Position numbers and translations under genes: made by a program
Shown here: positions 1 to 57,811 of the stretch, piece by piece
Position numbering within the stretch: position 1 is the stretch's first letter
Layout of the letters: the number at the start of each line of letters is the position of its first letter
Notes under the pieces: generated by a model
Databases searched by the model: none
The model's input: the letters and a program-made list of their open reading frames with translations, nothing else
Told to the model about the DNA's origin: nothing
Source of the DNA: Escherichia phage vB_EcoS_AVIO78A
DNA: 57,811 nucleotides
Sequence record: MZ726797.1
Reading direction: 5' to 3' (one strand)

Positions 1-260
1 TATAGAAAGATAGAGATAGTGCATATAGTGTATTAACTGTAAATAGAGCTAAAATAAAAGTCTGGGAGATACCTATTGTAATCTATGTTTTTATGCAAGT
101 CTTTGAAATCATTGTGATTATGGGTTACGTATTTATGTATGTGATCGAAAATTAGTGCATGTTGTGCATTAACTGTAAACTTAATACTAACATTGTATTA
201 GCTGTAAAACAGGGCGTGTGGACAACCCGTGGGTATCTGTGGGAAACTAATTTAAAATTT
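1..260. repeat. AT-rich non-coding region with iterated motifs (GTRYATTARCTGTAAA x3; TGCATGTTGTGC); continues the repeat region at the window end; candidate pac/origin/early-promoter region
   Basis: direct reading of repeated motifs; no ORF with RBS. Confidence 0.55.
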
Positions 261-275
261 ATGGGAGACAAATTT

Positions 276-911
276 ATGAAAATTTCAGACCGGGCTAAAA
301 GGGCTGCTCTGGAGTTGTCGCCGGAACAGCTCAAATTCGCCAACCTGTGGTTAGATCGTGTCAATAACGGCTTCAGCAATACGCGATGCGTTTTAGAGGC
401 TTATCCGGGTCACACGTCTGATGCAGCGGCTGCAACGACCGCACACCGCCTCCTGTCGAATACAAAGGTGTTGAACTATCTGGACGCGATGGGAAGTCAT
501 GCGCTTGAATCTGTCGGGGAATCGTTAACGAGTCGTGTCGAGTGGTGGAAGCGCGCGGCAAGCACGGCTGAAGAATTACTGGAACCATACTGCCAACGCG
601 TCATCGTTCCTGGTGAAGACGACACGGAAGCGAAACACTTGTGGGTGAACAGTACCGACGATATCCCCAGTCATCTTCAACAGTACGTAGTTTGCTACAA
701 GCGTTACATGCTGGGTGGATACATTCTGGTGACGCGTGAACTGTTCGACCCGAAAACTCGTGCAAAAGCGTCTGAGCAACTGGATAAAATCACCGGGAAC
801 AGTATCGACCGTGTGGAACTGTCTGGTGTGGTTGGTAACGTGGTTCAGAGTGTTCCTGAAGGTGCAACTATCGACGACATCGCACAACTGTATCAGAAGG
901 CGCTTAAATAG
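276..911 (+). CDS. terminase small subunit (putative)
   Basis: ORF 159..911 trimmed to ATG 276 preceded by GGGAGA; N-terminal region resembles TerS DNA-binding domains; immediately upstream region is iteron-rich. Confidence 0.55.
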   Translation: MKISDRAKRAALELSPEQLKFANLWLDRVNNGFSNTRCVLEAYPGHTSDAAAATTAHRLLSNTKVLNYLDAMGSHALESVGESLTSRVEWWKRAASTAEELLEPYCQRVIVPGEDDTEAKHLWVNSTDDIPSHLQQYVVCYKRYMLGGYILVTRELFDPKTRAKASEQLDKITGNSIDRVELSGVVGNVVQSVPEGATIDDIAQLYQKALK

Positions 912-1242
912 GCGGTTGTTCCGGCTTAAATCGTGCCGGAAACCGTTTGCGTTTTCGATAAACAGGGTTGAGTGGTGCAAGTGTACTGATAAGGGTATTA
1001 AGCTCGTCAGAGAGCGTTTTAGGTGTGGGAAGATTTGTATTAATGAAACTTTTCGCGTCATCAAGAGTTCTAAAGAAGCCATAATTTTTGTGGTTCATTG
1101 TCACGTTGTATGGGTAATCACAGTTAAAACTTAAAGTCATAAAATAGATCCTGCCAATTTCTTTACCATTCTCAAAAATCGCAAGGTCTTTCGTAAGCAG
1201 TGAACCTGTTCCTAAAGCATATGCTGGTTCAAAAGTTTTCAT
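904..1242 (-). CDS. hypothetical protein
   Basis: ORF track; ATGA overlap with upstream small gene; C-terminus overlaps TerS end. Confidence 0.4.
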   Translation of the reverse strand: MKTFEPAYALGTGSLLTKDLAIFENGKEIGRIYFMTLSFNCDYPYNVTMNHKNYGFFRTLDDAKSFINTNLPTPKTLSDELNTLISTLAPLNPVYRKRKRFPARFKPEQPPI

Positions 1243-1391
1243 TTGAATTCATACTCCACAATACCAAATTCGTTAATAATTTGTGCTTTATAAAAACAAC
1301 CTTTCGATGCCAGTTTATAGGCTTGTTCCATAGTCATTTCACGATATTCAACCATTGAGTTTTCTGTTTCTAATATCATCAGTGTAACCAT
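1239..1391 (-). CDS. small hypothetical protein (~50 aa)
   Basis: ATG with GAGGAA RBS just downstream of promoter at 1450; stop overlaps next start (ATGA); below ORF-track size cutoff. Confidence 0.4.
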   Translation of the reverse strand: MVTLMILETENSMVEYREMTMEQAYKLASKGCFYKAQIINEFGIVEYEFK

Positions 1392-1426
1392 TTTCCTGTT
1401 CCTCACAATTCGTTGTCTATGTGAGT

Positions 1427-1470
1427 AATTTACACGTCCTTGTGTAATCCGTCAAGAATTATTTTAAATA
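1427..1470 (-). promoter_or_regulatory. conserved sigma70-like promoter (UP element AAAATAATTC, -35 TTGACG, 17 bp spacer, -10 TAAATT)
   Basis: member of 14-copy motif family; correct distance upstream of a minus-strand gene. Confidence 0.6.
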
Positions 1471-1491
1471 AAACCCCGGAACTAACCGGGG
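1461..1491 (-). terminator. intrinsic terminator (minus strand)
   Basis: hairpin CCCCGG-AACTAA-CCGGGG followed by T-rich tract on minus strand, directly after stop of 1501..1836. Confidence 0.5.
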
Positions 1492-1500
1492 AAATGTTCA

Positions 1501-1836
1501 TTATTCGCCCAACGCTTCTTTCAACAACCGATACGTTTCAGGACATTTGCCGGATCCGCGTTCACGTTCATAAGCTGCACTAATAGCGTCCCAGTTTTCA
1601 ATCACCCCTTTAAACGCCGGACACTTTTCAGCAATCAATGGAAAACTGTTTCTGATTTCTGGCACAGCTTCAACCAGGAACCAACAACGACGGAAATCGG
1701 CAACATCCCGTGGTGCATGAAATCCCCAATCACCACCCATTTCATTACCTGTGTGAATACACACCATCGTTTTAGAACTCAGTCCCGTTTCACCAGAACA
1801 TAACCACTGAATAATACGTTCCTGTTCTGTTTTCAT
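1501..1836 (-). CDS. hypothetical protein
   Basis: ORF track; stop/start overlap with rdgC-like gene. Confidence 0.5.
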
Positions 1837-2747
1837 CGTTTAGCTTCCCCACCCAAAGCAGTGATAAGTTGTTTGATCAGCGCTGAAAGTTCACCTGTCA
1901 TTAGTACAAAATCAGCGTCAAATCGTGCCAGAACATCTTCAAGGTCAATATCGTCATTCTGTCCGATCAGTTCATCACAGAACTTCACACGGTTTAATGT
2001 CATGCTGTCAGTTAGCGTAAACGTTACCCGCTGCTGCCAGTCCAGAGCCAGCTTTGTAACGACTTTCCCTGCTTCAATATGTGTGGCTATTTCATCACTG
2101 GTTAAATCCTGTTTTTTAACGCGTGCAACACCACCATCAGCCAGGATCGCTTTCAGTTCAGCAGCGTCACCCATTGTGAAACCTGTTGGCGCGTTTCCTG
2201 AACGTACCCACTCCGTTGTTGTCAGTTCAACAGGGTTTTCAGTTGTCAGTGGGACTACAGGCAGACTACCCAGGGATTTACGTAACAGCGCTAACGCATC
2301 TTCAGCCCGTTTAGCACTGGGCGCATCAACCACAATCAACCCGTTAGTGATGTCGATCCACAACTGTGTACGACTGTTTTTAACGAACGCCCGTGGTAAC
2401 AGACTGTGCAACACTTCATCTTTCAGCGCGTCTTTCTCTGTTTTCTTCAGCTTACGCGCCTGTTCAGCTTCCAGTTTGGCGATTCGCGCGTTCAGATGCT
2501 GTTTAATGACCGGACCCGGAATAATCTTTTCCTGTTTCTGGATGGTCAGCAGATATTGCCCGTTAGCCTGGTGAACCAGTGTCCGATGTTGTTCAGTTGC
2601 CGGAACCCATCCAGTACGCGCCATATCCTGTGAACCACATGGATTGAATTGAAACGCACACAAGCTGTCTTCCAGCGTTGGCAACTGGGCCATTAATTGC
2701 ATCGGGTTAGTCAGACGATAAATGATTGCATTTTTAAAGAAGTTCAT
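1833..2747 (-). CDS. rdgC: recombination-associated protein RdgC homolog
   Basis: near full-length similarity to enterobacterial RdgC, e.g. [55 protein letters not shown]. Confidence 0.85.
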
Positions 2748-2941
2748 AGTTCAATGTCCTGTGGTTTGATAGTAACTTTTCCGTCAAGAACAACAGTGTT
2801 TACACCACTTAGTTTTTGTTCTTCGTATAAATCAAGTTCAACATTAATTCCGACGATTGAGGCTTCGTGTATCGCACAGTTTAACTGTTTAATGAGGTCT
2901 GAAATTCTACGCTGATAATCTTGTGCTTCTGATAGTTTCAT
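2744..2941 (-). CDS. hypothetical protein
   Basis: ORF track; overlapping stop/start with neighbours. Confidence 0.45.
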
Positions 2942-3135
2942 ACACCACCTTCATTTTTAATATATTCAGCAACTAAATCTTTGACTTCTACAATTTTAAC
3001 AGCACCGTTATAATCAACCTGAATATGACAGTGACCATAACGCGCCGCTGTTAACCTGGCGTCGTTCAGTATTTTTAAATCTTTCAATACTTGTTCAATT
3101 GCTTGTTGTTTAATCACAGATTCGTGCACAGTCAT
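2938..3135 (-). CDS. hypothetical protein
   Basis: ORF track; ATGA overlap with upstream small gene. Confidence 0.45.
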   Translation of the reverse strand: MTVHESVIKQQAIEQVLKDLKILNDARLTAARYGHCHIQVDYNGAVKIVEVKDLVAEYIKNEGGV

Positions 3136-3287
3136 TTCCGGTTCCTTCTTTTCTTCGCCTCACGTCGGGCTTTTGCAATACCTGTTTTACGATGTGGTTG
3201 TTTACGATCAGTAATAATTCCTTGTGGTGGAACGCCCCACAAAGCGTTAGCGGAACCTAATAATTTAATCGCGTAATCAAGAATCAT
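3132..3287 (-). CDS. small basic hypothetical protein (~51 aa)
   Basis: ATG start, ATGA overlaps at both ends; lysine/arginine-rich C-terminus. Confidence 0.35.
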   Translation of the reverse strand: MILDYAIKLLGSANALWGVPPQGIITDRKQPHRKTGIAKARREAKKRRNRK

Positions 3288-3550
3288 ACGTTCACCACTT
3301 TTAAATCAGGTGAAAGGCTACGATGGTCGTGATGACCGTTCGTAGTAAATGAGAAAGTGTAATCGCATTGTTCACCATCGAACGTGAAGGGGATTTGAAA
3401 CCCTGTATCGTCAGTGATGCGAACTTTAACCGGGTATTCAGCTTGCGGATCGACTGCTACAACAGTGCCGAACGGTTTAGATTTGCGACGTGCGAGAATT
3501 TCTAACAGTCGTGGACTGGTGATTTCCACGTGTTGACCAGTTTTAAACAT
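3284..3550 (-). CDS. hypothetical protein
   Basis: ORF 3284..3577 trimmed to ATG 3550 (GGAG RBS, downstream of promoter -10). Confidence 0.5.
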   Translation of the reverse strand: MFKTGQHVEITSPRLLEILARRKSKPFGTVVAVDPQAEYPVKVRITDDTGFQIPFTFDGEQCDYTFSFTTNGHHDHRSLSPDLKVVNV

Positions 3551-3582
3551 GGTGATAACTCCAGTTGTTTTACACAAACTGA

Positions 3583-3626
3583 AGTCTATCTGATAATGTG
3601 TAAACCGTCAAGAATTATTTTAAACT
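3583..3626 (-). promoter_or_regulatory. conserved promoter (-35 TTGACG, -10 TAGACT); lies inside the 3-prime end of upstream ORF
   Basis: motif family member. Confidence 0.55.
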
Positions 3627-3792
3627 GTCCATCACTGTCTGCAGCGTAACAAATACCGTGATTGTAGATTGTCGCAGTTCGTGTAATGCGTTGATAGTCT
3701 GAGCATTGGTTACGAACACGCAGGTCATACCCGGATTGTATGATTAGCCAGGTTGCAATAATGGCGAGTAATTTTAAAACGTATCTGAACAT
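3586..3792 (-). CDS. hypothetical protein with hydrophobic N-terminus (possible signal/TM)
   Basis: ORF track trimmed to ATG 3792. Confidence 0.4.
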   Translation of the reverse strand: MFRYVLKLLAIIATWLIIQSGYDLRVRNQCSDYQRITRTATIYNHGICYAADSDGQFKIILDGLHIIR

Positions 3793-3863
3793 GTTCCGCA
3801 CTCCTGTTTGATAGTTTCAGGGTAGTGCGGAACTGGCGAAGATGGTATAGGATTTACGATAAT

Positions 3864-4259
3864 TTAACAGAGGTTTCGGCTGGCGTAAAACTTTGTACCG
3901 ACTGGCATACGTTCCATGTTGAGTTTTCCACGCAGGTATTTGTATGTTTCACCGGGAGAACGTAGTTCTGCGTCACACGGTCTTTCAACAATTTCACCCA
4001 CGGGATCACCTAACGCGCCTTTCCATCCTTCCCACATTGCAGTCATAGTGATAAACCAGACACTACCTAAACTGGCTTTCTTATTCTCCCAGAACCAGTC
4101 GATGAACTCTATCGACATCCCATGCTGTTTTGCAATTTCGTAACGGTCATCCACGCTTTCAACCCTCCACCCATGTTTAGCACGATTCATAGCGGTCCGT
4201 TCATCATTCGTGGTGAACAGTACGCGCCCGGATTTATGACAAATGTTCCAAGTCGTCAT
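3864..4259 (-). CDS. hypothetical protein
   Basis: ORF track. Confidence 0.5.
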   Translation of the reverse strand: MTTWNICHKSGRVLFTTNDERTAMNRAKHGWRVESVDDRYEIAKQHGMSIEFIDWFWENKKASLGSVWFITMTAMWEGWKGALGDPVGEIVERPCDAELRSPGETYKYLRGKLNMERMPVGTKFYASRNLC

Positions 4260-4311
4260 TTCGCTAATACACCAATAATGAAAATTAGCATGTAGAATAA
4301 AACATTACGGG

Positions 4312-4470
4312 TCATAATTCATAAACCTTAAAACTACCGCCTGAATAGCGATGTTTATTACACAACTTACAACGGTGTTCCTGAGTGGCGTAATTACGTT
4401 CATCACCGTGGGTAGTACGATATAAATACCATTCGTGTTTACAGAATAATCGTTTGAGAAATATCTTCAT
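4312..4470 (-). CDS. small Cys/His-containing protein (possible zinc ribbon, ~52 aa)
   Basis: ATG with strong GAGGAGGGG RBS; CxxH...CxxC spacing; below ORF-track cutoff. Confidence 0.45.
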   Translation of the reverse strand: MKIFLKRLFCKHEWYLYRTTHGDERNYATQEHRCKLCNKHRYSGGSFKVYEL

Positions 4471-4473
4471 AGT

Positions 4474-4668
4474 TCAATAACCCCTCCTCGACTGGTAATC
4501 AATTTTCTTCAGTGATTGTTGCACAATCTGCCAGGACGATAACATGAATAATTGCGCGTATTGCCCCAGTGCTAAATTTCGTGGTTTATCCTGATAAGCG
4601 TAAATCGTCGCAACATCATCAGCTTCCAGACGGATCCGCCACGGTGTCAGAGTTGGTTTATCGCCCAT
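4474..4668 (-). CDS. hypothetical protein
   Basis: ORF 4474..4704 (TTG) trimmed to ATG 4668; overlaps upstream stop. Confidence 0.45.
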   Translation of the reverse strand: MGDKPTLTPWRIRLEADDVATIYAYQDKPRNLALGQYAQLFMLSSWQIVQQSLKKIDYQSRRGY

Positions 4669-4993
4669 GTTCGATGCTCTCCAGTAGTTCACGAATGTTT
4701 TCAATTACACGTTGTTTTGTCTGAGTAGTGACACACACCCCATCAGTGCGACCGAACGTATTCAGGACCGTTTGAAGCATGTAAGTCATAAGTTCAGTAT
4801 TATAAAGTTTTACGAATATTGAAAGATCGCCACCAATTTCAACAGTGTCTACATCATCTTCAAAATATGAAAATGTAGTGTCTTTAAAATGAACACAGTA
4901 AACGGCATTTTGCCCGTATTCAGGTTGTGCATTACGTTCAAGACGAACGGTAAGAACTTCTTTAAATAATCCGTTGTGGTCTTTAATTTTCAT
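4658..4993 (-). CDS. hypothetical protein
   Basis: ORF 4658..5038 trimmed to ATG 4993 with AGGAG RBS. Confidence 0.5.
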   Translation of the reverse strand: MKIKDHNGLFKEVLTVRLERNAQPEYGQNAVYCVHFKDTTFSYFEDDVDTVEIGGDLSIFVKLYNTELMTYMLQTVLNTFGRTDGVCVTTQTKQRVIENIRELLESIEHGR

Positions 4994-5025
4994 ACCTGTG
5001 TTACTCCTGTTCAATTGATGATCAG

Positions 5026-5069
5026 AGTCTGACACCACCTCTGTAATCTGTCAAGAATTATTTTAAACC
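5026..5069 (-). promoter_or_regulatory. conserved promoter (-35 TTGACA, weak -10)
   Basis: motif family member upstream of the 4993 gene. Confidence 0.5.
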
Positions 5070-5130
5070 TCTGTTACCACCTGTCACCCGTGGTAAACTG
5101 TACAGAACAGTTACAAACGGACCGACAATC

Positions 5131-6894
5131 ATGAATAAGTTTACTGGAAATATTCATAATTACCCGCGTTGGCGGGATGCTTACGCAAACGACGAACGTA
5201 TCTGGCGAAAAGGTCAGCCACGCCCGGATTACAAACAGTGTTACATTGACCGTATTAACCTGTTAAATCGTATGCGCACGGATCGGGCAATTGTCCCGGT
5301 ACTGAAAAAGTATTACGAAACAAACCCGGTAGCGTTTATCCTCGACTGGGCGTTTACTTACGACCCGCGTAACGTCGGTACTGAATATCCACCCAACATG
5401 CCTTTCTGCCTTTTTGAACGTCAAATCGACATGGTTCAGTTTGTTTACGAAGCGCTTGAAGATAAAGAGAAAGGGCTTTGGGAAAAATCGCGAGATTACG
5501 GTGCAACCTGGGTAGCCTGTGGCTTGTCCGTGTGGGCGTGGCTGTATCGTCCTGGTTCTTCAGTTGGCTGGGGATCACGTAAAGAACAGCTTGTTGATAA
5601 ACTGGGCGACCCGGATAGTATTTTTGAAAAGATTCGCCAGATTATTCGCGCATTACCACCAGAATTACGCCCTGTTGGTCTGCGTGAAAAAGACCATCTG
5701 GTTTATATGAAATGTATCAACCCTGAAAACGGTGCGACAATTACTGGTGAAGCTGGTGACAACATTGGTCGTGGTGGTCGTAAATCTGTTTACTTTCTCG
5801 ACGAAGCGGCACACGTAGATCGTCCTGAACTGATCGAAGCGTCGTTGTCAGCTAACACCAACGTCCGTATTGATATCAGTTCGGTTAATGGCGTTGGTAA
5901 CGTTTTTTATCGTAATCGTAAAGCTGGTCTGGAGTGGGAACCGGGCAAAAAATTACCTCGTGGTAAATTGCGTGTTATGGTTCTGGACTGGCGCGATCAC
6001 CCAGCTAAAGATGACGAATGGTATAAGCGAGAAAAACAATCTTTCGCTGAAAAAGGTTTACAGCATATTTTCGCACAGGAAGTTGACCGCGATTATGCCG
6101 CTGCTGTTCAGGGCGTGTTGATTAAAGCTGAATGGGTACGCGCTGCTTTTGATGCTTTCCGTGACACAGAATGGCGCAAAGCTAATGGACTACTTACACC
6201 AACAGGTCAACGTATCGCCGGACAGGACGCAGCAGACGGTGGTGAAGATGCCAGTGCGCTGGTAATTGCTCACGGTGTATTCCTGACACATCTGCAACTT
6301 GACCACAGGGGCGCTGAACTGGCTGCACCAGGAATGTTGACTATGGCTAATATGCTGGGTGTTGATGAATACTGGTACGAAGTTAACGGTGTTGGTACAG
6401 GCGTTAAAGTAGCGGCAAATGACCGAAAAGATACTTTACGCTTCCGTGTGCGTCCGTGGTTACCGAATGGAAAAGTTGTGGATCCGGGCGGTGATATTAT
6501 CGGTGGTACGAAACCTGGCGATAAAGACCGTAAATCAAACAAAGATTATTTCTCAAATTATAAAGCACAGGCATCGTGGGCGTTACGCTTGCGTTGTCAG
6601 CGAATTTATAAATGGTATGTGGAAGGTCAACCACAGGATCCAGACGAAATCATTCTGATTGATCCATCACTGGAAAATGCACAACGGTTAGAAGCTGAGT
6701 TAAGTCAGCCAACGTATACAAGTAACGGTGCCGGGAAGATTGTGATCGACAAAAAACCAAATGGAAGTAAGTCGCCAAACTTTTTCGATGCTGCGGTTAT
6801 TGCACTATCACCAAAACGTACCGAATTCGTTGAAGAACCGTTTACTGGCGGTGTGAATCCTGTTGGTACTCCTGAATATGGTGACATTTTTTAA
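5131..6894 (+). CDS. terminase large subunit
   Basis: 587 aa following TerS-like gene; ATPase-like segment KSRDYGATW and acidic FLDEAAH motif; followed by terminator. Confidence 0.75.
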   Translation: MNKFTGNIHNYPRWRDAYANDERIWRKGQPRPDYKQCYIDRINLLNRMRTDRAIVPVLKKYYETNPVAFILDWAFTYDPRNVGTEYPPNMPFCLFERQIDMVQFVYEALEDKEKGLWEKSRDYGATWVACGLSVWAWLYRPGSSVGWGSRKEQLVDKLGDPDSIFEKIRQIIRALPPELRPVGLREKDHLVYMKCINPENGATITGEAGDNIGRGGRKSVYFLDEAAHVDRPELIEASLSANTNVRIDISSVNGVGNVFYRNRKAGLEWEPGKKLPRGKLRVMVLDWRDHPAKDDEWYKREKQSFAEKGLQHIFAQEVDRDYAAAVQGVLIKAEWVRAAFDAFRDTEWRKANGLLTPTGQRIAGQDAADGGEDASALVIAHGVFLTHLQLDHRGAELAAPGMLTMANMLGVDEYWYEVNGVGTGVKVAANDRKDTLRFRVRPWLPNGKVVDPGGDIIGGTKPGDKDRKSNKDYFSNYKAQASWALRLRCQRIYKWYVEGQPQDPDEIILIDPSLENAQRLEAELSQPTYTSNGAGKIVIDKKPNGSKSPNFFDAAVIALSPKRTEFVEEPFTGGVNPVGTPEYGDIF

Positions 6895-6901
6895 ACAGTG
6901 T

Positions 6902-6931
6902 GGCGGGAATATTCCCGCCCGTTTTCTTTTT
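6902..6931 (+). terminator. intrinsic terminator after terminase gene
   Basis: GGCGGGAATATTCCCGCC hairpin plus T-rich tract. Confidence 0.65.
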
Positions 6932-6968
6932 AATTCTTGACAAATTACATTATAAATGTTTGTAAATT
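6922..6968 (+). promoter_or_regulatory. candidate promoter of accessory operon (UP-like, -35 TTGACA, -10 uncertain)
   Basis: resembles the conserved promoter family but spacer to a good -10 is atypical. Confidence 0.35.
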
Positions 6969-7055
6969 ATCTGTTAGATTAATGTAACACGTCTATACTC
7001 CTGTAGGTAACCAATCGGTTACAGTTAATTAACATTCTCTCACAGGAGTTTCAAC

Positions 7056-7160
7056 ATGTCTGACATGACTTTAGTTCCCACTGGCGGTTTCGGCGGTGAA
7101 GCTGGCGCGGCTGCACTTGGCGGTGGTATCGGTGGTCTTATCGGTTCCTGGTCGCGGTAA
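7056..7160 (+). CDS. short Gly-rich ORF (34 aa) overlapping start of next gene; possible leader or frameshift partner
   Basis: ATG with AGGAG RBS at correct spacing; translation MSDMTLVPTGGFGGEAGAAALGGGIGGLIGSWSR. Confidence 0.35.
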   Translation: MSDMTLVPTGGFGGEAGAAALGGGIGGLIGSWSR

Positions 7161-7713
7161 CTTTGGTGGTCCTGTAGAAGTTCAAGCCTCTGTAGATACC
7201 AACGCTATTCTGCAAGCTATCAATAACGGTACTCTTCAGACCATTCAGGGTCAGAATGGTACTAACCTGACTGTTGAACGCTCAGCAGCTTCTACCTATA
7301 ACGGTCTGACCCAACAGAACACACAAAACCTGCTGGCAAACGTTCAAGGTTTTGCAGGTCTGAACACGCAGATTCAACAGGGTACTAACACTGTGACCAA
7401 TGCGATCTGTGCATCTGAAACTGCGGCACTGACTCGTTCTTTCCAGGCACAGTTAGCGGCTGAGAAGTGTTGCTGCGAAACCAACCTGAATATCGAACGT
7501 CAGGCAGAAGCAACTCGTGCACTGATCCGTGACCAGTTCGCACAGTCTCAGGCTGTTCTGATTTGTGACCTGAAATCTCAGATTCAAACGCGTGACTTCC
7601 AGTTGTCTCAATTGTCACAAACGTCTCAGTTGGCGTGCAAAATTAACCAGGTCGATCAGCTTATTAACTTCAAGCTGCCTACTCCGCAAACTCCACCGAC
7701 TGGCTGCTGCTAA
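7096..7713 (+). CDS. Gln/Asn/Thr-rich Cys-containing protein with signal-peptide-like N-terminus
   Basis: ORF track (GTG start, no internal Met); N-terminus KLARLHLAVVSVVLSV; C-terminal GCC; start ambiguous. Confidence 0.45.
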   Translation: MKLARLHLAVVSVVLSVPGRGNFGGPVEVQASVDTNAILQAINNGTLQTIQGQNGTNLTVERSAASTYNGLTQQNTQNLLANVQGFAGLNTQIQQGTNTVTNAICASETAALTRSFQAQLAAEKCCCETNLNIERQAEATRALIRDQFAQSQAVLICDLKSQIQTRDFQLSQLSQTSQLACKINQVDQLINFKLPTPQTPPTGCC

Positions 7714-7763
7714 TTGGTCAACTAAGCGCCTCTGTACGGGGCGCTTTAACAGGAGATAAGAGT

Positions 7764-8123
7764 ATGCATTACAAACCGTATTACGTTATCAAAAAAGACG
7801 ATGATGACGATGAAGAGGAAGATGTAGAAATTCATCACCATCATCATTATCACCACGGGCATCACCCGGACACGACGGGAGTATTTCATCATGATAGCTA
7901 TGCTGGCGAACATGGTTCAGTTATGGCCCATGTTAAAGCACGTATGGATAACCCTCCTTCGACTTGGGCGTCGTACCACGATAAGCCCGGCGGGATGATG
8001 TCCATTGTTGAAATGGAATATCGCGAACTGATGGAAGAAAAAGCCGAAGGTTCGACGTCTGGTATTAAAAAAGAGCTAACGGATCTGGCTGCAGCCTGTA
8101 TCAACGCGCTTAAAAAGATGTAA
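7764..8123 (+). CDS. Asp/Glu- and His-rich protein (possible metal-binding)
   Basis: ATG with AGGAGA RBS; DDDDDEEEDVEIHHHHHYHHGHH tract. Confidence 0.55.
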   Translation: MHYKPYYVIKKDDDDDEEEDVEIHHHHHYHHGHHPDTTGVFHHDSYAGEHGSVMAHVKARMDNPPSTWASYHDKPGGMMSIVEMEYRELMEEKAEGSTSGIKKELTDLAAACINALKKM

Positions 8124-8139
8124 CTAACAGGAAACCGAC

Positions 8140-8637
8140 ATGCAGAATATTAACGCAGGTATGGGTGTCACCCAGTTTAACGGTATGAAACCGCGAAGCA
8201 CTATTAACATTGGTGGTGTGGAGTGGTCATTACGTCGGGATGCCACTGACTCAACAACAATGTTTCCTCACCCGAAGGTAAGCTGGCTTAACGCTGGTTG
8301 TGAACCGATGGGTGATGGTCGTTTTCATTACTGTTGGATTTTGGGTGTGATTCCCCCGACACCGGGGACAATCGAACGACCTGTTAATGTGATGTATGTT
8401 GGTTTCCATCAATTTAAAATTAATATCGCACCTAATTCAATTAGTCAGGCTGATTTAGACAGGATGCATGTTTATGTCAGCGATACTTCTCATTTTGCTG
8501 GTGAATTTGTCAGTAAGTTTTTAGGTACAGAACCTGTGGAAACTCGTGAAAATATCAGCCCGTGGCCCCCGATGAATGATCCTCGTGAGCAACCAAAAGT
8601 AGCCAAAAATAAGGTAAACGAAGATGACGAAGAATGA
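8140..8637 (+). CDS. hypothetical protein
   Basis: ORF track with RBS; acidic C-terminus. Confidence 0.5.
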   Translation: MQNINAGMGVTQFNGMKPRSTINIGGVEWSLRRDATDSTTMFPHPKVSWLNAGCEPMGDGRFHYCWILGVIPPTPGTIERPVNVMYVGFHQFKINIAPNSISQADLDRMHVYVSDTSHFAGEFVSKFLGTEPVETRENISPWPPMNDPREQPKVAKNKVNEDDEE

Positions 8638-8878
8638 AGGGGTAGACAAAGTAGTCGAAAGTCTGGGGTTACGAGCACACGTAATCGTAGACGAAGGTCA
8701 CAGTCAAGAAGCGATCATGAAGTCGGCATTTAACGATTTTAAAGCGTTGGGTTCTATGAGCGGGATCATGGCAGTGATGACTACCGGGAAATTAAGTCAG
8801 CAACAGTTAGATCTGGCACAACGTATCGCTGTGAAAGTAATTGCCGTTTTAGGTCTTAAAGAGTCAGAAAAAGCGTAA
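8624..8878 (+). CDS. hypothetical protein
   Basis: ORF track; overlaps previous gene end. Confidence 0.5.
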   Translation: MTKNEGVDKVVESLGLRAHVIVDEGHSQEAIMKSAFNDFKALGSMSGIMAVMTTGKLSQQQLDLAQRIAVKVIAVLGLKESEKA

Positions 8879-8892
8879 AAAAGGTGATTATT

Positions 8893-9057
8893 ATGTGTTG
8901 TAGAACATCGTGTTGTCTGGGAAGTCCTGCTACGCAATTTGGTCTTCTTCAATCACAGATTGCACATACTCAGGTCGTTTTCAGAGGGTTTACCAGTCCG
9001 TTCATAGTACCATTACAGTTTTCCGCGTTCACGTTTAGACCTTTTGTATTTTACTGA
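8893..9057 (+). CDS. candidate small Cys-rich peptide (54 aa)
   Basis: ATG 7 nt after AAGGTGA; MCCRTSCCLG N-terminus; ends before terminator; may instead be untranslated. Confidence 0.25.
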   Translation: MCCRTSCCLGSPATQFGLLQSQIAHTQVVFRGFTSPFIVPLQFSAFTFRPFVFY

Positions 9058-18214: not shown

Positions 18215-18526
18215 TTATTTAATGATTAATGTTGGTTGTAAGTCTTTTTCATACCAAGTCCAACCAATGCATGTACCATCTTCAGCATCAACATATGGTT
18301 TCAACCAGTCGATAAATTGTTCAATCTCACCACCATAATTTTTAATATCGCTACGACTAAAAATATATTGAGCATCGGTGAAATCAAATTTAGGACAACT
18401 ATTTATTACTTCCGGGTGATGATAAAAACTGCTACAACTACCAATAAAATTCCATCTGGGGAGACTGAAAAACTTATGTTGTGGTAGTTTCTCTGGTTCT
18501 TTTTTCACCACAGAACATATGTGCAA
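18215..18526 (-). CDS. hypothetical protein; no ATG start (TTG only) - possibly C-terminal part of a +1 frameshift product
   Basis: ORF track; overlaps 18474..18599 in the +1 frame. Confidence 0.35.
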   Translation of the reverse strand: MHICSVVKKEPEKLPQHKFFSLPRWNFIGSCSSFYHHPEVINSCPKFDFTDAQYIFSRSDIKNYGGEIEQFIDWLKPYVDAEDGTCIGWTWYEKDLQPTLIIK

Positions 18527-18599
18527 TAACAGCTTTCACATCCACAGGTACATTTTCTTTAATCTGACACTTCAACACTAATTCGGTATACATTCCCAT
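18474..18599 (-). CDS. small ORF (41 aa); possibly N-terminal part of a +1 frameshift product
   Basis: ORF 18474..18674 trimmed to ATG 18599 with GAGGGTG RBS. Confidence 0.35.
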   Translation of the reverse strand: MGMYTELVLKCQIKENVPVDVKAVIAHMFCGEKRTRETTTT

Positions 18600-18645
18600 T
18601 TTCACACCCTCGTTCATAAGCAACCCATTGCTGCTTCCCGTGATA

Positions 18646-18689
18646 AAGATACACCACCGCTTGTAATCCGTCAAGAATTATTTTAAAGA
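18646..18689 (-). promoter_or_regulatory. conserved promoter (-35 TTGACG, -10 TATCTT)
   Basis: motif family member. Confidence 0.6.
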
Positions 18690-18960
18690 TACAGTTAATA
18701 CAGAACGTGTACTAACTGTACATGGTTTTACATAGGTTTCATGATTTTGAGTTGCAGCTAATACAGAACGTGTATTAGTAGATCATAGATTCATAGATCA
18801 CGTCATGTTTATTTTTTAACCGATCCTTCTCTATCTTATTCTTTTTATTATCTTTTTATAGATAACATAGAAAACATAAATAAATAGAAGAGTAGTATAA
18901 GTAGTAAAAGTTGCTGCAAGTAGGAGAGGTTTAAAAGGTATAGAGAGTCGCATACTTCCC
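18690..18960. repeat. non-coding AT-rich region with direct repeats (TAATACAGAACGTGTAYTA x2) and a ~95 bp element also present at 57715..57811
   Basis: direct comparison of 18801..18905 with 57715..57811. Confidence 0.6.
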
Positions 18961-18969
18961 ATGAATCTA

Positions 18970-19013
18970 TACGTAAAATAATTCTTGACGGATTACATCG
19001 ACACAACTACCCT
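18970..19013 (+). promoter_or_regulatory. conserved promoter, rightward (-35 TTGACG, -10 TACCCT)
   Basis: motif family member upstream of head gene block. Confidence 0.55.
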
Positions 19014-19043
19014 GTGGTTAAGAGAACAAGAAGGGTTGAATGT

Positions 19044-19391
19044 ATGGATCCGAACATCAGGGTTGCTACAGACGAATTCATTCGTCGCGCCCGTAAAATT
19101 CACGGTGATCGTTACGACTACTCATTCAGCATTGTTGAAGATAGTTCCAGTACAGTGGTTATTATTGACCGTGAAACTAATACAGTGTTTTTCCAGGTTG
19201 TCGCTGAACATCTGGACGGTGTTGAACCAGTAACCACTGCTGTTGAACCGGTAACGACTGCTGTTGAGCCGATCAAGAATCTTTCTGAGATATTCAGTAA
19301 CGTCATAAACAGCGTGTATCACCAGTGCAATTATTCATCTGAAATGTTAGAATTTAGTCATGTTGAAACAATACGAGGACAATCCCCGTGA
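19044..19391 (+). CDS. hypothetical protein with EPVTTAV tandem repeat
   Basis: ORF 19014..19391 trimmed to ATG 19044 with AAGAAGGG RBS. Confidence 0.5.
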   Translation: MDPNIRVATDEFIRRARKIHGDRYDYSFSIVEDSSSTVVIIDRETNTVFFQVVAEHLDGVEPVTTAVEPVTTAVEPIKNLSEIFSNVINSVYHQCNYSSEMLEFSHVETIRGQSP

Positions 19392-19798
19392 TTAACGTAA
19401 AAGTTAATAAGGTTGACAACTCACTACGTATGGTATTCGGTTGGGGTAGTATCTGTAAAAAACGTAATCAGGAGACAGGTCAGTTAGAAATTTACACAGA
19501 CACGGACAACGAGCAATTCCCCGAGGATGTCACTCTGAAAGCATGGCTGGACTTCATGAATTCTGATCAGCGCATCATGGACAATATGCACAATGAACAA
19601 CCTGTTGGGAAAGTTGTGTTTGCGTTCCCGATGACTGAAGACATTGCAGCAAGTTTTGGGCTGGTTGATAAACTGGATCAGACAGGCGTCATTGTTGGTA
19701 CGTTGATAACTGATGACGAAGTTTTGAAAAAGTTTCAGACTGGTGAATATACGGGATATAGTATCGGTGGAACTGCATATTATGAGGATGTGGAATAA
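19388..19798 (+). CDS. hypothetical head-module protein
   Basis: ORF track (GTG start overlapping previous stop); position before scaffold-like gene. Confidence 0.4.
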   Translation: MINVKVNKVDNSLRMVFGWGSICKKRNQETGQLEIYTDTDNEQFPEDVTLKAWLDFMNSDQRIMDNMHNEQPVGKVVFAFPMTEDIAASFGLVDKLDQTGVIVGTLITDDEVLKKFQTGEYTGYSIGGTAYYEDVE

Positions 19799-21063
19799 TG
19801 CGTACAGATGGTACTAATCATTTACGCCGCGCTAAATCGATGAAGATCGGTTTTCTGTCCGGCGTGACAAAACCTGCTCACGAGGGGGCAAATGCTCTTG
19901 TTCTTAAATTACATTCAGAACCGCCTGCTGTTGTTCTTTTAAAGTCAACATTCAGCGCAGCACTGGCTGAAAAAGAACTTGAACAGAAAGTTCGTGATTT
20001 CCTCTCTAATTCGTGGATGTTGAATGATGCGCTTTATGAAGCAGCAGAGGATATTGCAAAAGATGATTCTATTACCGATAAACAAGCAGCATTGCGTGAC
20101 GCGGTAAATGAATATATTATAACGTTGCAACAGGCCGCTGGTATTTCGATGAATAAAGCGAAAAGTGGTAAAACTGAAGACGGTGAAGTTTTCCCGGCAT
20201 CTGATTATGCATATGTACCAGATCCAGAAAAACCTTCAACCTGGAAACTTCGTTTAACAGCTACCCCTGGCGGTGAACCTGATGCGCGTATTGTAGGCGC
20301 TGCACTTGCTGCATTAGGTCCGGGTTATCGCGGTAACAAAGTTGAAATCCCTGAAGCCGATTTAGCAGGTGTGAAAAACAAACTCCGATCCGCGTGGAAA
20401 AAATTACACCCGGACCAGGAAGTACCTCAAGTTTTAAAAACGGCAGAGGAAATCGAAATGTCCGAACTGGAACTGGAAAAATACAAAGCCCTGGCTGAGA
20501 TGAACGACGTCCATAAGGCGTATCATAATTCTCTGCCTGAATCTGATCAGGAAGCATTCCGTAAAATGGATGCGACTGCTCGCGATGCCCTCGTGACGAT
20601 GGCTAAACAGGCTGATGAATCGTTTACCACGATTGCGGGTCAGGTTGTTCAGAAGTCTGTAGCTGGTCCGATGTATGACGTTCTGAAATCTCAGGACGAA
20701 CAACTTCGCAAAGCACAGACTGAAGCGGCACTGGCGAAAGCTGAAAAAACCGTGAACACTGATTTCGCACACATTCCGGGTGAAATGGTACAGAAAACCC
20801 AGATGGTTATGACTCTTGAGCGTTTACCGGAAGCGGATCGTAATTTCCTGGTTGAAAAACTCAAACAGGCCGACGAACTCTGGAAAGCACGTAAAGAGCC
20901 AGCCGCGCCGAATGGTAGTGGTAAAGGTTCCAGTGCACTGGAAGACATGATCAACGAATGGCTGAAAGCAAATCCGGGTAAAACACGCACCCAGGCTATG
21001 CAGGCCATTTCTGCAACTAAAAAAGGTCAGGAAGCAATCGAAGCGATGCGAGGTGACGAATAA
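19798..21063 (+). CDS. scaffolding-like protein (putative)
   Basis: 421 aa, charged and helix-rich, immediately upstream of decoration-like and capsid genes. Confidence 0.4.
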   Translation: MRTDGTNHLRRAKSMKIGFLSGVTKPAHEGANALVLKLHSEPPAVVLLKSTFSAALAEKELEQKVRDFLSNSWMLNDALYEAAEDIAKDDSITDKQAALRDAVNEYIITLQQAAGISMNKAKSGKTEDGEVFPASDYAYVPDPEKPSTWKLRLTATPGGEPDARIVGAALAALGPGYRGNKVEIPEADLAGVKNKLRSAWKKLHPDQEVPQVLKTAEEIEMSELELEKYKALAEMNDVHKAYHNSLPESDQEAFRKMDATARDALVTMAKQADESFTTIAGQVVQKSVAGPMYDVLKSQDEQLRKAQTEAALAKAEKTVNTDFAHIPGEMVQKTQMVMTLERLPEADRNFLVEKLKQADELWKARKEPAAPNGSGKGSSALEDMINEWLKANPGKTRTQAMQAISATKKGQEAIEAMRGDE

Positions 21064-21473
21064 TGGCTAAGAACAGCAAAATCTACTGGAACTATGAGCG
21101 CCCGACCCGTGCCGTTGCATCCGTGGCTATTTCGGCAGGTGTTGGTCTTGTTCTGGATACCAGTTTAGGTGACACTAACCAGTGTGTACCTAAATATAAA
21201 CTCCCAACGGCTGGCGGTCGTATCGACGGTGTAGCTGTTGATGATGCCACTGCTGGTGTATTCTTCGACCTGGTAAACGAAAAAGAAAAATTCGTACCAG
21301 TAAAAGCTGCTGCAACGTTCGCCACAGGTGTTGAGCTTGCTGTTGGTGCTGACGGACGATTCCAGACCGCTACTACTGATCAACTGGTTGTGGCTATTTC
21401 TCAAACTGGTGCCACTGCTGAAAACCAGGTAGTTACCGCATTACTTATTGCACCGTATTCTAAAGGAGCATAA
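21063..21473 (+). CDS. head decoration-like protein (putative)
   Basis: 136 aa Ala/Gly/Val-rich small protein directly before major capsid gene. Confidence 0.35.
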   Translation: MAKNSKIYWNYERPTRAVASVAISAGVGLVLDTSLGDTNQCVPKYKLPTAGGRIDGVAVDDATAGVFFDLVNEKEKFVPVKAAATFATGVELAVGADGRFQTATTDQLVVAISQTGATAENQVVTALLIAPYSKGA

Positions 21474-21476
21474 CCG

Positions 21477-22496
21477 ATGAGTTACAAACAGAATTTTCGC
21501 GACGTTGGCGCACCAGATACATTCCTGTCTAACTTTTCTGTAAGTTACTGGCAGGATACATCACTGTTTGTCGGCACTCGTTATTTCCCGGTAGTTCCTG
21601 TTAATCAGGCTGCTGGTAAGTTTCTGACTTACCCGAAAGGGTATTTCGGTCGTCCGGTTAACTCCAAACGTGCCGAAGATGGTGTTGCTAACACTATTGG
21701 TTATAAAACCAAAAATCAGGGCTATACTGTTGATGACGATGCGATCCGTATCTTTATTTCTGACAAAAAACGTGCAAACGTGCAAAACGGTCAGCAACTG
21801 GATATGGAAGCATCAGCAGTAACCACAGATGCGTTACTGATCAACAAAGAAGTGGATTTTGCTGAAAAATTCCTGACCGCTGGTAAATGGGGTCTTGATT
21901 TCCAGGGCAAAGACGCGTCTCCGTCCACGGGCGAATTCCTGAAATGGTCTAATGCGAATGCCGATCCGATTGGTGATATCCTGTCACGTCGTGTTGCGTT
22001 CTCTCTGGCATCCGGTGGTCGTCGCTGGAATAAAGCACTGATGACGCTGGACGTGTATGACGCACTGACCCGTAGCCCGGCTGTTATTGACCGCATTAAC
22101 GGTGGTTCTACCACTAAGAATCCGGGAATCGTGACTAAACAGGCACTGGCTGCACTGCTGGAAGTTGACGAACTGGAAATCATGCAATCTGTGGTCAACA
22201 TGGCTGCTGATGGCGTTGAAGACGGTGACGGCAATCCGATGTCAGACTTCCAGTTTGCTAAAACTGGTGTGCTGATGCTCAACTATGTCGAACCGACTGT
22301 TGGTAATATGAAACCTGTTGCTGCTGCTGGCTTCGTGTGGAACGAGTTCATCGATCTTGGCGTTAACAACGGTCCGTCTATCCGTACCTATCCGGGTGTT
22401 GAAGGTCGCCGTGGTAATTTCGTTGAAGCGGAATTTGCCATTGATGTTCAGATGGTTGCACCTGACCTGGGCGTTCTGTTCTACGACGCGGTTTAA
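21477..22496 (+). CDS. major capsid protein (putative)
   Basis: 339 aa; AAGGAG RBS; position after scaffold/decoration; strong terminator downstream. Confidence 0.6.
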   Translation: MSYKQNFRDVGAPDTFLSNFSVSYWQDTSLFVGTRYFPVVPVNQAAGKFLTYPKGYFGRPVNSKRAEDGVANTIGYKTKNQGYTVDDDAIRIFISDKKRANVQNGQQLDMEASAVTTDALLINKEVDFAEKFLTAGKWGLDFQGKDASPSTGEFLKWSNANADPIGDILSRRVAFSLASGGRRWNKALMTLDVYDALTRSPAVIDRINGGSTTKNPGIVTKQALAALLEVDELEIMQSVVNMAADGVEDGDGNPMSDFQFAKTGVLMLNYVEPTVGNMKPVAAAGFVWNEFIDLGVNNGPSIRTYPGVEGRRGNFVEAEFAIDVQMVAPDLGVLFYDAV

Positions 22497-22515
22497 TAAC
22501 AACTGTGGTATCATT

Positions 22516-22545
22516 AAGGGGTGGCTTATGCTGCCCCTTTTTTCA
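22516..22545 (+). terminator. intrinsic terminator after capsid gene
   Basis: AAGGGGTGGC..GCTGCCCCTT hairpin plus T6. Confidence 0.7.
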
Positions 22546-22558
22546 TGAGGTTAAAATC

Positions 22559-22912
22559 ATGCGTAATTCATATGATCCGTCACTGAAATATGTTTTCACC
22601 CGTCCGATGCTGTGGAATGGTAAACAGATGTCCGCTGGCGATAAAGTATCAACATCAAAAGCTACCCCGGCTGTTTTAAATGCCCTTGTGCGTATGCATC
22701 ACATTGAACCAGCTACTGCGACTGTTGAAGAACCAGTGACTGTAGCAATCGAAGAATCGGCATCAACCACAGCTGCTGAAATCCGACGTGACGCGCCAAA
22801 AACCTATAACGTTTATGTTATGGGTATGCCGATGAATTCAGAATCGTTTAGTAGTAAAAGTGCCGCTGCTGAATGGTGTGAATCACAAGGCTTGACATAT
22901 AACTATTCTTGA
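22559..22912 (+). CDS. hypothetical protein
   Basis: ORF 22505..22912 trimmed to ATG 22559 with GAGG RBS. Confidence 0.45.
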   Translation: MRNSYDPSLKYVFTRPMLWNGKQMSAGDKVSTSKATPAVLNALVRMHHIEPATATVEEPVTVAIEESASTTAAEIRRDAPKTYNVYVMGMPMNSESFSSKSAAAEWCESQGLTYNYS

Positions 22913-23389
22913 CCTATTGTTAAGTCAGTGACAGAACTGCATAGCAGACACTATCACTTAATCGGTCGAAAGACGCCGGATAAACGTAACCGGCACATAA
23001 CAGATAAGAGCATTGAGTCGATAATCGTGAAGAGTCGGCGCGCCTGGTTAGCCAGTGCTCTTATCGTTGTGGTGAATTGCAGTTCTCAGAAACAACCAGA
23101 AGATAAGCGCCTGGCACTGCAACCAAACACTCGCTGATAAGGAGGTGATCCTTATCTTGCTGGCGGGAAAGCCGCAAATCGTGGGTAAAGCATGTTGTGA
23201 AACATCCTGAACTGCGTGTCGTTTTACATAACTGGTTATTCACGTGTCACGCATAGGGGTATGTTGGGACGTCAGGTGTGGATGACCAGTTATGTAAAAC
23301 CCTCATTATCACCCAGAGCCATTTGCCGTCTGTTTAAGACGGCTTTTTTTCGTGCTAATATAACGAAAACATTTCTCACAGGTGATCAC
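22913..23389 (+). other. ~480 bp apparently non-coding, highly structured region (nested inverted repeats, consensus SD-like TAAGGAGGTGATC, terminator-like hairpin at ~23324..23350)
   Basis: direct reading; no convincing ORF with RBS. Confidence 0.45.
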
Positions 23390-23800
23390 ATGGCTATTAC
23401 AGTTGAAGGTATTCGTTATTTGATCAGTGTCCCTGATGTTACTGATGAACAAATTCAGTGGTACATTGACAACGGTTATACAAATCCTCTCAGTATTTGC
23501 GTCGCTCTCTGTGATTATATGGCGTCCATCGCCAGTAACGATACTGATATTAAAGTAGGTCCGATCTCACTCAGCAGTAGTCAGTCAGCAGACGCCTGGA
23601 ATAAACTTAAAAAAGATTTTATTTTACGTATTAATACTGGCGCTGATTCAGGTGGCGGTTTGTTAGGTGGTTTTATGGGTGTTGGTGGAGCTACGTTAAC
23701 TGGCGCTGGTATGCAACCCGCTATTCAACGTGGTCAGTTCGACAACCCACCTGTAACACTTGAAACCGGTGGTCGTGCACTTAACGAGGGTGAACGGTGA
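23390..23800 (+). CDS. head-tail connector/adaptor-like protein (putative)
   Basis: ORF 23216..23800 trimmed to ATG 23390 (AGGTGA RBS); alternative start 23261 would span the hairpin. Confidence 0.35.
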   Translation: MAITVEGIRYLISVPDVTDEQIQWYIDNGYTNPLSICVALCDYMASIASNDTDIKVGPISLSSSQSADAWNKLKKDFILRINTGADSGGGLLGGFMGVGGATLTGAGMQPAIQRGQFDNPPVTLETGGRALNEGER

Positions 23801-24174
23801 TGGCAGACAAACGTCAAAGTGTCCTGAACGGTGTTACTCGTGCACTTGATGAAGTAGGTGAGGATTTGACGGTAAAACGTGTGACAACGGTTCCCAACCC
23901 GTCTAATCCTACATTACCGGGTACAACCGTTACTGAATCACACACCTGTCGTGGTTATATTTACCCATTAGAAAAATGGGATCCGACTACTATGACCAGG
24001 ATAACTACGACGATGGTAATTATGGATAGTCAGAGTTTTGAACCACGATTCGTTCCTGATCGTGGCGATGTTGTAGTTGATGAACGTGGTAAAGAATATC
24101 GCCTTCTTGATCGTCAAAACCCACGATTGTTAGGAGACGATATGGCATTTATTCACCCTGTTGGAGCTGCCTGA
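23797..24174 (+). CDS. head-tail joining protein (putative)
   Basis: position; overlapping stop/start. Confidence 0.3.
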   Translation: MMADKRQSVLNGVTRALDEVGEDLTVKRVTTVPNPSNPTLPGTTVTESHTCRGYIYPLEKWDPTTMTRITTTMVIMDSQSFEPRFVPDRGDVVVDERGKEYRLLDRQNPRLLGDDMAFIHPVGAA

Positions 24175-24607
24175 TATGGCTAAGGCTAACGTTAATGACA
24201 TAAACCGTATAACAGGTGTCTTTAAAGACATTAAAGCTGACCTGCGAGATTTTACCGATCGTGAAGTCATCCGGTATGTCCTGACGTTACGTAATATTCT
24301 TGTCAGTGAACCACCTGACGGTACACCTGTGGATATAGGCTGGGCAAGCAACAACTGGTGGTTCGATCAGGGGCAACCCGCTAATAGTCCTGATACACCA
24401 ACAGGTAATGTTGAAGCCAGTAAAGCACGTATCGAACAGGATACGGTCACTATCAGCAGTATTAAAGTTAATGGTCAGGAACTGCATATTACTAACAACG
24501 TTCCTTACATTGGGGTTCTCAATGGTGGTAGCAGTACACAGACACCTTCCGGGTTTGTCGAACGTGCTATATTAAAAGCCGGAATAATGGTGAGGTTTAA
24601 TCAGTGA
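24161..24607 (+). CDS. neck/tail completion protein (putative)
   Basis: position in head-tail joining block. Confidence 0.3.
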   Translation: MELPDMAKANVNDINRITGVFKDIKADLRDFTDREVIRYVLTLRNILVSEPPDGTPVDIGWASNNWWFDQGQPANSPDTPTGNVEASKARIEQDTVTISSIKVNGQELHITNNVPYIGVLNGGSSTQTPSGFVERAILKAGIMVRFNQ

Positions 24608-25029
24608 TGACACTCTCAGATGTTTCAGGAATTGTTTATAATCGCGTTCTGGCGAATCTCCCCGTGGAAATTACGCCTGACAGATTTACAATCGCTTCTG
24701 GTCAACTCCCTGATGACACTACAGAAAAACCCGGTCTGATTCTGACACACAATCCCGGTCCGTGGACAATAACCACGCTGGGTGGGGAAGGTGTTTGTCG
24801 CCGTCGTTTAAGAACAGGAAACGTTTTTTTACAGGTACGCACACCTGCTCAGTATGGTATGGACACTTTGAGTATTGATATTGCGGATCGGCTTGCAAAA
24901 TTATTTGAAGGTGTCTGGCAGGACCGCCCGTTAATTTACACGAGTGTTGATATTCGTCATCAGGGTCGTGATAACGCGTGGTTTTTAACGAACGTCGTAC
25001 TTAGTTACGAATACGAAGAAATATATTAA
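24604..25029 (+). CDS. tail terminator-like protein (putative)
   Basis: position immediately before major tail gene. Confidence 0.3.
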   Translation: MMTLSDVSGIVYNRVLANLPVEITPDRFTIASGQLPDDTTEKPGLILTHNPGPWTITTLGGEGVCRRRLRTGNVFLQVRTPAQYGMDTLSIDIADRLAKLFEGVWQDRPLIYTSVDIRHQGRDNAWFLTNVVLSYEYEEIY

Positions 25030-25065
25030 ACTACGAATGATTGCAATCAAACGAGGCTTAGAACA

Positions 25066-26523
25066 ATGGCTGAATCAATTTTTAAATGTTCGCAAACACC
25101 TGCGGCTGACGTAAACGCAACACGACTCAGTGTGGCAAAAGTCTGTGAACCTGTTTCTGGTACACCCTGGACGGTTCAACAACCGAATGAAATCAGTTCT
25201 TACAGTGCTGATATTACAAAGACTCAGCGTACACCGATCAGTACGGACCGATCTGCACGTAAAGGCACGGTAACTAACGTTGAAGTTGCACCGGGCTTTC
25301 AGACAGACCTGACACTTGATACGTTCCGCTACTGGGGTGACGGATTCCTTTATAGTAAATGGGTCGGTGCTGGTGCAATTGATATTGACGTTACCAGTGT
25401 TGGCGCAGACGCTTATAACGTTACTACTCTTGATGCGGCATTACCTGAAGGTGCTCTTGTTTATGCGACAGGCTTTACACTGGCTGCAAACAACGGTTTG
25501 AAAACTGTAGGCGCTGATAGTACCACTACAGCTATCAACGTGTCAGGGCTTACTGCCGAAGCGTCACCGCCTGCTGAAGCTCGTTTGTATCTCGTGGGTT
25601 ATGCTGCCGCGTCTGGTGATATCGCTGTTAACAGTAATGGTCAGTTGACATCTACTACCCTGGATTTTTCCACACTGGGTTTAGTACCGGGACAGTATAT
25701 TTATATTGATGGTCTAACACAGTCGGTTACCAGTAAAATGGCCCGCGTGACTATGGTTGGTGATCATGTTCTGACTCTCGCTAACAGTGAATTCACCACT
25801 GAAGAAGGTACGGGTAAAACTGTACGTTTATTTGTTTCCGGTTTTGTTCGAAACGTTCCTGTTGATTCTGCAGAGTTCGTGAAAACTGAATACACGATGG
25901 AAGCACGTTACAACACGACACCTGTTATTTATGAATATGCGCGTGCTGTAGCTGCAAATCAGATGACGATTAACGCGCCGTTGACCGAAAAAATGACAAT
26001 GGATTTGACGTTTGTTGCGCAAGACTTGTCAGCACCGTCAGAAACCGCGCTACCGGGTTCCGGGTATATTGAATTCGTGGCTAACGAAGCGTACAACACC
26101 GTAACGAACCTGAACCGTGTACGACTGACCGGGATTGATGATAGTGGACTCAGTACGTTCCTGAAAGACGTTACTGTCACCGTGAATAACAACGTGTCAG
26201 GTGAAAACGTGCTGGGCGTGATGGGTGCTGCGTTTACCAACATCGGTAACCTGGAAATCACGATGGAAACTGAAACGGTGATGACGGACGGTGCTGTATT
26301 GGCTGCGATCCGTAACAACGCGACCGTTAACTTCGAACTTGCTGGGGTAAACGGTGATGGTGCAATCGTGGTTAACATTCCTGCGATGACGCTGGGTGAC
26401 GGTTCCAAGAACCTTGCAACGGGCGAAAAAGTGAAAGTCACTGTTAGCGGTAACGCCCACGAAGAAGAGTCGATCGGTTTTATGATTGGGTTTAGCTTGT
26501 TCCCGTACTTGCCTACAGCATGA
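25066..26523 (+). CDS. major tail protein (putative)
   Basis: 485 aa Thr/Val/Ala-rich; before tail chaperone frameshift pair; strong terminator downstream. Confidence 0.5.
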   Translation: MAESIFKCSQTPAADVNATRLSVAKVCEPVSGTPWTVQQPNEISSYSADITKTQRTPISTDRSARKGTVTNVEVAPGFQTDLTLDTFRYWGDGFLYSKWVGAGAIDIDVTSVGADAYNVTTLDAALPEGALVYATGFTLAANNGLKTVGADSTTTAINVSGLTAEASPPAEARLYLVGYAAASGDIAVNSNGQLTSTTLDFSTLGLVPGQYIYIDGLTQSVTSKMARVTMVGDHVLTLANSEFTTEEGTGKTVRLFVSGFVRNVPVDSAEFVKTEYTMEARYNTTPVIYEYARAVAANQMTINAPLTEKMTMDLTFVAQDLSAPSETALPGSGYIEFVANEAYNTVTNLNRVRLTGIDDSGLSTFLKDVTVTVNNNVSGENVLGVMGAAFTNIGNLEITMETETVMTDGAVLAAIRNNATVNFELAGVNGDGAIVVNIPAMTLGDGSKNLATGEKVKVTVSGNAHEEESIGFMIGFSLFPYLPTA

Positions 26524-26542
26524 CATGGTGGATGGTAGTTTT

Positions 26543-26568
26543 GCCCCGGACAGTTCCGGGGCTTTTTT
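26543..26568 (+). terminator. intrinsic terminator (identical hairpin to 9066)
   Basis: GCCCCGGACAGTTCCGGGGC plus T6. Confidence 0.7.
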
Positions 26569-26569
26569 G

Positions 26570-26737
26570 TTAGCGTTTGGCGAGATAGTCACAACGGGCG
26601 ATTGCTAAATCTGCAGTCTTGTACGAAGACTCACTTGTTGAATGGGTTGTTCCAATAACCATTACATGATATCCGTCTTTGTTTTTTAGAACCCAAAACT
26701 TACCGTTTTCATGAATAATATTTTTCTCTTTGGTCAT
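26570..26737 (-). CDS. small hypothetical protein (55 aa) inserted between major tail and chaperone genes
   Basis: ATG with GAGGATAA RBS about 25 nt downstream of conserved promoter; MTKEKNIIHENGKFW. Confidence 0.45.
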   Translation of the reverse strand: MTKEKNIIHENGKFWVLKNKDGYHVMVIGTTHSTSESSYKTADLAIARCDYLAKR

Positions 26738-26768
26738 CGTCTTATCCTCAGTTCGTTTCGTTGAGTTA

Positions 26769-26812
26769 AAGATACCTTAACAGGTGCAATTCGTCAAGAA
26801 TTATTTTAAATC
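26769..26812 (-). promoter_or_regulatory. conserved promoter (-35 TTGACG, -10 TATCTT)
   Basis: motif family member. Confidence 0.55.
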
Positions 26813-26874
26813 TCTTGCGTAATTTGTACAGAACTATTATTATATAATCGTCTACTACATAAAAGGTAAAAACC

Positions 26875-27297
26875 ATGTCAAAGTTTGACCATTTGAAAAA
26901 AGCACTTTCCCCATTAGTGCTGAAGTCTTCTGCTGAACTGATTTTAAATGAAAATTTCAGTATCACCGTGTTGAACCTGAACACCGCTAACCAGGTATAT
27001 AACGTAACAGTTGCGGACTATGTAAAACAGAACGGTGCGTTGTCTGAAAACTTCTTTGAAAAACTGTGGAATCAGGAATATACACCAGAAGGTGTTAAGT
27101 TCGTGGCTAACGTTCTTATGCTGGACTGGAAACTGATTGGTGAAGATGACAAACCGGAACCATTCAGTGTTGAAGAAGCTATTGAACTGTTAAGTGATGA
27201 ACGTTTTGGTCAGGTGATCTACAGTCGTGTTATTCAGTTCGCAATTAATTCCGCATTCTTCAAGGACGAATGGGAAAAACAGATTGAAAAAAACTGA
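26875..27297 (+). CDS. tail assembly chaperone (G-like)
   Basis: position before tape measure; slippery heptamer at its 3-prime end. Confidence 0.65.
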   Translation: MSKFDHLKKALSPLVLKSSAELILNENFSITVLNLNTANQVYNVTVADYVKQNGALSENFFEKLWNQEYTPEGVKFVANVLMLDWKLIGEDDKPEPFSVEEAIELLSDERFGQVIYSRVIQFAINSAFFKDEWEKQIEKN

Positions 27298-27593
27298 TTG
27301 ACTTCCTCTTGTGGAACGATAAGACAGACGGGGACGACCTGGACTGGGTTACACAAGGGGCGGCTGCACGTGGTATATCTGTTCCGGTTGTTGTACAGAA
27401 ACGTCCTGAATTGCGACCTGATGCTATCTTTTACTGGAATGCTTATTTGGACCTGATGGAAGCTGATTGGGTTGCTTGTGAGCGTTATGCACGGGTGTAT
27501 AACGTTGATGTACAATTCTTGTGGAAATTATTGATAGCATTGCGGTCTGCACGTGTTGCCGAGATGAAGAAAAATAAACATAAGCCCGGTTAA
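26875..27593 (+). CDS. tail assembly chaperone G-T fusion via -1 programmed frameshift at A_AAA_AAC (27288..27294)
   Basis: -1 frame is open from the slippery site through 27593 and has no ATG of its own (TTG only). Confidence 0.6.
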
Positions 27594-27607
27594 CGCCGGG
27601 CTTTTTC
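27584..27607 (+). terminator. hairpin plus T5 (possible attenuator before tape measure gene)
   Basis: GCCCGGTTAACGCCGGGC followed by TTTTT. Confidence 0.45.
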
Positions 27608-27664
27608 ATATATTATGGTTAACGTGTTAAACTGCGTACATGCTTCACGAAAAGGTTAACCAAC

Positions 27665-30580
27665 ATGGCACAATATCCTATTGATATTAAGATTGATACC
27701 GGTTCGGCTGACCGCAATCTTAATAATCTTAACAGTCAGTTAGATCAGACTGAAAAATCAACCATAGCTGCTGCACAGGCTGCTAATCAGTTATCTGTGG
27801 CTGAACAGCAGGTTGCAAAAGCAGCACAGCAACTGGCACAACAACAAGCTAATCAGGCTGCACGTACTATAGCAACTGCTCGCGCTACTCGTGAAGCGGC
27901 AACAGCACAACTACAGCTTGAAAAATCACTTTCTGCATCTACTGATAACTTTCATGTTATTGCACGTTTACAGGCGCAAGTTAAACAAGCTACTGAGGCT
28001 GAAACAAAAGCTACAGAGCAATTGAAAAACAGTCTTAAACAACTTGTACCTGAACAGAAAAAAGTCATAGAAAATACTAAGCAGGTAGAAACCAGCACTA
28101 ACAAAACAACAGGCGCTCTTGAAACACTTGTCACTGGTGCAAAAGCATTTGTTGGTTTACAGATTGCAGGGTCACTTTACGACTGGGGTAAAGCGTTTGT
28201 AGATACTGCAACGAAAGTTGAACTGCTACAGAGTCGCATTAATCTGTACACATCAACGTCGGTTGAATCACAACAGATTTTTGCGCAATTAGTACAACAG
28301 GCTAACCGTGCTGGTACAGATATTGACGCTGTGGCAAACAGTTTTCAGCGTTTTGCCGCTGCTGGTAAAGATGCCGGGATTAGTAATCAGGTTATTTTAC
28401 AGTTTACCGACAACCTGCAAAAAATGGCCCGTGTATCTGGCGCATCCAGTGCTGAAGCATCTGCGGCTATTTATCAATTATCACAGGCGTTTGCATCTGG
28501 TCGTTTGCAGGGGGATGAATTCCGATCTGTGTCAGAACAGTTACCAACTGTTCTTCAGGTGCTGGCTAAACAAATGGGTGTCACCACGGGGGAACTTAAA
28601 CAGTTAGGTTCTGATGGTGAAATTACCCGTGATAAACTGTTGTTGTTAAACAACGCGACTGATGAAATCAGCGCACAGTTCGATAAACTTCCTCGTTCTG
28701 TAGATCAATCTGCTACTGCGTTACGTAACAATCTGTCCGTGGCTATCGCTGAACTCGATCAGCAGATTGGCGCATCTAAATTCCTGGCTAAATTCCTGGA
28801 CCTGTTAGCAGGTGGTGTATCGGGTACAACAGAGTTAATAAAAGCCGCTGCAGGTGCTGACAAACTGGCACAAGCCACTAACAATCTGAACAGTGTTACC
28901 GCAAAACGTGAAGCCAATCTGAAAGAAATTGCAGATCTGGAAGCACAAATTCAGCGTGGGTATACAACACAGTCAATTGGTGGGTATACAAAATTTGTTG
29001 GTGACACCAGTGCTGCACAGAAGAAATTAAACGAACTTAAAAAACTTGATGTTCAGTTAACAAAACAACAAGCAGAAGCACAACGAGGGGTTGTTCAGGC
29101 TACTCCGTTGGGTAAGGGTGTTGCTGAAAATCTTGCAAATCAGGCAAGCACTTTACAGGCGAGTATTACGGCTGCTCAGGCTGCCGGACGTCCTGACGCC
29201 GAATCTGCAAAACAGATTAAAAATCTGAAAGAACAGATCACTTACACCCAGGCGCTTGCTGACGGTAATTATGAACTGGCAGCAAGTCAGAAACTGGGTA
29301 ATAAAGCAACGAAGGAACAGATTGCAGACTATGCTGCGTTGTTGAAACAACAGGCAGAATATAAAGAAAATCAAAAGAACCAGAAGAAATCAGCGAGTGC
29401 TGAAGCGTCTGCGGCTAAACGTGCACAGAAAGAACTGGAACGTAATCAGGCTGCTAACCAGAAATACCTGAAAACACTTCAGGATAAAATCAATGCTGGT
29501 AATTATGATGTTCAGTTAGCACGCGAACAGGTTCAGATTGCTTTAACACAGGGGTCGTCTGTTGAACAACTTACAGCAACATATCAGAAAGAATATCAGG
29601 TACGTCAACAGTTAACGCTGGCTTCACAACAAGCAGAAGCACAGTCACGACTGAATAAAGACGCGACTGATGCTGAACGTGCCGCTGTTGATGCGCATGT
29701 AGCGGCATTGCAACGACAACAGCAGGCGCAACAGTTAGCTGGTCAGGTTTCACAGGTACAAACCGATGTACAGGGTGAGTTGAACCCGTACCAATCACAG
29801 GTTGATCAGGTTAATCAGCAGGAAGCACAACGCCTTACTGTCATACAACAAGCCCGTGAACAAGATTTAATCAACGAGCAACAATACCAGGACATGAAAA
29901 CGCAGATTCAACAGGCCGGGGAACAAGCCCGTACGAATCTTGCAAATGCTAACTACAGCTTGTTGCTACAATCCAGTGCTGATTTTTTGGGTCAAATGGC
30001 TGCTGGTCTGGCACAATCTAAAGGTGAGCAATCAAACGCGTATAAAGCGATGTTTGCACTGTCTAAAGCCTTTAGTATCGCACAGGCGAGTATTAACCTG
30101 TGGACAGCCGTTAGTCAGGCTATGGCGTTGCCGTTCCCGGCGAATATTCCATTCATTGCACAGGCTTTATCATACGGAACAAGCGTGTTGGGTAATATTC
30201 AGTCTGTGGCTGCAACAGGTTTTGCAACGGGTGGTTATGTTAAAGGGCCGGGTACAGGTCAGAGTGACAGTATAAACGCACGTTTGAGTAATGGTGAGTT
30301 TGTCAGTACCAAACAGGCTACCAGTCGTTATCGTAGCACTCTGGAAGCAATGAATCGTGGCACATATACACCAGGATCTGAAGGTGGTTCGTCACCTAAT
30401 ATTCAGGTTCATAATTACGGTGGTGAACGTGTTCAGGTGAAACAAGGATTAACACGAGATGACGTAGTGCTTATCATAGGTGAAGAATTCCCACGACAAT
30501 CAGCGGCACAATGGAATGACCCGTACAGTCAGACGAATAAAGCGTTCAGGTCTAACTATGATGCGAACAGGAAAATATAA
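27665..30580 (+). CDS. tail tape measure protein
   Basis: 971 aa; Ala/Gln-rich coiled-coil composition; position. Confidence 0.85.
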   Translation: MAQYPIDIKIDTGSADRNLNNLNSQLDQTEKSTIAAAQAANQLSVAEQQVAKAAQQLAQQQANQAARTIATARATREAATAQLQLEKSLSASTDNFHVIARLQAQVKQATEAETKATEQLKNSLKQLVPEQKKVIENTKQVETSTNKTTGALETLVTGAKAFVGLQIAGSLYDWGKAFVDTATKVELLQSRINLYTSTSVESQQIFAQLVQQANRAGTDIDAVANSFQRFAAAGKDAGISNQVILQFTDNLQKMARVSGASSAEASAAIYQLSQAFASGRLQGDEFRSVSEQLPTVLQVLAKQMGVTTGELKQLGSDGEITRDKLLLLNNATDEISAQFDKLPRSVDQSATALRNNLSVAIAELDQQIGASKFLAKFLDLLAGGVSGTTELIKAAAGADKLAQATNNLNSVTAKREANLKEIADLEAQIQRGYTTQSIGGYTKFVGDTSAAQKKLNELKKLDVQLTKQQAEAQRGVVQATPLGKGVAENLANQASTLQASITAAQAAGRPDAESAKQIKNLKEQITYTQALADGNYELAASQKLGNKATKEQIADYAALLKQQAEYKENQKNQKKSASAEASAAKRAQKELERNQAANQKYLKTLQDKINAGNYDVQLAREQVQIALTQGSSVEQLTATYQKEYQVRQQLTLASQQAEAQSRLNKDATDAERAAVDAHVAALQRQQQAQQLAGQVSQVQTDVQGELNPYQSQVDQVNQQEAQRLTVIQQAREQDLINEQQYQDMKTQIQQAGEQARTNLANANYSLLLQSSADFLGQMAAGLAQSKGEQSNAYKAMFALSKAFSIAQASINLWTAVSQAMALPFPANIPFIAQALSYGTSVLGNIQSVAATGFATGGYVKGPGTGQSDSINARLSNGEFVSTKQATSRYRSTLEAMNRGTYTPGSEGGSSPNIQVHNYGGERVQVKQGLTRDDVVLIIGEEFPRQSAAQWNDPYSQTNKAFRSNYDANRKI

Positions 30581-31083
30581 TGAGCAATACAGATGATTTA
30601 CCACGACTTGAGTACGGCGCGAAAATGGTGTTACCTGAGCGTGATAATTACAGTTATAACCCACCGTGGGGTGTAACTAAATCTGATATTTCCGGGACGC
30701 TATCACGGTTAGGTCGTAGCGCCTTTGGTGGTCCTGCTCAGGTATCGTGTACAATTCAGTTATATAGTCCTGCGATGCTTCAGTGGTGGGACGATTTTTA
30801 TAATCTGGAAATCGCTGAAGGTAGTAAGCGGTTTGTGATGCAACTGTTTGTGAACGGTTTGATTCAGGAACACGTTGTTCAGATTGTCAGTAACCCGTCA
30901 TCCTCTGTTGTAGGATGGAAAGGATCTGTCGATCTACAGTTGCAAGCTGTTCCTGTAATCGACCGTTGCGCAATGGCATCACGATTGTTAATCACTAAAT
31001 GCCAGGGTGATTACGCTGCTTGTTACCTTAAAGAAATTATTGATACTGGCCTACTCTTAAATAACGCGTGGACACCAGAATGA
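30580..31083 (+). CDS. minor tail protein (M-like / distal tail)
   Basis: position after tape measure. Confidence 0.45.
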   Translation: MSNTDDLPRLEYGAKMVLPERDNYSYNPPWGVTKSDISGTLSRLGRSAFGGPAQVSCTIQLYSPAMLQWWDDFYNLEIAEGSKRFVMQLFVNGLIQEHVVQIVSNPSSSVVGWKGSVDLQLQAVPVIDRCAMASRLLITKCQGDYAACYLKEIIDTGLLLNNAWTPE

Positions 31084-31586
31084 AAGACGAACTGCGTGAA
31101 TTATTAACGGTCGCAACAACTGGTAAAGGTGTTGTTGACGGTGTGAAACTGAATCATAGTTCATGGCCTAATCCGCTATACATCACCAGTGTTTATCCGG
31201 GATTTATCGCTGTACATGAAGACGGTAAGGAATATGAGTACGAATACGTTCCGATGTCCGTCAAGAAGGCGAATAAACAAAACGATTTATCACAGGATTA
31301 TTCATTCACCATTCAGGATCTGAATGAAGTTGTCGGTGTATATCTGGATTTAATTCCGCTTGACAGTAATGAAAAACCATCTGTTGAATTGCGAACGTTT
31401 GTTTACCGTGAAGATGGTTCCATATCTGATATTCAGGATGGACCATATCTTCTGGAATCTGGCGATATTACTACTGAACCACAGGGTTGTACGTTTACAG
31501 CGTCACCACCTATTACAAACTTTGCCGGGACAGGTGAATTATATACGTTTGAACGTTTTCCTACACTGCTGGCGTACGCAACATGA
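31068..31586 (+). CDS. minor tail protein (L-like)
   Basis: position. Confidence 0.4.
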   Translation: MDTRMKDELRELLTVATTGKGVVDGVKLNHSSWPNPLYITSVYPGFIAVHEDGKEYEYEYVPMSVKKANKQNDLSQDYSFTIQDLNEVVGVYLDLIPLDSNEKPSVELRTFVYREDGSISDIQDGPYLLESGDITTEPQGCTFTASPPITNFAGTGELYTFERFPTLLAYAT

Positions 31587-31942
31587 TCGGCGATCGCTAC
31601 GATATTGACAAATGGAATTGTACACACGAGGTTAGTCAGTGGTATCAGATCAACAACTACCCACACGTATTGAAAACTGTTTCAGGTGATGAATGGGATA
31701 TTGCGTTTGTCAGATGGATGCGAAAACGTTTTTTACCAATTACCACACCGGAACAAGGTGCACTCGTACTGATGAAAAACAGATATTCAGGCGGTTTTCA
31801 TGTTGGCGTGTGGGATTGTGGAATGGTTCATCATTGTTATCAACCACCGGGTGATTCACCAGGACAGACAATCAGATCACCTTTAAGTATAATCAAGACA
31901 GCACATAAAGAAATCACGTTCTGGAGAATGAAAAGTGTCTAA
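31583..31942 (+). CDS. tail assembly protein (K-like, possible NlpC/P60-type Cys/His peptidase fold)
   Basis: position; conserved Cys and His residues. Confidence 0.35.
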   Translation: MIGDRYDIDKWNCTHEVSQWYQINNYPHVLKTVSGDEWDIAFVRWMRKRFLPITTPEQGALVLMKNRYSGGFHVGVWDCGMVHHCYQPPGDSPGQTIRSPLSIIKTAHKEITFWRMKSV

Positions 31943-34463
31943 AGTCATTTATCACACTAACCCTGTTGAACACGCTGATAACGTTGACTTTGGTGAATGG
32001 ATGCTGAAACGCTGGCCCGTGGGTACAGTTCGTCCGCGTGGGTTACTGATTTATAAAAATGATGAGAACATCACCCAAAAGTGGGTTACTGACCCCAGCG
32101 TGTTAACTGATCCTGACGCTATTTATCATATTTATGAACTACCAAAAGGTGGAGTGGTTAGTGCAATAACGAAAGTTATTAGCACAATTTTAAACCCCAT
32201 TTTAAAATTGTTCATGCCGAATACCAGTGCGTCGGCTAATCTTAAAAACTCACGTTCAGCATCGTCTAACAACGCGCTTCAGGGGCGTACTAATGCTTCA
32301 CGACCGGGTGAACGTATTTCTGATATCCGTGGTCGTGTACTGGCATATCCTGACCTGTTAATGGACTACCGAATCTTCATTGACCGAACAGAATATGAAG
32401 TTCAGTTTCTGTGTCTGGGCGCTGGTGAATACGAAGTCGAAGACGTTCGTGACGGTATTACACCTGCTTTAAATATCAGTGGTGAAAAATTAGACTTTTA
32501 TAAAAAAGGTAATGCGCCCGGTTATGGTTCGCCGTATATGAATATCGGTGGTGCAATTGATATCAACACTTTCCCGATCATGGTTACCAAGTCGTCGAAC
32601 GAAGCAGACGGGTCTGAAGTCAAGCCGCCAAACTATGCTGATATTAATAAAGCAAGTTTTAAAATTTACAGCACAGGTGAAATTGATACTACGATTTCTA
32701 GTGATGATAACACTACGATTGATTGGTCTGAACGTGCACCAATCGGTAGTAAAATACGTTTATCGCAATTTTACAGTTTTACACCTAACACGTTACCGTT
32801 AAACACGTATGTACGTAATGACCTGTCCGGTGAATATGATGTTATTTATGCAGGTGAGAATACGTTAATCATTGATACTACTGGTCGTGAAGGTTGGGAT
32901 GCTCTGTCTGAAAGTGGTCAGGCTGCATATACACAGGCTTATTTGCGAAACGATGGTTACTGGGAACTTGAAACCACTGAAGGAAGTGGAAGTATTTTAT
33001 ACAAGTTTTCACCGTCTCTTGACAGTACCACGCCGTATATTGTCGGACCTTATCTGATCGACAGTGCTGATAAGTTGATGATTAACCTTTATGCACAGAA
33101 TGGCGTGTATAAAACGGATGGTGATATTTATCCGTTTACATGTGACTTCCAGGTAATCTTGTCAGACCCGAACGGTGTGAAAGCAAATGTTACACACTCT
33201 ATGTCTGTCCGCGGTCGTTATACAGAAGCAGTAGGTAATTCATTAATCGTGGACAACCCTTTTGATGGTCCTGTTAACGTGTCTGTAAGACGACTATCAA
33301 ATACAGACAAAGATTTCGAAGGGTCTGTTGTTGACAACATCAAGTGGCGCGATTTATACGCTATTACAAATGTTTCTCCGCGTTCCTATGGTGATGTGAC
33401 ATTGATCCATACAGTGACGAAAGCAACAAACGCTGCACTGAAACAAAAAGAACGTAAATTAAACATGATTGCAACCCGTGTGTACAACGGTGTTGCAAGT
33501 AGTAATTTTGCAGACGTTGTAATGTCAATGCACACAGATCCTTTATTTGGTCGTCGAACATTAGATACCATTGATCGCGATGCTTTATATGCTGTTCAGG
33601 AACAACTTCTTGAATATTTTGGTGACCATCGAGCAATTGAAGTTGGCTATACGTTTGATAATAACAGTACGACGTACGAAGAAGGATTGGACACTATCTG
33701 TAACACGGTAAATGTTAAACCGTATCAGATCGGTAGTGTATTGTATTTTTGGCCTGAATTACCGCAAGACCAGTCCGCAATGCAGTTTGGTCATGCGTTT
33801 AAGATTCCTGACAGTGATAAACGCACACGTTCTTTCGCACCGCCTAAAGAATACACTGGTGTTCAGGTTAAATACTTCGACCGCGATGAAAAATCATATT
33901 TGTATGTAACCAAAGGTGAAGAAACAAACCTTAATAAGATAGATCTTGTTGCGTGTCAGTCGCGATATCTTGCAAACATTCGCGCTAATCGTGAGATGAA
34001 TAAGTTACGTTATCAACGTATCACCCATGAGTGTACAGCGCTTAGTATCGGGTTACAGGCTACCCCAGGTATGCGTGTGGATATGATTGATAATACCCGT
34101 ATGAAACAGCACGAAGGCGTTGTAGTTGATGTTGACGGTTTAACGCTTATTCTTAGTGATCCTGTTACGTTCACCACGGGTAATACATACAGTATAACGT
34201 TAACCCACCGACTGGGAACACTTGAAAATATTCCTGTAACTGCCGGGGATGATGAATTTTCAGTGGTAATGGCTTATCAACCGTCTGAAGAAATTTACAC
34301 GGGGTGGTTACGTGACCGTACAGCCTATATAATCCGTGCGGATAACGAACGTAGCAAATTAGCGATGCTTGTTCAGAGTATGGAACCGTCAGGAAGGGAT
34401 AACAATTATCAGGTAGGTTTAACGTGCATCAATTACGATGCACGTTATTATCAGGATGATTAA
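31935..34463 (+). CDS. tail tip / host specificity protein (J-like)
   Basis: 842 aa at end of tail block. Confidence 0.55.
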   Translation: MSKVIYHTNPVEHADNVDFGEWMLKRWPVGTVRPRGLLIYKNDENITQKWVTDPSVLTDPDAIYHIYELPKGGVVSAITKVISTILNPILKLFMPNTSASANLKNSRSASSNNALQGRTNASRPGERISDIRGRVLAYPDLLMDYRIFIDRTEYEVQFLCLGAGEYEVEDVRDGITPALNISGEKLDFYKKGNAPGYGSPYMNIGGAIDINTFPIMVTKSSNEADGSEVKPPNYADINKASFKIYSTGEIDTTISSDDNTTIDWSERAPIGSKIRLSQFYSFTPNTLPLNTYVRNDLSGEYDVIYAGENTLIIDTTGREGWDALSESGQAAYTQAYLRNDGYWELETTEGSGSILYKFSPSLDSTTPYIVGPYLIDSADKLMINLYAQNGVYKTDGDIYPFTCDFQVILSDPNGVKANVTHSMSVRGRYTEAVGNSLIVDNPFDGPVNVSVRRLSNTDKDFEGSVVDNIKWRDLYAITNVSPRSYGDVTLIHTVTKATNAALKQKERKLNMIATRVYNGVASSNFADVVMSMHTDPLFGRRTLDTIDRDALYAVQEQLLEYFGDHRAIEVGYTFDNNSTTYEEGLDTICNTVNVKPYQIGSVLYFWPELPQDQSAMQFGHAFKIPDSDKRTRSFAPPKEYTGVQVKYFDRDEKSYLYVTKGEETNLNKIDLVACQSRYLANIRANREMNKLRYQRITHECTALSIGLQATPGMRVDMIDNTRMKQHEGVVVDVDGLTLILSDPVTFTTGNTYSITLTHRLGTLENIPVTAGDDEFSVVMAYQPSEEIYTGWLRDRTAYIIRADNERSKLAMLVQSMEPSGRDNNYQVGLTCINYDARYYQDD

Positions 34464-36499
34464 ATCAATCCGTAAACGACATTGTGTATCGTGACGTCGC
34501 CAACAACAGAGGAAACATTAAAATTAATTTCAGCTTTGTAAGCTCCTGGTGGAACGCAATCCACCAAAGCATAAAAATTGAATGTGCCCCCTACTGGGAT
34601 GTTATACCCTATGGAATTTGCGACAGCATTTCCAGCCTGGTCCAGAAATCTAATTGTCGCTAGGGTTGTTGTTGCATTTTTAGCCCAAAAACCAAACTGG
34701 AAATATCTACCAGGCTCACAATCAATAACTGATTGAGTGAAGTTAGCTGAAGCATCTGCGGAGGGAACATTAATAATTATTGATGTTGAGAACATCATGT
34801 CATTAGGTACGTCATTGTTATATGATGCCGTAACAACACCTGTACCAGTTTGCGAGAGTGTCCAGTTAGATATGTTAAAAAACTGTCCTGAGCCATTACT
34901 AATACTATTAATATAAGGGCTTACAATGCACCCTAAATTCCAGTTACTTGTGATAAATCCTGCCCGTGGATAGCACCCTCTGGACATTACTTTTTTGCTC
35001 GCGCCACCTATCAACTGCCTGGTAGGGAATCCAGTGGCAATAGTAGTGTTCCCGTACAAAGGCAGGGAGCAATTGCTAAGAATAACCACGCCGTCATCGT
35101 TACTTACCACAGGAACAGAACTAAATCCGACAGGCAGTAATACTGTTGAGTCTTTGATGCTTAATCTTGAACTTCCTGCAACGGTAAAGCCAACAAAACT
35201 CTGACCAGGTTGATATTCTATATTTCCGTTGGAAAAAACAACCGTAGCACTATCTGATAATGCTATAGCAGGGTCGAAATAATCTGCTTTCTTACCAGCA
35301 GGAAGTGAGCAGCTATCGAATATAAATTGACCATTAACAAACGTGAAAGGTCCGCCGTTGTCAACCATCCAGCAGTGATTAAATTTTATAACCTCACCTG
35401 AATTCGCTGGTGAATTGAAAATAGCAGAATTTGTAAAACTTCTGGACAACGTACATTTATCAAAAAGGATACGATATGCATTATCAAGAAACTCAATTCC
35501 GGCAGTTGAGATAAACCCACTATTAGAGATTCTTAACTCTGATACTTCACCACTAGTAGAACCACCGATAGCCAATTTCCTGGTCCCTTTTCCAACAAAT
35601 GACACACCACTCATCAAAGCATTTGCGTTAACTGCATCTCTGTTAGTGTAATCCGCGCCTGTATTAATAATGGTTAGGTAGTAGTCACCCGTTACGGAAG
35701 CAGATTCTGTTAAAGTGCATTTATTTTTTCCAATAAGTGCGCCTTTTGCTATGTCTAAAACAATCGGTGTTGTTATCTCACCAGAAACAGGGACTACACA
35801 GTCAAATCCGGCAGAATTTATTTTGTTGATGAATACCGCCAAATCTTCGGTCCCAGTATAGCCAGCATCATACACATCCACGGTGCCATTGAAGAATTTT
35901 CTTTTCCATACCACCCCACTTCCTGAGAAGGTAACAATATTGTCTATAGTGGTATCCTCGCTAACAGCTACCATAATACCACCGCCAAGATTAAACCCGC
36001 TCACATACGAGTCAAGAATTATGGAATCGCCGATTGATCCTGATATTGATGATAACTCAGAAACTGATGATACAGTCCCTATATAAGACAAACCATTTGA
36101 TTTGTTTAAATCAGAACGTAACATTAAATCCGTCTGATTAACCCAGTGTGTAGCATCAATACCACCCGTAGTTGCAGGTGTTGAACCAGGTGGAACAATT
36201 TTAGGCAATGCACCCATCCACTGATAATAATTACCCTCTGATTCATATAATAGAGTTTCCCAACGATGATTTATCGTACCACCTGCTTCAAAAGAACCAT
36301 CAGCAGGTTTAAAACCAACCGAACTAAAAAAACCATCAAGCGTCGGATTAGTAACTGATTCGCCACGGATTGTATCTGTCACTTCCAGTGCAGGATTACC
36401 AGCAGCATCACGACTTTTCGCAACGTGTTCAATATGTAAAATCGCTTGTTTGCCTGTTTTCAAATCATCAGCACTGATATAATCGTTACAGTTAGCCAT
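34460..36499 (-). CDS. tail fibre / tailspike-like receptor-binding protein, reverse-oriented; composition suggests beta-helix (possible depolymerase)
   Basis: ORF 34460..36526 (TTG) trimmed to ATG 36499 with GGAGA RBS; 679 aa Gly/Ser/Asn/Thr-rich. Confidence 0.5.
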   Translation of the reverse strand: MANCNDYISADDLKTGKQAILHIEHVAKSRDAAGNPALEVTDTIRGESVTNPTLDGFFSSVGFKPADGSFEAGGTINHRWETLLYESEGNYYQWMGALPKIVPPGSTPATTGGIDATHWVNQTDLMLRSDLNKSNGLSYIGTVSSVSELSSISGSIGDSIILDSYVSGFNLGGGIMVAVSEDTTIDNIVTFSGSGVVWKRKFFNGTVDVYDAGYTGTEDLAVFINKINSAGFDCVVPVSGEITTPIVLDIAKGALIGKNKCTLTESASVTGDYYLTIINTGADYTNRDAVNANALMSGVSFVGKGTRKLAIGGSTSGEVSELRISNSGFISTAGIEFLDNAYRILFDKCTLSRSFTNSAIFNSPANSGEVIKFNHCWMVDNGGPFTFVNGQFIFDSCSLPAGKKADYFDPAIALSDSATVVFSNGNIEYQPGQSFVGFTVAGSSRLSIKDSTVLLPVGFSSVPVVSNDDGVVILSNCSLPLYGNTTIATGFPTRQLIGGASKKVMSRGCYPRAGFITSNWNLGCIVSPYINSISNGSGQFFNISNWTLSQTGTGVVTASYNNDVPNDMMFSTSIIINVPSADASANFTQSVIDCEPGRYFQFGFWAKNATTTLATIRFLDQAGNAVANSIGYNIPVGGTFNFYALVDCVPPGAYKAEINFNVSSVVGDVTIHNVVYGLI

Positions 36500-36525
36500 C
36501 TTTAAGTCTCCAGGAGTGTAGAACA

Positions 36526-36849
36526 ATGTCTGATAACCCAGTGTTGAGGTATTGGCCTATAATAGCATTTGTTGCCACGGGGTTGGTAGGTTACGGGGTA
36601 ACTCAAAACCAAATCAATTCTAATGAAAAAGATATTGCAGATGCAAAAACCTATGCGCATGAGGCGCTCAATCTGGCAAAGCGAGTGGAATCCCGTGTGG
36701 ATGTTCATGATATCAAAATCGAATATCAGGCAACACAGAACGCTGAAATTCTCACCAGTGTTAAAGAGCTAACACAGTCAACAAATGACCTGAAAGTTGT
36801 TATTGAAGGTTTGAAAGCGGAACAACGTAAAACCGGGAGTAAGCAATGA
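36526..36849 (+). CDS. membrane-anchored coiled-coil protein at head of lysis cassette (possible holin/antiholin)
   Basis: N-terminal TM segment then coiled coil. Confidence 0.3.
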   Translation: MSDNPVLRYWPIIAFVATGLVGYGVTQNQINSNEKDIADAKTYAHEALNLAKRVESRVDVHDIKIEYQATQNAEILTSVKELTQSTNDLKVVIEGLKAEQRKTGSKQ

Positions 36850-37235
36850 GTAACTTTAAATTCAGCCAGAGAAGTGAAAATAATCTGAAAGGGGTTAACC
36901 CGGATCTTGTGAAAATCGTGCGTCGGGCACTTCAGTTGTCACCCGTTGATTTCGGTATCACAGAAGGTTTACGAACTGTTGAAAGACAACGACAACTGGT
37001 TGCGGCAGGTAAGAGTCAGACAATGAACAGTCGCCATATTTCGGGTCATGCTGTGGATGTATTTGCTTATCCTACATCTGCCGGGTCGTGGGAGTGGAAG
37101 TATTACGAACAAATTGCCACTGCATTTAAACAGGCTGCAAAAGAACTGAATATCCCTGTTGAATGGGGTGGTGACTGGAAAACACTGAAAGATGGTCCAC
37201 ACTTCCAGTTACCACATGCGAAATATCCCGCGTGA
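36846..37235 (+). CDS. endolysin (L-alanyl-D-glutamate peptidase, M15/VanY-like)
   Basis: SRHISGHAVDVFAYP-type metal-binding motif; size; adjacent holin and spanins. Confidence 0.7.
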   Translation: MSNFKFSQRSENNLKGVNPDLVKIVRRALQLSPVDFGITEGLRTVERQRQLVAAGKSQTMNSRHISGHAVDVFAYPTSAGSWEWKYYEQIATAFKQAAKELNIPVEWGGDWKTLKDGPHFQLPHAKYPA

Positions 37236-37245
37236 GATAACAATC

Positions 37246-37476
37246 ATGGATAAATTCAGCATATTACGTAACACAACCGGGGGGATCTCTTTAAGCCGCG
37301 CACAAGCGGCTTTAGGCTTCCTCGTGGTGACAGGTATTCTGATTTACCAGGCAGTAGACCGCACACTTGATGATACAGTGTTATTAACCTATTTCGGTTT
37401 CTGTATAGGTCAGTATGTTGGTGCTAAAAAAATCGCTGTAGATAAACAACGAGGTACACCAAATGACAACCCGTAG
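37246..37476 (+). CDS. holin-like small membrane protein
   Basis: ORF 37192..37476 trimmed to ATG 37246; two hydrophobic segments. Confidence 0.4.
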   Translation: MDKFSILRNTTGGISLSRAQAALGFLVVTGILIYQAVDRTLDDTVLLTYFGFCIGQYVGAKKIAVDKQRGTPNDNP

Positions 37477-37861
37477 TGTGTTAATCACCGTTGTTGCAAC
37501 TGTTCTGGTATTAGGTGCCGGTGCTTATACATGTTATCACGCTGGGTATAAAGCACGGGTAAACGAAGAACGTCAGGAACGTTTAGAGGATGCACAACGG
37601 GAACAACAAAGGTTAAAAGCACAACAGGAACTTGCGGATGATGTACTTCGTGGTTTAGCTGACTGGTCGCAGAATACTAAAATCGTGGAAATACGACATG
37701 AAAAGACTAATACTGTTTTTCGTAACGAGTGTCTTACTTCTGAATATCAACGCTTGTACAACGAACGAGTTACCGAAGCAGAAGCCCGTTTATCAGGCCG
37801 CATTAGTTCAGAAGTGTCAGACCGAAAACCTTCCACGGCTGAACGGTCTGACAGGAAGTGA
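37463..37861 (+). CDS. i-spanin (Rz-like)
   Basis: N-terminal TM, charged coiled-coil body, contains embedded o-spanin ORF. Confidence 0.6.
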   Translation: MTTRSVLITVVATVLVLGAGAYTCYHAGYKARVNEERQERLEDAQREQQRLKAQQELADDVLRGLADWSQNTKIVEIRHEKTNTVFRNECLTSEYQRLYNERVTEAEARLSGRISSEVSDRKPSTAERSDRK

Positions 37862-37946
37862 TTCAACAGATGTTAATGACCAGTGGTTAGATATTTATTT
37901 CAAATGTGCAACTATTCACAACGCATTAGTAGACAGTCTTCAGTAA
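37698..37946 (+). CDS. o-spanin (Rz1-like lipoprotein) embedded in and extending past i-spanin
   Basis: signal peptide with INAC lipobox, alternate frame within 37463..37861. Confidence 0.6.
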   Translation: MKRLILFFVTSVLLLNINACTTNELPKQKPVYQAALVQKCQTENLPRLNGLTGSDSTDVNDQWLDIYFKCATIHNALVDSLQ

Positions 37947-38159
37947 ATCTTCAACCGACACCTCAATCCACGATGCGGGAACCGGATATTCAGTCCGGTA
38001 CATGAACAAGGATGTTCCTATCAACCCGTGTGGATCTGTTTTAATCCCTCGCATGTTCAACAACGGAAAAAACTGTTCACGCGTTTGTGGTAATCGTGCA
38101 AAGCGTCCTGTCGGGCGTTTAGCAGGATCCATAGGGTTGAATTCAACGATTGTGGACAT
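37926..38159 (-). CDS. hypothetical protein
   Basis: ORF track. Confidence 0.4.
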   Translation of the reverse strand: MSTIVEFNPMDPAKRPTGRFARLPQTREQFFPLLNMRGIKTDPHGLIGTSLFMYRTEYPVPASWIEVSVEDLLKTVY

Positions 38160-38664
38160 AACAATAACTCCTGTACGCTTGTCGTTTTATTTTCTGATAG
38201 TCGGAAACTTTTACAGATCTCGTTTTACATTCACCGATATGATGTGGATCGAAAACAAACATCACCTGTGAACGGTCATTTCCTCCTGCTGGTAACCCGG
38301 TGTCAGGATCTACAAACGCTATACGACCTTTAAATACCCATAGTTCTGAACAATGTGTCAGTGCTTTATGAAACCAGTCTGCAGACGTCATAGCGTTCAC
38401 AAGTAATAACGAACCAGTTCCCTGATGGATGGTGGTTATTATTTTATTAACCCAGGGAGACGGATCGCTGTATGGTGGGTTGCACCAGATGAACCCACCA
38501 CCATTACTTTGAACAATCGAATGCCAGTCTTTATTCAGACTATCGGTGATAAACAACGAACATTTAGCGTTAGAACCATCGGTACACACATCAAGAACAA
38601 GTGGGAATTCACGAGAAACGTTATCAATAAAATCCCACGGTGTTTCCCAGTTGTCTTTAGCCAT
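38143..38664 (-). CDS. DNA N6-adenine methyltransferase (phage Dam-type)
   Basis: ORF 38143..38991 trimmed to ATG 38664 (MAKDNWETPWDF); NPPY catalytic motif. Confidence 0.7.
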   Translation of the reverse strand: MAKDNWETPWDFIDNVSREFPLVLDVCTDGSNAKCSLFITDSLNKDWHSIVQSNGGGFIWCNPPYSDPSPWVNKIITTIHQGTGSLLLVNAMTSADWFHKALTHCSELWVFKGRIAFVDPDTGLPAGGNDRSQVMFVFDPHHIGECKTRSVKVSDYQKIKRQAYRSYCYVHNR

Positions 38665-39010
38665 GTTCCGGTACGCTCTCCACGCTGTAATAAACGGGGA
38701 TACCCAGACGTTCAGCTTCTGCAATTTCTGCCAGCGTACCAGATGAACGACGATAATCAGGAAGCACCAGAACAGCGTCACAGCGGCGCATAACTTCAAG
38801 CGTGCCTGACAGGTAGTATTCAGGTTGTATATTGCGTAAACCGCCGTCAAAGTCCCACAATTCGGTGTTCTTGTGAGGAATAACCGGGAACCATCCCGGA
38901 CGTTGTAAAGCCAGTCGTTTACCTGCCTGTTCAGCGCGTGACACGTTACGGGATGTTTTAAGCGCACAATCAGCACGATAAGGCCCGGCAATGTAACAGA
39001 GTTTAATCAT
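38657..39010 (-). CDS. nucleoside 2-deoxyribosyltransferase-like protein (DUF4406-like)
   Basis: ORF 38657..39040 trimmed to ATG 39010; MIKLCYIAGPY...CDAVLVLP...SSGTLAEIAEAERLGIPV. Confidence 0.5.
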   Translation of the reverse strand: MIKLCYIAGPYRADCALKTSRNVSRAEQAGKRLALQRPGWFPVIPHKNTELWDFDGGLRNIQPEYYLSGTLEVMRRCDAVLVLPDYRRSSGTLAEIAEAERLGIPVYYSVESVPEHG

Positions 39011-39350
39011 GGTTGTTTTCCTGCGTTTGTAAGAACACAATCATTGCGGCACGGAGTGGGTTAGCGTGAATAACACATGAGTCATCCGCATAAATCATTT
39101 CTGTCGCATCACCAGTAATTCCATCAATAGCAGCATTGTCAGGTAAAGCGATCCATGATGAATCTGTTGAAACAATACTAATTTTATTTTCAATAATAAT
39201 CGGCATTGCATCAGTCGGATTAGTGGTATATTTGAAACCGCCCCGTGACCAACAACCTTGTATATCTTTATCGTCAGCATGAACACCGTAAATAACTTTC
39301 AAAACAAGGCGATCAATATCTCTATCATTCATCTTACTGTAATCAGTCAT
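39003..39350 (-). CDS. hypothetical protein
   Basis: ORF track. Confidence 0.45.
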   Translation of the reverse strand: MTDYSKMNDRDIDRLVLKVIYGVHADDKDIQGCWSRGGFKYTTNPTDAMPIIIENKISIVSTDSSWIALPDNAAIDGITGDATEMIYADDSCVIHANPLRAAMIVFLQTQENNHD

Positions 39351-39879
39351 GACGATTCATCCCTTCTAACATGTCCCAGATAAGCGCAACACGACGCGGG
39401 TCAGTGCTGATAGTGTGTAGAGTTTCACATCCGTAATGCCACCCCCAGCGAACGGATAATTCTGACAGCAGATAACCACGGGAATTAGCCAGTTCAGCCA
39501 GTTCACCGGGTTTAAATGTCGTTGTATTAGGTTCTGTAAGAACACGAGTACCACAGATAGCGTCACTGATGCGCCACGGTTTCATCAGGTCATCAACTTT
39601 GTACCAGTTACTGATACTGATTTCAGATGTTCCCCAGCGTACAGCCAGTTTCAGACGTTCCTGACGGGCCGGGAACATTGGCATTTGTGGTAAACGCAGT
39701 TGGATCTGTTCTGCAGGTTCGAACATATCATCGTCTGTTAAACGAAATTCACCACGGTCATCAATATAAAAACCACGGGAACGACCATCACGGGTGAACC
39801 CATCAACACGGTTGTAAATTTTACCAGGAGTAAAGACACCAATCGGTGAACCAGCTACAAATTTGTGTGAAGTATGCAT
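39343..39879 (-). CDS. hypothetical protein
   Basis: ORF track. Confidence 0.45.
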   Translation of the reverse strand: MHTSHKFVAGSPIGVFTPGKIYNRVDGFTRDGRSRGFYIDDRGEFRLTDDDMFEPAEQIQLRLPQMPMFPARQERLKLAVRWGTSEISISNWYKVDDLMKPWRISDAICGTRVLTEPNTTTFKPGELAELANSRGYLLSELSVRWGWHYGCETLHTISTDPRRVALIWDMLEGMNRHD

Positions 39880-39918
39880 TGTTATCGCCTCAATAAGTTT
39901 TAAATAATTCTATACGGT

Positions 39919-41775
39919 TTACCGAAGTGGTGCAACGAGTTTTTCAGCTTCTTTGATGTAAAAATCATAATTTAGCGTTGCCCGGTTAAAACGTTTCATG
40001 TCGTTGCACTCCGTGGTCAACCAACCTTTGCACACTGACATACGGCGCTCAGGCGCGTCAGGGTTCAGTTTCAGTGATTTTGCCAGTGGTGGCATGACTT
40101 TTGTCAACGGTGCACCATCTGTACTGACGTAATAACGGGTAATGTTCTGAACCTGTTTATCACCCCATAATAACTTGCTGTTACGCGGTACTTTCGTCAC
40201 CAACATAAAATCGTGAATGTCTTCGTGTGATGTTATAAAATCACGAATGTCTTTATTGTGTACCAGTGCTGCTTCAGCAGCTTTTGCGACAACCTGCATA
40301 CTGTGGTTTTGATGCCAACCCAGATCAACACTGTGACAATAAGCGCCTTTACGTTTAACCTTCTTACCACCTTCGTAAACAGCGATATAATTATTTACAT
40401 CGCGAATAAACATCACGTCATAAATCGCTTCTTCAAGCTGGAGTCTGGTTAATTTTTCCCACGCGTGACGAACCTGTTCTACTTGTTCGGTAAACACTCG
40501 TGGCACGTAAACCGTAAGACCATCTGTGTTAGCCTGGATCATGGACAAACCAGGGATTTTCAGAAGTTCTTCAGCCAACATACACAAAAGTAATTGTCCG
40601 TTAATCGTAATAGCCATTGTATAAGCAGGATCGTAGAACGGGCTGTATACGTTATTACTGTCACCATACACACCGTTTAACGCTAGTTTTAACATTGCAT
40701 TTTCTGGTGTACCTTTCGGGTAACTGGAACGCATGTCATAAACATTTTTATAAATGGTGCAAAATTGTTTACCCAGATGTGCTGGATAAAGTTCATTACT
40801 GATCGCAAGGTTCGGGTAAAAACTGGCAACGTCCAGATCGATGATCACATAATTTTCAGTGGACCTGATAGTTTGAGACTCAATAGACCCGTGGATACCA
40901 CCCGTACCAAAATCAAACGAGAACCCGTTAATGTCTGCGCTTAAATCCGTGAATACACCTTTTGTTTCAGTGATGACCTGTTGGCGTAACCAGTTAAGAA
41001 CACGATTAAATTCAGGCTGTTCAAAACGGACATAAGGGAAAATCACACTGTTCAATGCGATTGACGGTCTGTGCGTCTGTCGTGGTTTTCTACTACCCGG
41101 TTCGAAACATTGAATACCTGATTTTTCAAGTTCCATAATGAAATAGTCTTTACCGATTTTCGTGTCATTATGGTTCATGAAATTACGACCGTATTTAGCA
41201 GAAAGTTCACGACGAAAATCTATCAGCTTTTTACTGTGTTTATAAAACATCAAAGTCGCTTTTAAATCGTGTATCAGATATTGACGAAGCGTATCAATTT
41301 GAGAATCGGTTAAATAAGTCCCTGGCGTAAATGGGAGGTCTTCAATGTTTTCCATTCTCATGTTGAATTCAAGTGTTTTCAGACTTGTTCGTTTTGCCTG
41401 ATTGTCGAAATGATGAATTTTATATAAATCAAGCTGGGGAACTATCCAGTCTTTTTCCCACACCATATGAGCAAAACGATTTTCATCACCAGCGTTAATT
41501 ATCGAATCACCTTTTTTATAAATGTCTGCGTTGGTGATATACATGATATTGTTCAAAATAGAATGCTGAACAGGATAGTCGTAACCCAGATTGTTATAAC
41601 CAACTTCTTCATCACGATGTTCACGTAAATATTCTGTGAACAGGTAAAAAGCCTGACGATCATCGCGACGATGTGAAATCTCAAAAATATAAGGTGTTTC
41701 AGTTAACGCGTGAATAGCACCGAACAGAAAAACATTAGGATAGTTTTCAATATCGTGAACGTAAGCATCTGACAT
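39919..41775 (-). CDS. DNA polymerase (compact, family-B-like motifs)
   Basis: DLDVASFYPN (motif A-like), KLALNGVYGDS (motif B-like), ANTDGL (motif C-like), N-terminal DxE and YxxxD exonuclease-like motifs. Confidence 0.55.
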   Translation of the reverse strand: MSDAYVHDIENYPNVFLFGAIHALTETPYIFEISHRRDDRQAFYLFTEYLREHRDEEVGYNNLGYDYPVQHSILNNIMYITNADIYKKGDSIINAGDENRFAHMVWEKDWIVPQLDLYKIHHFDNQAKRTSLKTLEFNMRMENIEDLPFTPGTYLTDSQIDTLRQYLIHDLKATLMFYKHSKKLIDFRRELSAKYGRNFMNHNDTKIGKDYFIMELEKSGIQCFEPGSRKPRQTHRPSIALNSVIFPYVRFEQPEFNRVLNWLRQQVITETKGVFTDLSADINGFSFDFGTGGIHGSIESQTIRSTENYVIIDLDVASFYPNLAISNELYPAHLGKQFCTIYKNVYDMRSSYPKGTPENAMLKLALNGVYGDSNNVYSPFYDPAYTMAITINGQLLLCMLAEELLKIPGLSMIQANTDGLTVYVPRVFTEQVEQVRHAWEKLTRLQLEEAIYDVMFIRDVNNYIAVYEGGKKVKRKGAYCHSVDLGWHQNHSMQVVAKAAEAALVHNKDIRDFITSHEDIHDFMLVTKVPRNSKLLWGDKQVQNITRYYVSTDGAPLTKVMPPLAKSLKLNPDAPERRMSVCKGWLTTECNDMKRFNRATLNYDFYIKEAEKLVAPLR

Positions 41776-41855
41776 AATAAAATCCTGATAAGTAAATGGG
41801 GCACTATGGCCCCATGTCTGTTTAAAGCGGTATGTCGTCCCAGTTCCAGTAACTA

Positions 41856-42887
41856 TCAGTAACCGTTACCGTTGAGAAAATTCGGGGCCGGGGTGGTCAT
41901 TACCATATAACCGTTAGCGATCAGTTGTTCATCGTTCCAACCTTGCGCAATAAACTGTTCGTAAGTTGCACCACCTGCTTTTTCAGTCATTACTTTTACA
42001 GGTGCTGCCGCTGGTGTAGGCGTTGCTACAGGTGCTGCCGCTGGTGTAGGCGTTGCTACAGGTGCTGCCGCTGGTGTAGGCGTTGCTACAGGTGCTGCCG
42101 CTGGTGTAGGCGCTGCTACAGGTGCTGCCGCTGGTGTAGGCGTTGCTACAGGTGCTGCCGCTGGTGTAGGCGTTGCTACAGGTGCTGCCGCTGGTGTAGG
42201 CGTTGCTACAGGTGCTGCCGCTGGTGTAGGCGCTGCTACAGGTGCTGCCGCTGGTGTAGGCGCTGCTACAGGTGCTGCCGCTGGTGTTACGCCGATCGGA
42301 CGTGCACCTTCAGGCATTGCAGGAGCAGCACCGAACACAGATGCAGGAGCCGGACCAGAAATGATTTCTTCACCCGCATAAAGCAATTGCGCCATTTCCA
42401 TGTTGATATATACGCCAGCCTGATTACCTGTACGACCGTTTGCAACAGATGATCCGCTGATACGGTAGTAATAACCTTTTTTCGCCAGATTTTTATCAAT
42501 AACTGGCTGGTACGCTGCGTTATAAACCGGACACGCATCAATAGCCACGTTGCGTGAGAAACCAATTACCCAGTGACCAGCATAACCAGTTTTACTCGCA
42601 TGTTTCGGATCGTCACCGTTAATAATTTTCCATGCGAAAGTGGGTTGTTGTGGTTCGCCGTTCACATAGTGTGAGTTAGCCACTCGCATAATCGCCTGGA
42701 ATACCGCACCCAGTTCACCTTGTTCTTCCCACCAGTTCGCCGCTGTTTTAGGAAACGCCAGGCCAACCCACCAGTTGTGTTTTTCAGGTGCTAACGGTTT
42801 ATTTTCGTGGTCATGAGTGTTGATATCGAAAAAAGAACCGCCAACCAGACGACCAACCGGAGTTACAAAAGATTCTTTCTGTGCCAT
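41856..42887 (-). CDS. ssDNA-binding protein-like (DUF2815-like N-domain) with Pro/Ala repeat linker and conserved C-terminal motif
   Basis: VGRL...FPK pattern; PAAAPVA[TA]PT x ~9.5; C-terminal TYEQFIAQGWNDEQL. Confidence 0.5.
   Translation of the reverse strand: MAQKESFVTPVGRLVGGSFFDINTHDHENKPLAPEKHNWWVGLAFPKTAANWWEEQGELGAVFQAIMRVANSHYVNGEPQQPTFAWKIINGDDPKHASKTGYAGHWVIGFSRNVAIDACPVYNAAYQPVIDKNLAKKGYYYRISGSSVANGRTGNQAGVYINMEMAQLLYAGEEIISGPAPASVFGAAPAMPEGARPIGVTPAAAPVAAPTPAAAPVAAPTPAAAPVATPTPAAAPVATPTPAAAPVATPTPAAAPVAAPTPAAAPVATPTPAAAPVATPTPAAAPVATPTPAAAPVKVMTEKAGGATYEQFIAQGWNDEQLIANGYMVMTTPAPNFLNGNGY
41996..42288. repeat. tandem 30-bp repeat (~9.5 copies) encoding the Pro/Ala linker
   Basis: GGTGCTGCCGCTGGTGTAGGCG[T/C]TGCTACA repeated contiguously. 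Confidence 0.9.
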
Positions 42888-42902
42888 GTTATTAACCTTC
42901 TT

Positions 42903-44048
42903 TTAAAGTGGACGTGCGCCAGTCGGCATCGTCACGGGTTTGTTAAAAACAGATTCTGCCAGTGTGCTGTGACCTTTACGCGGGTCACTGTCAGGTACTA
43001 AAACTGGCTGACCTTCTGGTTTTGTCGTACACATGTCAACAAGTGCCGGAGGCAGTGATTTTTCCAGTGTTGACAACGGTTTTAATTTACGTTCGTACAA
43101 TGTTTCAGGGTTTACACCAAACATGGGTGCAGCACCGATCAGTTTTCCTTCGTCCGTAAGCTGACGTCGGGTTTGCTTTGTTGCAAGTTTAAAACCCGGT
43201 AAAGCCTTACCCATGCGAACAAAATGTAACCCCTGAGTATGTAACGCTGTTTTTGCTTCAGAAGAACGCGTATACAGTTCTTCAAGAAGTGCCAGACGAC
43301 GCGCTACTTCTTCTGGCGTAAGTGATGGTGGTGCATCAAGAACAGTAGCCAATTCTAAAACCCTCTCATACATCGCCGGACACATACCACGCGCCGGACA
43401 GTAATGACAATGACTACCAACATTTAACGGTGCGTCTGGTTTATGTGCTTCGTTAAACCCGTGTTTAAATCGTTCAGCCCATTCCATCAATGTTGTCCGG
43501 TTAAACTCCCACCGTCTTACAAGTCCGAGTGGGTGATAAGCCCGTGGCTGAACAATTGTGAACACAACGCGCTTAACAGTATCAATACAACGTTGGTCCA
43601 GTGCGTAATAGACCCCCTGTGAATTATCAACTGCTTCAACTGCGATATGACCGTATTTATAATCCCATACGTAAAGCGTATCAGTATTAAAATCATACCA
43701 GCGATAATCACAGGTTCCGTACTGACCGGGTAACAACCAGTCAATGTGAATGCGAACTTCTGAAAACAGCGGATCAAGTTTCGCACCAACTGAAAGAACA
43801 TCTGCTATAAAGTCATCCGCGTAAATATGCATGTCTTCAGTAACCTGAACACCGTTAGGAGCAAGACACGGCATTAATGGCGGTTTGCCTTTAATCTTCT
43901 GTTCTAACACCCAGTGCCCGGCTGTACCTTCTTCAGCACTGGGTGATGATGGTTCTACATAGTCAATCCGCTGTGACAGTTGAACGCTACCCGGACAAGC
44001 TAACCAACGTTTTGATCCACTGGCACTAAAGGTAGCGTGACTGGTCAT
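42903..44048 (-). CDS. PD-(D/E)XK-type nuclease (DUF2800/Cas4-like, putative)
   Basis: N-terminal SASGSKRWLACPGS pattern; C-terminal Cys cluster; adjacent to SSB-like gene. Confidence 0.5.
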   Translation of the reverse strand: MTSHATFSASGSKRWLACPGSVQLSQRIDYVEPSSPSAEEGTAGHWVLEQKIKGKPPLMPCLAPNGVQVTEDMHIYADDFIADVLSVGAKLDPLFSEVRIHIDWLLPGQYGTCDYRWYDFNTDTLYVWDYKYGHIAVEAVDNSQGVYYALDQRCIDTVKRVVFTIVQPRAYHPLGLVRRWEFNRTTLMEWAERFKHGFNEAHKPDAPLNVGSHCHYCPARGMCPAMYERVLELATVLDAPPSLTPEEVARRLALLEELYTRSSEAKTALHTQGLHFVRMGKALPGFKLATKQTRRQLTDEGKLIGAAPMFGVNPETLYERKLKPLSTLEKSLPPALVDMCTTKPEGQPVLVPDSDPRKGHSTLAESVFNKPVTMPTGARPL

Positions 44049-44800
44049 CAGAATGCTCCACCCATTTGTTTAACAGATTCAGCCTGACCAACAATGTTTT
44101 CAGCATCAGCCGGGGCCGCGTTAATGCGTTCAATCAGTTCGATGATAGATTTCAGTTTTACCGGGTCGTCAATCTGCATCACGTTCTGAGTTTCATACAG
44201 TCCCATGATTCGCTGACTTAATGGCGCAGCACGGTCACCCGTAATTTGTCCAAACATCTGCATCAGTGCTGACTGAAGAACCTGTGTGTTATAAACTTTA
44301 GCCGGATCCGTGGTTACAGGTTGCTCGACAGGCGCGACTGGTGCAGCCGGTGCTGCTGGTACAACTGGAGCTACCGGAGCGGCAGGAACCGCTGGAGCAG
44401 GATCAACAGGTGCTACATAACCTGGTGCAAGTTCTGCAGGTCCGGTATAACGCCCTGCTTCAACTGCTTCAGCGATAAGTTCACGTTTAACACCGTCAAC
44501 AAACGCTTCATCCAGTTTTTTCTTTTGACGCCACAGACCATCACCTTTGTTCAGGGATTTACTGTCAGTGTGGATACGCGGATCATGACGCAAACCCCAT
44601 TTGTCGAACTCTTCAGTACTGGTTTCGTTATCGTCAACATCTTCAGTTGGTGCAGATACAACAGGCAGTGATTCAGCAACGACAGAAACAATTTCTTCTT
44701 TCGTAATCGGTGCGACACTGTTACCAGCAATCGCTGCTGCCAGATTGTTGATCGCAGTTTCCAGACCCGGAGCAGTTACAAGTAATTTAACTTCGAACAT
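44048..44800 (-). CDS. hypothetical protein with Pro/Ala-rich linker
   Basis: ORF track; first gene after tandem promoters. Confidence 0.5.
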   Translation of the reverse strand: MFEVKLLVTAPGLETAINNLAAAIAGNSVAPITKEEIVSVVAESLPVVSAPTEDVDDNETSTEEFDKWGLRHDPRIHTDSKSLNKGDGLWRQKKKLDEAFVDGVKRELIAEAVEAGRYTGPAELAPGYVAPVDPAPAVPAAPVAPVVPAAPAAPVAPVEQPVTTDPAKVYNTQVLQSALMQMFGQITGDRAAPLSQRIMGLYETQNVMQIDDPVKLKSIIELIERINAAPADAENIVGQAESVKQMGGAF

Positions 44801-44832
44801 TACGTTTTCCTCTTGTTGTTTGGTTGTCGCTA

Positions 44833-44876
44833 ACTTTAAAAGGTGTTGTGCAATCTGTCAAGAATTATTTTACACT
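44833..44876 (-). promoter_or_regulatory. conserved promoter (-35 TTGACA, -10 TAAAGT), proximal of tandem pair
   Basis: motif family member. Confidence 0.6.
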
Positions 44877-44894
44877 CGCCTTTCGTTGATGCAG

Positions 44895-44939
44895 ATGTTA
44901 GAGGAATAAGTTGCAATGCGTCAAGAACTATTTTAAACT
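44895..44939 (-). promoter_or_regulatory. conserved promoter (-35 TTGACG, -10 TAACAT), distal of tandem pair
   Basis: motif family member. Confidence 0.55.
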
Positions 44940-44970
44940 TTTTTCACGATTCGATATTACAGGGTAGAAA

Positions 44971-46632
44971 ATGAAAGCTCGTTATTATCAGACTGAAGCT
45001 ATCAATAACGTATGTCAGGCATGGTCAAGCGGTGCTGACGACGTGATTCTTGTGCTTCCCACGGGGGCAGGAAAAACGTTCTGTATGTCTGAACTGGTAA
45101 AAACAAGAGACGGTGTAAAAGTCATCCAGGCACACCGTAAAGAACTGGTTAGTCAAATCGCAATGGCTGTTGCTCGCCAGGGGTTAGCACACAGATTTAT
45201 AGCGCAAAAAGATACTGTTAAGTTTGCAACTAATCAGCAGATGAAAACGCTTGGTTACAGTACCTATTCCCCCGGTGCTGACATCGTTATTACCAGTTCA
45301 CAAACGTTAAGAACAAAACAGTACGAACGATGGTACAACGACGTGTCTCTTGTGTTTAGCGACGAAGCGCATCACCTGGTGCGTGGCACACAGTGGGGAG
45401 ACTGCCGGGAAAAATTCCCTAACGCTAAAGGTCTGGGTGTTACAGCTACACCGATCCGTGCTGACGGTAAAGGCTTGGGTCGTCATGCGTCAGGTTACGC
45501 AGATCAGATGATCATTGGTCCGTCAATGCGTGAGTTAATCAGTCAACAACATCTGGCCGATTATCGTCTGATTATGGCTGAAACAGACCTGGAATTAACT
45601 GCAGAAATGATTTCCCATACAACGGGTGATTACAAACCATCTGCGTTAAAAAAAGCGATGGAAGATTCAAACATTGTTGGTGATACCGTCAGTACGTGGA
45701 AAACGTACGCAGACGGTTTGCTCACTGTTGTGTTTACGTGTGATGTGGATTCTGCTGAAGCACTGGCACAAGAATTTCGCGATGCGGGTATTCCAGCAGA
45801 GGCGATCAGCTCACGAAACAGCAATCAGGAACGAGCGGATATCCTGGAACGTTTTGAACGACGTAAAACACTCGTGCTGTGTAACAACGATTTATTCGGT
45901 GAAGGATACGATTGTCCGGCAATGGAATGTGCAGTAATGGACCGTCCCACAGAATCTTACTCTTTGTTTGTACAACAAATGGGTCGACCATTGCGTTTCA
46001 AACCGGGTAAAAAAGCACTGATTATTGATAAAGTCGGTAATGTTCGTCGATTTCTGACCCGTGGTTTTCCACTTCCCGATCAGCATTACAACTGGTCTTT
46101 AGATGACCGCGACCGTCGTTCGTCAAACAGCAGTGGGAACAGTAATACAACATGCACAAACAAGGGTGATCCTGATAACGGTATCCCACCGTGTCTGAAG
46201 CCTTATCCGTCTGGTCTTCCGTGCTGCCCGTATTGTGGTCATGTTCCTGAAAAAGCCGAACGCTCAGGCCCGGATCGTGTAGAAGGTAATTTACGTGAAC
46301 TGACACCTGAAGAACTGGAAGAATTACGCCGGGCAGTTGTGATAATCGACCGTGATCCTGTTGCAGTAAAAGAACAAATGTTAAACGCTGGTGCACCCCC
46401 TGTTGCAGCTTACAGTGCAATGAAAAACATTCAGGCAATGAACGATGCACAGCGTAAGTTACGCAGCATGATCACCACATGGGCAGGTATTCAACGTGAT
46501 AAAGGTATACCCGTTGATGACGCTTACAAGATGTTTTACAGGGTGTTTGGTGTTGATGTACTTAGTGCACAGGGCTTACGTACTCGTGAAGCTAATGAAC
46601 TCGCCGCAAGGGTTGCAAGTTCATTAATCTGA
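44971..46632 (+). CDS. superfamily 2 helicase with internal zinc ribbon
   Basis: Walker A PTGAGKT, DEAH-like FSDEAHH, CCPYCGH. Confidence 0.7.
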   Translation: MKARYYQTEAINNVCQAWSSGADDVILVLPTGAGKTFCMSELVKTRDGVKVIQAHRKELVSQIAMAVARQGLAHRFIAQKDTVKFATNQQMKTLGYSTYSPGADIVITSSQTLRTKQYERWYNDVSLVFSDEAHHLVRGTQWGDCREKFPNAKGLGVTATPIRADGKGLGRHASGYADQMIIGPSMRELISQQHLADYRLIMAETDLELTAEMISHTTGDYKPSALKKAMEDSNIVGDTVSTWKTYADGLLTVVFTCDVDSAEALAQEFRDAGIPAEAISSRNSNQERADILERFERRKTLVLCNNDLFGEGYDCPAMECAVMDRPTESYSLFVQQMGRPLRFKPGKKALIIDKVGNVRRFLTRGFPLPDQHYNWSLDDRDRRSSNSSGNSNTTCTNKGDPDNGIPPCLKPYPSGLPCCPYCGHVPEKAERSGPDRVEGNLRELTPEELEELRRAVVIIDRDPVAVKEQMLNAGAPPVAAYSAMKNIQAMNDAQRKLRSMITTWAGIQRDKGIPVDDAYKMFYRVFGVDVLSAQGLRTREANELAARVASSLI

Positions 46633-46673
46633 TGGTAATCTGCATAGAAATATTTTAAACGTAAGGAACTGTA

Positions 46674-47180
46674 ATGCGTGATTTGATGGTTGACATTGAA
46701 ACGTGTGGTACTAAACCGGGTTGTGCAGTGCTGTCAATTGGCGCTGTTTATTTTGATCGTCAGGGTAATATTGGTGAAACGTTTTACGCATCAATGGGTT
46801 TTAATGCACTTGCTTATGGTCACACGGACCCTGACACTATGAAGTGGTGGTCGCAGCAGTCAGAACAAGCACAAAAAGATGCTTTTGGTGGTACTGCCGA
46901 TCCTGTTCAGGTTGCTAAAGATTTTGCCAAATTCATCTGGCACGATGCTAAACCGTGGGGAAATGGTTGCACATTCGATATCACTATTCTGGAAGCATGG
47001 TTTAATGCTGTTGGGGTTCGTTGCCCGTGGAAGTTCTGGAATGTTCGTGATGTTCGTACAGCTGTTGATTTGCTGGGTATTAACCCGAAAGAATTTACCC
47101 GTGACGGTACTTACCACAACGCGTTAGACGACTGTTTACACCAGATTAAACATCTTACTAGTGGGACTAAAACATTATGA
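46674..47180 (+). CDS. DEDD-family 3-prime-5-prime exonuclease (DnaQ-like)
   Basis: N-terminal MVDIETCG (Exo I-like), C-terminal HNALDD. Confidence 0.6.
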   Translation: MRDLMVDIETCGTKPGCAVLSIGAVYFDRQGNIGETFYASMGFNALAYGHTDPDTMKWWSQQSEQAQKDAFGGTADPVQVAKDFAKFIWHDAKPWGNGCTFDITILEAWFNAVGVRCPWKFWNVRDVRTAVDLLGINPKEFTRDGTYHNALDDCLHQIKHLTSGTKTL

Positions 47181-47668
47181 CAACGCTTGAACAATGGGCG
47201 ATTCGTCACGGTATTAGTCAGATGGCGTTGTACGAGTTATACGCGCTTTATCAGCCTGATGGGACACCACACGAAGACGGTGTAAGTGAAAGCGCCACCA
47301 GTAAAGAGTGTGAACTGATTGCGGCACGTTCCGGGCAACGTATCTGGCGTAATAACTCAGGTGCTCTGAAAAACGAAAAAGGAATGATGGTTCGTTATGG
47401 TCTTGGTAACACCAGTGCGAAAATCAACGCTGTTATGAAGTCAAGCGACTACATCGGCATTAAAACCAAAATCGTTACACCGGATATGATCGGTTCGAAA
47501 GTGGGCATCTTTATTGCTGCCGAAATGAAACGCCCTGACTGGCACATGATCCCCAGTGATAAACGTGCACAAGCACAGGCCACTTTCGGTGCGATTGTTG
47601 AAAACGCAGGTGGTGAATTTCGTTTCATCACTCACCCTTCACAATTTGAAAAATGGATTAAACAATGA
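47177..47668 (+). CDS. VRR-NUC-type nuclease (putative)
   Basis: SDYIGI...EMK resembling a PD-(D/E)xK core. Confidence 0.45.
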   Translation: MTTLEQWAIRHGISQMALYELYALYQPDGTPHEDGVSESATSKECELIAARSGQRIWRNNSGALKNEKGMMVRYGLGNTSAKINAVMKSSDYIGIKTKIVTPDMIGSKVGIFIAAEMKRPDWHMIPSDKRAQAQATFGAIVENAGGEFRFITHPSQFEKWIKQ

Positions 47669-47838
47669 ATACTGAACGCATCGAACGTCTGCAAAAACTG
47701 ATTGATAACCACGGTATTGAAGCTGTTGCCAAACGTCTGAACGTTACTGAAATTCATGTTAAACGTAATCTGCTTACCGGGCGATCTGCTATCAACCTGG
47801 TCAAACTGATGGCTGCTGAACGTCAGTTCGGAGCGTAA
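47665..47838 (+). CDS. small helix-turn-helix protein (57 aa)
   Basis: ATGA overlap with previous stop; ends 4 nt before primase start; AVAKRLNVTEIHVKRNL. Confidence 0.5.
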   Translation: MNTERIERLQKLIDNHGIEAVAKRLNVTEIHVKRNLLTGRSAINLVKLMAAERQFGA

Positions 47839-47841
47839 ATT

Positions 47842-50196
47842 ATGAAAGGGTTACTGAACCGTAAACAGTGGGTCATGTGGCGACTTGAGACAGTCGCCGA
47901 TCGTCCAAAACCAACGAAAGTACCATACAGCCCGGTACACGGTTATAAAGCCAGTACCACTAACCCTAACGATTGGTCTGACTATCACACCGCGTTGGGT
48001 ATGGCGCAAATGTACGGTATGTCTGGTGTTGGTTTCGTATTCACAGAAAACGACCCTTATTTCTTTATCGATGTTGATAACTGTCTGGTAGATCAGGCAA
48101 CAGCTACGTGGTCACCACTGGCGCATGAATTCGTAAACCGTTTTCCAAATGCTTACACTGAAGTCAGTCAGTCAGGAACAGGTTTGCATATCATCTGTGC
48201 TTATACCAGCATACCGGAAGGTTTTAACAGTCTGAACGACCAGAAAACCGGGCTGGAAATGTACTGGCGTGATCGTTTCGTCGCGATGACGCTCACGGGT
48301 AATGGTGATGTTGATATTGATTATACCCAGGGTATTCATGATTCTATTGCCCGGTATGGTCGTATCCGTTCAGACCGTTCCGCACGCTGGACAACAGCAC
48401 CCTGTGATGACTGGTCAGGTCCGGCAGACGATGATGAACTGATTAAAATGGCGTTAAATTCGTCCAGTGCTGCTTCAGTATTTGGTAATAAAGCGTCATT
48501 TGCAGATCTGTGGAATGCAAACGTTGAACGCCTGTCTGTGTCATATCCCAGCGACCAGGGAAAAGACTACAATGCATCTGCCGCTGATGCTGCCCTGTGC
48601 TCACACCTTGCGTTCTGGACCGGGAAAGATTGCGAACGCATTGAACGGTTGTTTAACCGTTCCGGGCTGGTTCGTGGTAAATGGACAGACCGTCAGGATT
48701 ACCGTGAGAATACGATTCTGGGCGCTGTGGAACGTTGCGATACTGTTTATCGTAGTCAACCGACGCTGACACCAGAACTGATGAAAGCAGTCACACCAGC
48801 GCCTGCCATCGTTCCTAACGGTGGAACACCTGCGTACATGAGTGTGAAACCCGGTGAAGGTGCATATGGTTCAAACCATACGGTTAACGCATCCACGTTC
48901 GTTAATAACTATTATCCGAACAACACATTGATTTTTGTCCAGCAACAGCCGTACCGGTTCAACGGTCGTGTGTGGGAACGTGTCAGTGAAGATGAATTGA
49001 AACATCAGATATCCATGGCAATGCTTGCCAGCGAACCAAAAGCTGACGTGATTAATGGTACGTACAAGGTTTTGTCGTATTTATTCACACGCGCTGATCG
49101 TGAGCTTGGAACATGGCCCGGCGTTGATGTATCACACTATATTGTTTGTCAGAACGGGATACTGGATGTACATACGGGTAAATGTGATGCACATAACCCG
49201 GATTTCTTTACGACCAGTATTTTACCGTATAGCTACGACCCGTTTGCTCGCGCACCAGCGTTTGAACAGTTTTTAAATACAACTCTGGAAGGTGATCAGG
49301 AACGTATTGCACTGTTGCAGGAATGGCTGGGTTATATGCTTGTCAACTCGTATGACTATCAGAAAGCGATGCTGTTGATTGGTGCGCCACGTTCCGGTAA
49401 AGGTACGATCGGTCGTATTATTCAGGCACTGGTAGGTGACGAAGCATATGCAGGGATCACACTGGAGGGTTTAGCAAGTGATGCGGTACTTGAAACTGTG
49501 CTGGATAAATCTGTGCTGTTTATTGGTGATGCTCACAGTGTGTCCGGGCCTGATCGCAACCGAATTCTGGACCGTTTCAAATCTATTACAGGTTGTGATG
49601 CGATTCCGGTTAATCGTAAGTATAAAGGTGCATGGAACGGTCGTTTACCTGGACGTATGACACTGGCTGCTAACAACATCCCGGCATTTGCTGATGATTC
49701 CGGTGCAATGGCTAACCGTTTGCTGATCCTACCGTTCAACATTTCGTTCCTGGGTCGTGAAGATACTACTCTGGAAGCACGACTGATGAAAGAACTACCG
49801 GGGATCTGTAACTGGGCGATTGAAGGTTTGCAACGGTTACGTGCAAACGGACGGTTTACTGAACCAAAAGCAAGTCTGGAAGAACGTCAGGAAATTATGG
49901 ATCAACAATCACCACTTAGAAGTTTTATCAGAGATTGTTGCGAATTGGTATCTGATGGTGAGGTGCACACTGAAGAACTCTATGGTCGTTATCGTCTCTG
50001 GAAAACACAGGAAGGTGGTCCAGCAATGACTAAAACTGCATTTAGTCGGGCGTTTAAATCCACCCTTCGTGGTAAAGTGAAAAAAGACGTCGTTAATATA
50101 AATAACGTTCGACTAAACGGTTTCAGGGGTATTCGTCTTCTCCCTTTTCAGTCAACAGCTAACGTAGTGCCTTTCCCACCTGCGAGTAACGGTTAG
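47842..50196 (+). CDS. primase-helicase (primase/polymerase-like N-domain fused to P4/D5-type helicase)
   Basis: 784 aa; Walker A GAPRSGKGT in C-terminal half; N-terminal FIDVDN acidic motif. Confidence 0.7.
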   Translation: MKGLLNRKQWVMWRLETVADRPKPTKVPYSPVHGYKASTTNPNDWSDYHTALGMAQMYGMSGVGFVFTENDPYFFIDVDNCLVDQATATWSPLAHEFVNRFPNAYTEVSQSGTGLHIICAYTSIPEGFNSLNDQKTGLEMYWRDRFVAMTLTGNGDVDIDYTQGIHDSIARYGRIRSDRSARWTTAPCDDWSGPADDDELIKMALNSSSAASVFGNKASFADLWNANVERLSVSYPSDQGKDYNASAADAALCSHLAFWTGKDCERIERLFNRSGLVRGKWTDRQDYRENTILGAVERCDTVYRSQPTLTPELMKAVTPAPAIVPNGGTPAYMSVKPGEGAYGSNHTVNASTFVNNYYPNNTLIFVQQQPYRFNGRVWERVSEDELKHQISMAMLASEPKADVINGTYKVLSYLFTRADRELGTWPGVDVSHYIVCQNGILDVHTGKCDAHNPDFFTTSILPYSYDPFARAPAFEQFLNTTLEGDQERIALLQEWLGYMLVNSYDYQKAMLLIGAPRSGKGTIGRIIQALVGDEAYAGITLEGLASDAVLETVLDKSVLFIGDAHSVSGPDRNRILDRFKSITGCDAIPVNRKYKGAWNGRLPGRMTLAANNIPAFADDSGAMANRLLILPFNISFLGREDTTLEARLMKELPGICNWAIEGLQRLRANGRFTEPKASLEERQEIMDQQSPLRSFIRDCCELVSDGEVHTEELYGRYRLWKTQEGGPAMTKTAFSRAFKSTLRGKVKKDVVNINNVRLNGFRGIRLLPFQSTANVVPFPPASNG

Positions 50197-50210
50197 TCAT
50201 TGCACAAGGA

Positions 50211-50255
50211 TGTGTAAAATAATTCTTGACGAATTACAGATGTGTACGCTATAGT
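50211..50255 (+). promoter_or_regulatory. conserved promoter, rightward (-35 TTGACG, -10 TATAGT)
   Basis: motif family member; followed by AAGGAG RBS and ATG 50287. Confidence 0.6.
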
Positions 50256-50286
50256 CTGTACATCAAGTGAACAAGGAGTGATTGTT

Positions 50287-50499
50287 ATGAAACCACGCTA
50301 CCGATTAATGAGACTTTCACAGTGTCCTAACGGAACACGGTTTTATTTTTATCGTCTGAAGCAACTATTACCTTTCACGTTAATTGCTAACAGTTTCAAG
50401 AAACACGAAAGTATTTATCACGAGGGTCATGATTTTAATATAACCGCGCGAAAATACAGAACGTCTATTCATAAACTTGTGTGGGCTAAGGTGAACTAA
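50287..50499 (+). CDS. hypothetical protein
   Basis: ORF 50242..50499 trimmed to ATG 50287. Confidence 0.45.
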   Translation: MKPRYRLMRLSQCPNGTRFYFYRLKQLLPFTLIANSFKKHESIYHEGHDFNITARKYRTSIHKLVWAKVN

Positions 50500-50501
50500 T
50501 T

Positions 50502-50741
50502 ATGGGTGGTCGTGGGTCATGTCGTCGAACTCGTTCGTTACGTTGTAGCAAATGTTATGAGCGAAATCTACGTGACTATCTTTTAGGATACGGTGCTCGT
50601 AACTGGGAAAACGTTGAAGTTACTGGTGAAAATGGAAACACTTACACCTGCCGTTGTGAATCCTGTGGTCACACTTATCAAACAACATCAGCGGCTGCAC
50701 GTCGCGAATGGAAGTGGAAGAAAAACCATGTTAATAACTAG
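50502..50741 (+). CDS. zinc-finger protein
   Basis: CSKC...CRCESCGH. Confidence 0.45.
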   Translation: MGGRGSCRRTRSLRCSKCYERNLRDYLLGYGARNWENVEVTGENGNTYTCRCESCGHTYQTTSAAARREWKWKKNHVNN

Positions 50742-50973
50742 TATTTTCATACTTGTATTTTGGATAATCATCGTTATACGTATAATTATTTGTGCTGTCA
50801 TACAAAGAAAAATGATTGATTTTTATTATTCTGATGAAAGTGGTTGGGACACACATCAACAGAGCATTTTTGATGCTTACCCACAATTAGATACTTTCAA
50901 AATGATTTTTAAATTCTGGGTATGGCCTATGTCAAAATTCTATCCTGAATACAGGAAAGGTAAAAAACCATGA
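50728..50973 (+). CDS. small membrane protein
   Basis: ORF 50593..50973 trimmed to ATG 50728; hydrophobic N-terminus. Confidence 0.4.
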   Translation: MLITSIFILVFWIIIVIRIIICAVIQRKMIDFYYSDESGWDTHQQSIFDAYPQLDTFKMIFKFWVWPMSKFYPEYRKGKKP

Positions 50974-51167
50974 AAAACATATTTGACCGTTTAATTACTG
51001 CTATTGTTTTCCTTGTATCCGTAACGCTCGCGTCTTGCATTGTCGGACTAATGACCCGTGGTAATCATGCGGAAACACCGTGGTGGTTTCTGGCAGGTCT
51101 TGGATTATTAGCGGCTGCTGCATCAATTGGCGCTTGCATGTGGGGAGTGAAAAACGATCATGACTGA
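50970..51167 (+). CDS. small membrane protein (2 TM)
   Basis: ORF track. Confidence 0.45.
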   Translation: MKNIFDRLITAIVFLVSVTLASCIVGLMTRGNHAETPWWFLAGLGLLAAAASIGACMWGVKNDHD

Positions 51168-51375
51168 GTTCGGTGCTGTAATCAAAAAAGAAGACCGTTA
51201 TGCACATATTGATACCCGGATTACCTGGGTTGATATCAGTGAAGCTACCCTGTTCAGTTCAACTTACATGGCTGGAGTTGCACTTAAAGCACTTCGCGAT
51301 CAGGGTTTCAATTGTAAAAAAGTAACAATCGCGCCTGTTAAAATCACACGAATTGTCGAGGAGACAGAAGGATGA
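51160..51375 (+). CDS. hypothetical protein
   Basis: ORF track. Confidence 0.4.
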   Translation: MTEFGAVIKKEDRYAHIDTRITWVDISEATLFSSTYMAGVALKALRDQGFNCKKVTIAPVKITRIVEETEG

Positions 51376-51767
51376 TAATAGTCGTCACTGGTGGTCGTGA
51401 CTTCAACGACAGAACAGCAGTGTTTTCCGCGTTAGGACTACTTCACAAACAATTTCCGATTACCGAACTAATCGAAGGTGGTGCGTCAGGTGTTGATAAC
51501 CTGTGTAAGCAGTGGGCGCAATTACACGGTATTCCTGTGCGTAGTTGCCCGGCAGCATGGGACGATCTGACTGTACCGGGTGTGGTTGTAAAACAAGGTA
51601 AGTACGGGCCTTATAACGCTGTTGCAGGTCATCAACGCAATCAGGCAATGTTAGAGGGTGAACCACGGCCTACATACGGTGTTGTGTTCCCCGGTGGGCG
51701 AGGTACTGCTGATATGCACCGTCGCATGTTGAAAGCTGGTTTAACTGTGTGGGTTCCGTATGGTTGA
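51372..51767 (+). CDS. SLOG-superfamily (DUF2493/LOG-like) nucleotide-binding protein
   Basis: MIIVVTGGRDF, GGASGVD, FPGGRGT Rossmann-like motifs. Confidence 0.5.
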   Translation: MIIVVTGGRDFNDRTAVFSALGLLHKQFPITELIEGGASGVDNLCKQWAQLHGIPVRSCPAAWDDLTVPGVVVKQGKYGPYNAVAGHQRNQAMLEGEPRPTYGVVFPGGRGTADMHRRMLKAGLTVWVPYG

Positions 51768-52182
51768 TAGTTTCAGTGGTGAATATCGTTGGTTAAGTAA
51801 TTTTTGGCCTGTACCTGTCAACTATGATGGGTACGTTTTTAAAACGGTGGAACATGCTTATCAAGCGCTGAAATGTAAATATTATAATGACTTTCTGGAG
51901 GTTAAAAACTGTGACACACCCGGTCAGGCTAAACGTCTTGCACGTCAAAAAATCATGCGTGACGACTGGGAACAAATTAAAACTCAGGTGATGTTTTATC
52001 TTCTGCAGCAGAAATTTTCTAACCCTAAAATGTGGGCTTTACTCGTTGCCACAGGTGATCAACCAATCGTTGAAGGTAACGAGTGGGGTGATACATTCTG
52101 GGGTGTTTGCAGTGGTAAAGGTGAAAATCATTTAGGTAAAATGATAATGGCTATTCGCGCCGGATATCAAACTTACCTTTAA
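51760..52182 (+). CDS. NADAR-domain protein (YbiA-like)
   Basis: WLSNFW near N-terminus, EHAYQALK, FWGVC - pattern typical of NADAR/DUF1768. Confidence 0.55.
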   Translation: MVDSFSGEYRWLSNFWPVPVNYDGYVFKTVEHAYQALKCKYYNDFLEVKNCDTPGQAKRLARQKIMRDDWEQIKTQVMFYLLQQKFSNPKMWALLVATGDQPIVEGNEWGDTFWGVCSGKGENHLGKMIMAIRAGYQTYL

Positions 52183-52219
52183 AATAGTTCTTGACAGATT
52201 ACCAACCCTCCCCGATAAT
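52176..52219 (+). promoter_or_regulatory. conserved promoter, rightward (-35 TTGACA, 17 bp, -10 GATAAT)
   Basis: best sigma70 match of the family. Confidence 0.65.
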
Positions 52220-52220
52220 T

Positions 52221-52245
52221 AGCCTCAGTTAACACACATGAGGCT
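52221..52245 (+). promoter_or_regulatory. inverted-repeat element AGCCTCA-N11-TGAGGCT at the predicted transcription start, inverted copy of the 16159 hairpin; candidate operator or 5-prime UTR hairpin
   Basis: direct reading. Confidence 0.45.
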
Positions 52246-52253
52246 AAACACAA

Positions 52254-53021
52254 ATGGCTAACATTAACTCCATTCGCAAGCTGTCTGATACCGATAAAAC
52301 CAACGTAAAACGTGGTAACGCATATCGCATTGATCCGCGTATTATCAAGATTCGTCCAGGACATAACCCACGGGGTGTGTTTACCGACAACTACTGGGAA
52401 ACTGAAGCAGCACTGGCACACATTGAAAACTTTCGTCAGGCTTATACCAATGGCGATTTCGTTCCACCCATCGTGGTACAGGTTGTTGACGGTGTTCCGT
52501 ATGTTCAGGATGGTGAGCATCGTTTACGTGGTGTATTGGCAGCTATTAAAGCCGGGACGCCGATTCTGACAGTAGATGTTGTTGAATCATCTGGTGATGA
52601 ACTACAACAGACCCTGACACTGTTAAAAGGTAATGAAGGTAAACCGTGGTCACCTGTTGAACGTGCTGTTATTTACGGTCGTTTCCGTTCATATGGCATG
52701 AGTGTTGAGCAGATCGCTACACAGGTTGGTAAAACCGTCCAACACGTTTACGAACAACTGAATATTCTTGATATGCCGCTGGAACTTAAACGCCGTATCC
52801 AGAACGGTGAAATCAGCGCATCAGCAGCCATTCGTCAGTTTAAAGCAGGTGATAAAGAACCAGTAGTCACGCGTCGTCCGCCTGCTAAACTGGTACGGTC
52901 TGCAGTGGAAGCAATCCGTGGTGAATGGTCTGTAACCCGTTCGGAAGGTGGTAAAGTCCTGGTTGAACTTACCGCTGAACAGTTTGAAGCGTTAAAAGCA
53001 CTGAAGGAGCACCAGTTATGA
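52254..53021 (+). CDS. ParB-like nuclease-domain protein
   Basis: DGEHRLRG motif typical of ParB/Srx N-terminal domain. Confidence 0.55.
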   Translation: MANINSIRKLSDTDKTNVKRGNAYRIDPRIIKIRPGHNPRGVFTDNYWETEAALAHIENFRQAYTNGDFVPPIVVQVVDGVPYVQDGEHRLRGVLAAIKAGTPILTVDVVESSGDELQQTLTLLKGNEGKPWSPVERAVIYGRFRSYGMSVEQIATQVGKTVQHVYEQLNILDMPLELKRRIQNGEISASAAIRQFKAGDKEPVVTRRPPAKLVRSAVEAIRGEWSVTRSEGGKVLVELTAEQFEALKALKEHQL

Positions 53022-53209
53022 AAAACCGCAAGGCAAAGATTCTGTTAGTTCGTAGAAACGCTCCCGGCGTCTGGCAGTGGGTGAGACTCAGCAACAGACG
53101 GATGGGGTTGATGAAACATTACGGGATGATGGATTGTGGTTTTTGCAAAAAGCCCAGCGCGGCGCAAAACCGCTGGAAAAACCACTGTCGCATTAATAAG
53201 GAAAACTGA
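53018..53209 (+). CDS. small basic protein
   Basis: ORF track; ATGA overlap. Confidence 0.4.
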   Translation: MKNRKAKILLVRRNAPGVWQWVRLSNRRMGLMKHYGMMDCGFCKKPSAAQNRWKNHCRINKEN

Positions 53210-53210
53210 T

Positions 53211-53474
53211 ATGGCAACTTTGACAAAAAAAGAACGGGCATGGTTGAACGAATTACAGGACGTTCTTGATCGCTGCCCATCACCGAAAAAAATTGGTTTT
53301 TACACCATTGGCGATAAAAGCATTTACCTGTATGACCTGCGCCGCATGGATGAAATCATGGAGGCTCTTGATAATCGTTCGTCAATGGATTGGTGTGTTG
53401 CTGTTCATGATATGAATGCCGGATTTGATGAAAAGATTTTATTCCCCTCATCAGTTGAAAGTACAGCAGGATAA
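53211..53474 (+). CDS. hypothetical protein
   Basis: ORF 53136..53474 trimmed to ATG 53211 with AAGGA RBS. Confidence 0.45.
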   Translation: MATLTKKERAWLNELQDVLDRCPSPKKIGFYTIGDKSIYLYDLRRMDEIMEALDNRSSMDWCVAVHDMNAGFDEKILFPSSVESTAG

Positions 53475-53484
53475 GGACTAACAC

Positions 53485-53898
53485 ATGACCACTATTACCA
53501 AAGAGCGACTGCTGACAATCAGGCAGTGGCGCGAAACATACGGACCTGGTAGCAACGTTGTACTGCCAGCAGAAGAAGCGGAAGAACTGGCACGAATTGC
53601 TCTGGCATCGCTGGAAGCAGAGCCGATAGGTTTCCGTTGCAGGCGCAATGATAACCTTGGTGATTGGAGTTACGTATATCATCGAGAGCCAGATGATTTT
53701 GAGCGCAAACATTTAGTGATAGAGGGCATTTACGCCGCCCCTCCAGCACCGGTAGTGCCTGAAGAAGCAACTCCGGAAAACGTAGAAATGCTCTCTGGCT
53801 ATGTTTCAACGTACAAATTAACCGATAGCGAGCGCGATATTGCTGCCGAAATATGGAACGCCTGCCGCGCCGCCATGATTCAGGGAAAAGGAGAGTGA
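53485..53898 (+). CDS. hypothetical protein
   Basis: ORF track. Confidence 0.5.
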   Translation: MTTITKERLLTIRQWRETYGPGSNVVLPAEEAEELARIALASLEAEPIGFRCRRNDNLGDWSYVYHREPDDFERKHLVIEGIYAAPPAPVVPEEATPENVEMLSGYVSTYKLTDSERDIAAEIWNACRAAMIQGKGE

Positions 53899-53928
53899 TA
53901 TGACCACTATAACCGGGAGTAAAAAGAA

Positions 53929-54192
53929 ATGACTAAAATATACGTTACAAAATATGCGTTAACAACTGGTGTTTTCAGTGTAGATGCTAAAATAAAATCA
54001 GATGGTACAAGTGCAACTTTCGACGACAAAAGAAACATGCCACAGTTTGTTTATGGTAGAGATTTTTGGTTGACACCGGAAGAGGCTTTTATTGATTGCG
54101 AGCGTCGTCGAATAAACAAATTAAAATCTCTGGAGAAACAGAAACAACAAATCGAAAGTTTAAACTTTCAACTTATTAAGGAACGTTTATGA
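53929..54192 (+). CDS. hypothetical protein
   Basis: ORF track. Confidence 0.45.
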   Translation: MTKIYVTKYALTTGVFSVDAKIKSDGTSATFDDKRNMPQFVYGRDFWLTPEEAFIDCERRRINKLKSLEKQKQQIESLNFQLIKERL

Positions 54193-54413
54193 CTATCCGA
54201 CTGATGAATCCAACCGTTGCCCGTGATATTAAACCGGGTGACAAGATTGAAGTATTTAACGAGTGGTACTGGGTACGTTATATCAATTACCACGGGTCAC
54301 AGATTACGCTTCGTTTACAGCCGGAAGAGGAACCGCTATCACCATTTTGCGAAAACGACCGCGTTGTGGTGACAGTGCCAGAAGATCTAATGATTGATGT
54401 CGAGGTGCGTTAA
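54189..54413 (+). CDS. hypothetical protein
   Basis: ORF track. Confidence 0.45.
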   Translation: MTIRLMNPTVARDIKPGDKIEVFNEWYWVRYINYHGSQITLRLQPEEEPLSPFCENDRVVVTVPEDLMIDVEVR

Positions 54414-54665
54414 ATGACTGTATATGAAATGGAAGGTTTTCTTCGTGGTAAATGTGTTCCGGGCGACCTGAAAGTTAACGAAACAAACGCTGAATATCTG
54501 GTACGTAAGTTAACACTTGTGGATCAACAACTGGAAGCACTGGATAAACTAGCAGGTCAATTTCTACAATTATCAATGGAACGTGGCGGTCGTGTTTCAA
54601 CCGCGTATGCTGAGTGTGCTGATTTGTTGGCTAGAACTGTTCGCGACATAAGGAAAAACACATGA
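54414..54665 (+). CDS. hypothetical protein
   Basis: ORF track. Confidence 0.45.
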   Translation: MTVYEMEGFLRGKCVPGDLKVNETNAEYLVRKLTLVDQQLEALDKLAGQFLQLSMERGGRVSTAYAECADLLARTVRDIRKNT

Positions 54666-54868
54666 ATACTAACGATTATTTATATCTTGTATTAGTTCCA
54701 ATTGCTGAGGTATTCAGATCACGTTTTCCGAAGGGTTCTGCGCCTTTTAGTGCTATTCGTAACAATAAAACCTGTCGCGTTAAATTTACAAGCAAACGGC
54801 TTGAAAAAGAATGGCAGGAATTTTGTAAAAATAACGAATTGAAAAATGATCCAAAACTGGAATACTAA
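54662..54868 (+). CDS. hypothetical protein
   Basis: ORF track. Confidence 0.45.
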   Translation: MNTNDYLYLVLVPIAEVFRSRFPKGSAPFSAIRNNKTCRVKFTSKRLEKEWQEFCKNNELKNDPKLEY

Positions 54869-55112
54869 CAGGTTCCCTCGTAACGGTTTGAAGTGGTCCG
54901 CACGAGATTTGGCGTTATTAAAAATTAATGCAGGAAAGATCAGTGCGGACGAAATAGCGTATTACCTTCGCCGGGACGTTGAAGCGGTGCACATTAAAGC
55001 GTCACGTCTCGGTATATCACTGGTAACCAATAAATGTAAACGTGGTCATGCGCGAGTTTACCAAAAAGGTAGATGGCGCTGTCCTGAGTGTAGAAAATTA
55101 AAAGGGTATTGA
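54846..55112 (+). CDS. putative DNA-binding protein (HTH-like segment plus C-terminal zinc ribbon)
   Basis: ISADEIAYYLRRDVEAVHIKASRLG; CxxC...CPEC. Confidence 0.4.
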   Translation: MIQNWNTNRFPRNGLKWSARDLALLKINAGKISADEIAYYLRRDVEAVHIKASRLGISLVTNKCKRGHARVYQKGRWRCPECRKLKGY

Positions 55113-55408
55113 AGATGAGCACTAAAGAAATTGTTAAAGCACTTGAAACTGGTGACTGGTCTAATGTGTCTGTTGGTAACAAAGCGATCATTCAGGCGGC
55201 TATTAATGAATTAAAATCATTAAGTGAAAGTCGTTTATCACTAGCTCAAAACGCACTGGAAATGTGCAATGAAGTCTTTTGTGCTGGTTATCATGAGTCA
55301 ATGATATATAAAGGAATGATGGAAAGTACAGGTAATCGTAATAAATTCCCACACCCCATAAAAACTGTTATTGAAACTGCTATACAGGTGATCGCTGATG
55401 AAAATTAA
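55109..55408 (+). CDS. hypothetical protein
   Basis: ORF track. Confidence 0.45.
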   Translation: MKMSTKEIVKALETGDWSNVSVGNKAIIQAAINELKSLSESRLSLAQNALEMCNEVFCAGYHESMIYKGMMESTGNRNKFPHPIKTVIETAIQVIADEN

Positions 55409-55631
55409 AAACATGGCTGCAAGTGGTCTGTCAGGCCGTATCTTTTACGGTACGATGGAAACAAAAGACGGTGGTCAGTCTGGTAAATGGTTAGCAGGAA
55501 AGCAAGACGTTACTGATATGGCGATCCGTGCAGTTGCTGAACATTGTCATCTGACAGGAAACGAATATTCATTTACGCTTAACGACGGTCGTGTGATTAC
55601 ACTGGCAGTAACAGAGGTACAACCATCATGA
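55398..55631 (+). CDS. hypothetical protein
   Basis: ORF track. Confidence 0.45.
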   Translation: MKIKNMAASGLSGRIFYGTMETKDGGQSGKWLAGKQDVTDMAIRAVAEHCHLTGNEYSFTLNDGRVITLAVTEVQPS

Positions 55632-56197
55632 CACCTGAACAATTCGCAACAGCAGCACACGGTGATCAACTTCGTAAGTACACCAACGACCCATATGTGA
55701 ACCACTGCCGGAACGTTGCTGAACTGGTTAAACGCTATGGTGGTACGCCGGATATGGTTACCGCTGCCTGGCTACATGACGTCGTTGAAGATACGCCCGT
55801 GACTGTGGGTGATGTGTGTTCGCAATTCGGTGAAACTGTGGCACGTTATGTTGATCAGCTTACTGATGTGAGTCGTCCACACCACGGCAACCGCGTTAAA
55901 CGTAAAGCACGGGATATCGACCATTTATCACTGGTTGAACCTGTGGTGAAAACTATAAAACTGTGTGATCTACTGGATAACACATCTTCAATTGTCCGAC
56001 ACGATCCGAAGTTTGCTGTAACATACCTGGCTGAAAAACAACTCATGCTTGCTCACCTGTCAGACGCAAGCAACCAGGAGCTATACGCGCTTGTTGAGCG
56101 TGAATTGTTCAAAGCCAAATACAAACTAACGAATGTCCAGTTGACCGCGTTTGACAAACACTACGACGCACTGGTTAAAGCGATGGGGGAGTTGTGA
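55628..56197 (+). CDS. HD-domain phosphohydrolase (RelA/SpoT-type hydrolase fold; possible (p)ppGpp or signalling-nucleotide hydrolase)
   Basis: HGDQLRKYTNDPYVNHCRNVA...AAWLHDVVEDT matches the HD motif pattern. Confidence 0.6.
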   Translation: MTPEQFATAAHGDQLRKYTNDPYVNHCRNVAELVKRYGGTPDMVTAAWLHDVVEDTPVTVGDVCSQFGETVARYVDQLTDVSRPHHGNRVKRKARDIDHLSLVEPVVKTIKLCDLLDNTSSIVRHDPKFAVTYLAEKQLMLAHLSDASNQELYALVERELFKAKYKLTNVQLTAFDKHYDALVKAMGEL

Positions 56198-56409
56198 TTA
56201 TGAATAAAGCGTCGCCTGTAGAAATACGCAAGTGTCTTGAAATGGCAAACAGTCTTGCACACGCAGGGATTAGATTTGTCCCTGTACCGGTAACCAGTGA
56301 TGATGAATTTAATTCGCTGGTTTCTCATTCTTACGGGATACTGGACAAAATAGCAGACGATTGTGACACCACCAACCGCCAGTTCGAAAGCCTGGCTAAT
56401 CATGAATAA
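56194..56409 (+). CDS. hypothetical protein
   Basis: ORF track. Confidence 0.45.
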   Translation: MIMNKASPVEIRKCLEMANSLAHAGIRFVPVPVTSDDEFNSLVSHSYGILDKIADDCDTTNRQFESLANHE

Positions 56410-56472
56410 CTACCTGTTCATACTATTCATCAGTGCGCTCTATGTGGCGCACGTTTTCTATGAGGTGTACCG

Positions 56473-56667
56473 ATGAAGAATCATGATGCAACGAAACTCG
56501 ATCAAGCGTTTTTGATTAACAAATTCTATGAGCGTTATCCGCTTTCTGAATTTAAAAATGATTCCGAAAGAGCAGACGCACTAGGTTATTTCATGGCAGG
56601 TGCTGAATTACAACGATTGGGTCATTTTATCGAATACAATGACAAGGATGATAGCGACGAATACTAA
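56473..56667 (+). CDS. hypothetical acidic protein
   Basis: ORF track. Confidence 0.45.
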   Translation: MKNHDATKLDQAFLINKFYERYPLSEFKNDSERADALGYFMAGAELQRLGHFIEYNDKDDSDEY

Positions 56668-56668
56668 C

Positions 56669-56702
56669 AAAAAAAGCGGGGTAATTATCCCCGCTATCTT
56701 TA
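56669..56702. terminator. bidirectional terminator between convergent genes
   Basis: AGCGGGGTAATTATCCCCGCT hairpin flanked by A-run and T-rich tract. Confidence 0.6.

Positions 56703-57811: not shown

Follow-up and report, generated by a model that had tools for sequence, protein, structure and literature searches.

A leftward-encoded tailspike with an exchangeable, TSP4-like body in the Escherichia siphovirus vB_EcoS_AVIO78A

Tailspike TSP4 (ORF213, PDB 5W6H) of the Kuttervirus CBA120 is a protein of 1036 aa. It carries a 335-residue baseplate anchor with gp10-like domains XD1-3, which nucleates a branched four-spike complex, followed by the domains D1 and D2, a neck, D3', D3 and D4. TSP1 to TSP4 are described as trimeric proteins (PMC8825819), and cleavage of the E. 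coli O78 O-antigen has been reported for TSP4 (PMC8825819, PMC10408124). When its residues 480-1036 were grafted onto phage SPTD1, plaquing on an O78 strain was obtained (PMC9965104). The active sites of tailspikes are located in the beta-helix (PMC7506556). Among the 9NA-like siphoviruses (Nonanavirus/Sashavirus), the tailspike-receptor system of P22 also served to measure DNA ejection by 9NA in vitro (PMC6024685), while the way in which the 9NA tailspike is attached has yet to be seen (PMC12724387). Bas82 depends on the O16 O-antigen and is described as having a single glycan-targeting tailspike (PMC11990801). Escherichia phage vB_EcoS_AVIO78A was published as a Sashavirus of 57.8 kb with 43.7% GC and no tRNA; it lysed three of three O78 strains and none of three O1/O2 strains (PMC10612097).

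The window, i.e. the whole 57,811-bp stretch of AVIO78A DNA analysed here, has 43.74% GC and no tRNA. Its minus strand carries a tailspike CDS at 34460..36499 (679 aa, with the stop codon at 34460-34462). Although the open reading frame reaches back to an upstream TTG (34460..36526, minus strand, 688 aa), the ATG at 36499 (MANC...) gives exactly 679 aa, corresponds to the annotated start in all relatives and is preceded, with an 8-nt spacer, by GGAG at 36511-36508. Gly (10.5%), Ser (10.9%), Asn (7.5%) and Thr (7.8%) make up 36.7% of the protein. The ORF is not a chance one, because its product matches PHROG 4217 'tail protein' (E=1.6e-257) and, over residues 65-679 and with no large gaps, PDB 5W6H (1107 bits, reported E-value 0), and because an identical protein, in an identical gene arrangement, is present in the independent public assembly SRR27558763. 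The tailspike gene converges with a J-like tail-tip gene (31935..34463, plus strand, 842 aa; PHROG 469 'tail protein', E=4e-217; Pfam FNIII-A_GpJ below threshold, 22.3 bits, cutoff 27) that has no long C-terminal fibre, and the two stop codons share TTAA at 34460-34463, a 4-nt overlap. On its other side lies the lysis cassette (36526..37946, plus strand), identified by Pfam matches and by annotation in relatives. It comprises a holin-like gene (36526-36849), an M15 endolysin (36846-37235; Pfam Peptidase_M15_4, 49.3 bits, cutoff 25), a 2-TM membrane protein (about 37246-37476), an i-spanin (37463-37861) and an embedded o-spanin (37698-37946), with additional sub-threshold matches to DUF2644 and LysC/Rz1-like. 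The start codons of the tailspike and of the lysis cassette are divergent and exactly 26 nt apart. Thus, the initial annotation was right in describing a leftward 679-aa protein rich in these four residues, convergent with the J-like gene and divergent from the lysis genes at about 27 nt.

The same leftward position between the J-like and lysis genes is seen in the annotated loci of 9NA, PJ16, Bas82, Sasha, PDP46, Carvaje and Kpn BU9, and the tailspike lies on the opposite strand in every 9NA-like relative examined, whatever its body type. This placement is ancestral to the whole 9NA-like group and is therefore uninformative on recent transfer: it is real, as first noted, but it is not a sign of recent acquisition. 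In most 9NA-type relatives, the stop codons of the tailspike and J-like genes are separated by a spacer or by additional genes; in AVIO78A and PJ16, the 4-nt overlap takes their place.

The divergent start region is also common to the 9NA-type counterparts. Its 26-nt spacer (36500..36525, assigned to neither strand) holds both ribosome-binding sites within an imperfect palindrome, CTCC-A-GGAG (36508-36516), and in eight relatives it is 26-28 nt long with largely conserved flanks. On the plus strand, inside tailspike codons 6-9, an extended -10-like motif, TGATATAAT (36475..36483), is invariant in eight relatives including the Klebsiella Carvajevirus clade, and its genome-wide count is at chance level. 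It is a candidate, still unproven, for the promoter of the lysis cassette. Synonymous variation is lower in tailspike codons 1-18 than in codons 19-57 (Fisher p=0.008). This nucleotide-level constraint at a compact divergent start region may deserve follow-up.

The tailspike is a mosaic of three modules: an anchor (residues 1-57), a D2-type head (58-122) and a body (123-679). The anchor module (36329..36499, minus strand) is common to all 9NA-like siphoviruses, and this conserved N-terminal anchor (MANCNDYISADDLKTGKQAILHIEHVAKS...) is a trait of their tailspikes. It is 81-97% identical to its counterparts in Salmonella phage 9NA (gp55), Sasha, Bas82, PDP46 and PJ16, and the DNA of nt 1-140 is 88-100% identical to that of relatives from the Salmonella/Escherichia clade. 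The tailspikes of Sergei and Solent share the anchor, the locus and the leftward orientation as well. A helix at residues 10-28, a beta-hairpin at 39-52 and a second helix at 54-61 were predicted with low to moderate confidence (pLDDT 43-72), and sequence searches for a solved homologue of the 9NA-type anchor found none. A comparable layout is seen in gp13 of the Shigella siphophage Sf11 (PDB 9OCC), which has an anchor of ~57-59 residues and then a homologous head, at 57-177 in both proteins. In the literature consulted, gp13 is the one siphophage tailspike whose docking has been resolved, three N-terminal helices bundling with an adaptor helix of the distal tail protein. The two anchors have no detectable sequence similarity, and the gp13 body is Sf6/P22-like.

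The head domain (36134..36328, minus strand) matches Pfam Tail_spike_N (PF18668) over residues 68-121 with 51.3 bits, above the curated gathering threshold of 25. It aligns with TSP4 424-478, which is D2 and not D1. The D1 head domain (TSP4 340-421) is absent, the homology starting at TSP4 424, equivalent to residue 65 of the AVIO78A protein. D2 is 95% identical to that of PJ16 and only 41-47% identical to those of 9NA, Sasha, Bas82, ASO78B and TSP4 (about 45% for the last). It belongs to allelic class A. Of the 79 anchor-bearing proteins of 9NA type among the best database matches, 43 have this class; most of the 9NA-type relatives compared here have class B. The protein as a whole was rejected as a Kuttervirus TSP4 proper, the hub of the branched TSP1-4 complex: at 679 versus 1036 aa, it has no counterpart to the ~335-residue anchor with XD1-XD3. 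It has instead the 57-residue siphovirus anchor and is very probably the sole spike of its phage.

The body starts with a neck helix that contains a natural recombination junction (residues 123-143, ...DLMLRSDLNKSNGLSYIG...; 36071..36133, minus strand). The D3' insertion module follows (144-200; 35900..36070, minus strand), which maps to TSP4 501-557, the published boundaries being 503-557 (PMC7506556), and which is 100% identical to that of ASO78B and 82.5% to that of TSP4. D3 is a parallel beta-helix (201-495, with an approximate D3/D4 border; 35015..35899, minus strand) and presumably the O78 O-antigen glycosidase; its identity is 98.6% to ASO78B, 90.5% to PJ16 and 84.7% to TSP4. D4 (496-679; 34463..35014, minus strand) is a carbohydrate-binding-like beta-sandwich, following the published description of D4 (PMC7506556), with 83% identity to TSP4, 85% to PJ16 and only 80% to ASO78B, and a weak structural match to the CBM61 module 2XOM (Foldseek). 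An AlphaFold2 monomer model (mean pLDDT 81) shows the neck helix, the beta-helix and the beta-sandwich, D3 being a run of short strands with pLDDT of about 85-97. Foldseek ranks 5W6H first among its PDB matches (E=1.2e-79), and further trimeric depolymerase tailspikes come next. Together with the Tail_spike_N match and the alignment of residues 65-679 with TSP4, the model bears out the original reading of a receptor-binding tailspike, and the beta-helix that structure prediction was meant to look for is there. Module boundaries, homology, fold, synteny and mosaic pattern are shown by the analysis, and we infer that the protein forms trimers, is enzymatically active, is specific for O78 and is present in the virion.

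The history of the body differs from that of the anchor. Starting at nt ~385 and continuing as far as the stop codon, its DNA shares 83-100% identity with the tailspike genes of phage groups that are not related to AVIO78A, namely Kuttervirus myoviruses, siphovirus ASO78B, G7C-like podoviruses, PD06-type large phages and the phiHAO78-1/phiWAO78-1 siphoviruses, while the genus-mates Sasha, 9NA and Bas82 have unrelated bodies at the same locus. Apart from PJ16, the 9NA-type counterparts have bodies of only 14-21% identity, that of 9NA being a P22-type endorhamnosidase. DNA homology to O78-type donors starts at nt 385-389, conservation among anchor-bearing proteins drops sharply at about residue 130, and the junction of the engineered chimera, TSP4 residue 480, corresponds to residue 123. 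In unrelated phages and prophages, close copies of the body are joined to other kinds of anchor, of which there are at least six, P22 head-binding, T7-fibre and Kuttervirus anchors among them. The 79 proteins that have the 9NA-type anchor fall into two D2 classes, with at least 35 different bodies in one class and at least 28 in the other. The body is itself an internal patchwork of different O78-type alleles. Compared with ASO78B_062, a 'tail fibers protein' of vB_EcoS_ASO78B, a phage of serogroup O78 hosts described in the same study as AVIO78A, the DNA is 97-100% identical over nt 441-1460 and D3'/D3 are 99-100% identical, but ASO78B_062 has another anchor, and its D2 and D4 are only 47% and 80% identical. 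Its gene runs in the same direction as the tail gene upstream of it, and at its end a GC-rich bidirectional terminator separates it from an SSB gene that faces it. These comparisons indicate that the body is a mobile cassette, which recombines in the neck, around residue 123-130, and at its other end at the stop codon. The proposal of a horizontally acquired host-range module therefore stands for residues about 123-130 to 679, by DNA identity with unrelated groups, but not for the position and orientation of the gene or for its N-terminal anchor, which were inherited within the lineage.

The final codons of the J-like gene contain, 12 nt past the tailspike stop, a perfect hairpin with an 11-bp stem, TAACGTGCATC-aattac-GATGCACGTTA (34420..34447, assigned to neither strand), which the 9NA-type counterparts share. 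Its RNA fold z-scores are -5.9 on the plus strand and -4.8 on the minus strand. The hairpin is invariant in seven relatives, synonymous variation is suppressed at its position (Fisher p=2e-4), and the records of Sasha, Sergei and Solent annotate it as a terminator. For the tailspike mRNA it could serve as a 3' terminator or as a stabiliser, and it is also a candidate cassette border. The same stem also occurs in non-coding DNA adjoining the tailspike modules of Roufvirus-type phages, an observation that may deserve follow-up.

Residues 123-679, i.e. the neck, D3', D3 and D4, are 83.5% identical to TSP4 480-1036 over 557 aligned residues, which is exactly the segment that was grafted onto SPTD1. 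At the DNA level, the body is closest to those of ASO78B, phiHAO78-1 and phiWAO78-1, all of them phages that were isolated on O78 hosts. By homology and fold, the body is best assigned to the O78-type receptor-binding bodies (TSP4 type; the 'O78 RBP subtype' of Pas et al. 2023), and, by its likeness to TSP4, it would function as a trimeric O78 O-antigen glycosidase. The possible polysaccharide-depolymerase activity raised by the initial annotation is thus supported by homology to a reported O78 O-antigen cleaver. It could be argued that specificity has drifted to another glycan, such as another O-type or the K80 capsule of O78:K80 strains, since 16.5% of the body differs from TSP4, the most divergent part, D4, reaches only 80-85% identity with any of the relatives, the body is patched together from different alleles and some hosts of related phages are listed as O78:K80. 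Such a drift is very unlikely: the beta-helix shares 98.6% identity with that of ASO78B, which was isolated on O78 strains and infects no others, AVIO78A itself lyses O78 strains only, reported TSP4 activity is on the O78 O-antigen, and the serogroup stays the same within a body subtype even when the sequences have diverged much further (Pas et al., PMC10408124). A subtle shift of specificity could nevertheless accompany the divergence of D4.

Likewise, since the catalytic residues of TSP4 were not mapped in the literature searched, the protein might bind the O-antigen as a catalytically inactive, pure adhesin. We regard this as having hardly any likelihood. Residues 130 to 679 comprise 550 positions, 178 of which do not vary across 34 homologues, including 13 acidic residues of the beta-helix (D219, D233, D249, E265, D288, E318, E321, E336, D347, E369, D380, E428 and D469). 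Identity to an active homologue is high (the 5W6H title refers to an 'enzymatically active domain'), and a phage with one tailspike type and no fibre must cross the O-antigen layer.

In the proposed mode of action, the tailspike would be a homotrimer whose first ~57 residues dock it to the tail tip, with the D2-type head and the short helical neck coming next. The D3'/D3/D4 body would bind the E. coli O78 O-antigen and cut it as an endoglycosidase, and repeated binding and cleavage would lower the tail tip across the LPS layer until it reaches the outer membrane, the site at which release of the DNA would be triggered. Alternatively, the tailspike may only aid penetration of the O-antigen, with the J-like tip protein recognising a protein receptor and setting the host range. 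Many siphoviruses, such as Dhillonvirus, do pair glycan-binding lateral proteins with a porin-binding central fibre (PMC11990801), and the J-like protein has a partial match to 'central tail fiber J'. We give this division of labour little credence. The J-like protein is short (842 aa) and resembles lambda J only in part, and a search for further receptor-binding candidates found none. The J-like gene is conserved across relatives with different hosts, while the tailspike body varies with the host. Moreover, the Nonanavirus Bas82 is described as having a single glycan-targeting RBP where other phages have porin binders (BASEL study, PMC11990801), and in vitro ejection by 9NA was measured with the P22 tailspike-receptor system (PMC6024685).

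Taken together, these features make it very probable that the tailspike is the sole receptor-binding protein of a 9NA-like siphovirus, an enzyme that cleaves the O78 O-antigen and has a mobile body. The gene is genuine, but it is an unremarkable member of a type that is already well understood. The body would set which O-antigen is recognised, and would therefore set the host range of the phage, serogroup O78.

The tailspike gene is located on the minus strand, where the ORF list gave a reading frame at 34460..36526 coding for 688 aa when read from TTG. The ATG at 36499, which has GGAG upstream with an 8-nt spacer, yields a tailspike of exactly 679 aa, and the same start is annotated in every annotated relative. 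The TTG start at 36526 was rejected, since it lacks a ribosome-binding site and overlaps the lysis-gene ATG, and since all relatives start at MANC. Together, Gly, Ser, Asn and Thr account for 36.7% of the residues, in line with the initial annotation, which had described a leftward 679-aa protein rich in these amino acids. The ORF coordinates also confirmed that the gene is convergent with the J-like tail-tip gene (31935..34463, 842 aa) and divergent from the lysis cassette, which encodes a holin-like protein, an M15 endolysin, a membrane protein and an i-spanin with embedded o-spanin. The tailspike and J-like genes overlap by 4 nt because the TTAA at 34460-34463 is common to both stop codons, while the tailspike and lysis start codons are separated by exactly 26 nt, where about 27 had been noted. 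The same gene arrangement with an identical protein was found in an independent public assembly, one Logan contig of run SRR27558763. The o-spanin gene (37698-37946, plus strand) overlaps the next gene (37926-38159, minus strand) convergently by 21 nt (37926-37946), an overlap that is also annotated in Bas82 and Sasha. Flanked by this overlap and by the tailspike, the 1.4-kb lysis cassette is therefore a rightward island between leftward genes.

A Pfam search matched Tail_spike_N (PF18668) at tailspike residues 68-121, the PHROGs match was 'tail protein' (E=1.6e-257), and residues 65-679 aligned end to end (1107 bits) with PDB 5W6H, the enzymatically active domain of tailspike protein 4 (TSP4) of Kuttervirus CBA120. 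Module limits were taken from the published TSP4 domain boundaries (PMC7506556, PMC8825819) and from our own alignment. The protein consists of a lineage anchor (residues 1-57) with no TSP4 counterpart, a D2-type head domain (58-122; TSP4 424-478), a neck (123-143; TSP4 from 480), D3' (144-200; TSP4 501-557), a D3 beta-helix (about 201-495) and a D4 beta-sandwich (about 496-679; TSP4 to 1036). Unlike TSP4, it has neither a D1 domain nor the 335-residue XD assembly region. The AlphaFold2 model (mean pLDDT 81) begins with an N-terminal helix and a small beta domain; after a neck helix come short strands in a long series and finally a beta-sandwich. The beta-helix on which the initial annotation had made its reading depend is present in the model, whose best PDB match was 5W6H (E=1.2e-79), with Klebsiella, Acinetobacter and further CBA120 depolymerase tailspikes ranking next. 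Similarity among the available anchor sequences is 80-97%. A sequence search with residues 1-70 gave no solved homologue of the anchor beyond marginal matches to enterovirus VP1 (E about 0.03). The resemblance to the VP1 N-terminus spans window 36310-36487 (tailspike residues 5-63) and was taken as chance.

TSP4 residues 480-1036 correspond exactly to residues 123-679 of the window tailspike (hereafter the body), with 83.5% identity. Cleavage of the E. coli O78 O-antigen has been reported for TSP4 (PMC8825819, PMC10408124), whose residues 480-1036, when grafted onto TSP4 of phage SPTD1, enabled that phage to plaque on an O78 strain (PMC9965104). The closest DNA relatives of the body are phages isolated on O78 hosts, namely ASO78B, phiHAO78-1 and phiWAO78-1. 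AVIO78A itself lysed 3/3 O78 avian pathogenic E. coli strains and 0/3 O1/O2 strains, and ASO78B, an unrelated siphovirus from the same study, has a host range that is likewise O78-restricted (PMC10612097). No further receptor-binding candidates were found in the window, and the J-like protein is short, with only a partial match to lambda J. The genus-mate Bas82 needs the host O-antigen, via a single glycan-targeting tailspike (PMC11990801), and DNA ejection by 9NA was measured in vitro, its tailspike-receptor system being the same as that of P22 (PMC6024685). The window phage most likely uses the standard tailspike mechanism: trimeric spikes at the tail tip would bind the O78 O-antigen and hydrolyse it, the tip would thereby come down to the membrane, and serogroup specificity would be set by the body. 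Thirteen beta-helix carboxylates are invariant in 34 homologues (D219, D233, D249, E265, D288, E318, E321, E336, D347, E369, D380, E428 and D469) and are candidate catalytic residues. The tailspike is very probably an O-antigen-specific depolymerase with exchangeable modules, a well-known kind of protein; what the initial annotation had observed was real, and its interpretation was essentially right.

Sliding-window DNA identity along the tailspike gene gave a three-segment pattern. Nucleotides 1-140 are common to the Salmonella/Escherichia clade of 9NA-like relatives (88-100% identity), nt 141-385 have high identity to PJ16 only, and the segment from nt ~385 to the stop is common to unrelated phage groups and not to Sasha, 9NA, Bas82 or PDP46. 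This distribution of the body bears out the earlier proposal of a horizontally acquired host-range module. Homology to CBA120 reaches 4 nt short of the gene end, and homology of the J-like gene to relatives restarts directly past it; the junction is therefore seamless, the intergenic spacer of other relatives being gone. PJ16 has the same arrangement at this junction. Within the body, nt 441-1460 show 97-100% identity to ASO78B, and nt 1521-1640 and 1941-2000 are nearer to PJ16 and CBA120 than to ASO78B, a patchwork that points to repeated exchange among O78-type alleles. In the body (window 34463-36133), D4 is only 80% identical to ASO78B, unlike D3' and D3, which are 99-100% identical; this suggests that D4 was exchanged separately from the beta-helix.

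In database searches, the O78-type body turned up attached to several anchors, among them P22 head-binding, T7-fibre, Kuttervirus and G7C-like ones. In the other direction, dozens of different bodies are carried by 79 proteins of the 9NA anchor type that are among the best database matches. Their D2 domains (window 36134-36328 in AVIO78A) form two allelic classes, 43 window-like and 36 9NA-like, each joined to dozens of bodies, and in both, conservation breaks down near residue 130. The same modular pattern was described by Pas et al. (PMC10408124). This is textbook modular evolution of receptor-binding proteins and no surprise, and it adds the 9NA-like siphoviruses to those phage groups in which the O78-type body is found.

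The window is 57,811 bp long, with 43.74% GC, and no tRNA genes were found in it; AVIO78A was described as a siphovirus of 57.8 kb and 43.7% GC, without tRNA, and placed in Sashavirus (PMC10612097). Over 13 kb, the flanks of the tailspike are 93-96% identical to the 9NA-like siphoviruses PJ16, Solent, Sergei, Sasha, PDP46, BDX09P1 and Bas82, and more distantly similar to 9NA and the Klebsiella Carvajevirus group. In 9NA, Sasha, PJ16, Bas82, PDP46, Carvaje and Kpn BU9 alike, the tailspike reads leftward, lies between the J-like and lysis genes and is separated from the latter by a divergent spacer of 26-28 nt. The orientation is therefore ancestral and uninformative on the recent body swap. That the opposite strand marks a recent acquisition was rejected, since this orientation occurs in all 9NA-like relatives examined and the gene does not differ from the adjacent tail genes in GC content (0.41). 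In some relatives, extra genes lie between the J-like gene and the tailspike (L003:8296-8688, L007:7469-7732 and L008:6363-6632, in the loci used for comparison). The extra gene of Bas82 is an SSB, a typical flank of ASO78B and Roufvirus-type tailspike loci. Immediately downstream of the tailspike, a gene of 87-89 aa is present in PDP46 and Carvaje, and no similarity was found between the Carvaje gene and an equal-sized gene of Klebsiella phage KpnS_VR6602. The window and PJ16 have no gene at this position, just the 4-nt overlap.

At the 3' border, a perfect hairpin with an 11-bp stem (34420-34447) lies 12 nt past the tailspike stop, in the final codons of the J-like gene and within a conserved block at 34407-34459. 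It folds far better than shuffled sequence (z-scores -5.9 and -4.8) and is invariant in 7 relatives. Synonymous variation is suppressed at the hairpin: the proportion of testable codons that vary is 6/17 there and 349/445 in the remainder of the J-like gene (p=2e-4). The hairpin is annotated as a terminator in the Sasha, Sergei and Solent records. The same stem with another loop occurs in non-coding DNA just past the leftward tailspike module of Roufvirus pYD38-A and pIS4-A and of KpnS_VR6602, where a U-rich tract follows it on the tailspike strand; copies were located at L011:3501-3541 and L012:2542-2582, two of the compared loci. The hairpin may terminate or stabilise the tailspike mRNA, and it may also serve as a homology arm permitting seamless body swaps between genera.

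At the 5' border (36475-36525), both ribosome-binding sites lie within one imperfect palindrome, CTCC-A-GGAG. The sequence TGATATAAT at 36475-36483, within tailspike codons 6-9, shows no change across 8 relatives. Tailspike codons 1-18 also have suppressed synonymous variation when set against codons 19-57 (p=0.008). A consensus scan for canonical sigma-70 promoters and intrinsic terminators around the tailspike gave no excess over shuffled sequence, and found no site on the minus strand upstream of the gene. The minus-strand extended -10 candidate TGCTATTAT (about 36569-36561, in the holin-like gene) was unsupported by synonymous-site analysis, as 5 of 8 testable codons among the first 15 vary. 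As a promoter motif, TGNTATAAT gained no support from its count, its 2 copies in the window being at chance level; the position of the second copy (16148) proves little because a terminator hairpin adjoins it. The only other TGATATAAT in the window directly precedes this strong terminator-like hairpin, CCTCAGT-gtgttaa-ACTGAGG with a T run, which ends at the ATG of a 319-aa ORF (16187); motif and hairpin together occupy 16148-16186. Any promoters must sit inside the neighbouring coding regions, and the two mRNAs could therefore be complementary at their 5' ends. An extended -10 within the tailspike codons may be the promoter of the lysis genes, and tailspike and lysis expression may be coupled through overlapping signals placed back to back in the 5' border, which comprises the 26-nt spacer and the first ~18 tailspike codons.

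We consider it possible, but rather doubtful, that the 9NA-like tailspike locus is a bounded expression-and-exchange cassette, with both borders conserved at the nucleotide level beyond protein-coding need, signals at the 5' border and the hairpin at the 3' border. These conserved border elements are the sole part of the locus that might repay more work, the rest being ordinary for its kind. For AVIO78A, a phage being evaluated against avian pathogenic E. coli, the analysis names the O78 O-antigen as the specific receptor of the tailspike and gives the protein a likely enzymatic activity, and the predicted route to resistance would be loss or alteration of the O-antigen. The natural junction at residues ~123-130 coincides with the junction proven in engineered chimeras, and is useful for the design of host-range swaps in this backbone.

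Follow-up and report, generated by a model that had tools for sequence, protein, structure and literature searches.

We analysed the genome of Escherichia phage vB_EcoS_AVIO78A (MZ726797.1; 57,811 nucleotides, hereafter the window), which is that of a 9NA-like (Nonanavirus/Sashavirus) E. coli siphophage, and hold with moderate confidence that two overlapping genes in it are separate accessory genes, one for an orphan DNA methylase and one for an enzyme resembling N-glycosidases of 2'-deoxynucleoside 5'-monophosphates (dNMPs). The original prediction of overlapping genes for an N6-adenine methyltransferase with an NPPY motif and a DUF4406-like protein at 38143-39010 proved exact in its coordinates, and the Pfam matches of both products exceed the respective cut-offs (Table 1). 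Homologues of both proteins, with identity down to 30-40%, occur in hundreds of phage records, so both genes are genuine and not fortuitous open reading frames (ORFs). Both are ordinary phage accessory genes that are already annotated in close relatives, the pair being present in PDP46, PJ16 and Bas82 with 96-98% protein identity.

Table 1. Positions in the window of the gene pair and of the associated features.
Feature	Position	Strand	Evidence
117-aa gene, DUF7768/DUF4406 family, nucleoside-deoxyribosyltransferase superfamily	38657..39010	-	Pfam, PHROG 355, homologue alignment
173-aa orphan N6-adenine DNA methyltransferase, phage 'Dam' family PF05869	38143..38664	-	Pfam, TIGR01712, PADLOC, alignment
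Overlap of 117-aa gene and methylase gene, 8 bp, ATGGCTAA	38657..38664	-	Sequence read directly
Exchangeable methylase cassette	38161..38675	.	blastn breakpoints and Pfam assignment of the alternative methylases
Conserved 77-aa gene	37926..38159	-	PHROG 25980, alignment; 17-bp overlap with the 3' end of the methylase gene
NinX-like gene	39003..39350	-	PF10765, E 3.3e-5
DNA polymerase gene, first in the minus-strand run of genes that includes the pair	39919..41775	-	Annotation in relatives
dUTPase	14356..14856	-	PF00692, E 1.7e-18; 98% identical to Bas82_0019

The 117-aa gene begins with the A of its ATG at 39010, and its stop codon falls, as read from the sequence, within the start of the methylase gene, which runs from the ATG at 38664 to the last base of the stop codon at 38143. 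This overlap of ATGGCTAA suggests translational coupling. A second overlap, also of 8 bp, joins the start of the 117-aa gene to the stop of the NinX-like gene upstream; the NinX-like slot of PJ16 is occupied by a different gene. The pair had been described as lying next to the polymerase gene; it does share the strand and operon of that gene, but two genes intervene (39003-39350 and 39343-39879, all on one strand). The product of the polymerase gene had no Pfam match at E <= 0.001. In scans for promoters and terminators, sites were no more numerous than in shuffled sequences; from the overlaps and this absence of a convincing promoter or terminator, which are the only grounds for co-transcription, we infer that the 117-aa and methylase genes are probably transcribed and translated together, at the end of the polymerase operon. 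The predicted dUTPase gene was found as well, ~24 kb from the pair and without physical linkage to it. A 282-aa ORF starting with TTG at 38991 was considered as an alternative form of the methylase and rejected as an over-extension, relatives being annotated with the 173-aa form.

The methylase matches PF05869 ('Dam') over residues 2-143 (E 7e-31; 107.6 bits, cut-off 28.1) and contains the motif WCNPPYS at residues 60-66, with NPPY at residues 62-65 (codons 38470-38481). In an alignment of 28 homologues, D25, N62, P63, P64, Y65 and R114 are invariant, D25 corresponding to the acidic residue expected at the AdoMet site. Judged by these features, the protein is a bona fide member of an N6-adenine DNA methyltransferase family, namely that of the phage T1/HP1 type and not that of E. 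coli Dam. The earlier label 'Dam-type' thus applies only in the sense of the phage family, given that a Pfam scan at E <= 0.01 yielded no match of the methylase to PF02086 (MethyltransfD12), the family of the E. coli and T4 Dam enzymes. With the 'Dam' enzymes of T1, HP1 and Stx phages, the protein shares the PF05869 domain, small size without a separate target-recognition domain, the NPPY motif, the invariant Asp25 and the occurrence as an orphan gene in the early or replication region of the phage genome. It differs from its nearest T1-like and Stx-phage relatives in sequence (only about 30-33% identity), and its score against the equivalog model TIGR01712 (phage_N6A_met; 92.6 bits) is just under the cut-off of 97.05, a near miss with which functional equivalence to the characterised members would not be assured. 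The best PADLOC match of the methylase is 'orphan methyltransferase', and no restriction partner is encoded nearby. The gene is not anomalous in composition (GC 0.418, compared with 0.437 for the genome).

The 'Dam' enzymes of T1, HP1 and Stx phages are specific for GATC. The same specificity is plausible for the methylase described here, albeit as a guess, because identity to proteins outside its own small clade is 30-39% and the score lies under the NCBIfam equivalog cut-off. The genome contains 210 GATC sites, 0.81 of the Markov expectation and within the range of other 4-bp palindromes; short palindromes are all mildly depleted, so this count does not discriminate. A literature search on Nonanavirus methyltransferases and the specificity of PF05869 returned nothing usable. 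A 'second DNA methyltransferase' in the annotation of Bas82, corresponding to positions 19388-19795 of the window, was rejected as a candidate and is an XkdF-like protease instead. E. coli itself methylates GATC, and the benefit of a GATC methylase to the phage is not obvious.

DNA homology to phages 9NA, Sasha and Carvaje breaks off and restarts around the body of the methylase gene, with blastn breakpoints at 38160/38676 against 9NA and Sasha and at 38161/38661 against Carvaje. The same slot holds methylases of PF01555, which are non-homologous to the PF05869 methylase, in 9NA and Sasha (393 aa), Carvaje (259 aa) and Proteus phage PM-CJR (410 aa), and in PJ16 a gene for a DarG-like macrodomain is additionally inserted. 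As in phage orphan methyltransferase cassettes generally, there is no restriction partner and the gene is swapped between related phages with different hosts; the difference is that the exchange here is unusually clean, with at least three enzyme architectures within the same gene boundaries, between two conserved overlapping neighbours. The slot exchange and the DarG-like insertion fit an anti-restriction or counter-defence role, and the anti-restriction function originally proposed agrees with these observations and with the orphan status of the gene. Both the methylation target and this role are our reading of the sequence. The methylase most likely modifies replicating phage DNA, probably at GATC, and methylation would shield the DNA from restriction enzymes whose target is the unmethylated site and perhaps also from MutH. 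With unrelated methylases filling the slot in relatives, the gene behaves like a host-matched counter-defence cassette.

Any such protection would be narrow, considering that the close relative KarinMuster (Bas82) is markedly sensitive to the restriction-modification systems against which it was tested (PMC11990801). This sensitivity, together with a host that already has Dam and a genome in which GATC is not avoided, would suit a methylase whose main role is other than anti-restriction, such as blocking MutH or controlling replication, packaging or gene expression. Control of packaging by the Dam enzyme of P1 provides a precedent. However, replacement on other hosts by unrelated methylases, probably of other specificity, is typical of defence evasion, and a regulatory role tied to particular sites in the phage genome is hard to square with it, so that we regard a main role outside anti-restriction as fairly unlikely.

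The 117-aa protein scores above the cut-offs of PF24963 (DUF7768; 36.4 bits, cut-off 26) and PF14359 (DUF4406; 30.4 bits, cut-off 22), and its homologues carry the same domains; its match to PF05014 (Nuc_deoxyrib_tr; 17.7 bits, E 0.004) is under the cut-off of 28.8. The PHROG assignment is to PHROG 355. Profile searches of the PDB matched 1t1j, 4jen and 2a0k, and the AlphaFold2 model (pLDDT 96) and the profile search both point to 1T1J as the best match (profile E 0.005, Foldseek probability 0.91). The latter is PA1492 of Pseudomonas aeruginosa (DUF1937), similar in size to the 117-aa protein, a structural-genomics protein without an assigned function and hence uninformative on activity. We aligned the protein to human DNPH1 with hhalign, using a DNPH1 sequence checked against the PDB, and obtained the correspondences Y6=Y24, R12=R30, H46=H56, S89=S98 and E95=E104. 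The hhalign match is non-significant by itself, and the mapping leans on agreement with three independent HMMER alignments and on residue conservation. The same register is found against BcmB and the Trypanosoma brucei transferase. The equivalent residues are kept in 81-87 of the 87 homologues: Tyr6 in 86, Arg12 in 81 and Ser89, six positions before the nucleophile, in all. Glu95 (codon 38726-38728) is invariant, lies within the segment S-x-G-x-x-x-E and aligns with DNPH1 E104 and with the corresponding Glu of BcmB and of the T. brucei enzyme (TbNDRT).

In DNPH1 and MilB, the Tyr selects deoxyribose, the Ser binds phosphate and the Glu is the nucleophile (PMC10603095). DNPH1 (Rcl) is a 2'-deoxynucleoside 5'-phosphate N-hydrolase, and MilB and BcmB are N-glycosidases of CMP and hmCMP; in enzymes of this type, the strand-1 residue is Tyr for deoxyribose and Phe for ribose. 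Common to these enzymes and the 117-aa protein are a Tyr following strand 1, an Arg six positions further on, a His following strand 2 and the nucleophilic Glu, preceded at a distance of six residues by the Ser; all are nearly invariant. It differs from DNPH1 in the weak sequence and fold similarity, in being shorter, without the C-terminal helical extension that provides a second phosphate-binding Ser, and at the position of the general acid Asp (D80), which is Thr70 in 79 of the 87 homologues and Asp in five; a conserved Glu72 follows two residues later. The activity or chemistry of the 117-aa protein may differ in consequence of this Thr. At the D80-equivalent position, DmtZ (Asn77) and the T. 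brucei enzyme have Asn (PMC12884076). DmtZ, from PurZ0 phages, is likewise a small phage enzyme of the same superfamily with a non-Asp residue in the triad; it is a dAMP hydrolase, with hydrolysis demonstrated, and a deoxyribose-phosphate transferase (PMC12884076). Its action on dNMPs in control of the nucleotide pool resembles the predicted role of the 117-aa protein. It differs in that it serves genomes with 2-aminoadenine and that a dUTPase-like gene is linked to its own gene or fused with it; in the window, the dUTPase is remote and there is no PurZ.

Since the 117-aa protein keeps all five residues of the DNPH1/MilB type (Tyr, Arg, His, the Ser that binds phosphate and the nucleophilic Glu), dNMP N-glycosidase activity on the nucleotide pool is more likely than transferase activity or the modification of bases in DNA; the suggestion of a nucleotide-pool function is accordingly plausible, on the evidence of the same residue map. 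The enzyme is predicted to release the base of a 2'-deoxynucleoside 5'-monophosphate, with deoxyribose phosphate bound covalently to Glu95 as the intermediate, and would act during replication, although both substrate and activity are deduced from the alignment. Distant homologues are encoded among polymerase, exonuclease, MazG-like, RecT, RusA and SSB genes. The 117-aa gene is the conserved member of the pair and probably belongs with the replication module rather than with the methylase. A literature search on DUF4406 returned nothing usable. Cleavage of S-adenosylhomocysteine was considered as a link to the methylase and rejected, the conserved Tyr and Ser indicating a 2'-deoxy 5'-phosphate substrate.

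Of the earlier description as 2-deoxyribosyltransferase-like, the superfamily stands. PHROG 355 and many phage records in GenBank use the name of nucleoside 2-deoxyribosyltransferase, the weak match to PF05014 and the appearance of the T. brucei and Leishmania transferases among the weak PDB matches agree with it, and a true transferase would salvage deoxynucleosides by base exchange. However, besides the sub-threshold PF05014 score, the invariant Ser six residues before the nucleophile corresponds to DNPH1 S98 and MilB S97, which bind the 5'-phosphate, and the Arg matching MilB R23 and DNPH1 R30 is also retained. Transferases hold the 5'-OH by an Asp or Asn that is missing in DmtZ, as in hydrolases (PMC12884076), and the 117-aa protein has the phosphate-binding Ser instead of the transferase Asp. 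True transferase activity is therefore, in our view, quite unlikely. A counter-defence factor, which would degrade or bind a toxic nucleotide or an immune signal derived from nucleotides, or poison the deoxyribosyltransferase-like effectors of methylase-triggered retrons, appears very unlikely. The gene does lie in a hot spot with methylases and a DarG-like macrodomain, the genome also contains NADAR, YAcAr/SLOG and HD_4 genes, phage Dcm and adenine methylases trigger retrons according to a preprint, and Ec86, named in that preprint, has text discussing a deoxyribosyltransferase. Nevertheless, PADLOC gives the 117-aa protein no match, retron effectors are absent from its PDB sequence and fold matches, the invariance of its catalytic Tyr, Ser and Glu would be superfluous in a decoy, and its distant homologues sit in replication modules beside polymerase, exonuclease and MazG-like genes.

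The 77-aa gene follows every methylase type among the relatives, and in two relatives an in-frame fusion unites its product with the PF05869 methylase (proteins P0123 and P0125). Its AlphaFold2 model has a pLDDT of 92, and searches gave no significant sequence match (best, a NOP2 region, E 0.32), no significant fold match (Foldseek E > 1) and no PADLOC match. Several observations could indicate a single functional module: the fusion; the order of 117-aa gene, methylase and 77-aa gene with overlapping ends, kept across the 9NA-like/Gorganvirus lineage whatever the methylase family; the co-divergence, on shared contigs, of the PF05869 methylase and the 117-aa protein; and the operon of Chi-like phages, where either a PF05869 methylase or a PAPS-reductase-like gene accompanies the homologue. 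In such a module, for example, the hydrolase-like enzyme would handle methylated deoxynucleotides, such as N6-methyl-dAMP released when host or phage DNA is degraded, and the methylase would be assisted on DNA by the 77-aa protein. Yet swaps of non-homologous methylases leave the flanking genes unchanged, which is easier to explain if the neighbours are independent of the methylase; of the contigs of nine distant homologues, only three have a methylase within 3 kb and none has one directly beside the homologue; and the fused and separate states differ by a 1-nt indel between overlapping ORFs, so the fusion may be incidental. Co-divergence and the immediate adjacency to a methylase, of whichever family, in the 9NA-like lineage as a whole make a functional link conceivable, and we consider a joint module, like the stronger proposal that the three overlapping genes form one unit tied to DNA methylation, distinctly unlikely. 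If they did form such a unit, the DNPH1-like enzyme with Thr for Asp could remove or recycle methylated deoxynucleotides or, alternatively, guard the phage against methylase-sensing defences. The 77-aa protein could then serve methylases in general as an accessory factor.

The original prediction had also raised a base-modification function, which is not supported. For a pair that would synthesise a non-canonical base or introduce it into virion DNA, the precedent is loose, namely the transfer of deoxyribose phosphate to unusual bases by DmtZ of the same superfamily, and among the 83 ORFs scanned no base-synthesis genes were recognised. The restriction-sensitive KarinMuster_Bas82 carries the same pair, with a 97% identical 117-aa protein, which argues against hypermodified DNA, and its authors reported no recognisable modification locus (PMC11990801). 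Taken together with the hydrolase-type Ser of the 117-aa protein, nothing points to a modified DNA base in this phage, and hypermodification is scarcely credible.

To conclude, two separate accessory genes, an orphan methylase and a dNMP N-glycosidase-like enzyme, are a finding of low novelty and for this phage mostly housekeeping. The annotation changes accordingly: T1/HP1-type replaces 'Dam-type', 'dNMP N-glycosidase-like' is preferred over 'nucleoside 2-deoxyribosyltransferase', and the suggestion of modified DNA is removed. Members of the DUF7768/DUF4406 family occur widely in phages (tblastn matched 213 phage records), none of them tested to our knowledge; the residue map offers a concrete assay for the family, one that takes in the unusual Thr in place of the acid. 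The methylase slot, between conserved overlapping genes and beside a DarG-like insertion, provides a clean natural case of cassette exchange and marks a small hot spot of counter-defence among 9NA-like phages. Finally, phage methylases trigger retrons, as the GATC methylase of phage Bas51 does, and the presence and type of the methylase would thereby affect the host range of a therapeutic or model phage.

Two overlapping genes, both on the minus strand, can be read from the sequence at 38143–39010, as predicted; the 117-aa gene and the gene for the 173-aa methylase share 8 bp, ATGGCTAA. The dUTPase expected elsewhere in the genome was also found (14356–14856, minus strand). Shine-Dalgarno-like sequences lie 5' of the 117-aa and 77-aa starts, and the methylase start has only a GGAG at a distance, which fits translational coupling. 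Since promoter and terminator scans returned site numbers no higher than in shuffled sequence, we infer co-transcription of these overlapping genes, which is likely.

Genes of the methylase region, in order of transcription
Gene	Coordinates	Strand	Remarks
DNA polymerase	39919–41775	-	upstream of the 117-aa and methylase genes, on the common strand
178-aa gene	39343–39879	-	upstream of the NinX-like, 117-aa, methylase and 77-aa genes
NinX-like gene	39003–39350	-	precedes the 117-aa gene, overlapping it by 8 bp
117-aa gene	38657–39010	-	ATG at 39010, stop 38657–38659
Methylase (173 aa)	38143–38664	-	ATG at 38664, stop 38143–38145
77-aa gene	37926–38159	-	follows the methylase gene, overlapping it by 17 bp

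The 618-aa polymerase gene product is called "DNA polymerase" in all relatives, and no Pfam family matches it at E ≤ 0.001. Upstream of it, a Gp2.5-like single-strand-binding protein (41856–42887, minus strand) contains a long tandem repeat with a Pro/Ala-rich unit, PTPAAAPVA/T; a tandem repeat is marked at the matching position in the Sasha record. At the other end, an o-spanin frame (37698–37946, plus strand) converges with the 77-aa gene and overlaps it by 21 bp, so that no space is left for a terminator between the lysis and polymerase operons.

At the DNA level, the region shares 95–97% identity with Sashavirus BDX09P1 and 536P12 and with Escherichia phages KarinMuster_Bas82, PDP46 and vB_EcoS_PJ16; for Salmonella phages 9NA and Sasha the figure is ~86%. 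Each of the two genes falls into a known family, and near-identical phages already have both annotated, for example in PDP46 as "DNA N-6-adenine-methyltransferase" and "2'-deoxynucleoside 5'-phosphate N-hydrolase 1".

The 117-aa protein matches DUF7768 and DUF4406 and scores below the cut-off of the nucleoside 2-deoxyribosyltransferase family proper. The top match of a profile of 87 homologues was PA1492 (1T1J, DUF1937; E 0.005), followed by the CMP N-glycosidase BcmB and a T. brucei deoxyribosyltransferase (E 0.29 each), and the AlphaFold2 model (pLDDT 96) has strands alternating with helices. The human DNPH1 sequence used for alignment was checked against PDB chains (E 1e-93) and the residue numbers in PMC10603095. 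Residues Y6, R12, H46, T70, S89 and E95 align with DNPH1 Y24, R30, H56, D80, S98 and E104, respectively, and the BcmB and T. brucei alignments have an identical register. Among the 87 homologues, Y6 is conserved in 86, R12 in 81, H46 in 85, and S89 and E95 in all 87; at position 70, 79 homologues have Thr and 5 have Asp. In DNPH1 and MilB, Glu forms a covalent sugar-phosphate intermediate, Ser binds the 5'-phosphate and Tyr selects deoxyribose, with Phe instead in MilB, for ribose; in MilB, Arg also binds phosphate (PMC10603095). Together with the conservation, these roles indicate that the predicted active site of the 117-aa protein follows the 2'-deoxynucleotide N-glycosidase pattern, except that the acid position is occupied, unusually, by Thr. 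The phage enzyme DmtZ, from the same superfamily, has been demonstrated to hydrolyze dAMP and carries Asn at this position (PMC12884076).

In the 9NA-like and Gorganvirus lineage, a methylase gene always directly follows the 117-aa gene. In Chi-like phages, a homolog (~40% identical) ends an operon holding a PAPS-reductase-like gene, and four genes before this homolog Proteus phage pPM_01 encodes a PF05869 methylase. A pPM_01 gene annotated "PAPS reductase" is actually a PF05869 methylase. The Chi-like early operon ending in the DUF7768 homolog also includes a DUF3268 zinc-finger protein (Salmonella phage 37, L007 1935–4423; pPM_01, L009 1317–4465). On nine contigs with more distant homologs, the neighbors are polymerase A, RNase T-like and 5'-3' exonucleases, a MazG-like protein, helicases, RecT, RusA and SSB; a DNA methylase occurs within 3 kb in three of the nine and is adjacent in none. 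We take the 117-aa gene to belong to the replication module and its adjacency to the methylase to be lineage-specific; a functional link between the two genes is the less likely possibility.

The proposed base-modification function was not borne out. KarinMuster_Bas82 has the same genes, and marked sensitivity to restriction-modification systems and no recognizable extra modification locus were reported for this phage (PMC11990801); in addition, none of the families listed by a Pfam scan of 83 ORFs pointed to base synthesis. Elsewhere in the genome, a YAcAr (SLOG-family) gene (51372–51764, plus strand) overlaps a NADAR-domain gene (51760–52179, plus strand) directly upstream of a ParB-like gene (52254–53018); the two products may serve to process ADP-ribose or other derivatives of nucleotides. 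A protein with an HD_4 (RelA/SpoT-type HD hydrolase) domain is encoded at 55628–56194 (plus strand; E 1e-14).

The methylase matches Pfam PF05869 "Dam" (E 7e-31), PHROG 111 and, in PADLOC, "orphan methyltransferase", with D25, NPPY (62–65) and R114 invariant in the alignment of 28 homologs. It scores 92.6 bits, below the NCBI equivalog cut-off of 97.05, gives no match to the E. coli/T4 Dam family, and has no solved structure detectably related by sequence. Beyond five near-identical E. coli phages, its best phage matches are in Vibrio phages (35–39% identity), and it is 30–33% identical to the T1-like and Stx-phage enzymes. Characterized PF05869 members (T1, HP1, VT2/933W) methylate GATC, which by analogy is a lead for the methylase target. 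The window contains 210 GATC sites, 0.81 of the Markov expectation and unremarkable among 4-bp palindromes. Across the window, CTAG, GGCC and AGCT fall far below expectation (0.29, 0.51 and 0.63 of it, respectively), and CCGG exceeds it (1.44). The Bas82 "second methyltransferase" (Bas82_0034; identical protein at 19388–19795, plus strand) is an XkdF-like phage serine protease (PF14550), its "DNA methyltransferase" label being probably a mis-annotation; thus, the PF05869 enzyme is the only methylase recognized.

In 9NA-like phages the 77-aa gene is conserved whichever type of methylase precedes it, in one relative as an uncalled ORF (L013 4979–5227). Its product is modeled confidently (pLDDT 92), and sequence and fold searches gave no significant relative. 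Two metagenomic relatives have an in-frame fusion of this gene to the PF05869 methylase gene (P0123, 246 aa; P0125, 244 aa), which hints that the two proteins act jointly; as the fused and separate states are a 1-nt indel apart, the fusion might equally have arisen by accident, because the frames overlap, and been tolerated.

Homology of the window to 9NA and Sasha ends at 38160 and restarts at 38676, and that to Klebsiella phage Carvaje has its limits at 38161 and 38661; these limits delineate the methylase gene body, an exchangeable cassette. The slot holds PF01555 enzymes of 393 aa in 9NA and Sasha, 259 aa in Carvaje, and 410 aa in Proteus phage PM-CJR and one metagenomic relative, and again a PF05869 enzyme in a more distant relative (117-aa protein 67% identical). 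On shared contigs, however, the PF05869 enzyme and the 117-aa protein co-diverge (97/97, 78/66, 67/69, 65/60 and 63/53% identity), so for part of the lineage the pairing is an old one. The NinX-like slot (39031–39336) is variable too, with an unrelated 75-aa gene in PJ16 (L004 4055–4282). At the downstream edge of the methylase cassette, PJ16 has an extra 146-aa gene between the methylase and 77-aa genes (L004 2767–3207; window-equivalent 38155–38160). This gene encodes a candidate anti-DarT factor with matches to the macrodomain of the DarG antitoxin (PADLOC E 4e-69) and to Pfam Macro (E 9e-20). Judged by length, BDX09P1 also carries this DarG-like gene, and the window lacks it. With the unrelated methylases and the DarG-like gene, the slot gathers counter-defense genes. 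The original prediction stands as an observation and in part as an interpretation, the base-modification part finding no support and the anti-restriction role of the methylase being backed by the counter-defense genes gathered in its slot.

Follow-up and report, generated by a model that had tools for sequence, protein, structure and literature searches.

A divergent compact family B DNA polymerase in a putative replication-recombination operon of Escherichia phage vB_EcoS_AVIO78A

Gene content of the locus

The stretch of DNA analyzed here (the window; 57,811 nucleotides) comes from Escherichia phage vB_EcoS_AVIO78A, which belongs to the 9NA/Sasha group and is related to Salmonella phage 9NA. 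Its segment 39919-44800, which shares 96-97% nucleotide identity with phages Sasha, Sergei, Solent, and Bas82, is filled by four minus-strand genes, and the open reading frames match exactly the coordinates claimed for them in a preliminary description of this DNA (cf. Table 1).

Table 1. Genes and other features of the polymerase cassette and its surroundings
Feature	Position	Strand	Details
DNA polymerase, 618 aa	39919..41775	(-)	DEDDy 3'-5' exonuclease at N-terminus, then family B palm, fingers, thumb
GC-rich hairpin, terminator- or attenuator-like, between SSB and polymerase genes	41796..41815		ATGGGGCC-ATAG-TGCCCCAT; terminator-like scan
gp2.5-like ssDNA-binding/annealing protein (SSB), 343 aa	41856..42887	(-)	
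30-bp tandem repeat coding for the SSB Pro/Ala/Thr/Val linker	41997..42287		9.7 copies, 98% identity; Tandem Repeats Finder
DUF2800/Cas4-like PD-(D/E)XK exonuclease (predicted), 381 aa	42903..44048	(-)	four-cysteine signature
First cassette gene, Pro/Ala-linker protein, 250 aa	44048..44800	(-)	
Two tandem copies of a conserved 28-nt element	44833..44939	(-)	63 bp apart; promoter scan and direct repeat
SF2 helicase, 553 aa, divergently transcribed	44971..46632	(+)	ResIII 1.5e-22, Helicase_C 1e-10, DEAD 3e-10
Stand-alone DEDDh-type 3'-5' exonuclease, 168 aa	46674..47180	(+)	PF16473 Rv2179c-like 7e-48, RNase_T 6e-5
Primase-helicase, 784 aa	47842..50196	(+)	NrS-1-like PrimPol, helix-bundle domain, D5_N, P4-family SF3 helicase

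The product of the first gene comprises an N-terminal segment, a conserved motif at residues ~65-95 (D-x2-G-x3-D-x-R-I-H...N-x2-D-x2-W), a Pro/Ala/Val linker at residues ~119-165, and a helical C-terminal part, and its motif is common to genes at the same position in Gorganvirus, Jedunavirus, and one metagenome contig. The protein matched phrog_27827 (function unknown) and no Pfam or NCBIfam family; since it has no domain match and a motif scan detected no Walker A motif, its GenBank name "helicase" is unsupported. The 381-aa protein, noted earlier as PD-(D/E)XK-like, indeed matched Pfam families DUF2800 (PF10926, 3.7e-57) and PDDEXK_1 (PF12705, 8e-7) as well as phrog_69 "exonuclease" (9e-89). 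Its residues D114, D129-Y-K131, and Q144xxxY148 correspond to the D...(D/E)xK and QxxxY motifs, while C18 together with C214xxC217x5C223 make up a four-cysteine (1+3) signature. These residues point to a Cas4/RecB-like PD-(D/E)XK nuclease of the DUF2800 family, with a predicted Fe-S cluster and predicted nuclease activity.

The protein previously designated SSB-like proved to be gp2.5-like. It has a gp2.5-type OB fold with the characteristic helix (T7 gp2.5-like/DUF2815 family), and its OB-fold domain (residues 1 to ~175) is joined by a disordered (PTPAAAPVAx)n linker to a C-terminal motif that is conserved. In Sasha and Sergei, the repeat that encodes the linker carries the annotation "direct tandem repeat region." Pro/Ala tracts are present in the 250-aa protein, as pointed out before, and also in the SSB.

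The hairpin upstream of the polymerase gene was detected in a terminator-like scan whose total does not exceed the shuffle expectation; terminators are annotated under the matching region in Sasha and Sergei, a correspondence at the level of the region. Each copy of the 28-nt element, read on the minus strand, has an A/T-rich tract, a TTGAC(A/G) -35 sequence, and then a -10 sequence that is either TAAAGT or TAACAT. The element occurs 11 times in the window (0 expected), always between genes and mostly directly upstream of the first gene in a block of genes of the same direction, and the pair listed in Table 1 likely represents the cassette promoters. This promoter-like element and the motif of the first gene are minor additions to a finding that is otherwise already known.

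The primase-helicase that had been placed on the other strand does exist on the plus strand; it lies outside the segment 39919-44800. Its domains include PF22763 (8.5e-22), D5_N (PF08706, 2e-12), and DUF5906 (PF19263, 3e-11), along with TIGR01613 (5e-55), and its residues 2-310 matched PDB chains named "DNA primase" or "Primase" at 2e-34 to 1e-30. The PDB 6a9w group is presumably the NrS-1 primase-polymerase, an enzyme that polymerizes DNA itself. The PrimPol encoded by AVIO78A could likewise make DNA, a point that speaks against the explanation preferred below.

Assignment of the 618-aa protein to family B

The proposal that the 618-aa protein is a family-B-like polymerase was borne out by sequence-profile and structure comparisons. 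The profile of the polymerase family matched only PolB chains in the PDB (KOD/9N, 5e-7; Pol alpha; ASFV polymerase; RB69; and Pol II), with motifs A, B, and C in register in the profile alignment, and hhalign aligned 160 columns with E. coli Pol II at a probability of 89% (E 2.4e-6). The AF2 model (pLDDT 95.6, pTM 0.91) shows the PolB fold, in which palm, fingers, and thumb come after the exonuclease domain, and its top Foldseek matches were all PolBs. The check suggested in the preliminary description, an HMM search with PF03175, PF00136, and PF00476, returned nothing at E<0.1. Nor did any other Pfam family match the polymerase at this threshold, and no NCBIfam model recognized it, the Pol II models scoring 13 bits versus cut-offs of 570-1435; its Vibrio and crAss homologs were likewise without a Pfam match. 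We regard the null result for PF00136, PF03175, and PF00476 as a sensitivity gap of the models and not as evidence against family B. Taken together, the data support a compact family-B-type replicase and not one of family A.

All of the motifs quoted previously were found in the protein: DLDVASFYPN at residues 313-322, KLALNGVYG at 363-371, and ANTDGL at 415-420, as well as the N-terminal exonuclease-like motifs D8-I-E10, N62-LGY-D66, and Y166-LIH-D170. The latter represent Exo I (DxE), Exo II (Nx2-3[FY]D), and Exo III (Yx3D), each kept in 49-50 of 50 homologs. Since the motifs are invariant or almost so in these 50 homologs, which are 43-54% identical to the polymerase, the matches are not due to chance. 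In the same set, conservation is complete or at least 90% at D8, E10, D66, Y166, D170, D313, D315, Y320, K363, N367, G371, N416, T417, D418, and G419. In motif A (DxxSLYPS), D315-VAS-F-Y320-P-N aligns with LDFRSLYPS of KOD and 9°N, D315 and Y320 being invariant, and an additional near-invariant Asp (D313) is found two residues upstream of D315. In motif B (KxxxNSxYG), K363-LAL-N367-G-V-Y-G371 aligns with KILANSxYG, and K363 and G371 are invariant. Motif C, canonically YGDTDS, reads Q414-A-N416-T-D418-G: D418, aligned to the second Asp of the archaeal DTD(G/S) motif, is retained, and the first Asp is replaced by Asn416 in all 50 homologs. At the position aligned with KxY, the protein reads V-N461-N-Y463 (NNY), the Tyr being retained and the lysines absent. 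Catalysis is predicted to depend on D315 (motif A), Y320 (steric gate), K363 and N367 (motif B), and D418 (motif C). As the motif C Asn is invariant and the KxY lysines are missing, it is from conservation that we infer polymerase activity.

The protein is compact. The Exo I motif starts at residue 8, no separate N-terminal domain precedes the exonuclease, and the fingers are very short. In the KOD alignment, D66 of Exo II corresponds to D215 and D315 of motif A to D404, so that ~130-150 residues at the N-terminus of KOD have no counterpart. Motifs A and B are separated by only 48 residues and motifs B and C by 55, the latter as in KOD, so that there is no room for TPR1 and TPR2 insertions.

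Conservation of the cassette and abundance of the polymerase

Yutin et al. 2024 ("DNA polymerase swapping in Caudoviricetes," PMC11348598) group Sashavirus, Nonanavirus, Gorganvirus, and Vibrio phages as "Clade 3," and their main text reports PolB in Sashavirus and Nonanavirus as well as its in-place swap to PolA. The 618-aa polymerase is this Clade 3 PolB, AVIO78A falls within the named genera, and there is no substantive difference; the compact architecture, the motif variants, and the accessory genes are not discussed in the main text as consulted. The PolB of Vibrio phage 1.089.O is 51% identical to the 618-aa polymerase and has the same SSB, DUF2800, and helicase neighbors, while a near-identical sister of this phage carries PolA in the polymerase slot, which reproduces the published swap. 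The order nuclease, SSB, PolB, together with the SF2 helicase as the immediate divergent neighbor, was found in Vibrio 1.089.O, Proteus Gorganvirus, and Klebsiella KpV52. In a metagenome contig (L002), DUF2800, PolB, and the adjoining divergent helicase are present, and the middle gene has no detectable similarity to SSB. The premise that nuclease/SSB cassettes usually accompany a family A polymerase is overstated: in this clade, PolB is basal and PolA is the exception arising through in-place swap.

"Unusual," as the polymerase had been called, is likewise too strong a term: homologs are present in 968 of 50,697 phage records and form 4870 clusters at 50% identity, and it is already named PolB in the literature. 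The enzyme is divergent and belongs to a phage group of family B that is widespread and has already been catalogued, and the finding, while correct, is therefore ordinary. A literature search found no biochemically characterized member of this PolB lineage; its one match, Enterococcus phage IME199, is a phi29-like enzyme.

Proposed role of the polymerase

The best explanation, to which we assign as a whole a probability of about 0.8, is that 39919-44800 is a leftward replication-recombination operon of AVIO78A and that the 618-aa protein is its replicative polymerase, a divergent, compact, RNA/DNA-primed family B enzyme of the crAss-like PolB lineage. With identities, folds, motif conservation, and gene order as observed above, we infer the following roles and protein contacts: (i) the NrS-1-like PrimPol/SF3 helicase encoded on the plus strand would unwind the fork and synthesize primers; (ii) PolB would extend these primers with proofreading; (iii) the gp2.5-like SSB would coat single-stranded DNA and recruit partner proteins by means of the conserved motif at its C-terminus, which sits on a flexible Pro/Ala tether; and (iv) the Cas4-like nuclease, along with annealing by the SSB, would permit recombination-dependent replication and yield concatemers for headful packaging. 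Both the nuclease and the SSB families are generally known for a role in recombination. Zeng et al. (2019) are said to have described pac-site headful packaging in 9NA.

That the protein is a genuine PolB without being the main replicase is, in our opinion, unlikely; in such a case, bulk synthesis would fall to the NrS-1-like PrimPol or host Pol III, and PolB would serve repair, gap filling, or recombination-dependent synthesis beside the nuclease and annealase. The polymerase gene does lie inside a nuclease/annealase block, the PrimPol domain matches PDB primase chains at ~1e-30, neither a clamp nor a clamp loader nor any other processivity factor turned up, and the bacterial homolog Pol II is described in the literature as a repair enzyme. 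However, phages of very different groups retain the polymerase slot and exchange its occupant only for another full replicase, PolA; furthermore, the residues for proofreading show strict conservation, members of the family are very numerous in phages with their own primase and helicase genes, and this is the sole annotated DNA polymerase in the examined part of the Bas82 annotation.

It is highly improbable, and largely refuted, that the enzyme is a family B polymerase of the phi29 type, protein-primed or primer-independent. While the compact size and the missing N-terminal domain are typical of the protein-primed group, hhalign against phi29 gave a probability of 0.3%, no phi29-like chain was among the sequence-profile matches, and the A-B and B-C spacings given above argue against such an enzyme. 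Moreover, no gene for a terminal protein was detected near the cassette, the same genome encodes a PrimPol-helicase, the deposited record of the relative Bas82 is circular, and the 9NA homolog was assigned to the PolBmain and not to the pPolB cluster (Kazlauskas et al. 2020, PMC7544198).

We give even less credence to the idea that the polymerase domain is catalytically dead and the protein only an exonuclease or scaffold, as might be suspected from NTDG in place of DTDS in motif C, from NNY in place of KxY, and from the known inactivated PolB paralogs of archaea. N416 is invariant and not degenerate, and D315, Y320, K363, N367, and D418 are invariant across the 50 divergent sequences and the crAss-like PolB. 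Metals are bound in the standard PolB mechanism by the Asp of motif A and the second motif C Asp, both of which are present here; no other polymerase is annotated in the examined part of the Bas82 annotation. Finally, a family A polymerase, or a chance occurrence of family B motifs, which the preliminary description had named as the outcome that would overturn it, can be rejected with near certainty: PolA structural matches span only ~170-208 residues, corresponding to the common DEDD exonuclease fold, PF00476 did not match, hhalign against Vibrio PolA gave a probability of 0.08%, and the top matches by both profile and Foldseek were all PolBs.

Going beyond the preferred reading of the protein as a family B replicase, it is conceivable, if doubtful, that the enzymes of 9NA/Sasha, crAss-like, Jedunavirus, Barbavirus, and other phages represent the smallest proofreading, nucleic-acid-primed PolB architecture, with a rewired active site, free of a clamp and primed by PrimPol. 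Such an architecture may be defined by the lack of an N-terminal domain and by minimal fingers, and the rewiring may comprise the motif C Asn, the extra D313 of motif A, and the lost KxY lysines. Processivity may come from contacts with the C-terminal motif of the tethered SSB, with the DxRIH-motif protein of the first gene, or with both, and the DNA primers extended may be those made by the NrS-1-like PrimPol.

Significance

The curated PolB, PolB_2, and PolA models miss a very common phage replicase, which ~2% of deposited phage genomes encode, crAss-like ones among them, and therefore it is often labeled just "DNA polymerase" or "hypothetical protein" and sometimes mislabeled "DNA polymerase I" or "ribonuclease H-like." Furthermore, the nuclease/SSB/helicase/primase chassis is independent of the polymerase family that it carries, in agreement with the published in-place PolB/PolA swaps. 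A mesophilic proofreading PolB of 618 residues from an easily grown E. coli phage would also be a convenient model enzyme, which is an opportunity and not a discovery.

Comparison with known systems

The PolB of the crAss-like phage cr4_1 (647 aa, Crassvirales) aligned end to end with the 618-aa polymerase at 30% identity (E 8e-78), and both proteins have an N-terminal Exo I, DxDVASxYP, KLALNG, QANTDG, and N-x-Y in place of KxY. This pairwise similarity and the common motif variants suggest that the AVIO78A enzyme belongs to the crAss-like subgroup, although the latter is known from Crassvirales podoviruses, whereas the AVIO78A polymerase is carried by an Enterobacteria siphovirus. Kazlauskas et al. 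2020 (PMC7544198) described the crAss-like PolBs as a divergent branch of the EpsilonN-like clade within PolBmain, the cluster in which the 9NA homolog is also listed as PolB, and found them to differ profoundly in motif C and KxY; a separate group, PolB_SITDG, likewise lacks the first Asp of motif C.

Among archaeal and bacterial enzymes, KOD, 9°N, Pfu, and E. coli Pol II were the best sequence-profile and structural matches, and the alignments with the 618-aa polymerase are in register at motifs A, B, and C and at the GGxxG segment. They are, however, ~150 residues longer and possess an N-terminal domain (Exo I is near residue 141 in KOD versus residue 8 here, judging from alignment offsets), their fingers are longer (83 residues between motifs A and B in KOD versus 48 here), and DTDS or DTDG and KKxY take the places of NTDG and NNY.

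In comparison with the T7 replisome (gp5 PolA, gp4 primase-helicase, gp2.5 SSB, and gp6 exonuclease), AVIO78A has PolB instead of PolA, an AEP PrimPol with an SF3 helicase instead of a Toprim and DnaB-like primase-helicase, and a predicted Cas4/RecB-like instead of a FEN-like nuclease, while the acidic tail of the T7 SSB is replaced by a Pro/Ala tether with a GW-containing motif.

Layout of the replication cassette

By sequence comparison, the AVIO78A genome is that of a phage of the 9NA/Sasha group. The cassette region shares 96-97% nucleotide identity with Sasha, Sergei, Solent, PJ16, and the BASEL phage Bas82, and 77-80% identity with 9NA and Klebsiella phage Carvaje. The BASEL paper notes the classification of AVIO78A in Nonanavirus and the sensitivity of these phages to restriction systems. 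The interval 39919-44800 is filled exactly by four contiguous minus-strand ORFs, as the preliminary description had it, and a tRNA scan found none.

Coordinates of the cassette, its neighbors, the repeated 28-nt element, and the genes of other phages that share the first-gene motif
Feature	Coordinates	Strand	Remark
First gene, 250 aa	44048-44800	-	ORF list
Nuclease, 381 aa	42903-44048	-	ORF list
SSB, 343 aa	41856-42887	-	ORF list
Polymerase, 618 aa	39919-41775	-	ORF list
SF2 helicase	44971-46632	+	divergent from cassette
DEDDh exonuclease, 168 aa	46674-47180	+	stand-alone
Primase-helicase, 784 aa	47842-50196	+	
28-nt element	1443, 3599, 5042, 11079, 13302, 14908, 18662, 26785, 44849, 44912	+	
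28-nt element	50211	-	
Same-position gene, Proteus Gorganvirus	L009:4245-4913		first-gene motif
Same-position gene, Klebsiella Jedunavirus KpV52	L014:3299-4282		first-gene motif
Same-position gene, metagenome phage contig	L002:3970-4752		first-gene motif

The 618-aa protein is a family B polymerase

All polymerase motifs quoted in the preliminary description were found in the 618-aa ORF, namely the exonuclease motifs D8-I-E10, N62-LGY-D66, and Y166-LIH-D170, motif A (D313-L-D315-VAS-F-Y320-P-N), motif B (K363-LAL-N367-GVY-G371), and motif C (Q414-A-N416-T-D418-G), together with a further motif, G292-G-I-H. A word-indexed homology search returned near-identical proteins only, and an exhaustive HMMER search across 1.84 billion representative sequences was therefore used to sample diversity; at E≤1e-3 it retrieved 4870 clusters, of which 2072 also passed E≤1e-30. 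When 50 homologues with 43-54% identity were aligned, all of the listed motif residues proved invariant or at least 90% conserved, which indicates that the motif matches are under selection and did not arise by chance. An inactivated PolB was rejected, since N416 and the other catalytic residues are invariant across the 50 homologues. Many of the homologues (P0121-P0270 of the exhaustive search) are 680-950 aa long and align in two or three stretches that break near query residues ~270-280. This break suggests a recurrent insertion site in the family, which an intein, homing endonuclease, or additional domain may occupy; no insertion is present there in the 618-aa polymerase of the window.

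Curated HMMs, which had been proposed as a check, decided neither way, as Pfam gave no family at E<0.1 and NCBIfam yielded 13-bit traces of Pol II models only, with no usable match. Searched singly against the PDB, the sequence weakly matched archaeal PolB as well as E. coli Pol II (E 0.002), and the alignments brought motifs A, B, and C into register. When the family profile was used, the best matches were KOD, 9°N, and Pfu (5e-7 to 1e-4), followed by Pol alpha, ASFV pol, RB69, Pol II, and Pol epsilon, all of them family B chains. An hhalign comparison with Pol II gave a probability of 89% (E 2.4e-6). The structural check agreed: the AlphaFold2 model (pLDDT 95.6, pTM 0.91) was compared with the PDB using Foldseek, and each of the best 50 matches was a family B structure, with E values near 1e-14 and TM scores near 0.5. 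A protein-primed, phi29-type PolB was rejected, because the hhalign probability against phi29 DNAP was 0.3%, no phi29-type chain was among the profile matches, and the spacing between motifs B and C, 55 residues and equal to that of KOD, leaves no TPR2-like insertion. A PolA identity was likewise rejected on the basis of the hhalign probability against a phage PolA (0.08%), a profile search devoid of family A chains, and the Foldseek result. Profile, hhalign, and Foldseek tests thus concur on a compact polymerase of family B and not of family A. A literature search turned up no biochemical work on the lineage to which this PolB belongs; the one candidate precedent, the DNA polymerase of Enterococcus phage IME199, is phi29-like and unrelated to it.

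Other proteins of the cassette

The PD-(D/E)XK-like nuclease was also borne out, as the 381-aa protein belongs to DUF2800/PDDEXK_1, with residues D114, D129-Y-K131, and Q144xxxY148 and a Cas4-type 1+3 cysteine pattern. Alignment A3 of the gp2.5-like SSBs of ten phages revealed a common C-terminal motif, YTxxQLxAxGWxxEQLxA (aa 297-335 of the SSB in the window), preceded by a Pro/Ala-rich linker of highly variable length; this motif may be a tethered docking peptide that takes the place of the acidic tail of T7 gp2.5. The linker in the window is encoded by 9.7 nearly perfect copies of a 30-bp repeat, and the copy number appears to differ among Sasha-group phages, since BLAST alignments break at the repeat.

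For the 250-aa protein, searches of PDB, Pfam, NCBIfam, and PHROGs returned no function, and a motif scan found no Walker A motif. It was detected by tblastn in 22 phage records only and by protein search in close relatives only, and at the sequence level it is restricted to 9NA/Sasha/Klebsiella relatives. At aa ~65-95, it contains a motif of about 30 residues, D-x2-G-x3-D-x-R-I-H-x6-N-x2-D-x2-W, that recurs in otherwise dissimilar genes at the same position in other phages (see the table), all of these proteins having low-complexity linkers; a profile search with the motif retrieved five short proteins. The GenBank names of first-gene proteins conflict ('helicase', 'TonB receptor', 'recombinase' in Gorganvirus, and 'hypothetical protein'), and neither domain searches nor the motif scan found a domain or Walker motif in support of them, 'helicase' included.

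Neighboring genes and a proposed mechanism

The primase-helicase expected on the opposite strand was confirmed by domain and PDB matches. Its N-terminal part matched PDB primase chains (E 1e-30 to 2e-34), which we take to be those of the phage NrS-1 primase-polymerase, and beyond it lie the NrS-1 helix-bundle domain, D5_N, and a P4-type SF3 helicase. Downstream of the polymerase, the same leftward block (38143-39879, minus strand) encodes a 178-aa protein (phrog_19205), a NinX-like protein, a nucleoside 2-deoxyribosyltransferase-like protein (DUF7768/DUF4406), and a DNA methyltransferase. A mechanically called 282-aa ORF at 38143-38991 overlaps its neighbor and is probably over-extended, because Bas82 has a 522-bp methyltransferase gene annotated at that place.

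In the mechanism that we propose, the PrimPol-helicase would unwind and prime the DNA, the compact PolB would extend the primers with proofreading, and the gp2.5-like SSB would organize single-stranded DNA, and the Cas4-like nuclease, together with annealing by the SSB, could aid recombination-dependent replication and the formation of concatemers. The analysis identified neither a clamp nor any other processivity factor.

A promoter-like element heads the cassette

A conserved 28-nt element, TG[CT]AATNNGTCAAGAATTATTTTA[AC]A.., is present in 11 copies in the window (at most three mismatches; 0 expected), every one of them intergenic (11/11). Read on the opposite strand, it consists of an A/T-rich tract and a TTGAC(A/G) -35 box, with a TAnnnT -10 box 17-18 nt further on, and in this direction the majority of copies immediately precede the first gene of a block, the fit being loose at 13302 and 50211. 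Two elements, 63 bp apart, are located in the 170-bp divergent region at the head of the cassette. The element is kept in Bas82 and absent from more distant Vibrio, Proteus, and Klebsiella relatives. Promoter and terminator scans of the window gave totals not above shuffle expectation, and among such signals this repeat alone was statistically meaningful. Judging from these sequence features, it is probably a conserved phage promoter, two copies of which head the replication cassette.

Comparison with known phages and polymerases

Homologues of the polymerase were found by tblastn in 968 of 50,697 phage records, among them phages of Enterococcus, Rheinheimera (Barbavirus), Pseudomonas, Vibrio, Klebsiella, Escherichia, Leuconostoc, and crAss-like phages, under the labels 'DNA polymerase', 'DNA polymerase B region', 'PolB elongation subunit', 'DNA polymerase II', 'DNA polymerase I', and 'ribonuclease H-like'. 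The 9NA homologue (633 aa) is in the PolBmain cluster of Table S2 of Kazlauskas 2020 (PMC7544198), a paper that also describes the crAss-like PolB group as strongly divergent in motif C and in KxY. Yutin 2024 (PMC11348598) assigns PolB to Sashavirus, Nonanavirus, Gorganvirus, and related Vibrio phages and describes one in-place PolB-to-PolA swap in that group. This swap is reproduced here by a pair of Vibrio phages: 1.089.O has a PolB 51% identical to that of the window, and after it come homologues of the window's SSB, DUF2800 nuclease, and divergent helicase; in its sister 1.237.B this slot is taken by an 820-aa PF00476 PolA, and the neighbors are unchanged. The premise that such cassettes usually accompany a family A polymerase was therefore only half right, as the chassis takes either family, and PolB is the basal state in this clade. 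In 1.089.O (43108-44763, 45366-45878) and at the equivalent places of the Vibrio relative L006, we also observed a 551-aa 'ribonuclease H-like' protein that includes a domain homologous to the stand-alone DEDDh exonuclease of the window; upstream of their cassettes, these phages have an additional DUF2800 ORF, which is truncated.

The family B reading is thus supported, and the feature has already been described at the level of family and clade; the remaining interest lies in the active-site variant, a possible clamp-independent replisome, and the first-gene protein. Compared with textbook PolBs, the polymerase lacks a counterpart of the N-terminal domain of KOD (~130-150 residues by alignment offsets), its Exo I begins at residue 8, and its motifs A and B are separated by 48 residues versus 83 in KOD, which implies minimal fingers. 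Motif C has an invariant Asn in place of its first Asp, an extra near-invariant Asp, D313, stands two residues upstream of the catalytic D315, and N-N-Y occupies the position of KKxY. The PolB of the crAss-like phage cr4_1 aligns with the polymerase over the full length, at 30% identity and E 8e-78, and has the same DxDVASxYP, KLALNG, QANTDG, and N-x-Y variants.

Follow-up and report, generated by a model that had tools for sequence, protein, structure and literature searches.

[quoted passage not shown] What is this segment, and what might it do in both places? SSB C-termini are organizing hubs of replication and repair, and textbooks picture them, in bacteria and phages alike, as disordered acidic tails. 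An initial annotation of the DNA, made from the letters alone, had noticed a motif of ~25 residues in the two proteins and had read it as a shared interaction peptide analogous to such tails. The window analysed here, i.e. the whole stretch of 57,811 nucleotides (MZ726797.1), amounts to an essentially complete genome; the phage is a 9NA-like siphophage and belongs to the Sashavirus group.

The resemblance between the two proteins is confined to this segment, which we call the module. BLASTP aligns residues 299–332 of the SSB with residues 70–103 of the second protein without gaps (21/34 identical, 26/34 similar, E = 1e-11), and all remaining segment pairs between the two proteins have E >= 0.27. 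If every protein of the window is compared with every other, a correction of ~2,300-fold applies, and E is still ~1e-8. The shared motif of the initial annotation is thus confirmed, with nothing else aligning between its two carriers; the second peptide, placed there at 15180..15264, maps to 15183..15263, and the SSB peptide was quoted correctly (residues 303–329) but lies at 41901..41981, some ~9 nt from the 41910–41990 given for it. A six-frame scan of the window with a profile built from the two copies recovered each of them at E ~1e-27 and revealed no third copy, the next match having E = 1.9.

At the DNA level the two copies are identical at 64 of 108 positions (59%), with the mismatches mostly at third codon positions, so that conservation and selection act on the protein, as had been proposed from the moderate DNA identity. 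Orthologous modules have 20–27 of 31 residues in common and the two modules within one genome 15–20 of 31; the duplication is therefore old. The closer similarity of the orthologous modules, together with the 59% DNA identity, rules out that the two window copies have undergone recent gene conversion. The positions of the module copies and of the other features discussed are collected in Table 1.

Table 1. Features of the SSB and second-carrier loci in window coordinates, with the evidence for each.
Feature	Position	Strand	Evidence or remark
gp2.5-like ssDNA-binding/annealing protein (SSB) gene, 343 aa	41856..42887	-	phrog_7011, E = 1.3e-100; orthologs annotated Gp2.5-like SSB
Tandem DNA repeat, 30-bp x 9.7, encoding the PTPAAAPVA[A/T] linker between SSB core and module	41997..42287	-	TRF score 561, 98% matches
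Module copy 1, SSB residues 298-332 (KVMTEKAGGATYEQFIAQGWNDEQLIANGYMVMTT)	41892..41996	-	BLASTP; profile 76.5 bits
Module copy 1 core, M300-M328	41904..41990	-	
SSB tail after the module, residues 329-343 (VMTTPAPNFLNGNGY)	41859..41903	-	no acidic residues
DNA polymerase gene, directly downstream of the SSB gene; candidate partner	39919..41775	-	annotation in relatives
DUF2800-type exonuclease gene, directly upstream of the SSB gene; same replication/recombination cluster	42903..44048	-	annotation in relatives
Second carrier gene, 227 aa	14964..15647	+	PF19905 DUF6378, 29.1 bits against a cut-off of 27.1; phrog_32742, phrog_474
Module copy 2, residues 70-103 of the second carrier (LMTPKARGNTYEEFIATGWNDDQLVEHGYAVRIT)	15171..15272	+	BLASTP; profile 63.1 bits
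Module copy 2 core, M71-A99	15174..15260	+	
DUF6378 domain of the second carrier, four predicted helices	15381..15623	+	Pfam match, residues 140-220

The SSB consists of an OB-type core (approximately residues 1–195), a linker of Pro/Ala decapeptides, the module and a tail of 15 residues. Its sequence places the core in the T7 gp2.5/Enc34-type OB-fold family, through phrog_7011 and also through phrog_112 (E = 0.003); Pfam gave no match to the protein at E <= 1, PF10991 included. The linker repeat, which carries the annotation 'direct tandem repeat region' in phage Sasha, differs in copy number between close relatives, whereas the module is nearly invariant across seven 9NA-like SSBs. The tail is kept as TTPAP[NG]FL[NT]GNGY in 7/7 relatives. 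A similar 'APNFLN' tail is seen in an unrelated carrier. None of the last 20 residues of the SSB is Asp or Glu, and the protein thus lacks the long acidic C-terminal tail that characterizes T7 gp2.5/Enc34-type SSBs. The initial annotation had rightly placed the motif after the PA-repeat linker, where T7-type SSBs have the acidic tail with which they recruit partners (PMC5686142). It had also put the motif at the very C-terminus of the SSB, which does not hold: 15 residues follow the module core, and in the second protein the module is internal.

The SSB region is 96–98% identical to the corresponding regions of Salmonella phage Sasha and of the E. coli phages Bas82, PJ16 and PDP46, and the second-carrier locus matches these four phages as well. 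Bas82, a member of a BASEL-type collection that infects E. coli, has 97.6% DNA identity across the SSB region; having so close an E. coli-infecting relative makes experiments on the module practical.

The second carrier comprises an N-terminal β-rich domain (residues 5–66), the module (70–103), a linker predicted with low confidence and a helical DUF6378 domain (140–220). The N-terminal 60 residues match an uncharacterized PHROG family, and the gene faces a dUTPase gene. The full-length AlphaFold2 (AF2) model has a mean pLDDT of 57; the module is its best-predicted part (pLDDT 79–86), with the same secondary structure as the module modelled in isolation. Of the 120 listed homologs of the second carrier only one lacks PF19905, and across the 120, all from 9NA-like phages, the module is intact in 65, truncated to a half in 20 and absent from 35. 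The module is dispensable on this family. In phage Sasha the copy on the second protein is missing entirely, and the SSB copy is present in every case; as the one is always kept and the other often lost, the SSB copy looks essential and the second copy accessory.

What the DUF6378 domain itself does is a separate matter. Neither the single sequence nor the family profile gave a sequence match in the PDB, and NCBIfam held no match for the protein. A MazG-like NTP pyrophosphohydrolase was considered, but no relationship was detectable: when the DUF6378 family was compared by hhalign with a MazG protein that carries the module, the module alone aligned. PHROG labels of the kind 'phosphofructokinase' lack credibility for the second carrier, and no link to a known structure or family emerged. 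There are circumstantial hints that DUF6378 may act on nucleotides, namely the adjacent dUTPase gene, the MazG parallel in another carrier locus (L025, below) and Sasha gp24. The last of these is annotated 'nucleotide kinase' and is encoded, at the corresponding locus, just downstream of gp23, a homolog of the N-terminal domain of the second carrier.

An exhaustive profile search over 1.84 billion representative proteins detected the module in 708 clusters at E <= 1e-3 and in 104 at E <= 1e-10. Far from being confined to this phage, the motif is one member of a family that spans at least 708 protein clusters. It occurs in many unrelated proteins, but at 50–70 bits per copy it is not a generic low-information segment, and both pairwise and profile alignment recover it as a shared unit. 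Copy number and boundaries were derived from a re-scan of the best 150 of the 708 matches, among which the unit is sharply bounded at ~29–30 residues and present in 1–3 copies per protein; 125 full-length carriers were examined. The 40 residues ahead of the module have a median Pro plus Ala content of 51–72%. A median of 2–5 residues follows the last module in gp2.5-like SSBs, and a P/A-rich stretch with a median of 43 residues follows it in DUF669-type carriers.

Most of the 125 full-length carriers are gp2.5-like (91 match phrog_7011 and 38 match phrog_112), and 35 match PF10991 (Enc34_ssDNA-bd). Nine belong to DUF669/phrog_6015, a separate family that is likewise annotated as SSB; the gp2.5/Enc34-like and DUF669 families have no detectable sequence similarity to each other. 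The smaller carrier groups are uncharacterized PHROGs, DUF6378, DUF7173 and DUF7210, together with linker-rich proteins of no assigned function and a MazG pyrophosphohydrolase. Module-bearing SSBs have a median of two Asp or Glu residues among their last 20 and, as their ends are so poor in acidic residues, the module occupies the place of the acidic tail. Some carriers end in an extra E. coli SSB-like DDIPF or DGIPF tip beyond the module, which in these proteins is therefore not the sole interaction element. Matches to the module were found only in phage replication contexts, and the cultured phages that have it (~32–38 of 50,697 records) all infect Gammaproteobacteria. The SSB-linked replication setting suggested by the initial annotation extends to the family, whose members are overwhelmingly SSBs inside replication gene clusters. 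The module itself is absent from Pfam, NCBIfam and the PDB; in PHROGs it is present only implicitly, within the phrog_7011 profile, of which it makes up the C-terminal 50 positions, and our literature search found no description of it.

The module has the consensus MTaKAgGATYEqFIAqGWTDaqLIeqGYM and lies almost always within Pro/Ala-rich linker sequence. With an alignment of 142 copies, AF2 predicts its structure with a mean pLDDT of 96.8: residues 3–4 pair with residues 31–32 in a β-bridge and enclose two helices of 6–7 residues each (13–18 and 23–29). Independent BFVD models of the Sasha SSB, 9NA gp29 and other carriers show the same fold, with TM scores of 0.75–0.93 and r.m.s.d. values of 0.3–1.9 Å. 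On the strength of this pLDDT and of the agreement with BFVD, the module is predicted to be an independently folding mini-domain of ~30 residues rather than a disordered peptide. It differs from an SSB-Ct type motif, which is disordered and lies at the extreme C-terminus, both in this predicted order and in having 15 residues after it in the SSB and an internal position in the second protein.

At 17 of the 29 core positions a single residue is found in at least 68% of the 142 aligned copies. The conserved positions include the helix N-caps (Thr12 and Thr22/Asp23), the turns (Gly10, Gly20 and Gly30) and the hydrophobic core; the exposed faces of the helices are variable, and it is at these exposed positions that SSB-type and DUF6378-type modules, with 14–20 of 31 residues in common, differ. 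Most of the conserved positions can be explained by folding alone, and the conservation is therefore no proof of a conserved interface. The mean net charge is −1.9 and is negative in 129/142 copies, with Lys7 as the sole conserved basic position, which counts against the binding of nucleic acid by the module.

Genes for carriers always sit in replication clusters, and these are of several types. A scan with a degenerate DNA pattern for the module gave 21 loci. One type of cluster combines a DUF2800 exonuclease with an SSB and a polymerase and is found in 9NA-like phages, Vibrio phages, Yersinia phage fEV-1 and Stenotrophomonas phage B2; others have a DUF3987 primase with AAA_24 and a DUF669 SSB, an SNF2 helicase, or a ResIII helicase with DnaB and UDG. 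Of 31 carrier loci other than the window itself, which has both genes, 14 contain a homolog of the window-type DNA polymerase and 13 a homolog of the DUF2800-type exonuclease. A second PolA family occurs in six carrier loci, and no polymerase is visible in four (L016, L017, L018 and L025). Neighbour clustering of the window and the 31 loci, many of them incomplete, gave no gene family common to all carrier contexts. As the replisome gene sets vary by lineage, one conserved phage partner is unlikely.

The pairing of carriers is recurrent. In three separate lineages an SSB, or a protein in the SSB position, and a second carrier are encoded in one genome. In the window the pair is the gp2.5-type SSB and the DUF6378 protein. 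In L025 it is a DUF669-type SSB and a MazG nucleotide pyrophosphohydrolase (PF03819) with a divergent C-terminal module, and the MazG–module fusion recurs in at least one further homolog. In L017 the carrier in the SSB position is directly followed by a second, linker-rich carrier with two modules, a 'W...H...K...G.WKK' motif and an acidic '...DWG' end, an architecture that is shared by a cluster of other matches. The sharing of the motif by two unrelated proteins, noticed at first in this one genome, is thus repeated in independent lineages.

We propose that the module is probably a docking or co-localization tag in phage replication, the binding itself being what we infer. This reading is based on the position of the module in the SSB, its flexible tether, its multivalency, its restriction to replication contexts and its repeated grafting onto a second protein. 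The module would hang from the SSB on the long, flexible Pro/Ala-rich linker as a tethered protein–protein docking tag and would anchor the SSB to another part of the replication machinery; grafted onto an accessory protein (DUF6378 here, MazG elsewhere), it would bring the accessory to the same place. The interaction peptide of the initial annotation is upheld in part: position, replication setting and pairing all speak for an interaction element like the SSB C-terminal tails, and the predicted fold speaks against a disordered peptide. The variant that we prefer, although we put it forward tentatively and as somewhat short of probable, is a single third component to which both carriers would bind, either a replisome protein (for example the DNA polymerase encoded next to the SSB) or possibly a host factor. 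In T7 the helicase-primase gp4 and gp2.5 dock by their C-terminal tails on one and the same basic patch of the polymerase gp5 (PMC12339929), so that two replisome proteins with one docking patch offer a precedent for such an arrangement. Several points count against this reading: the replisome gene sets, polymerase families included, vary among the carrier loci, which speaks against a single phage partner; folding accounts for most of the conserved positions and the exposed faces vary; the DUF6378 family can do without the module; and some carriers have the additional DDIPF or DGIPF tip.

Several other explanations have to be set against this one. The modules might bind each other, giving cooperative or multivalent SSB–SSB association on ssDNA, possibly as a condensate-like hub with the one-module accessories as clients. 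We regard this as rather unlikely, even though a good deal fits it: no element other than the module is shared by all of the carrier genomes, whose replisome types are otherwise unlike; 2–3 copies are often strung in tandem along long, flexible linkers (among 51 phrog_7011-type SSBs, 25 carry at least two); three lineages have two carriers per genome; about 10 of the 29 core residues are hydrophobic or aromatic, beyond what a monomeric domain of 29 residues can bury; and the client-like carriers readily lose the module, as the counts for the DUF6378 family (35/120 without it, 20/120 with half of it) illustrate. However, AF2 gives a self-contained monomer fold at very high confidence, which is not decisive as a single chain was modelled, and the SSB-type and second-protein-type modules of one phage have diverged with no sign of co-variation. 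A more elaborate form of the same idea is a widespread 'replisome address tag', in which modules on Pro/Ala spacers would self-associate into an SSB-centred hub or condensate on ssDNA and concentrate nucleotide-pool enzymes (MazG, possibly DUF6378) at the fork. This is distinctly improbable; were it true, it would give phages a simple modular route to sanitize or channel nucleotides during replication.

It is very unlikely that the module acts within the SSB, bending back, as the acidic tail of T7 gp2.5 does, to the groove in which its own or an adjacent subunit binds ssDNA, and so tuning affinity and specificity for ssDNA. Its place is indeed that of the T7-type acidic tail, which competes with ssDNA (PMC5686142), and it is mildly acidic and rich in aromatics, but with a net charge near −2 it falls far short of the canonical tail, and the module is found on two dissimilar SSB families and on proteins that have no SSB domain at all (DUF6378, MazG, DUF7173 and the linker-rich carriers). 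Even less probable is a mini-domain of the SAP/HeH type that binds nucleic acid and thereby provides further DNA contacts: although two short helices on a linker look in outline like small DNA-binding motifs, the predominantly negative charge, the lone conserved Lys7 and the lack of a Pfam match or of a structural neighbour in the PDB all argue otherwise. A chance or compositional similarity of two low-complexity segments, for which one might cite the strongly biased Pro/Ala region that adjoins the SSB motif, has a negligible probability, as the E value of 1e-11 was obtained with composition-based statistics, the segment is not of low complexity, it recurs in 708 clusters and it has a confidently predicted fold.

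Many phage SSBs, from two families without detectable similarity, thus bear a tiny, predicted folded domain on a Pro/Ala tether instead of an acidic tail, and the same module has been copied onto accessory proteins of those same genomes. Should it prove to be a docking tag, it would give a handle on what these replisomes are built around, would allow a physical coupling of nucleotide-pool enzymes to the fork to be tested and would provide an annotation for hundreds of 'hypothetical' C-terminal regions. At ~30 residues the module would also rank among the smallest autonomous domains, and it could be useful as a model or as an engineering tag.

Several known systems resemble the module in part. 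The module reads as ~2.5 units of G-[FYW]-T-x-x-[EQ]-L-x-x-x, the decapeptide repeat of DotG/IcmE (PF25296 'Decapeptide'); the top match of the module profile is a protein of 2,733 residues with 30 such repeats, and DotG repeats (KAAGFTAxELKxAGF) align with the module at E = 1.1. DotG/IcmE repeats form an open array, whereas the module is a closed, capped unit with an extra conserved N-terminal MTxKA. PF25296 scored 18.2 bits on one carrier (P0006) against a cut-off of 45 bits, the best E value among the three weakly matching carriers was 1.9e-05, and the window SSB had no match at E <= 1. An assignment of the module to this repeat family was rejected, the scores lying below the gathering threshold and E being 1.1 against DotG. 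The peripheral subunit-binding domain (PSBD) of the E2 chains of 2-oxoacid dehydrogenases is a two-helix domain of ~35 residues on Ala/Pro-rich swinging-arm linkers, and its only function is to dock partner enzymes. The likeness to the module is one of architecture only; there is no sequence or profile similarity, no match to Pfam E3_binding and no structural match. In phage T4, recruitment is centred on gp32, and enzymes of dNTP synthesis are kept near the fork via the SSB by many weak contacts. Nucleotide-pool enzymes near the fork are common to that arrangement and to the one considered here, but T4 has no shared modular tag, and a nucleotide role of DUF6378 is putative.

The closest comparison is with the SSBs of the same family. 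The acidic tail of T7-type SSBs is the element that recruits the polymerase and the helicase (PMC5686142, PMC12339929); acidic residues make up 16 of the final 29 in Enc34, and a long, unstructured acidic C-terminal tail is described for each of the four T7-type SSBs compared (PMC5686142). The module, like the tails of T7 gp2.5 and Enc34 ORF6, lies C-terminal to the OB core and after a flexible region. The tails of T7 gp2.5, Enc34 ORF6 and E. coli SSB (SSB-Ct) are disordered and strongly acidic, with an aromatic end residue, whereas the module is predicted to be folded and has a net charge of only about −2; unlike them, it can be internal, is present in 1–3 copies and in a few carriers stands ahead of a DDIPF-like tip. 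Going by the models, the C-terminal interaction element of these SSBs is best described as a folded, modular and widely distributed mini-domain, not an acidic tail.

The linker between the OB-type core and the module of the gp2.5-like SSB is encoded by a tandem repeat (see the table), and the copy number of its PTPAAAPVA[A/T] unit is variable between very close relatives: the Sasha SSB linker has four units fewer than that of the window, and the number differs again in 9NA and the Klebsiella phages. The length of the linker therefore evolves fast while the module remains constant. The ORF on the opposite strand of the repeat region almost certainly exists only because of the repeat and is not a real gene.

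Coordinates of features in the window and at loci of other module-bearing phages and contigs
Feature	Location	Strand	Description
SSB linker repeat	window 41997..42287	minus-strand coding	30 bp x 9.7, near-perfect; encodes PTPAAAPVA[A/T] linker
Antisense ORF	window 41925..42452	+	175 aa, rich in 'CRWCRRCYR' repeats; opposite SSB repeat region
SSB post-module tail	window 41859..41903		residues 329-343, TTPAPNFLNGNGY; kept in 7/7 relatives
Ortholog of the window 14964 gene (Bas82_0021)	L002 (Bas82) 3063..3803		247 aa
Split counterpart of window 14964..15647	L007 (Sasha) 1568..2103		see text
Linker-rich module carrier	L017 4241..5182		directly after SSB-position carrier gene

The tail TTPAPNFLNGNGY that follows the module in the SSB resembles the 'SPAPNFLNR' ending of one unrelated carrier and could represent a short terminal motif in its own right. 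Other ends are found elsewhere, in P0036, members of the P0016 cluster and the DUF669 cluster: some carriers have an E. coli-SSB-like tip (TSADDIPF, LSHDGIPF) after the last module, and approximately seven of the nine DUF669-type carriers, the second SSB family, terminate in a PPW (or PVW) motif plus 2-3 residues, for example PPWAK, PPWAR or PPWVKT. In module-bearing phages the C-terminal part of the SSB thereby resembles a row of several different docking elements.

Bas82_0021 is annotated with ~20 more N-terminal residues than the 227-residue second carrier of the window, the ORF of which begins with MM; several metagenomic homologs are likewise ~246-252 residues long, compared with 221-227. 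The difference in length may reflect an alternative start codon or a genuine extension. In Sasha the gene is split: gp23 is reduced to the N-terminal domain and an 'NDDRL' remnant, and directly downstream, roughly at the place of the DUF6378 domain, lies gp24 (70 residues, annotated as a 'nucleotide kinase'). This arrangement suggests that cassettes have been exchanged here. The 9NA protein gp29 has a complete module followed by a 'DVTVTRVNDDRLTESL' segment. The PJ16, PDP46 and SP069 orthologs are PJ16-type hybrids with 'NDDQLVxxGY' joined behind 'DVTVTRV', which looks as if the two NDD[QR]L stretches had recombined or a deletion had run from one to the other.

The L017 carrier and six proteins from the profile search (P0034, P0051, P0025, P0090, P0053 and P0129) are linker-rich, with 1-3 modules each, and share a conserved 'PWDxRIH...K...G.[WF]K.+RG'-type motif. 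Several have an acidic '...L[IN][KN]DW[GD]' end, which is absent from P0053 and P0129. These linker-rich carriers may be replisome adaptors.

The profile search also returned a giant, low-GC-style protein of 2,733 residues (P0002), in which the decapeptide-type repeat 'YTVEQVKALGFTxQQLIDxGYT', similar to both helices of the module, occurs ~30 times.

Follow-up and report, generated by a model that had tools for sequence, protein, structure and literature searches.

Phage-encoded NADAR proteins have recently been proven to counter DarTG1, a toxin-antitoxin defense that ADP-ribosylates DNA. The minimal NADAR of the T5-like phage Bas32 (~149 aa) rescues DarTG1-sensitive phages and neutralizes DarT1, and the NADARs of Bas32 and Bas60 act alone when ectopically expressed (PMC11257639). 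[quoted passage not shown] At the position of E125 in the Phytophthora protein (PnNADAR), DarT1-associated NADARs carry Asp (D171 in E. coli C7) and those of the T4 type carry His (PMC11543638).

NADAR domains have also been described in company with SLOG domains. A survey of jumbo phages (Iyer et al. 2021, PMC7824862) and a later analysis (Iyer, Burroughs, Anantharaman, and Aravind 2022, PMC9503650) reported viral SLOG/YAcAr fusions and gene neighborhoods with NADAR and Macro domains. In the later analysis, viral SLOG domains, most of which fall in the YpsA-like clade, were predicted to contribute to the breakdown of cADPR-type signals (PMC9503650). The original prediction for the locus studied here had taken the SLOG-NADAR pairing to be undescribed, which was wrong, since the fusions, the neighborhoods, and the same prediction had been published in these two papers. 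YAcAr/DUF2493 SLOG proteins are present in hundreds of phage genomes. A literature search on DUF2493/PF10686 and on anti-defense roles of phage SLOG proteins found no experimental characterization, and phage YAcAr/DUF2493 was mentioned in it only as a domain fused to HelB, the SF1B helicase of ICP1, or to DciA.

The window analyzed here is a 57,811-nucleotide stretch of Escherichia phage vB_EcoS_AVIO78A (MZ726797.1), a Sashavirus of the 9NA-like siphovirus group, whose hosts are E. coli and Salmonella. It contains, as originally predicted, adjacent and overlapping SLOG-like and NADAR genes. The features of the locus are as follows.

50226 to 50255, plus strand: candidate promoter after the primase gene (TTGACG, 18 nt, TATAGT), matching the consensus at 10 of 12 positions.
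51372 to 51767, plus strand: SLOG gene, encoding a stand-alone 131-aa protein of the YAcAr/DUF2493 family, YpsA-like clade.
51760 to 52182, plus strand: NADAR gene, an accessory cassette encoding a minimal 140-aa protein with a YbiA-type Glu and without an N-terminal extension.
51760 to 51767, plus strand: 8-bp start/stop overlap of the two genes, ATGGTTGA, read from the sequence.
52191 to 52219, plus strand: candidate sigma-70-like promoter (TTGACA, 17 nt, GATAAT) directly 3' of the NADAR stop codon, identified by consensus match only.

The overlap suggests translational coupling of the two genes. The pair sits within the replication and recombination block of the phage, with helicase, exonuclease, endonuclease, and NrS-1-like primase-polymerase genes on its 5' side and genes for a ParB-like protein and a SpoT-like HD hydrolase on its 3' side. 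A divergent block nearby encodes a DNA polymerase, a Gp2.5-like SSB, and an exonuclease. Placement of the pair in an early block is a fair guess. The neighbors of the NADAR gene are the SLOG gene, a 71-aa ORF, and the ParB-like gene. A search of 5,426 complete E. coli genomes returned no match to the pair and hence gave no sign of a prophage or host origin.

Both domain calls of the original prediction were borne out by profile searches, with scores well above the curated Pfam cut-offs for the SLOG protein (PF10686, 71.4 bits vs 28.2) and for the NADAR protein (PF08719, E = 1.4e-22, 81.1 bits vs 35.1). The NADAR protein also matches phrog_1017 and TIGR02464, the model for riboflavin biosynthesis intermediates N-glycosidase (79.9 bits vs a cut-off of 73.7). 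Among solved structures, it matches 2b3w (E = 2.5e-17) and 8bau (E = 8e-6) at the sequence level. Structure prediction, proposed earlier as a check on the two calls, gave confident models that match the expected folds for both proteins. The AlphaFold2 model of NADAR (pLDDT 95.1) has a YbiA-like alpha+beta fold, with Foldseek TM scores of 0.82 to 2b3w and 0.77 to 8bau, and the SLOG model has the SLOG Rossmannoid fold.

To map active-site residues, we aligned the window NADAR to the Phytophthora protein (8bau), with roles assigned after Schuller 2023 (PMC11543638). The ADP-ribose-contacting and catalytic residues E31, K38, R62, W70, K74, E105, D111, and W114 correspond to PnNADAR E43, K50, R79, W89, R93, E125, D130, and W133, respectively; seven of the eight are identical, and the remaining one (R93 to K74) is a conservative change. 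E31, K38, W70, E105, D111, and W114 are invariant among 39 homologs. E31 and K38 of the window protein thus correspond to the catalytic Glu and to the Lys that binds phosphate, both conserved in the superfamily (PnNADAR E43/K50, E. coli C7 E88/K95), and Glu105, at the E125 position, represents the YbiA-type state. The core alignment starts at residue 4 to 8 of the 140-aa protein, and the basic N-terminal extension is absent. A BLASTP comparison with bas32_0066, the only NADAR-family gene found in the Bas32 genome, gave 40% identity over 140 of 149 aa (E = 2e-39, 117 bits). By alignment and structural model, the window NADAR is predicted to be an intact enzyme, and it belongs with the Bas32 protein in one phage clade.

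Like the orphan NADARs of other phages (T4 gp30.3 AdfN and those of Bas32 and Bas60; Johannesman, Carlson, and LeRoux, PMC11257639), the window NADAR is a stand-alone protein of ~140-150 aa encoded by an accessory gene of patchy distribution. It shares with bas32_0066 the block EGNxWGDTxWGVCxGxGxNxLG and the catalytic E/K residues. Unlike the tested orphan NADARs as reported, its gene appears to be translationally coupled to a SLOG gene, and its context also differs from that in the T5-like relative UTK0009, where NADAR lies among nucleotide-metabolism genes. Membership in the T4 type of AdfN (gp30.3, PF08010) was rejected, as the window protein has Glu105 rather than His at the E125 position and no PF08010 match. 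With DarG1, the NADAR antitoxin of DarT1 (Schuller et al. 2023, PMC11543638), it has in common the fold and the ADP-ribose-binding residues, and by analogy the guanine-ADP-ribose glycohydrolase chemistry of DarG1 would be expected of it too. In contrast to DarG1, it is without the basic N-terminal extension for which ssDNA binding has been proposed, and it has Glu where DarT1-associated NADARs carry the catalytic Asp. The ORF list and profile searches revealed no DarT/ART domain among its neighbors, on which ground a DarT-NADAR toxin-antitoxin system was rejected.

The closest solved structure is that of E. coli YbiA (2b3w; a COG3236/DUF1768 N-glycosidase; 35% identity), with which the window NADAR shares the TIGR02464 assignment and the Glu noted above. 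Unlike YbiA, it occupies a phage accessory slot rather than a dinG-ybiB operon under LexA control or a fusion with a riboflavin gene, and by sequence it is nearer to the Bas32 NADAR (117 bits, BLASTP) than to YbiA (66 bits, phmmer). The block around the gene contains neither a ribA/ribD fusion or neighborhood nor a dinG-ybiB operon, and a riboflavin role was rejected because there are no pathway genes in this context. On homology and by analogy with the tested phage proteins, the window NADAR most likely counters DarT1-type toxins as an AdfN-like DNA ADP-ribosylglycohydrolase.

In the SLOG protein, residues of the ligand pocket are invariant or nearly invariant among homologs (G7-G8-R9, G36/G40/D42, R89-N90, and P107-G108-G109-x-G111-T112-x-D114). 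The GxD/E substrate signature of the YpsA clade reads G40-V41-D42, with G40 invariant and D42 at least 90% conserved. This intact, conserved pocket argues for a phosphate-bearing ligand. R89 lies within an HQRN motif, which we take to resemble the MHxRK motif of LOG proteins. The LOG motif PGGxGTxxE reads PGGRGTADM, so that Met115 replaces the catalytic Glu of the LOG phosphoribohydrolases and the conserved Asp114 stands just before it. The protein has no Pfam match to the LOG profile, and no NCBIfam or PADLOC model matches it. It does not qualify as a DprA, having no match to PF02481 and, as a single 131-aa domain, no DNA-binding extension domains. A sequence and profile search against solved structures returned nothing significant, the best hit being a putative Mo-carrier SLOG (E = 0.06). 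Compared with LOG/PpnN phosphoribohydrolases, DprA, YpsA, and the ThsA SLOG domain, it has no sequence-level match to any, and in structure it resembles ThsA no more than it does LOG, DprA, or YpsA.

The known associations of the YAcAr family point in two directions, toward ADP-ribose enzymes (NADAR, Macro, DUF4326) and toward replication proteins, in the form of fusions to helicases such as SF1B HelB, DciA, and Toprim and of ParB or ligase neighbors. Because of the second set, the ligand of the SLOG protein may be no ADP-ribose derivative at all, and the erasure of a nucleotide signal is only one option for its role. The proposal of an ADP-ribose-linked counter-defense function is reasonable for the NADAR half, given its identity to bas32_0066, and stands as one option among others for the SLOG half. 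Both sets of associations would make sense if their common theme were ADP-ribosylated ssDNA at the replisome, which would also suit minimal NADARs without a DNA-binding extension.

We then compared the locus with those of related phages. A 1.4-kb query had its best DNA matches in Bas82, PDP46, Sasha, Sergei, and Solent (93-95% identity), with coverage of at most 70% in every one of them. Aligned against its Sashavirus relatives, the window loses homology at 51760/51761, where NADAR starts, and regains it at 52178/52179, where NADAR stops; the flanks of this slot are ~94-96% identical among Sashavirus members. In Bas82, PDP46, and a metagenomic contig (L009), NADAR is missing, and the promoter comes directly after the stop codon of SLOG. 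The C-terminus of SLOG in these three (…VPYP*) is built from the last codons of the window NADAR, and the arrangement looks like a clean in-frame deletion of 417 bp. Sasha and contig L008 have the order SLOG-HNH. Three relatives of the Klebsiella-phage type (KP13-27, L010, and L013) have SLOG-NADAR-HNH with the same ATGGTTGA junction as the window, and in KP13-27 a TGG-to-TAG nonsense change at NADAR codon 11 explains the truncated "ybiA" annotation. In phage 9NA, both SLOG and NADAR are absent from the locus.

Dcm, small ORFs, SLOG, NADAR, and HNH occur in varied combinations in the interval from the gp73-like gene to parB, and these differing contents mark it as a hypervariable accessory region. 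Dcm methyltransferases, an Nmad5 protein, and an HD_4 hydrolase are among the products of cassettes near the locus in relatives. SLOG is kept at the same position in all Sashavirus and Klebsiella-phage relatives examined, and its ORF is intact despite the precise NADAR deletions in the closest relatives. Judged by these comparisons, SLOG is the most stable element of the slot, and NADAR is an optional, exchangeable, and dispensable cassette. An obligate two-gene operon was rejected on account of the same deletions. The module envisaged by the original prediction is accordingly not obligate: relatives keep SLOG alone, 9NA has neither gene, and in the neighborhood surveys described below the partner was found at 3 of 80 and 6 of 80 loci. 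Breakpoints exactly at the start and stop of NADAR, together with patchy content, are typical of counter-defense genes, and the AdfN-like role proposed above fits this cassette-like distribution.

To determine how often the pairing recurs, we examined its occurrence in other viral genomes. A SLOG-NADAR pair with a start/stop overlap was found in three diverged lineages. Two loci of the Klebsiella type (L004 and L010) have the same 8-bp overlap as the window. A more diverged pair (L005, 60-67% identity to the window) has an 8-bp overlap, ATGGCTGA, and is flanked by HD_4 and Nmad5 genes. In an unrelated 150-kb contig (L120), SLOG precedes NADAR with a 4-bp overlap and 35-47% identity, and a DNA ligase gene comes next. 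Among 80 unrelated viral loci anchored on NADAR, six had a YAcAr SLOG within 6 kb, compared with 0.30 expected. This enrichment (~20-fold, Poisson P of about 8e-7) is measured against a rough background, as the expectation is a database-wide density taken from another database and ignores the regional clustering of accessory genes. Each of the six SLOG genes shared the strand of its NADAR at a distance of 17 bp to 3 kb, and the NADARs at these loci are 43-56% identical to that of the window. Among 80 viral loci anchored on SLOG, three had a NADAR within 6 kb, two of them in the window's own lineage. The other 77 had no NADAR nearby and very heterogeneous neighbors: the 478 neighboring genes of SLOG fell into 357 clusters with no dominant partner, the commonest being helicase, ParB, nuclease, Dcm, a sigma-like protein, and HNH.

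The top 120 database homologs of the SLOG protein, and likewise those of the NADAR protein, are single-domain proteins. A 360-kb contig (L050) encodes both domains in one 321-aa YAcAr-NADAR polypeptide, and a search with this fusion retrieved 91 protein clusters that combine PF10686 and PF08719 in a single chain. The fused polypeptides are ~255-290 aa long and diverge down to about 40% identity. Domain fusions are classic evidence that the joined domains work in one pathway. The neighborhoods of three members of the fusion family were almost wholly unannotated and did not discriminate between a DNA and a small-molecule role. Collectively, recurrent adjacency, coupling, or fusion in unrelated phages indicates that the pairing is non-random though optional.

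The window pair resembles the published viral combinations of YAcAr-SLOG with NADAR or Macro domains (PMC7824862, PMC9503650) in its domain families and in the order SLOG then NADAR. It differs in that the published fusions are single polypeptides of large or jumbo phages, whereas the window has two separate, overlapping genes in a 58-kb siphovirus, and in that its NADAR half is demonstrably dispensable. We consider it moderately probable that the pair is a split, two-gene form of this computationally described ADP-ribose-processing combination, lodged in a hypervariable accessory slot. On phage ssDNA modified by DarT1-type host toxins, NADAR would hydrolyze the N-glycosidic bond that joins ADP-ribose to guanine, and removal of the adduct would restore phage replication. 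SLOG would act in the same pathway by binding, and possibly processing, a nucleotide or a ligand that contains ADP-ribose; at the replisome it might recognize DNA that is ADP-ribosylated or single-stranded, or it might instead handle released ADP-ribose or related signals. Where NADAR is present, the two proteins would be made together and cooperate; where it is absent, SLOG would still have a function of its own. The published prediction (PMC9503650) points the same way. The retention of SLOG after NADAR deletion, the 77 of 80 SLOG loci without NADAR and their very heterogeneous neighbors, the fusions of YAcAr to helicase, DciA, and Toprim proteins, and the YbiA-type Glu and TIGR02464 match of NADAR count against this explanation.

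The main rival, with a real, if minor, chance of being right, is that the two genes are independent neighbors. NADAR would then be a self-sufficient, AdfN-like anti-DarT1 protein whose gene happens to lie in an accessory hot spot, and SLOG would serve replication by binding nucleotides or ssDNA, as a DprA-like or helicase-accessory protein with no connection to ADP-ribose. SLOG persists with an intact ORF and without NADAR in Bas82, PDP46, Sasha, L008, and L009, the locus is hypervariable with 9NA lacking both genes, and NADAR is present at just 3 of 80 SLOG-anchored loci, where the commonest neighbors include helicase, ParB, nuclease, Dcm, and HNH. The ability of the Bas32 and Bas60 NADARs to work alone when ectopically expressed (PMC11257639) and the fusions of DUF2493 to SF1B helicase HelB, DciA, and Toprim would also be accommodated. 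Mere adjacency is harder to square with 91 clusters of one-polypeptide YAcAr-NADAR fusions, with start/stop overlaps of the pair in three diverged lineages, and with the ~20-fold enrichment of SLOG near NADAR genes, always on the same strand. It is unlikely, in our view, that the pair acts on small molecules rather than DNA adducts, degrading or sequestering ADP-ribose-derived immune signals or toxins (for example, the cADPR isomers of Thoeris) with SLOG as a sensor, sponge, or N-glycosidase and NADAR cutting a second bond. This is the published prediction for viral combinations of SLOG, NADAR, and Macro (PMC9503650), and the intact YpsA-clade ligand motif (G40, V41, D42) is consistent with it. 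However, all phage NADARs tested so far act on guanine-ADP-ribose in DNA (PMC11257639, PMC11125620), no SLOG sponge or hydrolase is reported in the literature searched, LOG, DprA, and YpsA resemble SLOG at least as closely as ThsA does, and SLOG has no PADLOC match.

Two further readings were considered. The TIGR02464 score (79.9 bits vs 73.7), the 35% identity to E. coli YbiA as the closest solved structure, and the YbiA-type Glu at the catalytic position would suit a YbiA-like N-glycosidase that clears riboflavin-pathway or other ribosylamine intermediates, with no defense role for the pair. We regard this as very unlikely, given that profile searches found no riboflavin or GTP-cyclohydrolase genes in the block around the pair, that NADAR is a dispensable cassette in a lytic phage and scores higher against the Bas32 NADAR (BLASTP) than against YbiA (phmmer), and that YbiA itself cleaves guanine-ADP-ribose in vitro (PMC11125620). 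The Dcm methyltransferases, Nmad5 protein, and HD_4 hydrolase among neighboring cassettes in relatives raise the thought that the two genes serve a pathway by which the phage modifies its own nucleotides or DNA. That seems highly improbable, as the ORF list and profile search revealed no Dcm or Nmad5 genes at the window locus and no modification enzyme co-varies with the pair in the neighbor clustering.

A more specific role for SLOG can be put forward tentatively, although we consider it rather doubtful: SLOG may be a DNA-facing or second-step partner of NADAR. As a DNA-facing partner, it would recognize DNA that is ADP-ribosylated or single-stranded at the replisome and bring to this substrate the minimal NADARs, which have no DNA-binding extension. 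As a second-step partner, it would cleave or sequester a second ADP-ribose-derived molecule and thereby widen protection beyond DarTG1. A partnership of this kind would explain why YAcAr is fused to both ADP-ribose enzymes and replication proteins and, if true, would define a new class of phage counter-defense or DNA-repair factor. If SLOG is a mere neighbor, the finding reduces to one more AdfN-like cassette. The window locus extends the anti-DarTG1 type of enzyme to Sasha-like siphoviruses, and the relatives form a natural allelic series (SLOG alone, SLOG-NADAR, SLOG-HNH, SLOG-NADAR-HNH, and neither gene) that offers a convenient system for studying the function of YAcAr/DUF2493 SLOG proteins and their cooperation with NADAR.

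In a scan of the region for promoters and terminators, the total number of promoter-like matches was not above that in shuffled sequences, and only the site at 52191 to 52219 stood out. Since such matches are no more numerous than in shuffles, the site at 50226 to 50255 is weak evidence for a possible start of the transcription unit ending with SLOG-NADAR. The site at 52191 to 52219 is the best consensus match between 44500 and 57811, agreeing at 11 of 12 positions, and it is kept beside the slot in Sasha, Bas82, and L009 regardless of what the slot contains. This candidate promoter marks where the variable slot ends on its 3' side, and the ParB-like gene is probably under its control.

We compared one interval of this region between the window and the loci L001-L004, L008-L010 and L170.

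50970-52253: hypervariable accessory hot spot between the gp73-like gene and parB

The contents of the hot spot differ by combination among these loci, drawing on a Dcm methyltransferase, small ORFs, SLOG, NADAR and HNH genes. Across the same loci, gene losses between the gp73-like gene and parB are precise and in frame. In Klebsiella phage KP13-27 (L004, OP617744; about 3889-4317), codon 11 of the NADAR gene is changed from TGG to TAG. Because of this nonsense mutation, the gene is annotated in OP617744 as an N-terminally truncated "ybiA N-glycosidase" of 113 aa. The KP13-27 NADAR is likely a decaying gene.

The SLOG proteins of Sashavirus and Klebsiella phages share an insertion of ~15 residues, located within residues 61-84 of the window protein (51372-51767). 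It folds into a beta-hairpin, with strands at residues 73-76 and 79-82, and is absent from most SLOG homologues of 114-116 aa. Proteins matched by the YAcAr-NADAR fusion query revealed further YAcAr fusion partners (P0339, P0340, P0347 and P0358), namely Toprim_2 with DUF3991, DUF4326, R2K ATP-grasp domains and an LDcluster4 SLOG. Given this range of partners, YAcAr is therefore a promiscuous accessory domain.

The neighbors of the pair in L005, a distant 9NA-like relative, include a homolog of a gene found elsewhere in the window.

55628-56197, + strand: SpoT/RelA-type HD hydrolase (PF13328 HD_4; TIGR00691 N-terminal region; phrog_990)

This protein is a possible phage alarmone hydrolase. Its homolog in L005 is immediately upstream of the SLOG-NADAR pair, and a gene encoding Nmad5 (nucleotide modification associated domain 5; L005 6474-7130) is directly downstream of the pair.

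Ahead of the ParB-like gene in the window, immediately 3' of a strong promoter-like site (52191-52219), we identified an inverted repeat.

52219-52247: perfect inverted repeat with 9-nt arms (TTAGCCTCA, 11 nt, TGAGGCTAA)

The repeat occurs only once in the window and is kept in the Sashavirus relatives Sasha and Bas82 and in the metagenomic contig L009. It is a candidate operator, parS-like site or 5'-UTR hairpin.

Tandem repeats were also located within two genes of the window.

41997-42287: 30-bp unit, 9.7 copies, 98% identity, inside the - strand ORF 41856-42887 (Gp2.5-like ssDNA-binding/annealing protein gene)
56826-56921: perfect 21-bp tandem repeat, 4.6 copies, inside the - strand ORF 56700-57482 (phrog_25538 gene, function unknown)

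The repeat in the Gp2.5-like gene codes for a tandem peptide repeat with 10 residues per unit. In the Sasha record, a "direct tandem repeat region" is annotated in the homolog of the phrog_25538 gene.

Follow-up and report, generated by a model that had tools for sequence, protein, structure and literature searches.

A PaSpo-like small alarmone hydrolase carried in the accessory-gene island of a 9NA-like Escherichia phage

The gene at positions 55628..56197 (+ strand) of Escherichia phage vB_EcoS_AVIO78A (sequence record MZ726797.1) encodes a single-domain small alarmone hydrolase (SAH) of the RelA/SpoT-homologue (RSH) superfamily, without a synthetase domain. Throughout this text, the window is the entire stretch of 57,811 nucleotides that was analysed. 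Judged by sequence comparison, the protein is of the PaSpo-like type, its nearest characterised relative being the PaSpo member from phage SSU5. By analogy with characterised members of the family, we consider that this SAH is probably an Mn2+-dependent 3'-pyrophosphohydrolase removing the products of toxSAS (tRNA-PP and (pp)pApp), and perhaps also (p)ppGpp. Both the enzyme family and the idea of a phage SAH have already been published. The original prediction, which saw in this gene an HD hydrolase of the RelA/SpoT type, was borne out by the profile matches, the catalytic residues, the fold, the domain architecture and the purifying selection described below.

Family assignment, catalytic residues and predicted fold

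The ORF is complete (ATG start, 189 aa plus stop) and lies exactly where it had been predicted, on the + strand. HD_4 (PF13328), the hydrolase domain of RelA/SpoT homologues, was matched at residues 5–122 (55 bits for a gathering cutoff of 27.2, E 1e-14), and HD_4/HD were the sole significant Pfam matches of the 189-aa protein. The protein also matched PHROG 990, 'metal-dependent phosphohydrolase' (E 4e-38). The NCBIfam spoT_relA model, which has 687 positions, was matched at model positions 4–122 only (E 1.5e-20) and with 73 bits where 499 are required, so the SAH corresponds to the hydrolase module alone and not to a long RSH. Neither Pfam nor the spoT_relA model revealed a RelA_SpoT synthetase domain (PF04607), a TGS domain or an ACT domain in the 189-aa protein. 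Sequence matches in the PDB (E 1e-14 to 1e-9) included Lmo0812, human and Drosophila MESH1, bacterial small alarmone hydrolases and the hydrolase domains of Rel/SpoT, and 1882 homologues were retrieved from the protein database at E<=1e-5. Matches of this strength are not to be expected by chance.

Near-identical proteins (97–98%) have already been deposited for phages Bas82, PJ16, PDP46 and 536P12, under names that differ from record to record: 'metal-dependent phosphohydrolase', 'polyphosphate hydrolase' and, wrongly, 'RelA/SpoT family (p)ppGpp synthetase'. The synthetase reading, which is the product name of the PDP46 orthologue, was ruled out as a misannotation, since PF04607 is not matched and the protein is too short. 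We therefore suggest that the public annotations should read 'small alarmone hydrolase'.

The placement of the protein among the SAHs was based on a comparison set consisting of SSU5 PaSpo, Lmo0812, MESH1, PaSAH and RelH; within this set, the protein had 52% identity to SSU5 PaSpo (135 bits), versus at most 28% identity and at most 58 bits to Lmo0812, MESH1, PaSAH and RelH. With 52% identity to PaSpo, the substrate specificity of the enzyme may nevertheless have shifted.

The strings to which the original prediction had drawn attention, HGDQLRKY (residues 11–18), NHCRNVA (25–31) and AAWLHDVVEDT (46–56), are all present in the translation, and the catalytic His and Asp residues, the loss of which on alignment would have spoken against a hydrolase, were all found to be kept. 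In a 45-sequence alignment of homologues, from which residue conservation was read, H11, R16, K17, Y18, T19, Y23, H26, H50, D51, E54, K111, D114 and N118 were invariant, and D55 was kept in at least 90% of the sequences. These residues fall into three blocks. The N-terminal substrate-binding motif HGDQLRKYTNDPYVNH (residues 11–26; 55658..55705, + strand) was delimited by its invariant columns and by HMMER alignment to 3nr1/5vxa. AAWLHDVVEDT (55763..55795, + strand) contains the HD metal-binding dyad H50-D51 and, three residues past HD, the catalytic ED dyad E54-D55. KLCDLLDN (residues 111–118; 55958..55981, + strand), which corresponds to 'kladklyn' in MESH1, supplies the fourth metal ligand, D114, and the phosphate-binding N118. 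D114 and N118 were absent from the residues originally listed, and both are present and invariant.

The HMMER alignment with MESH1 paired H26, H50, D51 and D114 with H35, H61, D62 and D122; E54 and D55 with E65 and D66; and R16, K17, Y23 and N118 with R24, K25, Y32 and N126. In MESH1, these three sets are the metal ligands, the ED dyad and the phosphate-binding residues, respectively. The Mn2+ ligand set H...HD...D is thus complete on alignment. The D66 match was corroborated by the structures of the D66K variant of MESH1 (5vxa and 9chy), which show K opposite D55.

The AlphaFold2 model built on the homologue alignment is all-helical and of high confidence (mean pLDDT 96.7, pTM 0.91). The best PDB match obtained with Foldseek was human MESH1 (TM 0.77/0.81, rmsd 2.1 A), followed by the P. 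aeruginosa SAH, C. glutamicum RelH, a Leptospira SAH, Lmo0812 and SpoT/Rel hydrolase domains. Each of the top 40 PDB structural matches was an SAH, a Mesh1 or the hydrolase domain of a Rel or SpoT, and no fold outside the RSH hydrolases was present among the significant PDB structural hits. Among predicted viral structures, the neighbours were HD or '(p)ppGpp hydrolase' proteins from many phages.

The alignment and the AlphaFold2 model also delimited a C-terminal extension of about 24 residues (56123..56194, + strand) with a final helix at residues 169–188, which is specific to the 9NA-like clade. Most homologues stop near alignment position 165 and do not have this extension. The helix is confidently modelled and is kept in an 88%-identical orthologue (P0002). 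The possibility of a C-terminal tail common to this protein and SSU5 PaSpo was rejected, as the two tails give no significant alignment.

Gene neighbourhood, accessory island and distribution

The SAH gene is preceded by a GAGG Shine-Dalgarno-like motif (55614..55617, + strand), read directly from the sequence 10 nt 5' of the ATG. Its start codon shares the sequence ATGA with the stop of an upstream 77-aa ORF (55398..55631, + strand; DUF7446, Pfam E 1e-19), and a small DUF1382 ORF lies downstream (56194..56409, + strand; Pfam E 3.5e-23), starting either at GTG 56194, which overlaps the SAH stop, or at ATG 56200, 3 nt away. With both neighbours this close to its start and stop, the gene is one of a series of small + strand genes that are translationally coupled. 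The DUF7446 ORF adjoins the SAH gene without being a conserved partner: DUF7446 was found upstream only in the window, and the upstream ORFs in SSU5 and at homologue loci L005 (a metagenomic 9NA-like phage), L006 and L007 are unrelated. A conserved two-gene module, suggested by the 4-nt overlap between a small ORF and the start of the SAH in several contexts, was accordingly rejected.

The phage itself is a virulent 9NA-like siphophage (Nonanavirus/Sashavirus) of about 58 kb. Its nearest records are PJ16, PDP46, KarinMuster_Bas82, 536P12 and BDX09P1, and the BASEL paper places Bas82 in the 9NA-like group. The SAH is one of the cargo genes of a variable accessory-gene island of about 3.7 kb with about 13 small ORFs (53018..56667, + strand), flanked by a ParB-like gene (52254–53021) and a convergent reverse-strand gene (56700–57482). 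A candidate sigma-70 promoter (TTGACA-17-GATAAT, 11/12; 52191..52219, + strand), identified as a consensus match only, is located 5' of the ParB-like gene and may drive an operon holding the SAH. Another consensus match, a bidirectional terminator-like GC hairpin (56675..56695), lies between the island and the reverse-strand gene, and the Sasha annotation has a terminator at the equivalent position. No tRNA genes were found in the window by ARAGORN, and phage tRNA genes as a parallel strategy against anti-tRNA defence were rejected on these grounds.

The content of the island differs between closely related phages. At the island position, Sasha has three small genes only and no SAH, and the gene was also absent from Sergei, Solent and 9NA; PJ16 and Bas82 carry it beside different neighbours. 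Segments of the island match the DNA of Stx-converting lambdoid phages, P1 and others at 94–98% identity. The variability of this stretch, the patchy presence of the gene and the near-identity of segments to other phages together mark the SAH as accessory cargo in a recombination hotspot. Hypervariable islands with presence and absence of genes among close relatives are typical of counter-defence cargo.

Neither the frame nor any catalytic residue is disrupted in the window, Bas82, PJ16, PDP46, 536P12 or the metagenomic orthologues. BDX09P1 differs by an insertion of 2 nt, located exactly in the L49-H50-D51 codons, that cuts the protein off at 58 residues; this frameshift could correspond to a pseudogene or to an assembly error. 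As Sasha, Sergei, Solent and 9NA do without the gene and BDX09P1 has it in a frameshifted form, the SAH is dispensable in at least some hosts.

Beyond the 9NA-like phages, tBLASTn recovered family members from 347 phage records, among them phages of Pseudomonas, Erwinia, Caulobacter, Vibrio and Rhizobium and many jumbo phages. Four homologue contexts were examined: a second 9NA-like phage, a phage contig of 42 kb, a Burkholderia prophage-like region by a phage lysozyme gene and an Endozoicomonas small-gene island. In all four, the SAH stands alone among small uncharacterised ORFs, never adjoining a RelA_SpoT synthetase. In the window, none of the 10 neighbouring ORFs encodes a synthetase-domain protein. 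A toxSAS toxin-antitoxin arrangement, with the SAH as an ATfaRel-like type IV antitoxin, was therefore rejected, as there is no synthetase beside the SAH, its homologues at L005–L009 or the SSU5 gene.

Possible substrates and role during infection

ToxSAS such as CapRel are a widespread form of abortive-infection immunity in which translation is blocked via tRNA pyrophosphorylation, and the chemistry of RSH hydrolases removes a 3'-pyrophosphate (or a 2'/3'-phosphate). SSU5 PaSpo and the SAH of phage PVP-SE1 (PbcSpo) neutralise each of the five validated toxSAS, CapRel, PhRel, PhRel2, FaRel2 and FaRel (Jimmy et al. 2020, PMC7229694), and it was proposed in the same work that incoming phages might use SAHs to bypass toxSAS defence. 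According to Kurata et al. [quoted passage not shown] Later work credits PaSpo(SSU5) with removal of the tRNA modification and relies on it to render FaRel2 and CapRel(SJ46) harmless when these toxins are expressed. The CapRel systems that defend E. coli originate in Salmonella phage SJ46, Enterobacter and Klebsiella, and these sources correspond to the host range of the 9NA-like phage group.

We propose a toxSAS-reversing hydrolase because the nearest characterised relative, PaSpo(SSU5), neutralises toxSAS, and because the published work on SAHs and the host range of CapRel point in the same direction; the substrates and the role during infection are deduced from homology to PaSpo(SSU5), ATfaRel and MESH1. 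The SAH would be expressed from the accessory island of small genes and would undo the action of RSH-type synthetase toxins (toxSAS: CapRel, PhRel, FaRel2 and FaRel) firing during infection. An Mn2+ ion held by H26, H50, D51 and D114 would, with the E54-D55 dyad, activate a water molecule, which would remove the pyrophosphate esterified to the ribose 3'-OH, while R16, K17, Y23, K111 and N118 would hold the phosphates. The 3'-pyrophosphate would be stripped from tRNA CCA ends in this way, allowing translation to resume, and (pp)pApp would be degraded; a promiscuous side or second activity may keep (p)ppGpp low. The degradation of (p)ppGpp or (p)ppApp envisaged in the original prediction is consistent with the family, and toxSAS products, including tRNA pyrophosphorylated at its 3' CCA end, which had not been considered there, appear by analogy to be the best-supported class of target.

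A narrower version of this proposal, which we put forward tentatively, is that the SAH of the 9NA-like phages, with its clade-specific C-terminal helix, is a dedicated counter-defence enzyme repairing the CapRel-pyrophosphorylated 3' ends of tRNA during infection of E. coli or Salmonella. If true, this would be the first demonstrated phage escape from toxSAS by enzymatic reversal of the damage rather than by trigger mutation or sensor inhibition. In the literature searched, the evidence on phage SAHs and toxSAS consists of co-expression experiments, in vitro assays and hypotheses, and we did not find a report of a phage SAH protecting a phage from toxSAS during a real infection. In BASEL, Bas82, whose gene Bas82_0088 is a 98% identical copy, was not noticeably more robust against the defence panel used, a panel that may or may not include toxSAS. 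In a more radical variant, the true substrate of the SAH may be an undescribed 3'-phosphorylated defence signal.

A role in the suppression of the stringent response, the classic reading of such genes, is the best-placed alternative, although we regard it as rather unlikely to be the main one. The relevant substrate would then be host (p)ppGpp, and the phage enzyme would supplement SpoT against the RelA-driven accumulation of (p)ppGpp as the phage drains amino acids and nucleotides, such that rRNA and tRNA transcription, translation GTPases, primase and purine synthesis would be kept running for phage production. The family and fold evidence fits this reading equally, as the structural neighbours MESH1, P. 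aeruginosa SAH and RelH were deposited as (p)ppGpp hydrolases and are so described, and the role has often been proposed for phage SAHs (PMC12846349; discussion in PMC7229694). The spread of the family over 347 phage records from many hosts, jumbo phages included, would also suit a general physiological benefit better than a response to a single defence. However, hydrolysis of (p)ppGpp by a PaSpo-type enzyme was not found in the literature searched, the documented activity being the neutralisation of toxins directed at (pp)pApp or tRNA. Furthermore, a generally beneficial gene would be expected to be a core gene, whereas even the closest relatives differ in whether they carry this one, and one of them has it frameshifted. 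Such a patchy distribution among near-identical phages suits a benefit that is conditional and linked to defence better than a benefit of a general kind. The two roles would be compatible if the enzyme were promiscuous. The two hypotheses, reversal of toxSAS damage and suppression of the stringent response, are directly testable, as Bas82 is publicly available (BASEL) with a 98%-identical gene, and natural relatives without the gene, one frameshifted variant and CapRel plasmids also exist.

The enzyme might instead act, like MESH1, on a 2'- or 3'-phosphate of a metabolite or defence signal rather than on alarmones or tRNA, but we consider this improbable. The best structural matches are indeed MESH1 structures solved with NADPH and PAPS (5vxa and 9chy), the versatility of RSH hydrolase chemistry is stressed in the literature, and the clade has a conserved C-terminal helix of its own. 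However, the identity to MESH1 is only 26–28%, versus 52% to PaSpo, the neighbourhood contains no pointers to NADP or sulphur metabolism, and no profile of a defence system or of a cyclic-nucleotide phosphodiesterase was matched. The suggestion in the original prediction that the protein might hydrolyse a defence signalling nucleotide found no support when taken to mean cyclic nucleotides: PADLOC gave no match, and no cyclic-nucleotide phosphodiesterase family was recovered. A hydrolase of cyclic-nucleotide signals was rejected on the basis of this lack of a supporting profile and of fold neighbours that are all RSH hydrolases. The anti-phage defence profiles of PADLOC-DB yielded 0 families at E<=1, and a component of a defence system was likewise rejected.

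Pairwise Nei-Gojobori comparisons between the window, Bas82, PJ16 and the metagenomic 9NA-like phage L005 gave dN/dS values of 0.04–0.09 with dS of up to 0.84, and the SAH gene, its C-terminal part included, is under strong purifying selection. An inert or decaying passenger, acquired as mosaic cargo by recombination and with no role in the phage, is therefore very improbable: the recombination-prone island with its segments resembling temperate phages, the absence of the gene from several relatives and the frameshift at the HD motif of BDX09P1 would be in keeping with it, but the selection data contradict decay, the frame and catalytic residues are maintained across orthologues, the gene has a Shine-Dalgarno-like motif and is translationally coupled, and the BDX09P1 lesion could be an assembly error.

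Comparison with known systems

The hydrolase domains of the long RSH enzymes SpoT and Rel are homologous to the phage protein and were recovered as structural matches (7qpr, 6s2t and 1vj7), but these enzymes also have the synthetase, TGS and ACT domains that the phage protein lacks. The P. aeruginosa SAH (6yvc), C. glutamicum RelH (7qod) and Listeria Lmo0812 (4yf1) resemble it more closely in being single-domain proteins with the same fold and catalytic residues; however, they have only 22–26% identity to it and are housekeeping or self-protection enzymes of their hosts, not phage cargo. MESH1 (HDDC3; 3nr1, 5vxa and 9chy), which has been reported to be both a (p)ppGpp hydrolase and an NADPH phosphatase, superimposes on the model over about 170 residues (TM 0.77–0.81, rmsd 2.1–2.8 A), with identical positions for the metal ligands and the ED dyad. 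It differs in its low identity (26–28%), its eukaryotic origin and the absence of the extra terminal helix.

ATfaRel from Cellulomonas marina (PbcSpo) and the PVP-SE1 SAH are SAHs that neutralise all toxSAS tested, and the mechanism proposed for them is the one that we envisage here; ATfaRel takes the pyrophosphate off the CCA end of tRNA in vitro. They belong to another SAH subfamily. ATfaRel differs further in that it is a type IV antitoxin sharing an operon with the toxin that it counteracts, FaRel, whereas no synthetase is found near the SAH gene described here.

The closest counterpart is SSU5 PaSpo (SSU5_099), a member of the PaSpo subfamily defined for the SAHs (Atkinson 2011; Jimmy 2020). 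The toxSAS-neutralisation experiments belong to that protein, the one described here being known from its sequence and model. The two phages differ as well: SSU5 is temperate, a phage-plasmid of 103 kb, while the 9NA-like siphophage described here is virulent and has a genome of about 58 kb. The PaSpo of SSU5 is longer than the present protein (213 versus 189 aa), with an unrelated C-terminal tail. Nevertheless, the two proteins align over residues 6–147 (145 residues, 52% identity, E 6e-45) and have every catalytic motif in common, including LHDVVEDT and IKLxDLLDNTSSI. Both are phage-encoded, stand-alone proteins with a single HD_4 domain and no adjacent toxSAS, from phages of enterobacterial hosts.

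Orthologues of the alarmone hydrolase gene: possible lesions and public names

In the Sashavirus BDX09P1, the orthologue of the small alarmone hydrolase (SAH) gene (locus L010; OZ035775.1, 55836-56404) carries a 2-nt insertion located precisely in the codons for L49-H50-D51 of the HD motif (equivalent to 55772-55774 in the window), owing to which the reading frame runs for 58 residues before reaching a stop. This corresponds either to a natural pseudogene of the SAH or to an assembly error. The metagenomic SAH orthologue cluster P0005 (167 aa) displays 92% identity across the N-terminal 81% of the protein and has a shorter, divergent C-terminus ending in …HLTDEQATRSYTRLLSVNCLKPNTN, consistent with a frameshift and the loss of the last two helices.

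The product names given to the SAH orthologues of PDP46 (PQ783785.1), PJ16 (OQ955832.1) and FSL SP-062 and SP069 (KC139632/KC139650) disagree, and in the draft assemblies of the last two phages the gene is broken over two contigs. One of these names, "RelA/SpoT family (p)ppGpp synthetase", is a misnomer, since the orthologue lacks the synthetase domain, and "Polyphosphate hydrolase" is a legacy label.

Possible limits of the transcription unit

A near-consensus sigma-70 promoter-like site (52191-52219, TTGACA-17-GATAAT) lies immediately 5' of the ParB-like gene, and a bidirectional, GC-rich terminator-like hairpin (56675-56695) separates the plus-strand accessory island from a convergent gene on the reverse strand. 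These two sites may delimit the SAH-bearing transcription unit. The convergent gene (56700-57482, minus strand) encodes a 260-aa product with five tandem copies of EPPVSRV; it is labelled hypothetical across all relatives, and its orthologue in Sasha bears the annotation of a "direct tandem repeat region".

Other island genes and a segment resembling temperate-phage DNA

Additional small cargo is found in the same accessory island as the SAH gene: a 68-aa ORF at 54662-54868, matching PHROG 3379 "endonuclease" (E 2e-38), and an 88-aa ORF at 54846-55112, with cysteines in a CxxC...CxxC-like pattern and a weak match to a D5-like transcriptional-regulator PHROG.

The segment 53018-53915, including the ORFs at 53136-53474 and 53485-53898, matched PHROGs 60, 5117 and 660, and its matches are annotated as Ea22/EaA/DUF550/DUF551. 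Although it belongs to a virulent 9NA-like phage, the segment shares 94-98% DNA identity with genes of Stx-converting lambdoid phages, P1, RCS47 and Yersinia phage vB_YpM_39, all of them temperate. The similarity points to virulent and temperate phages having recently exchanged genes in this island.
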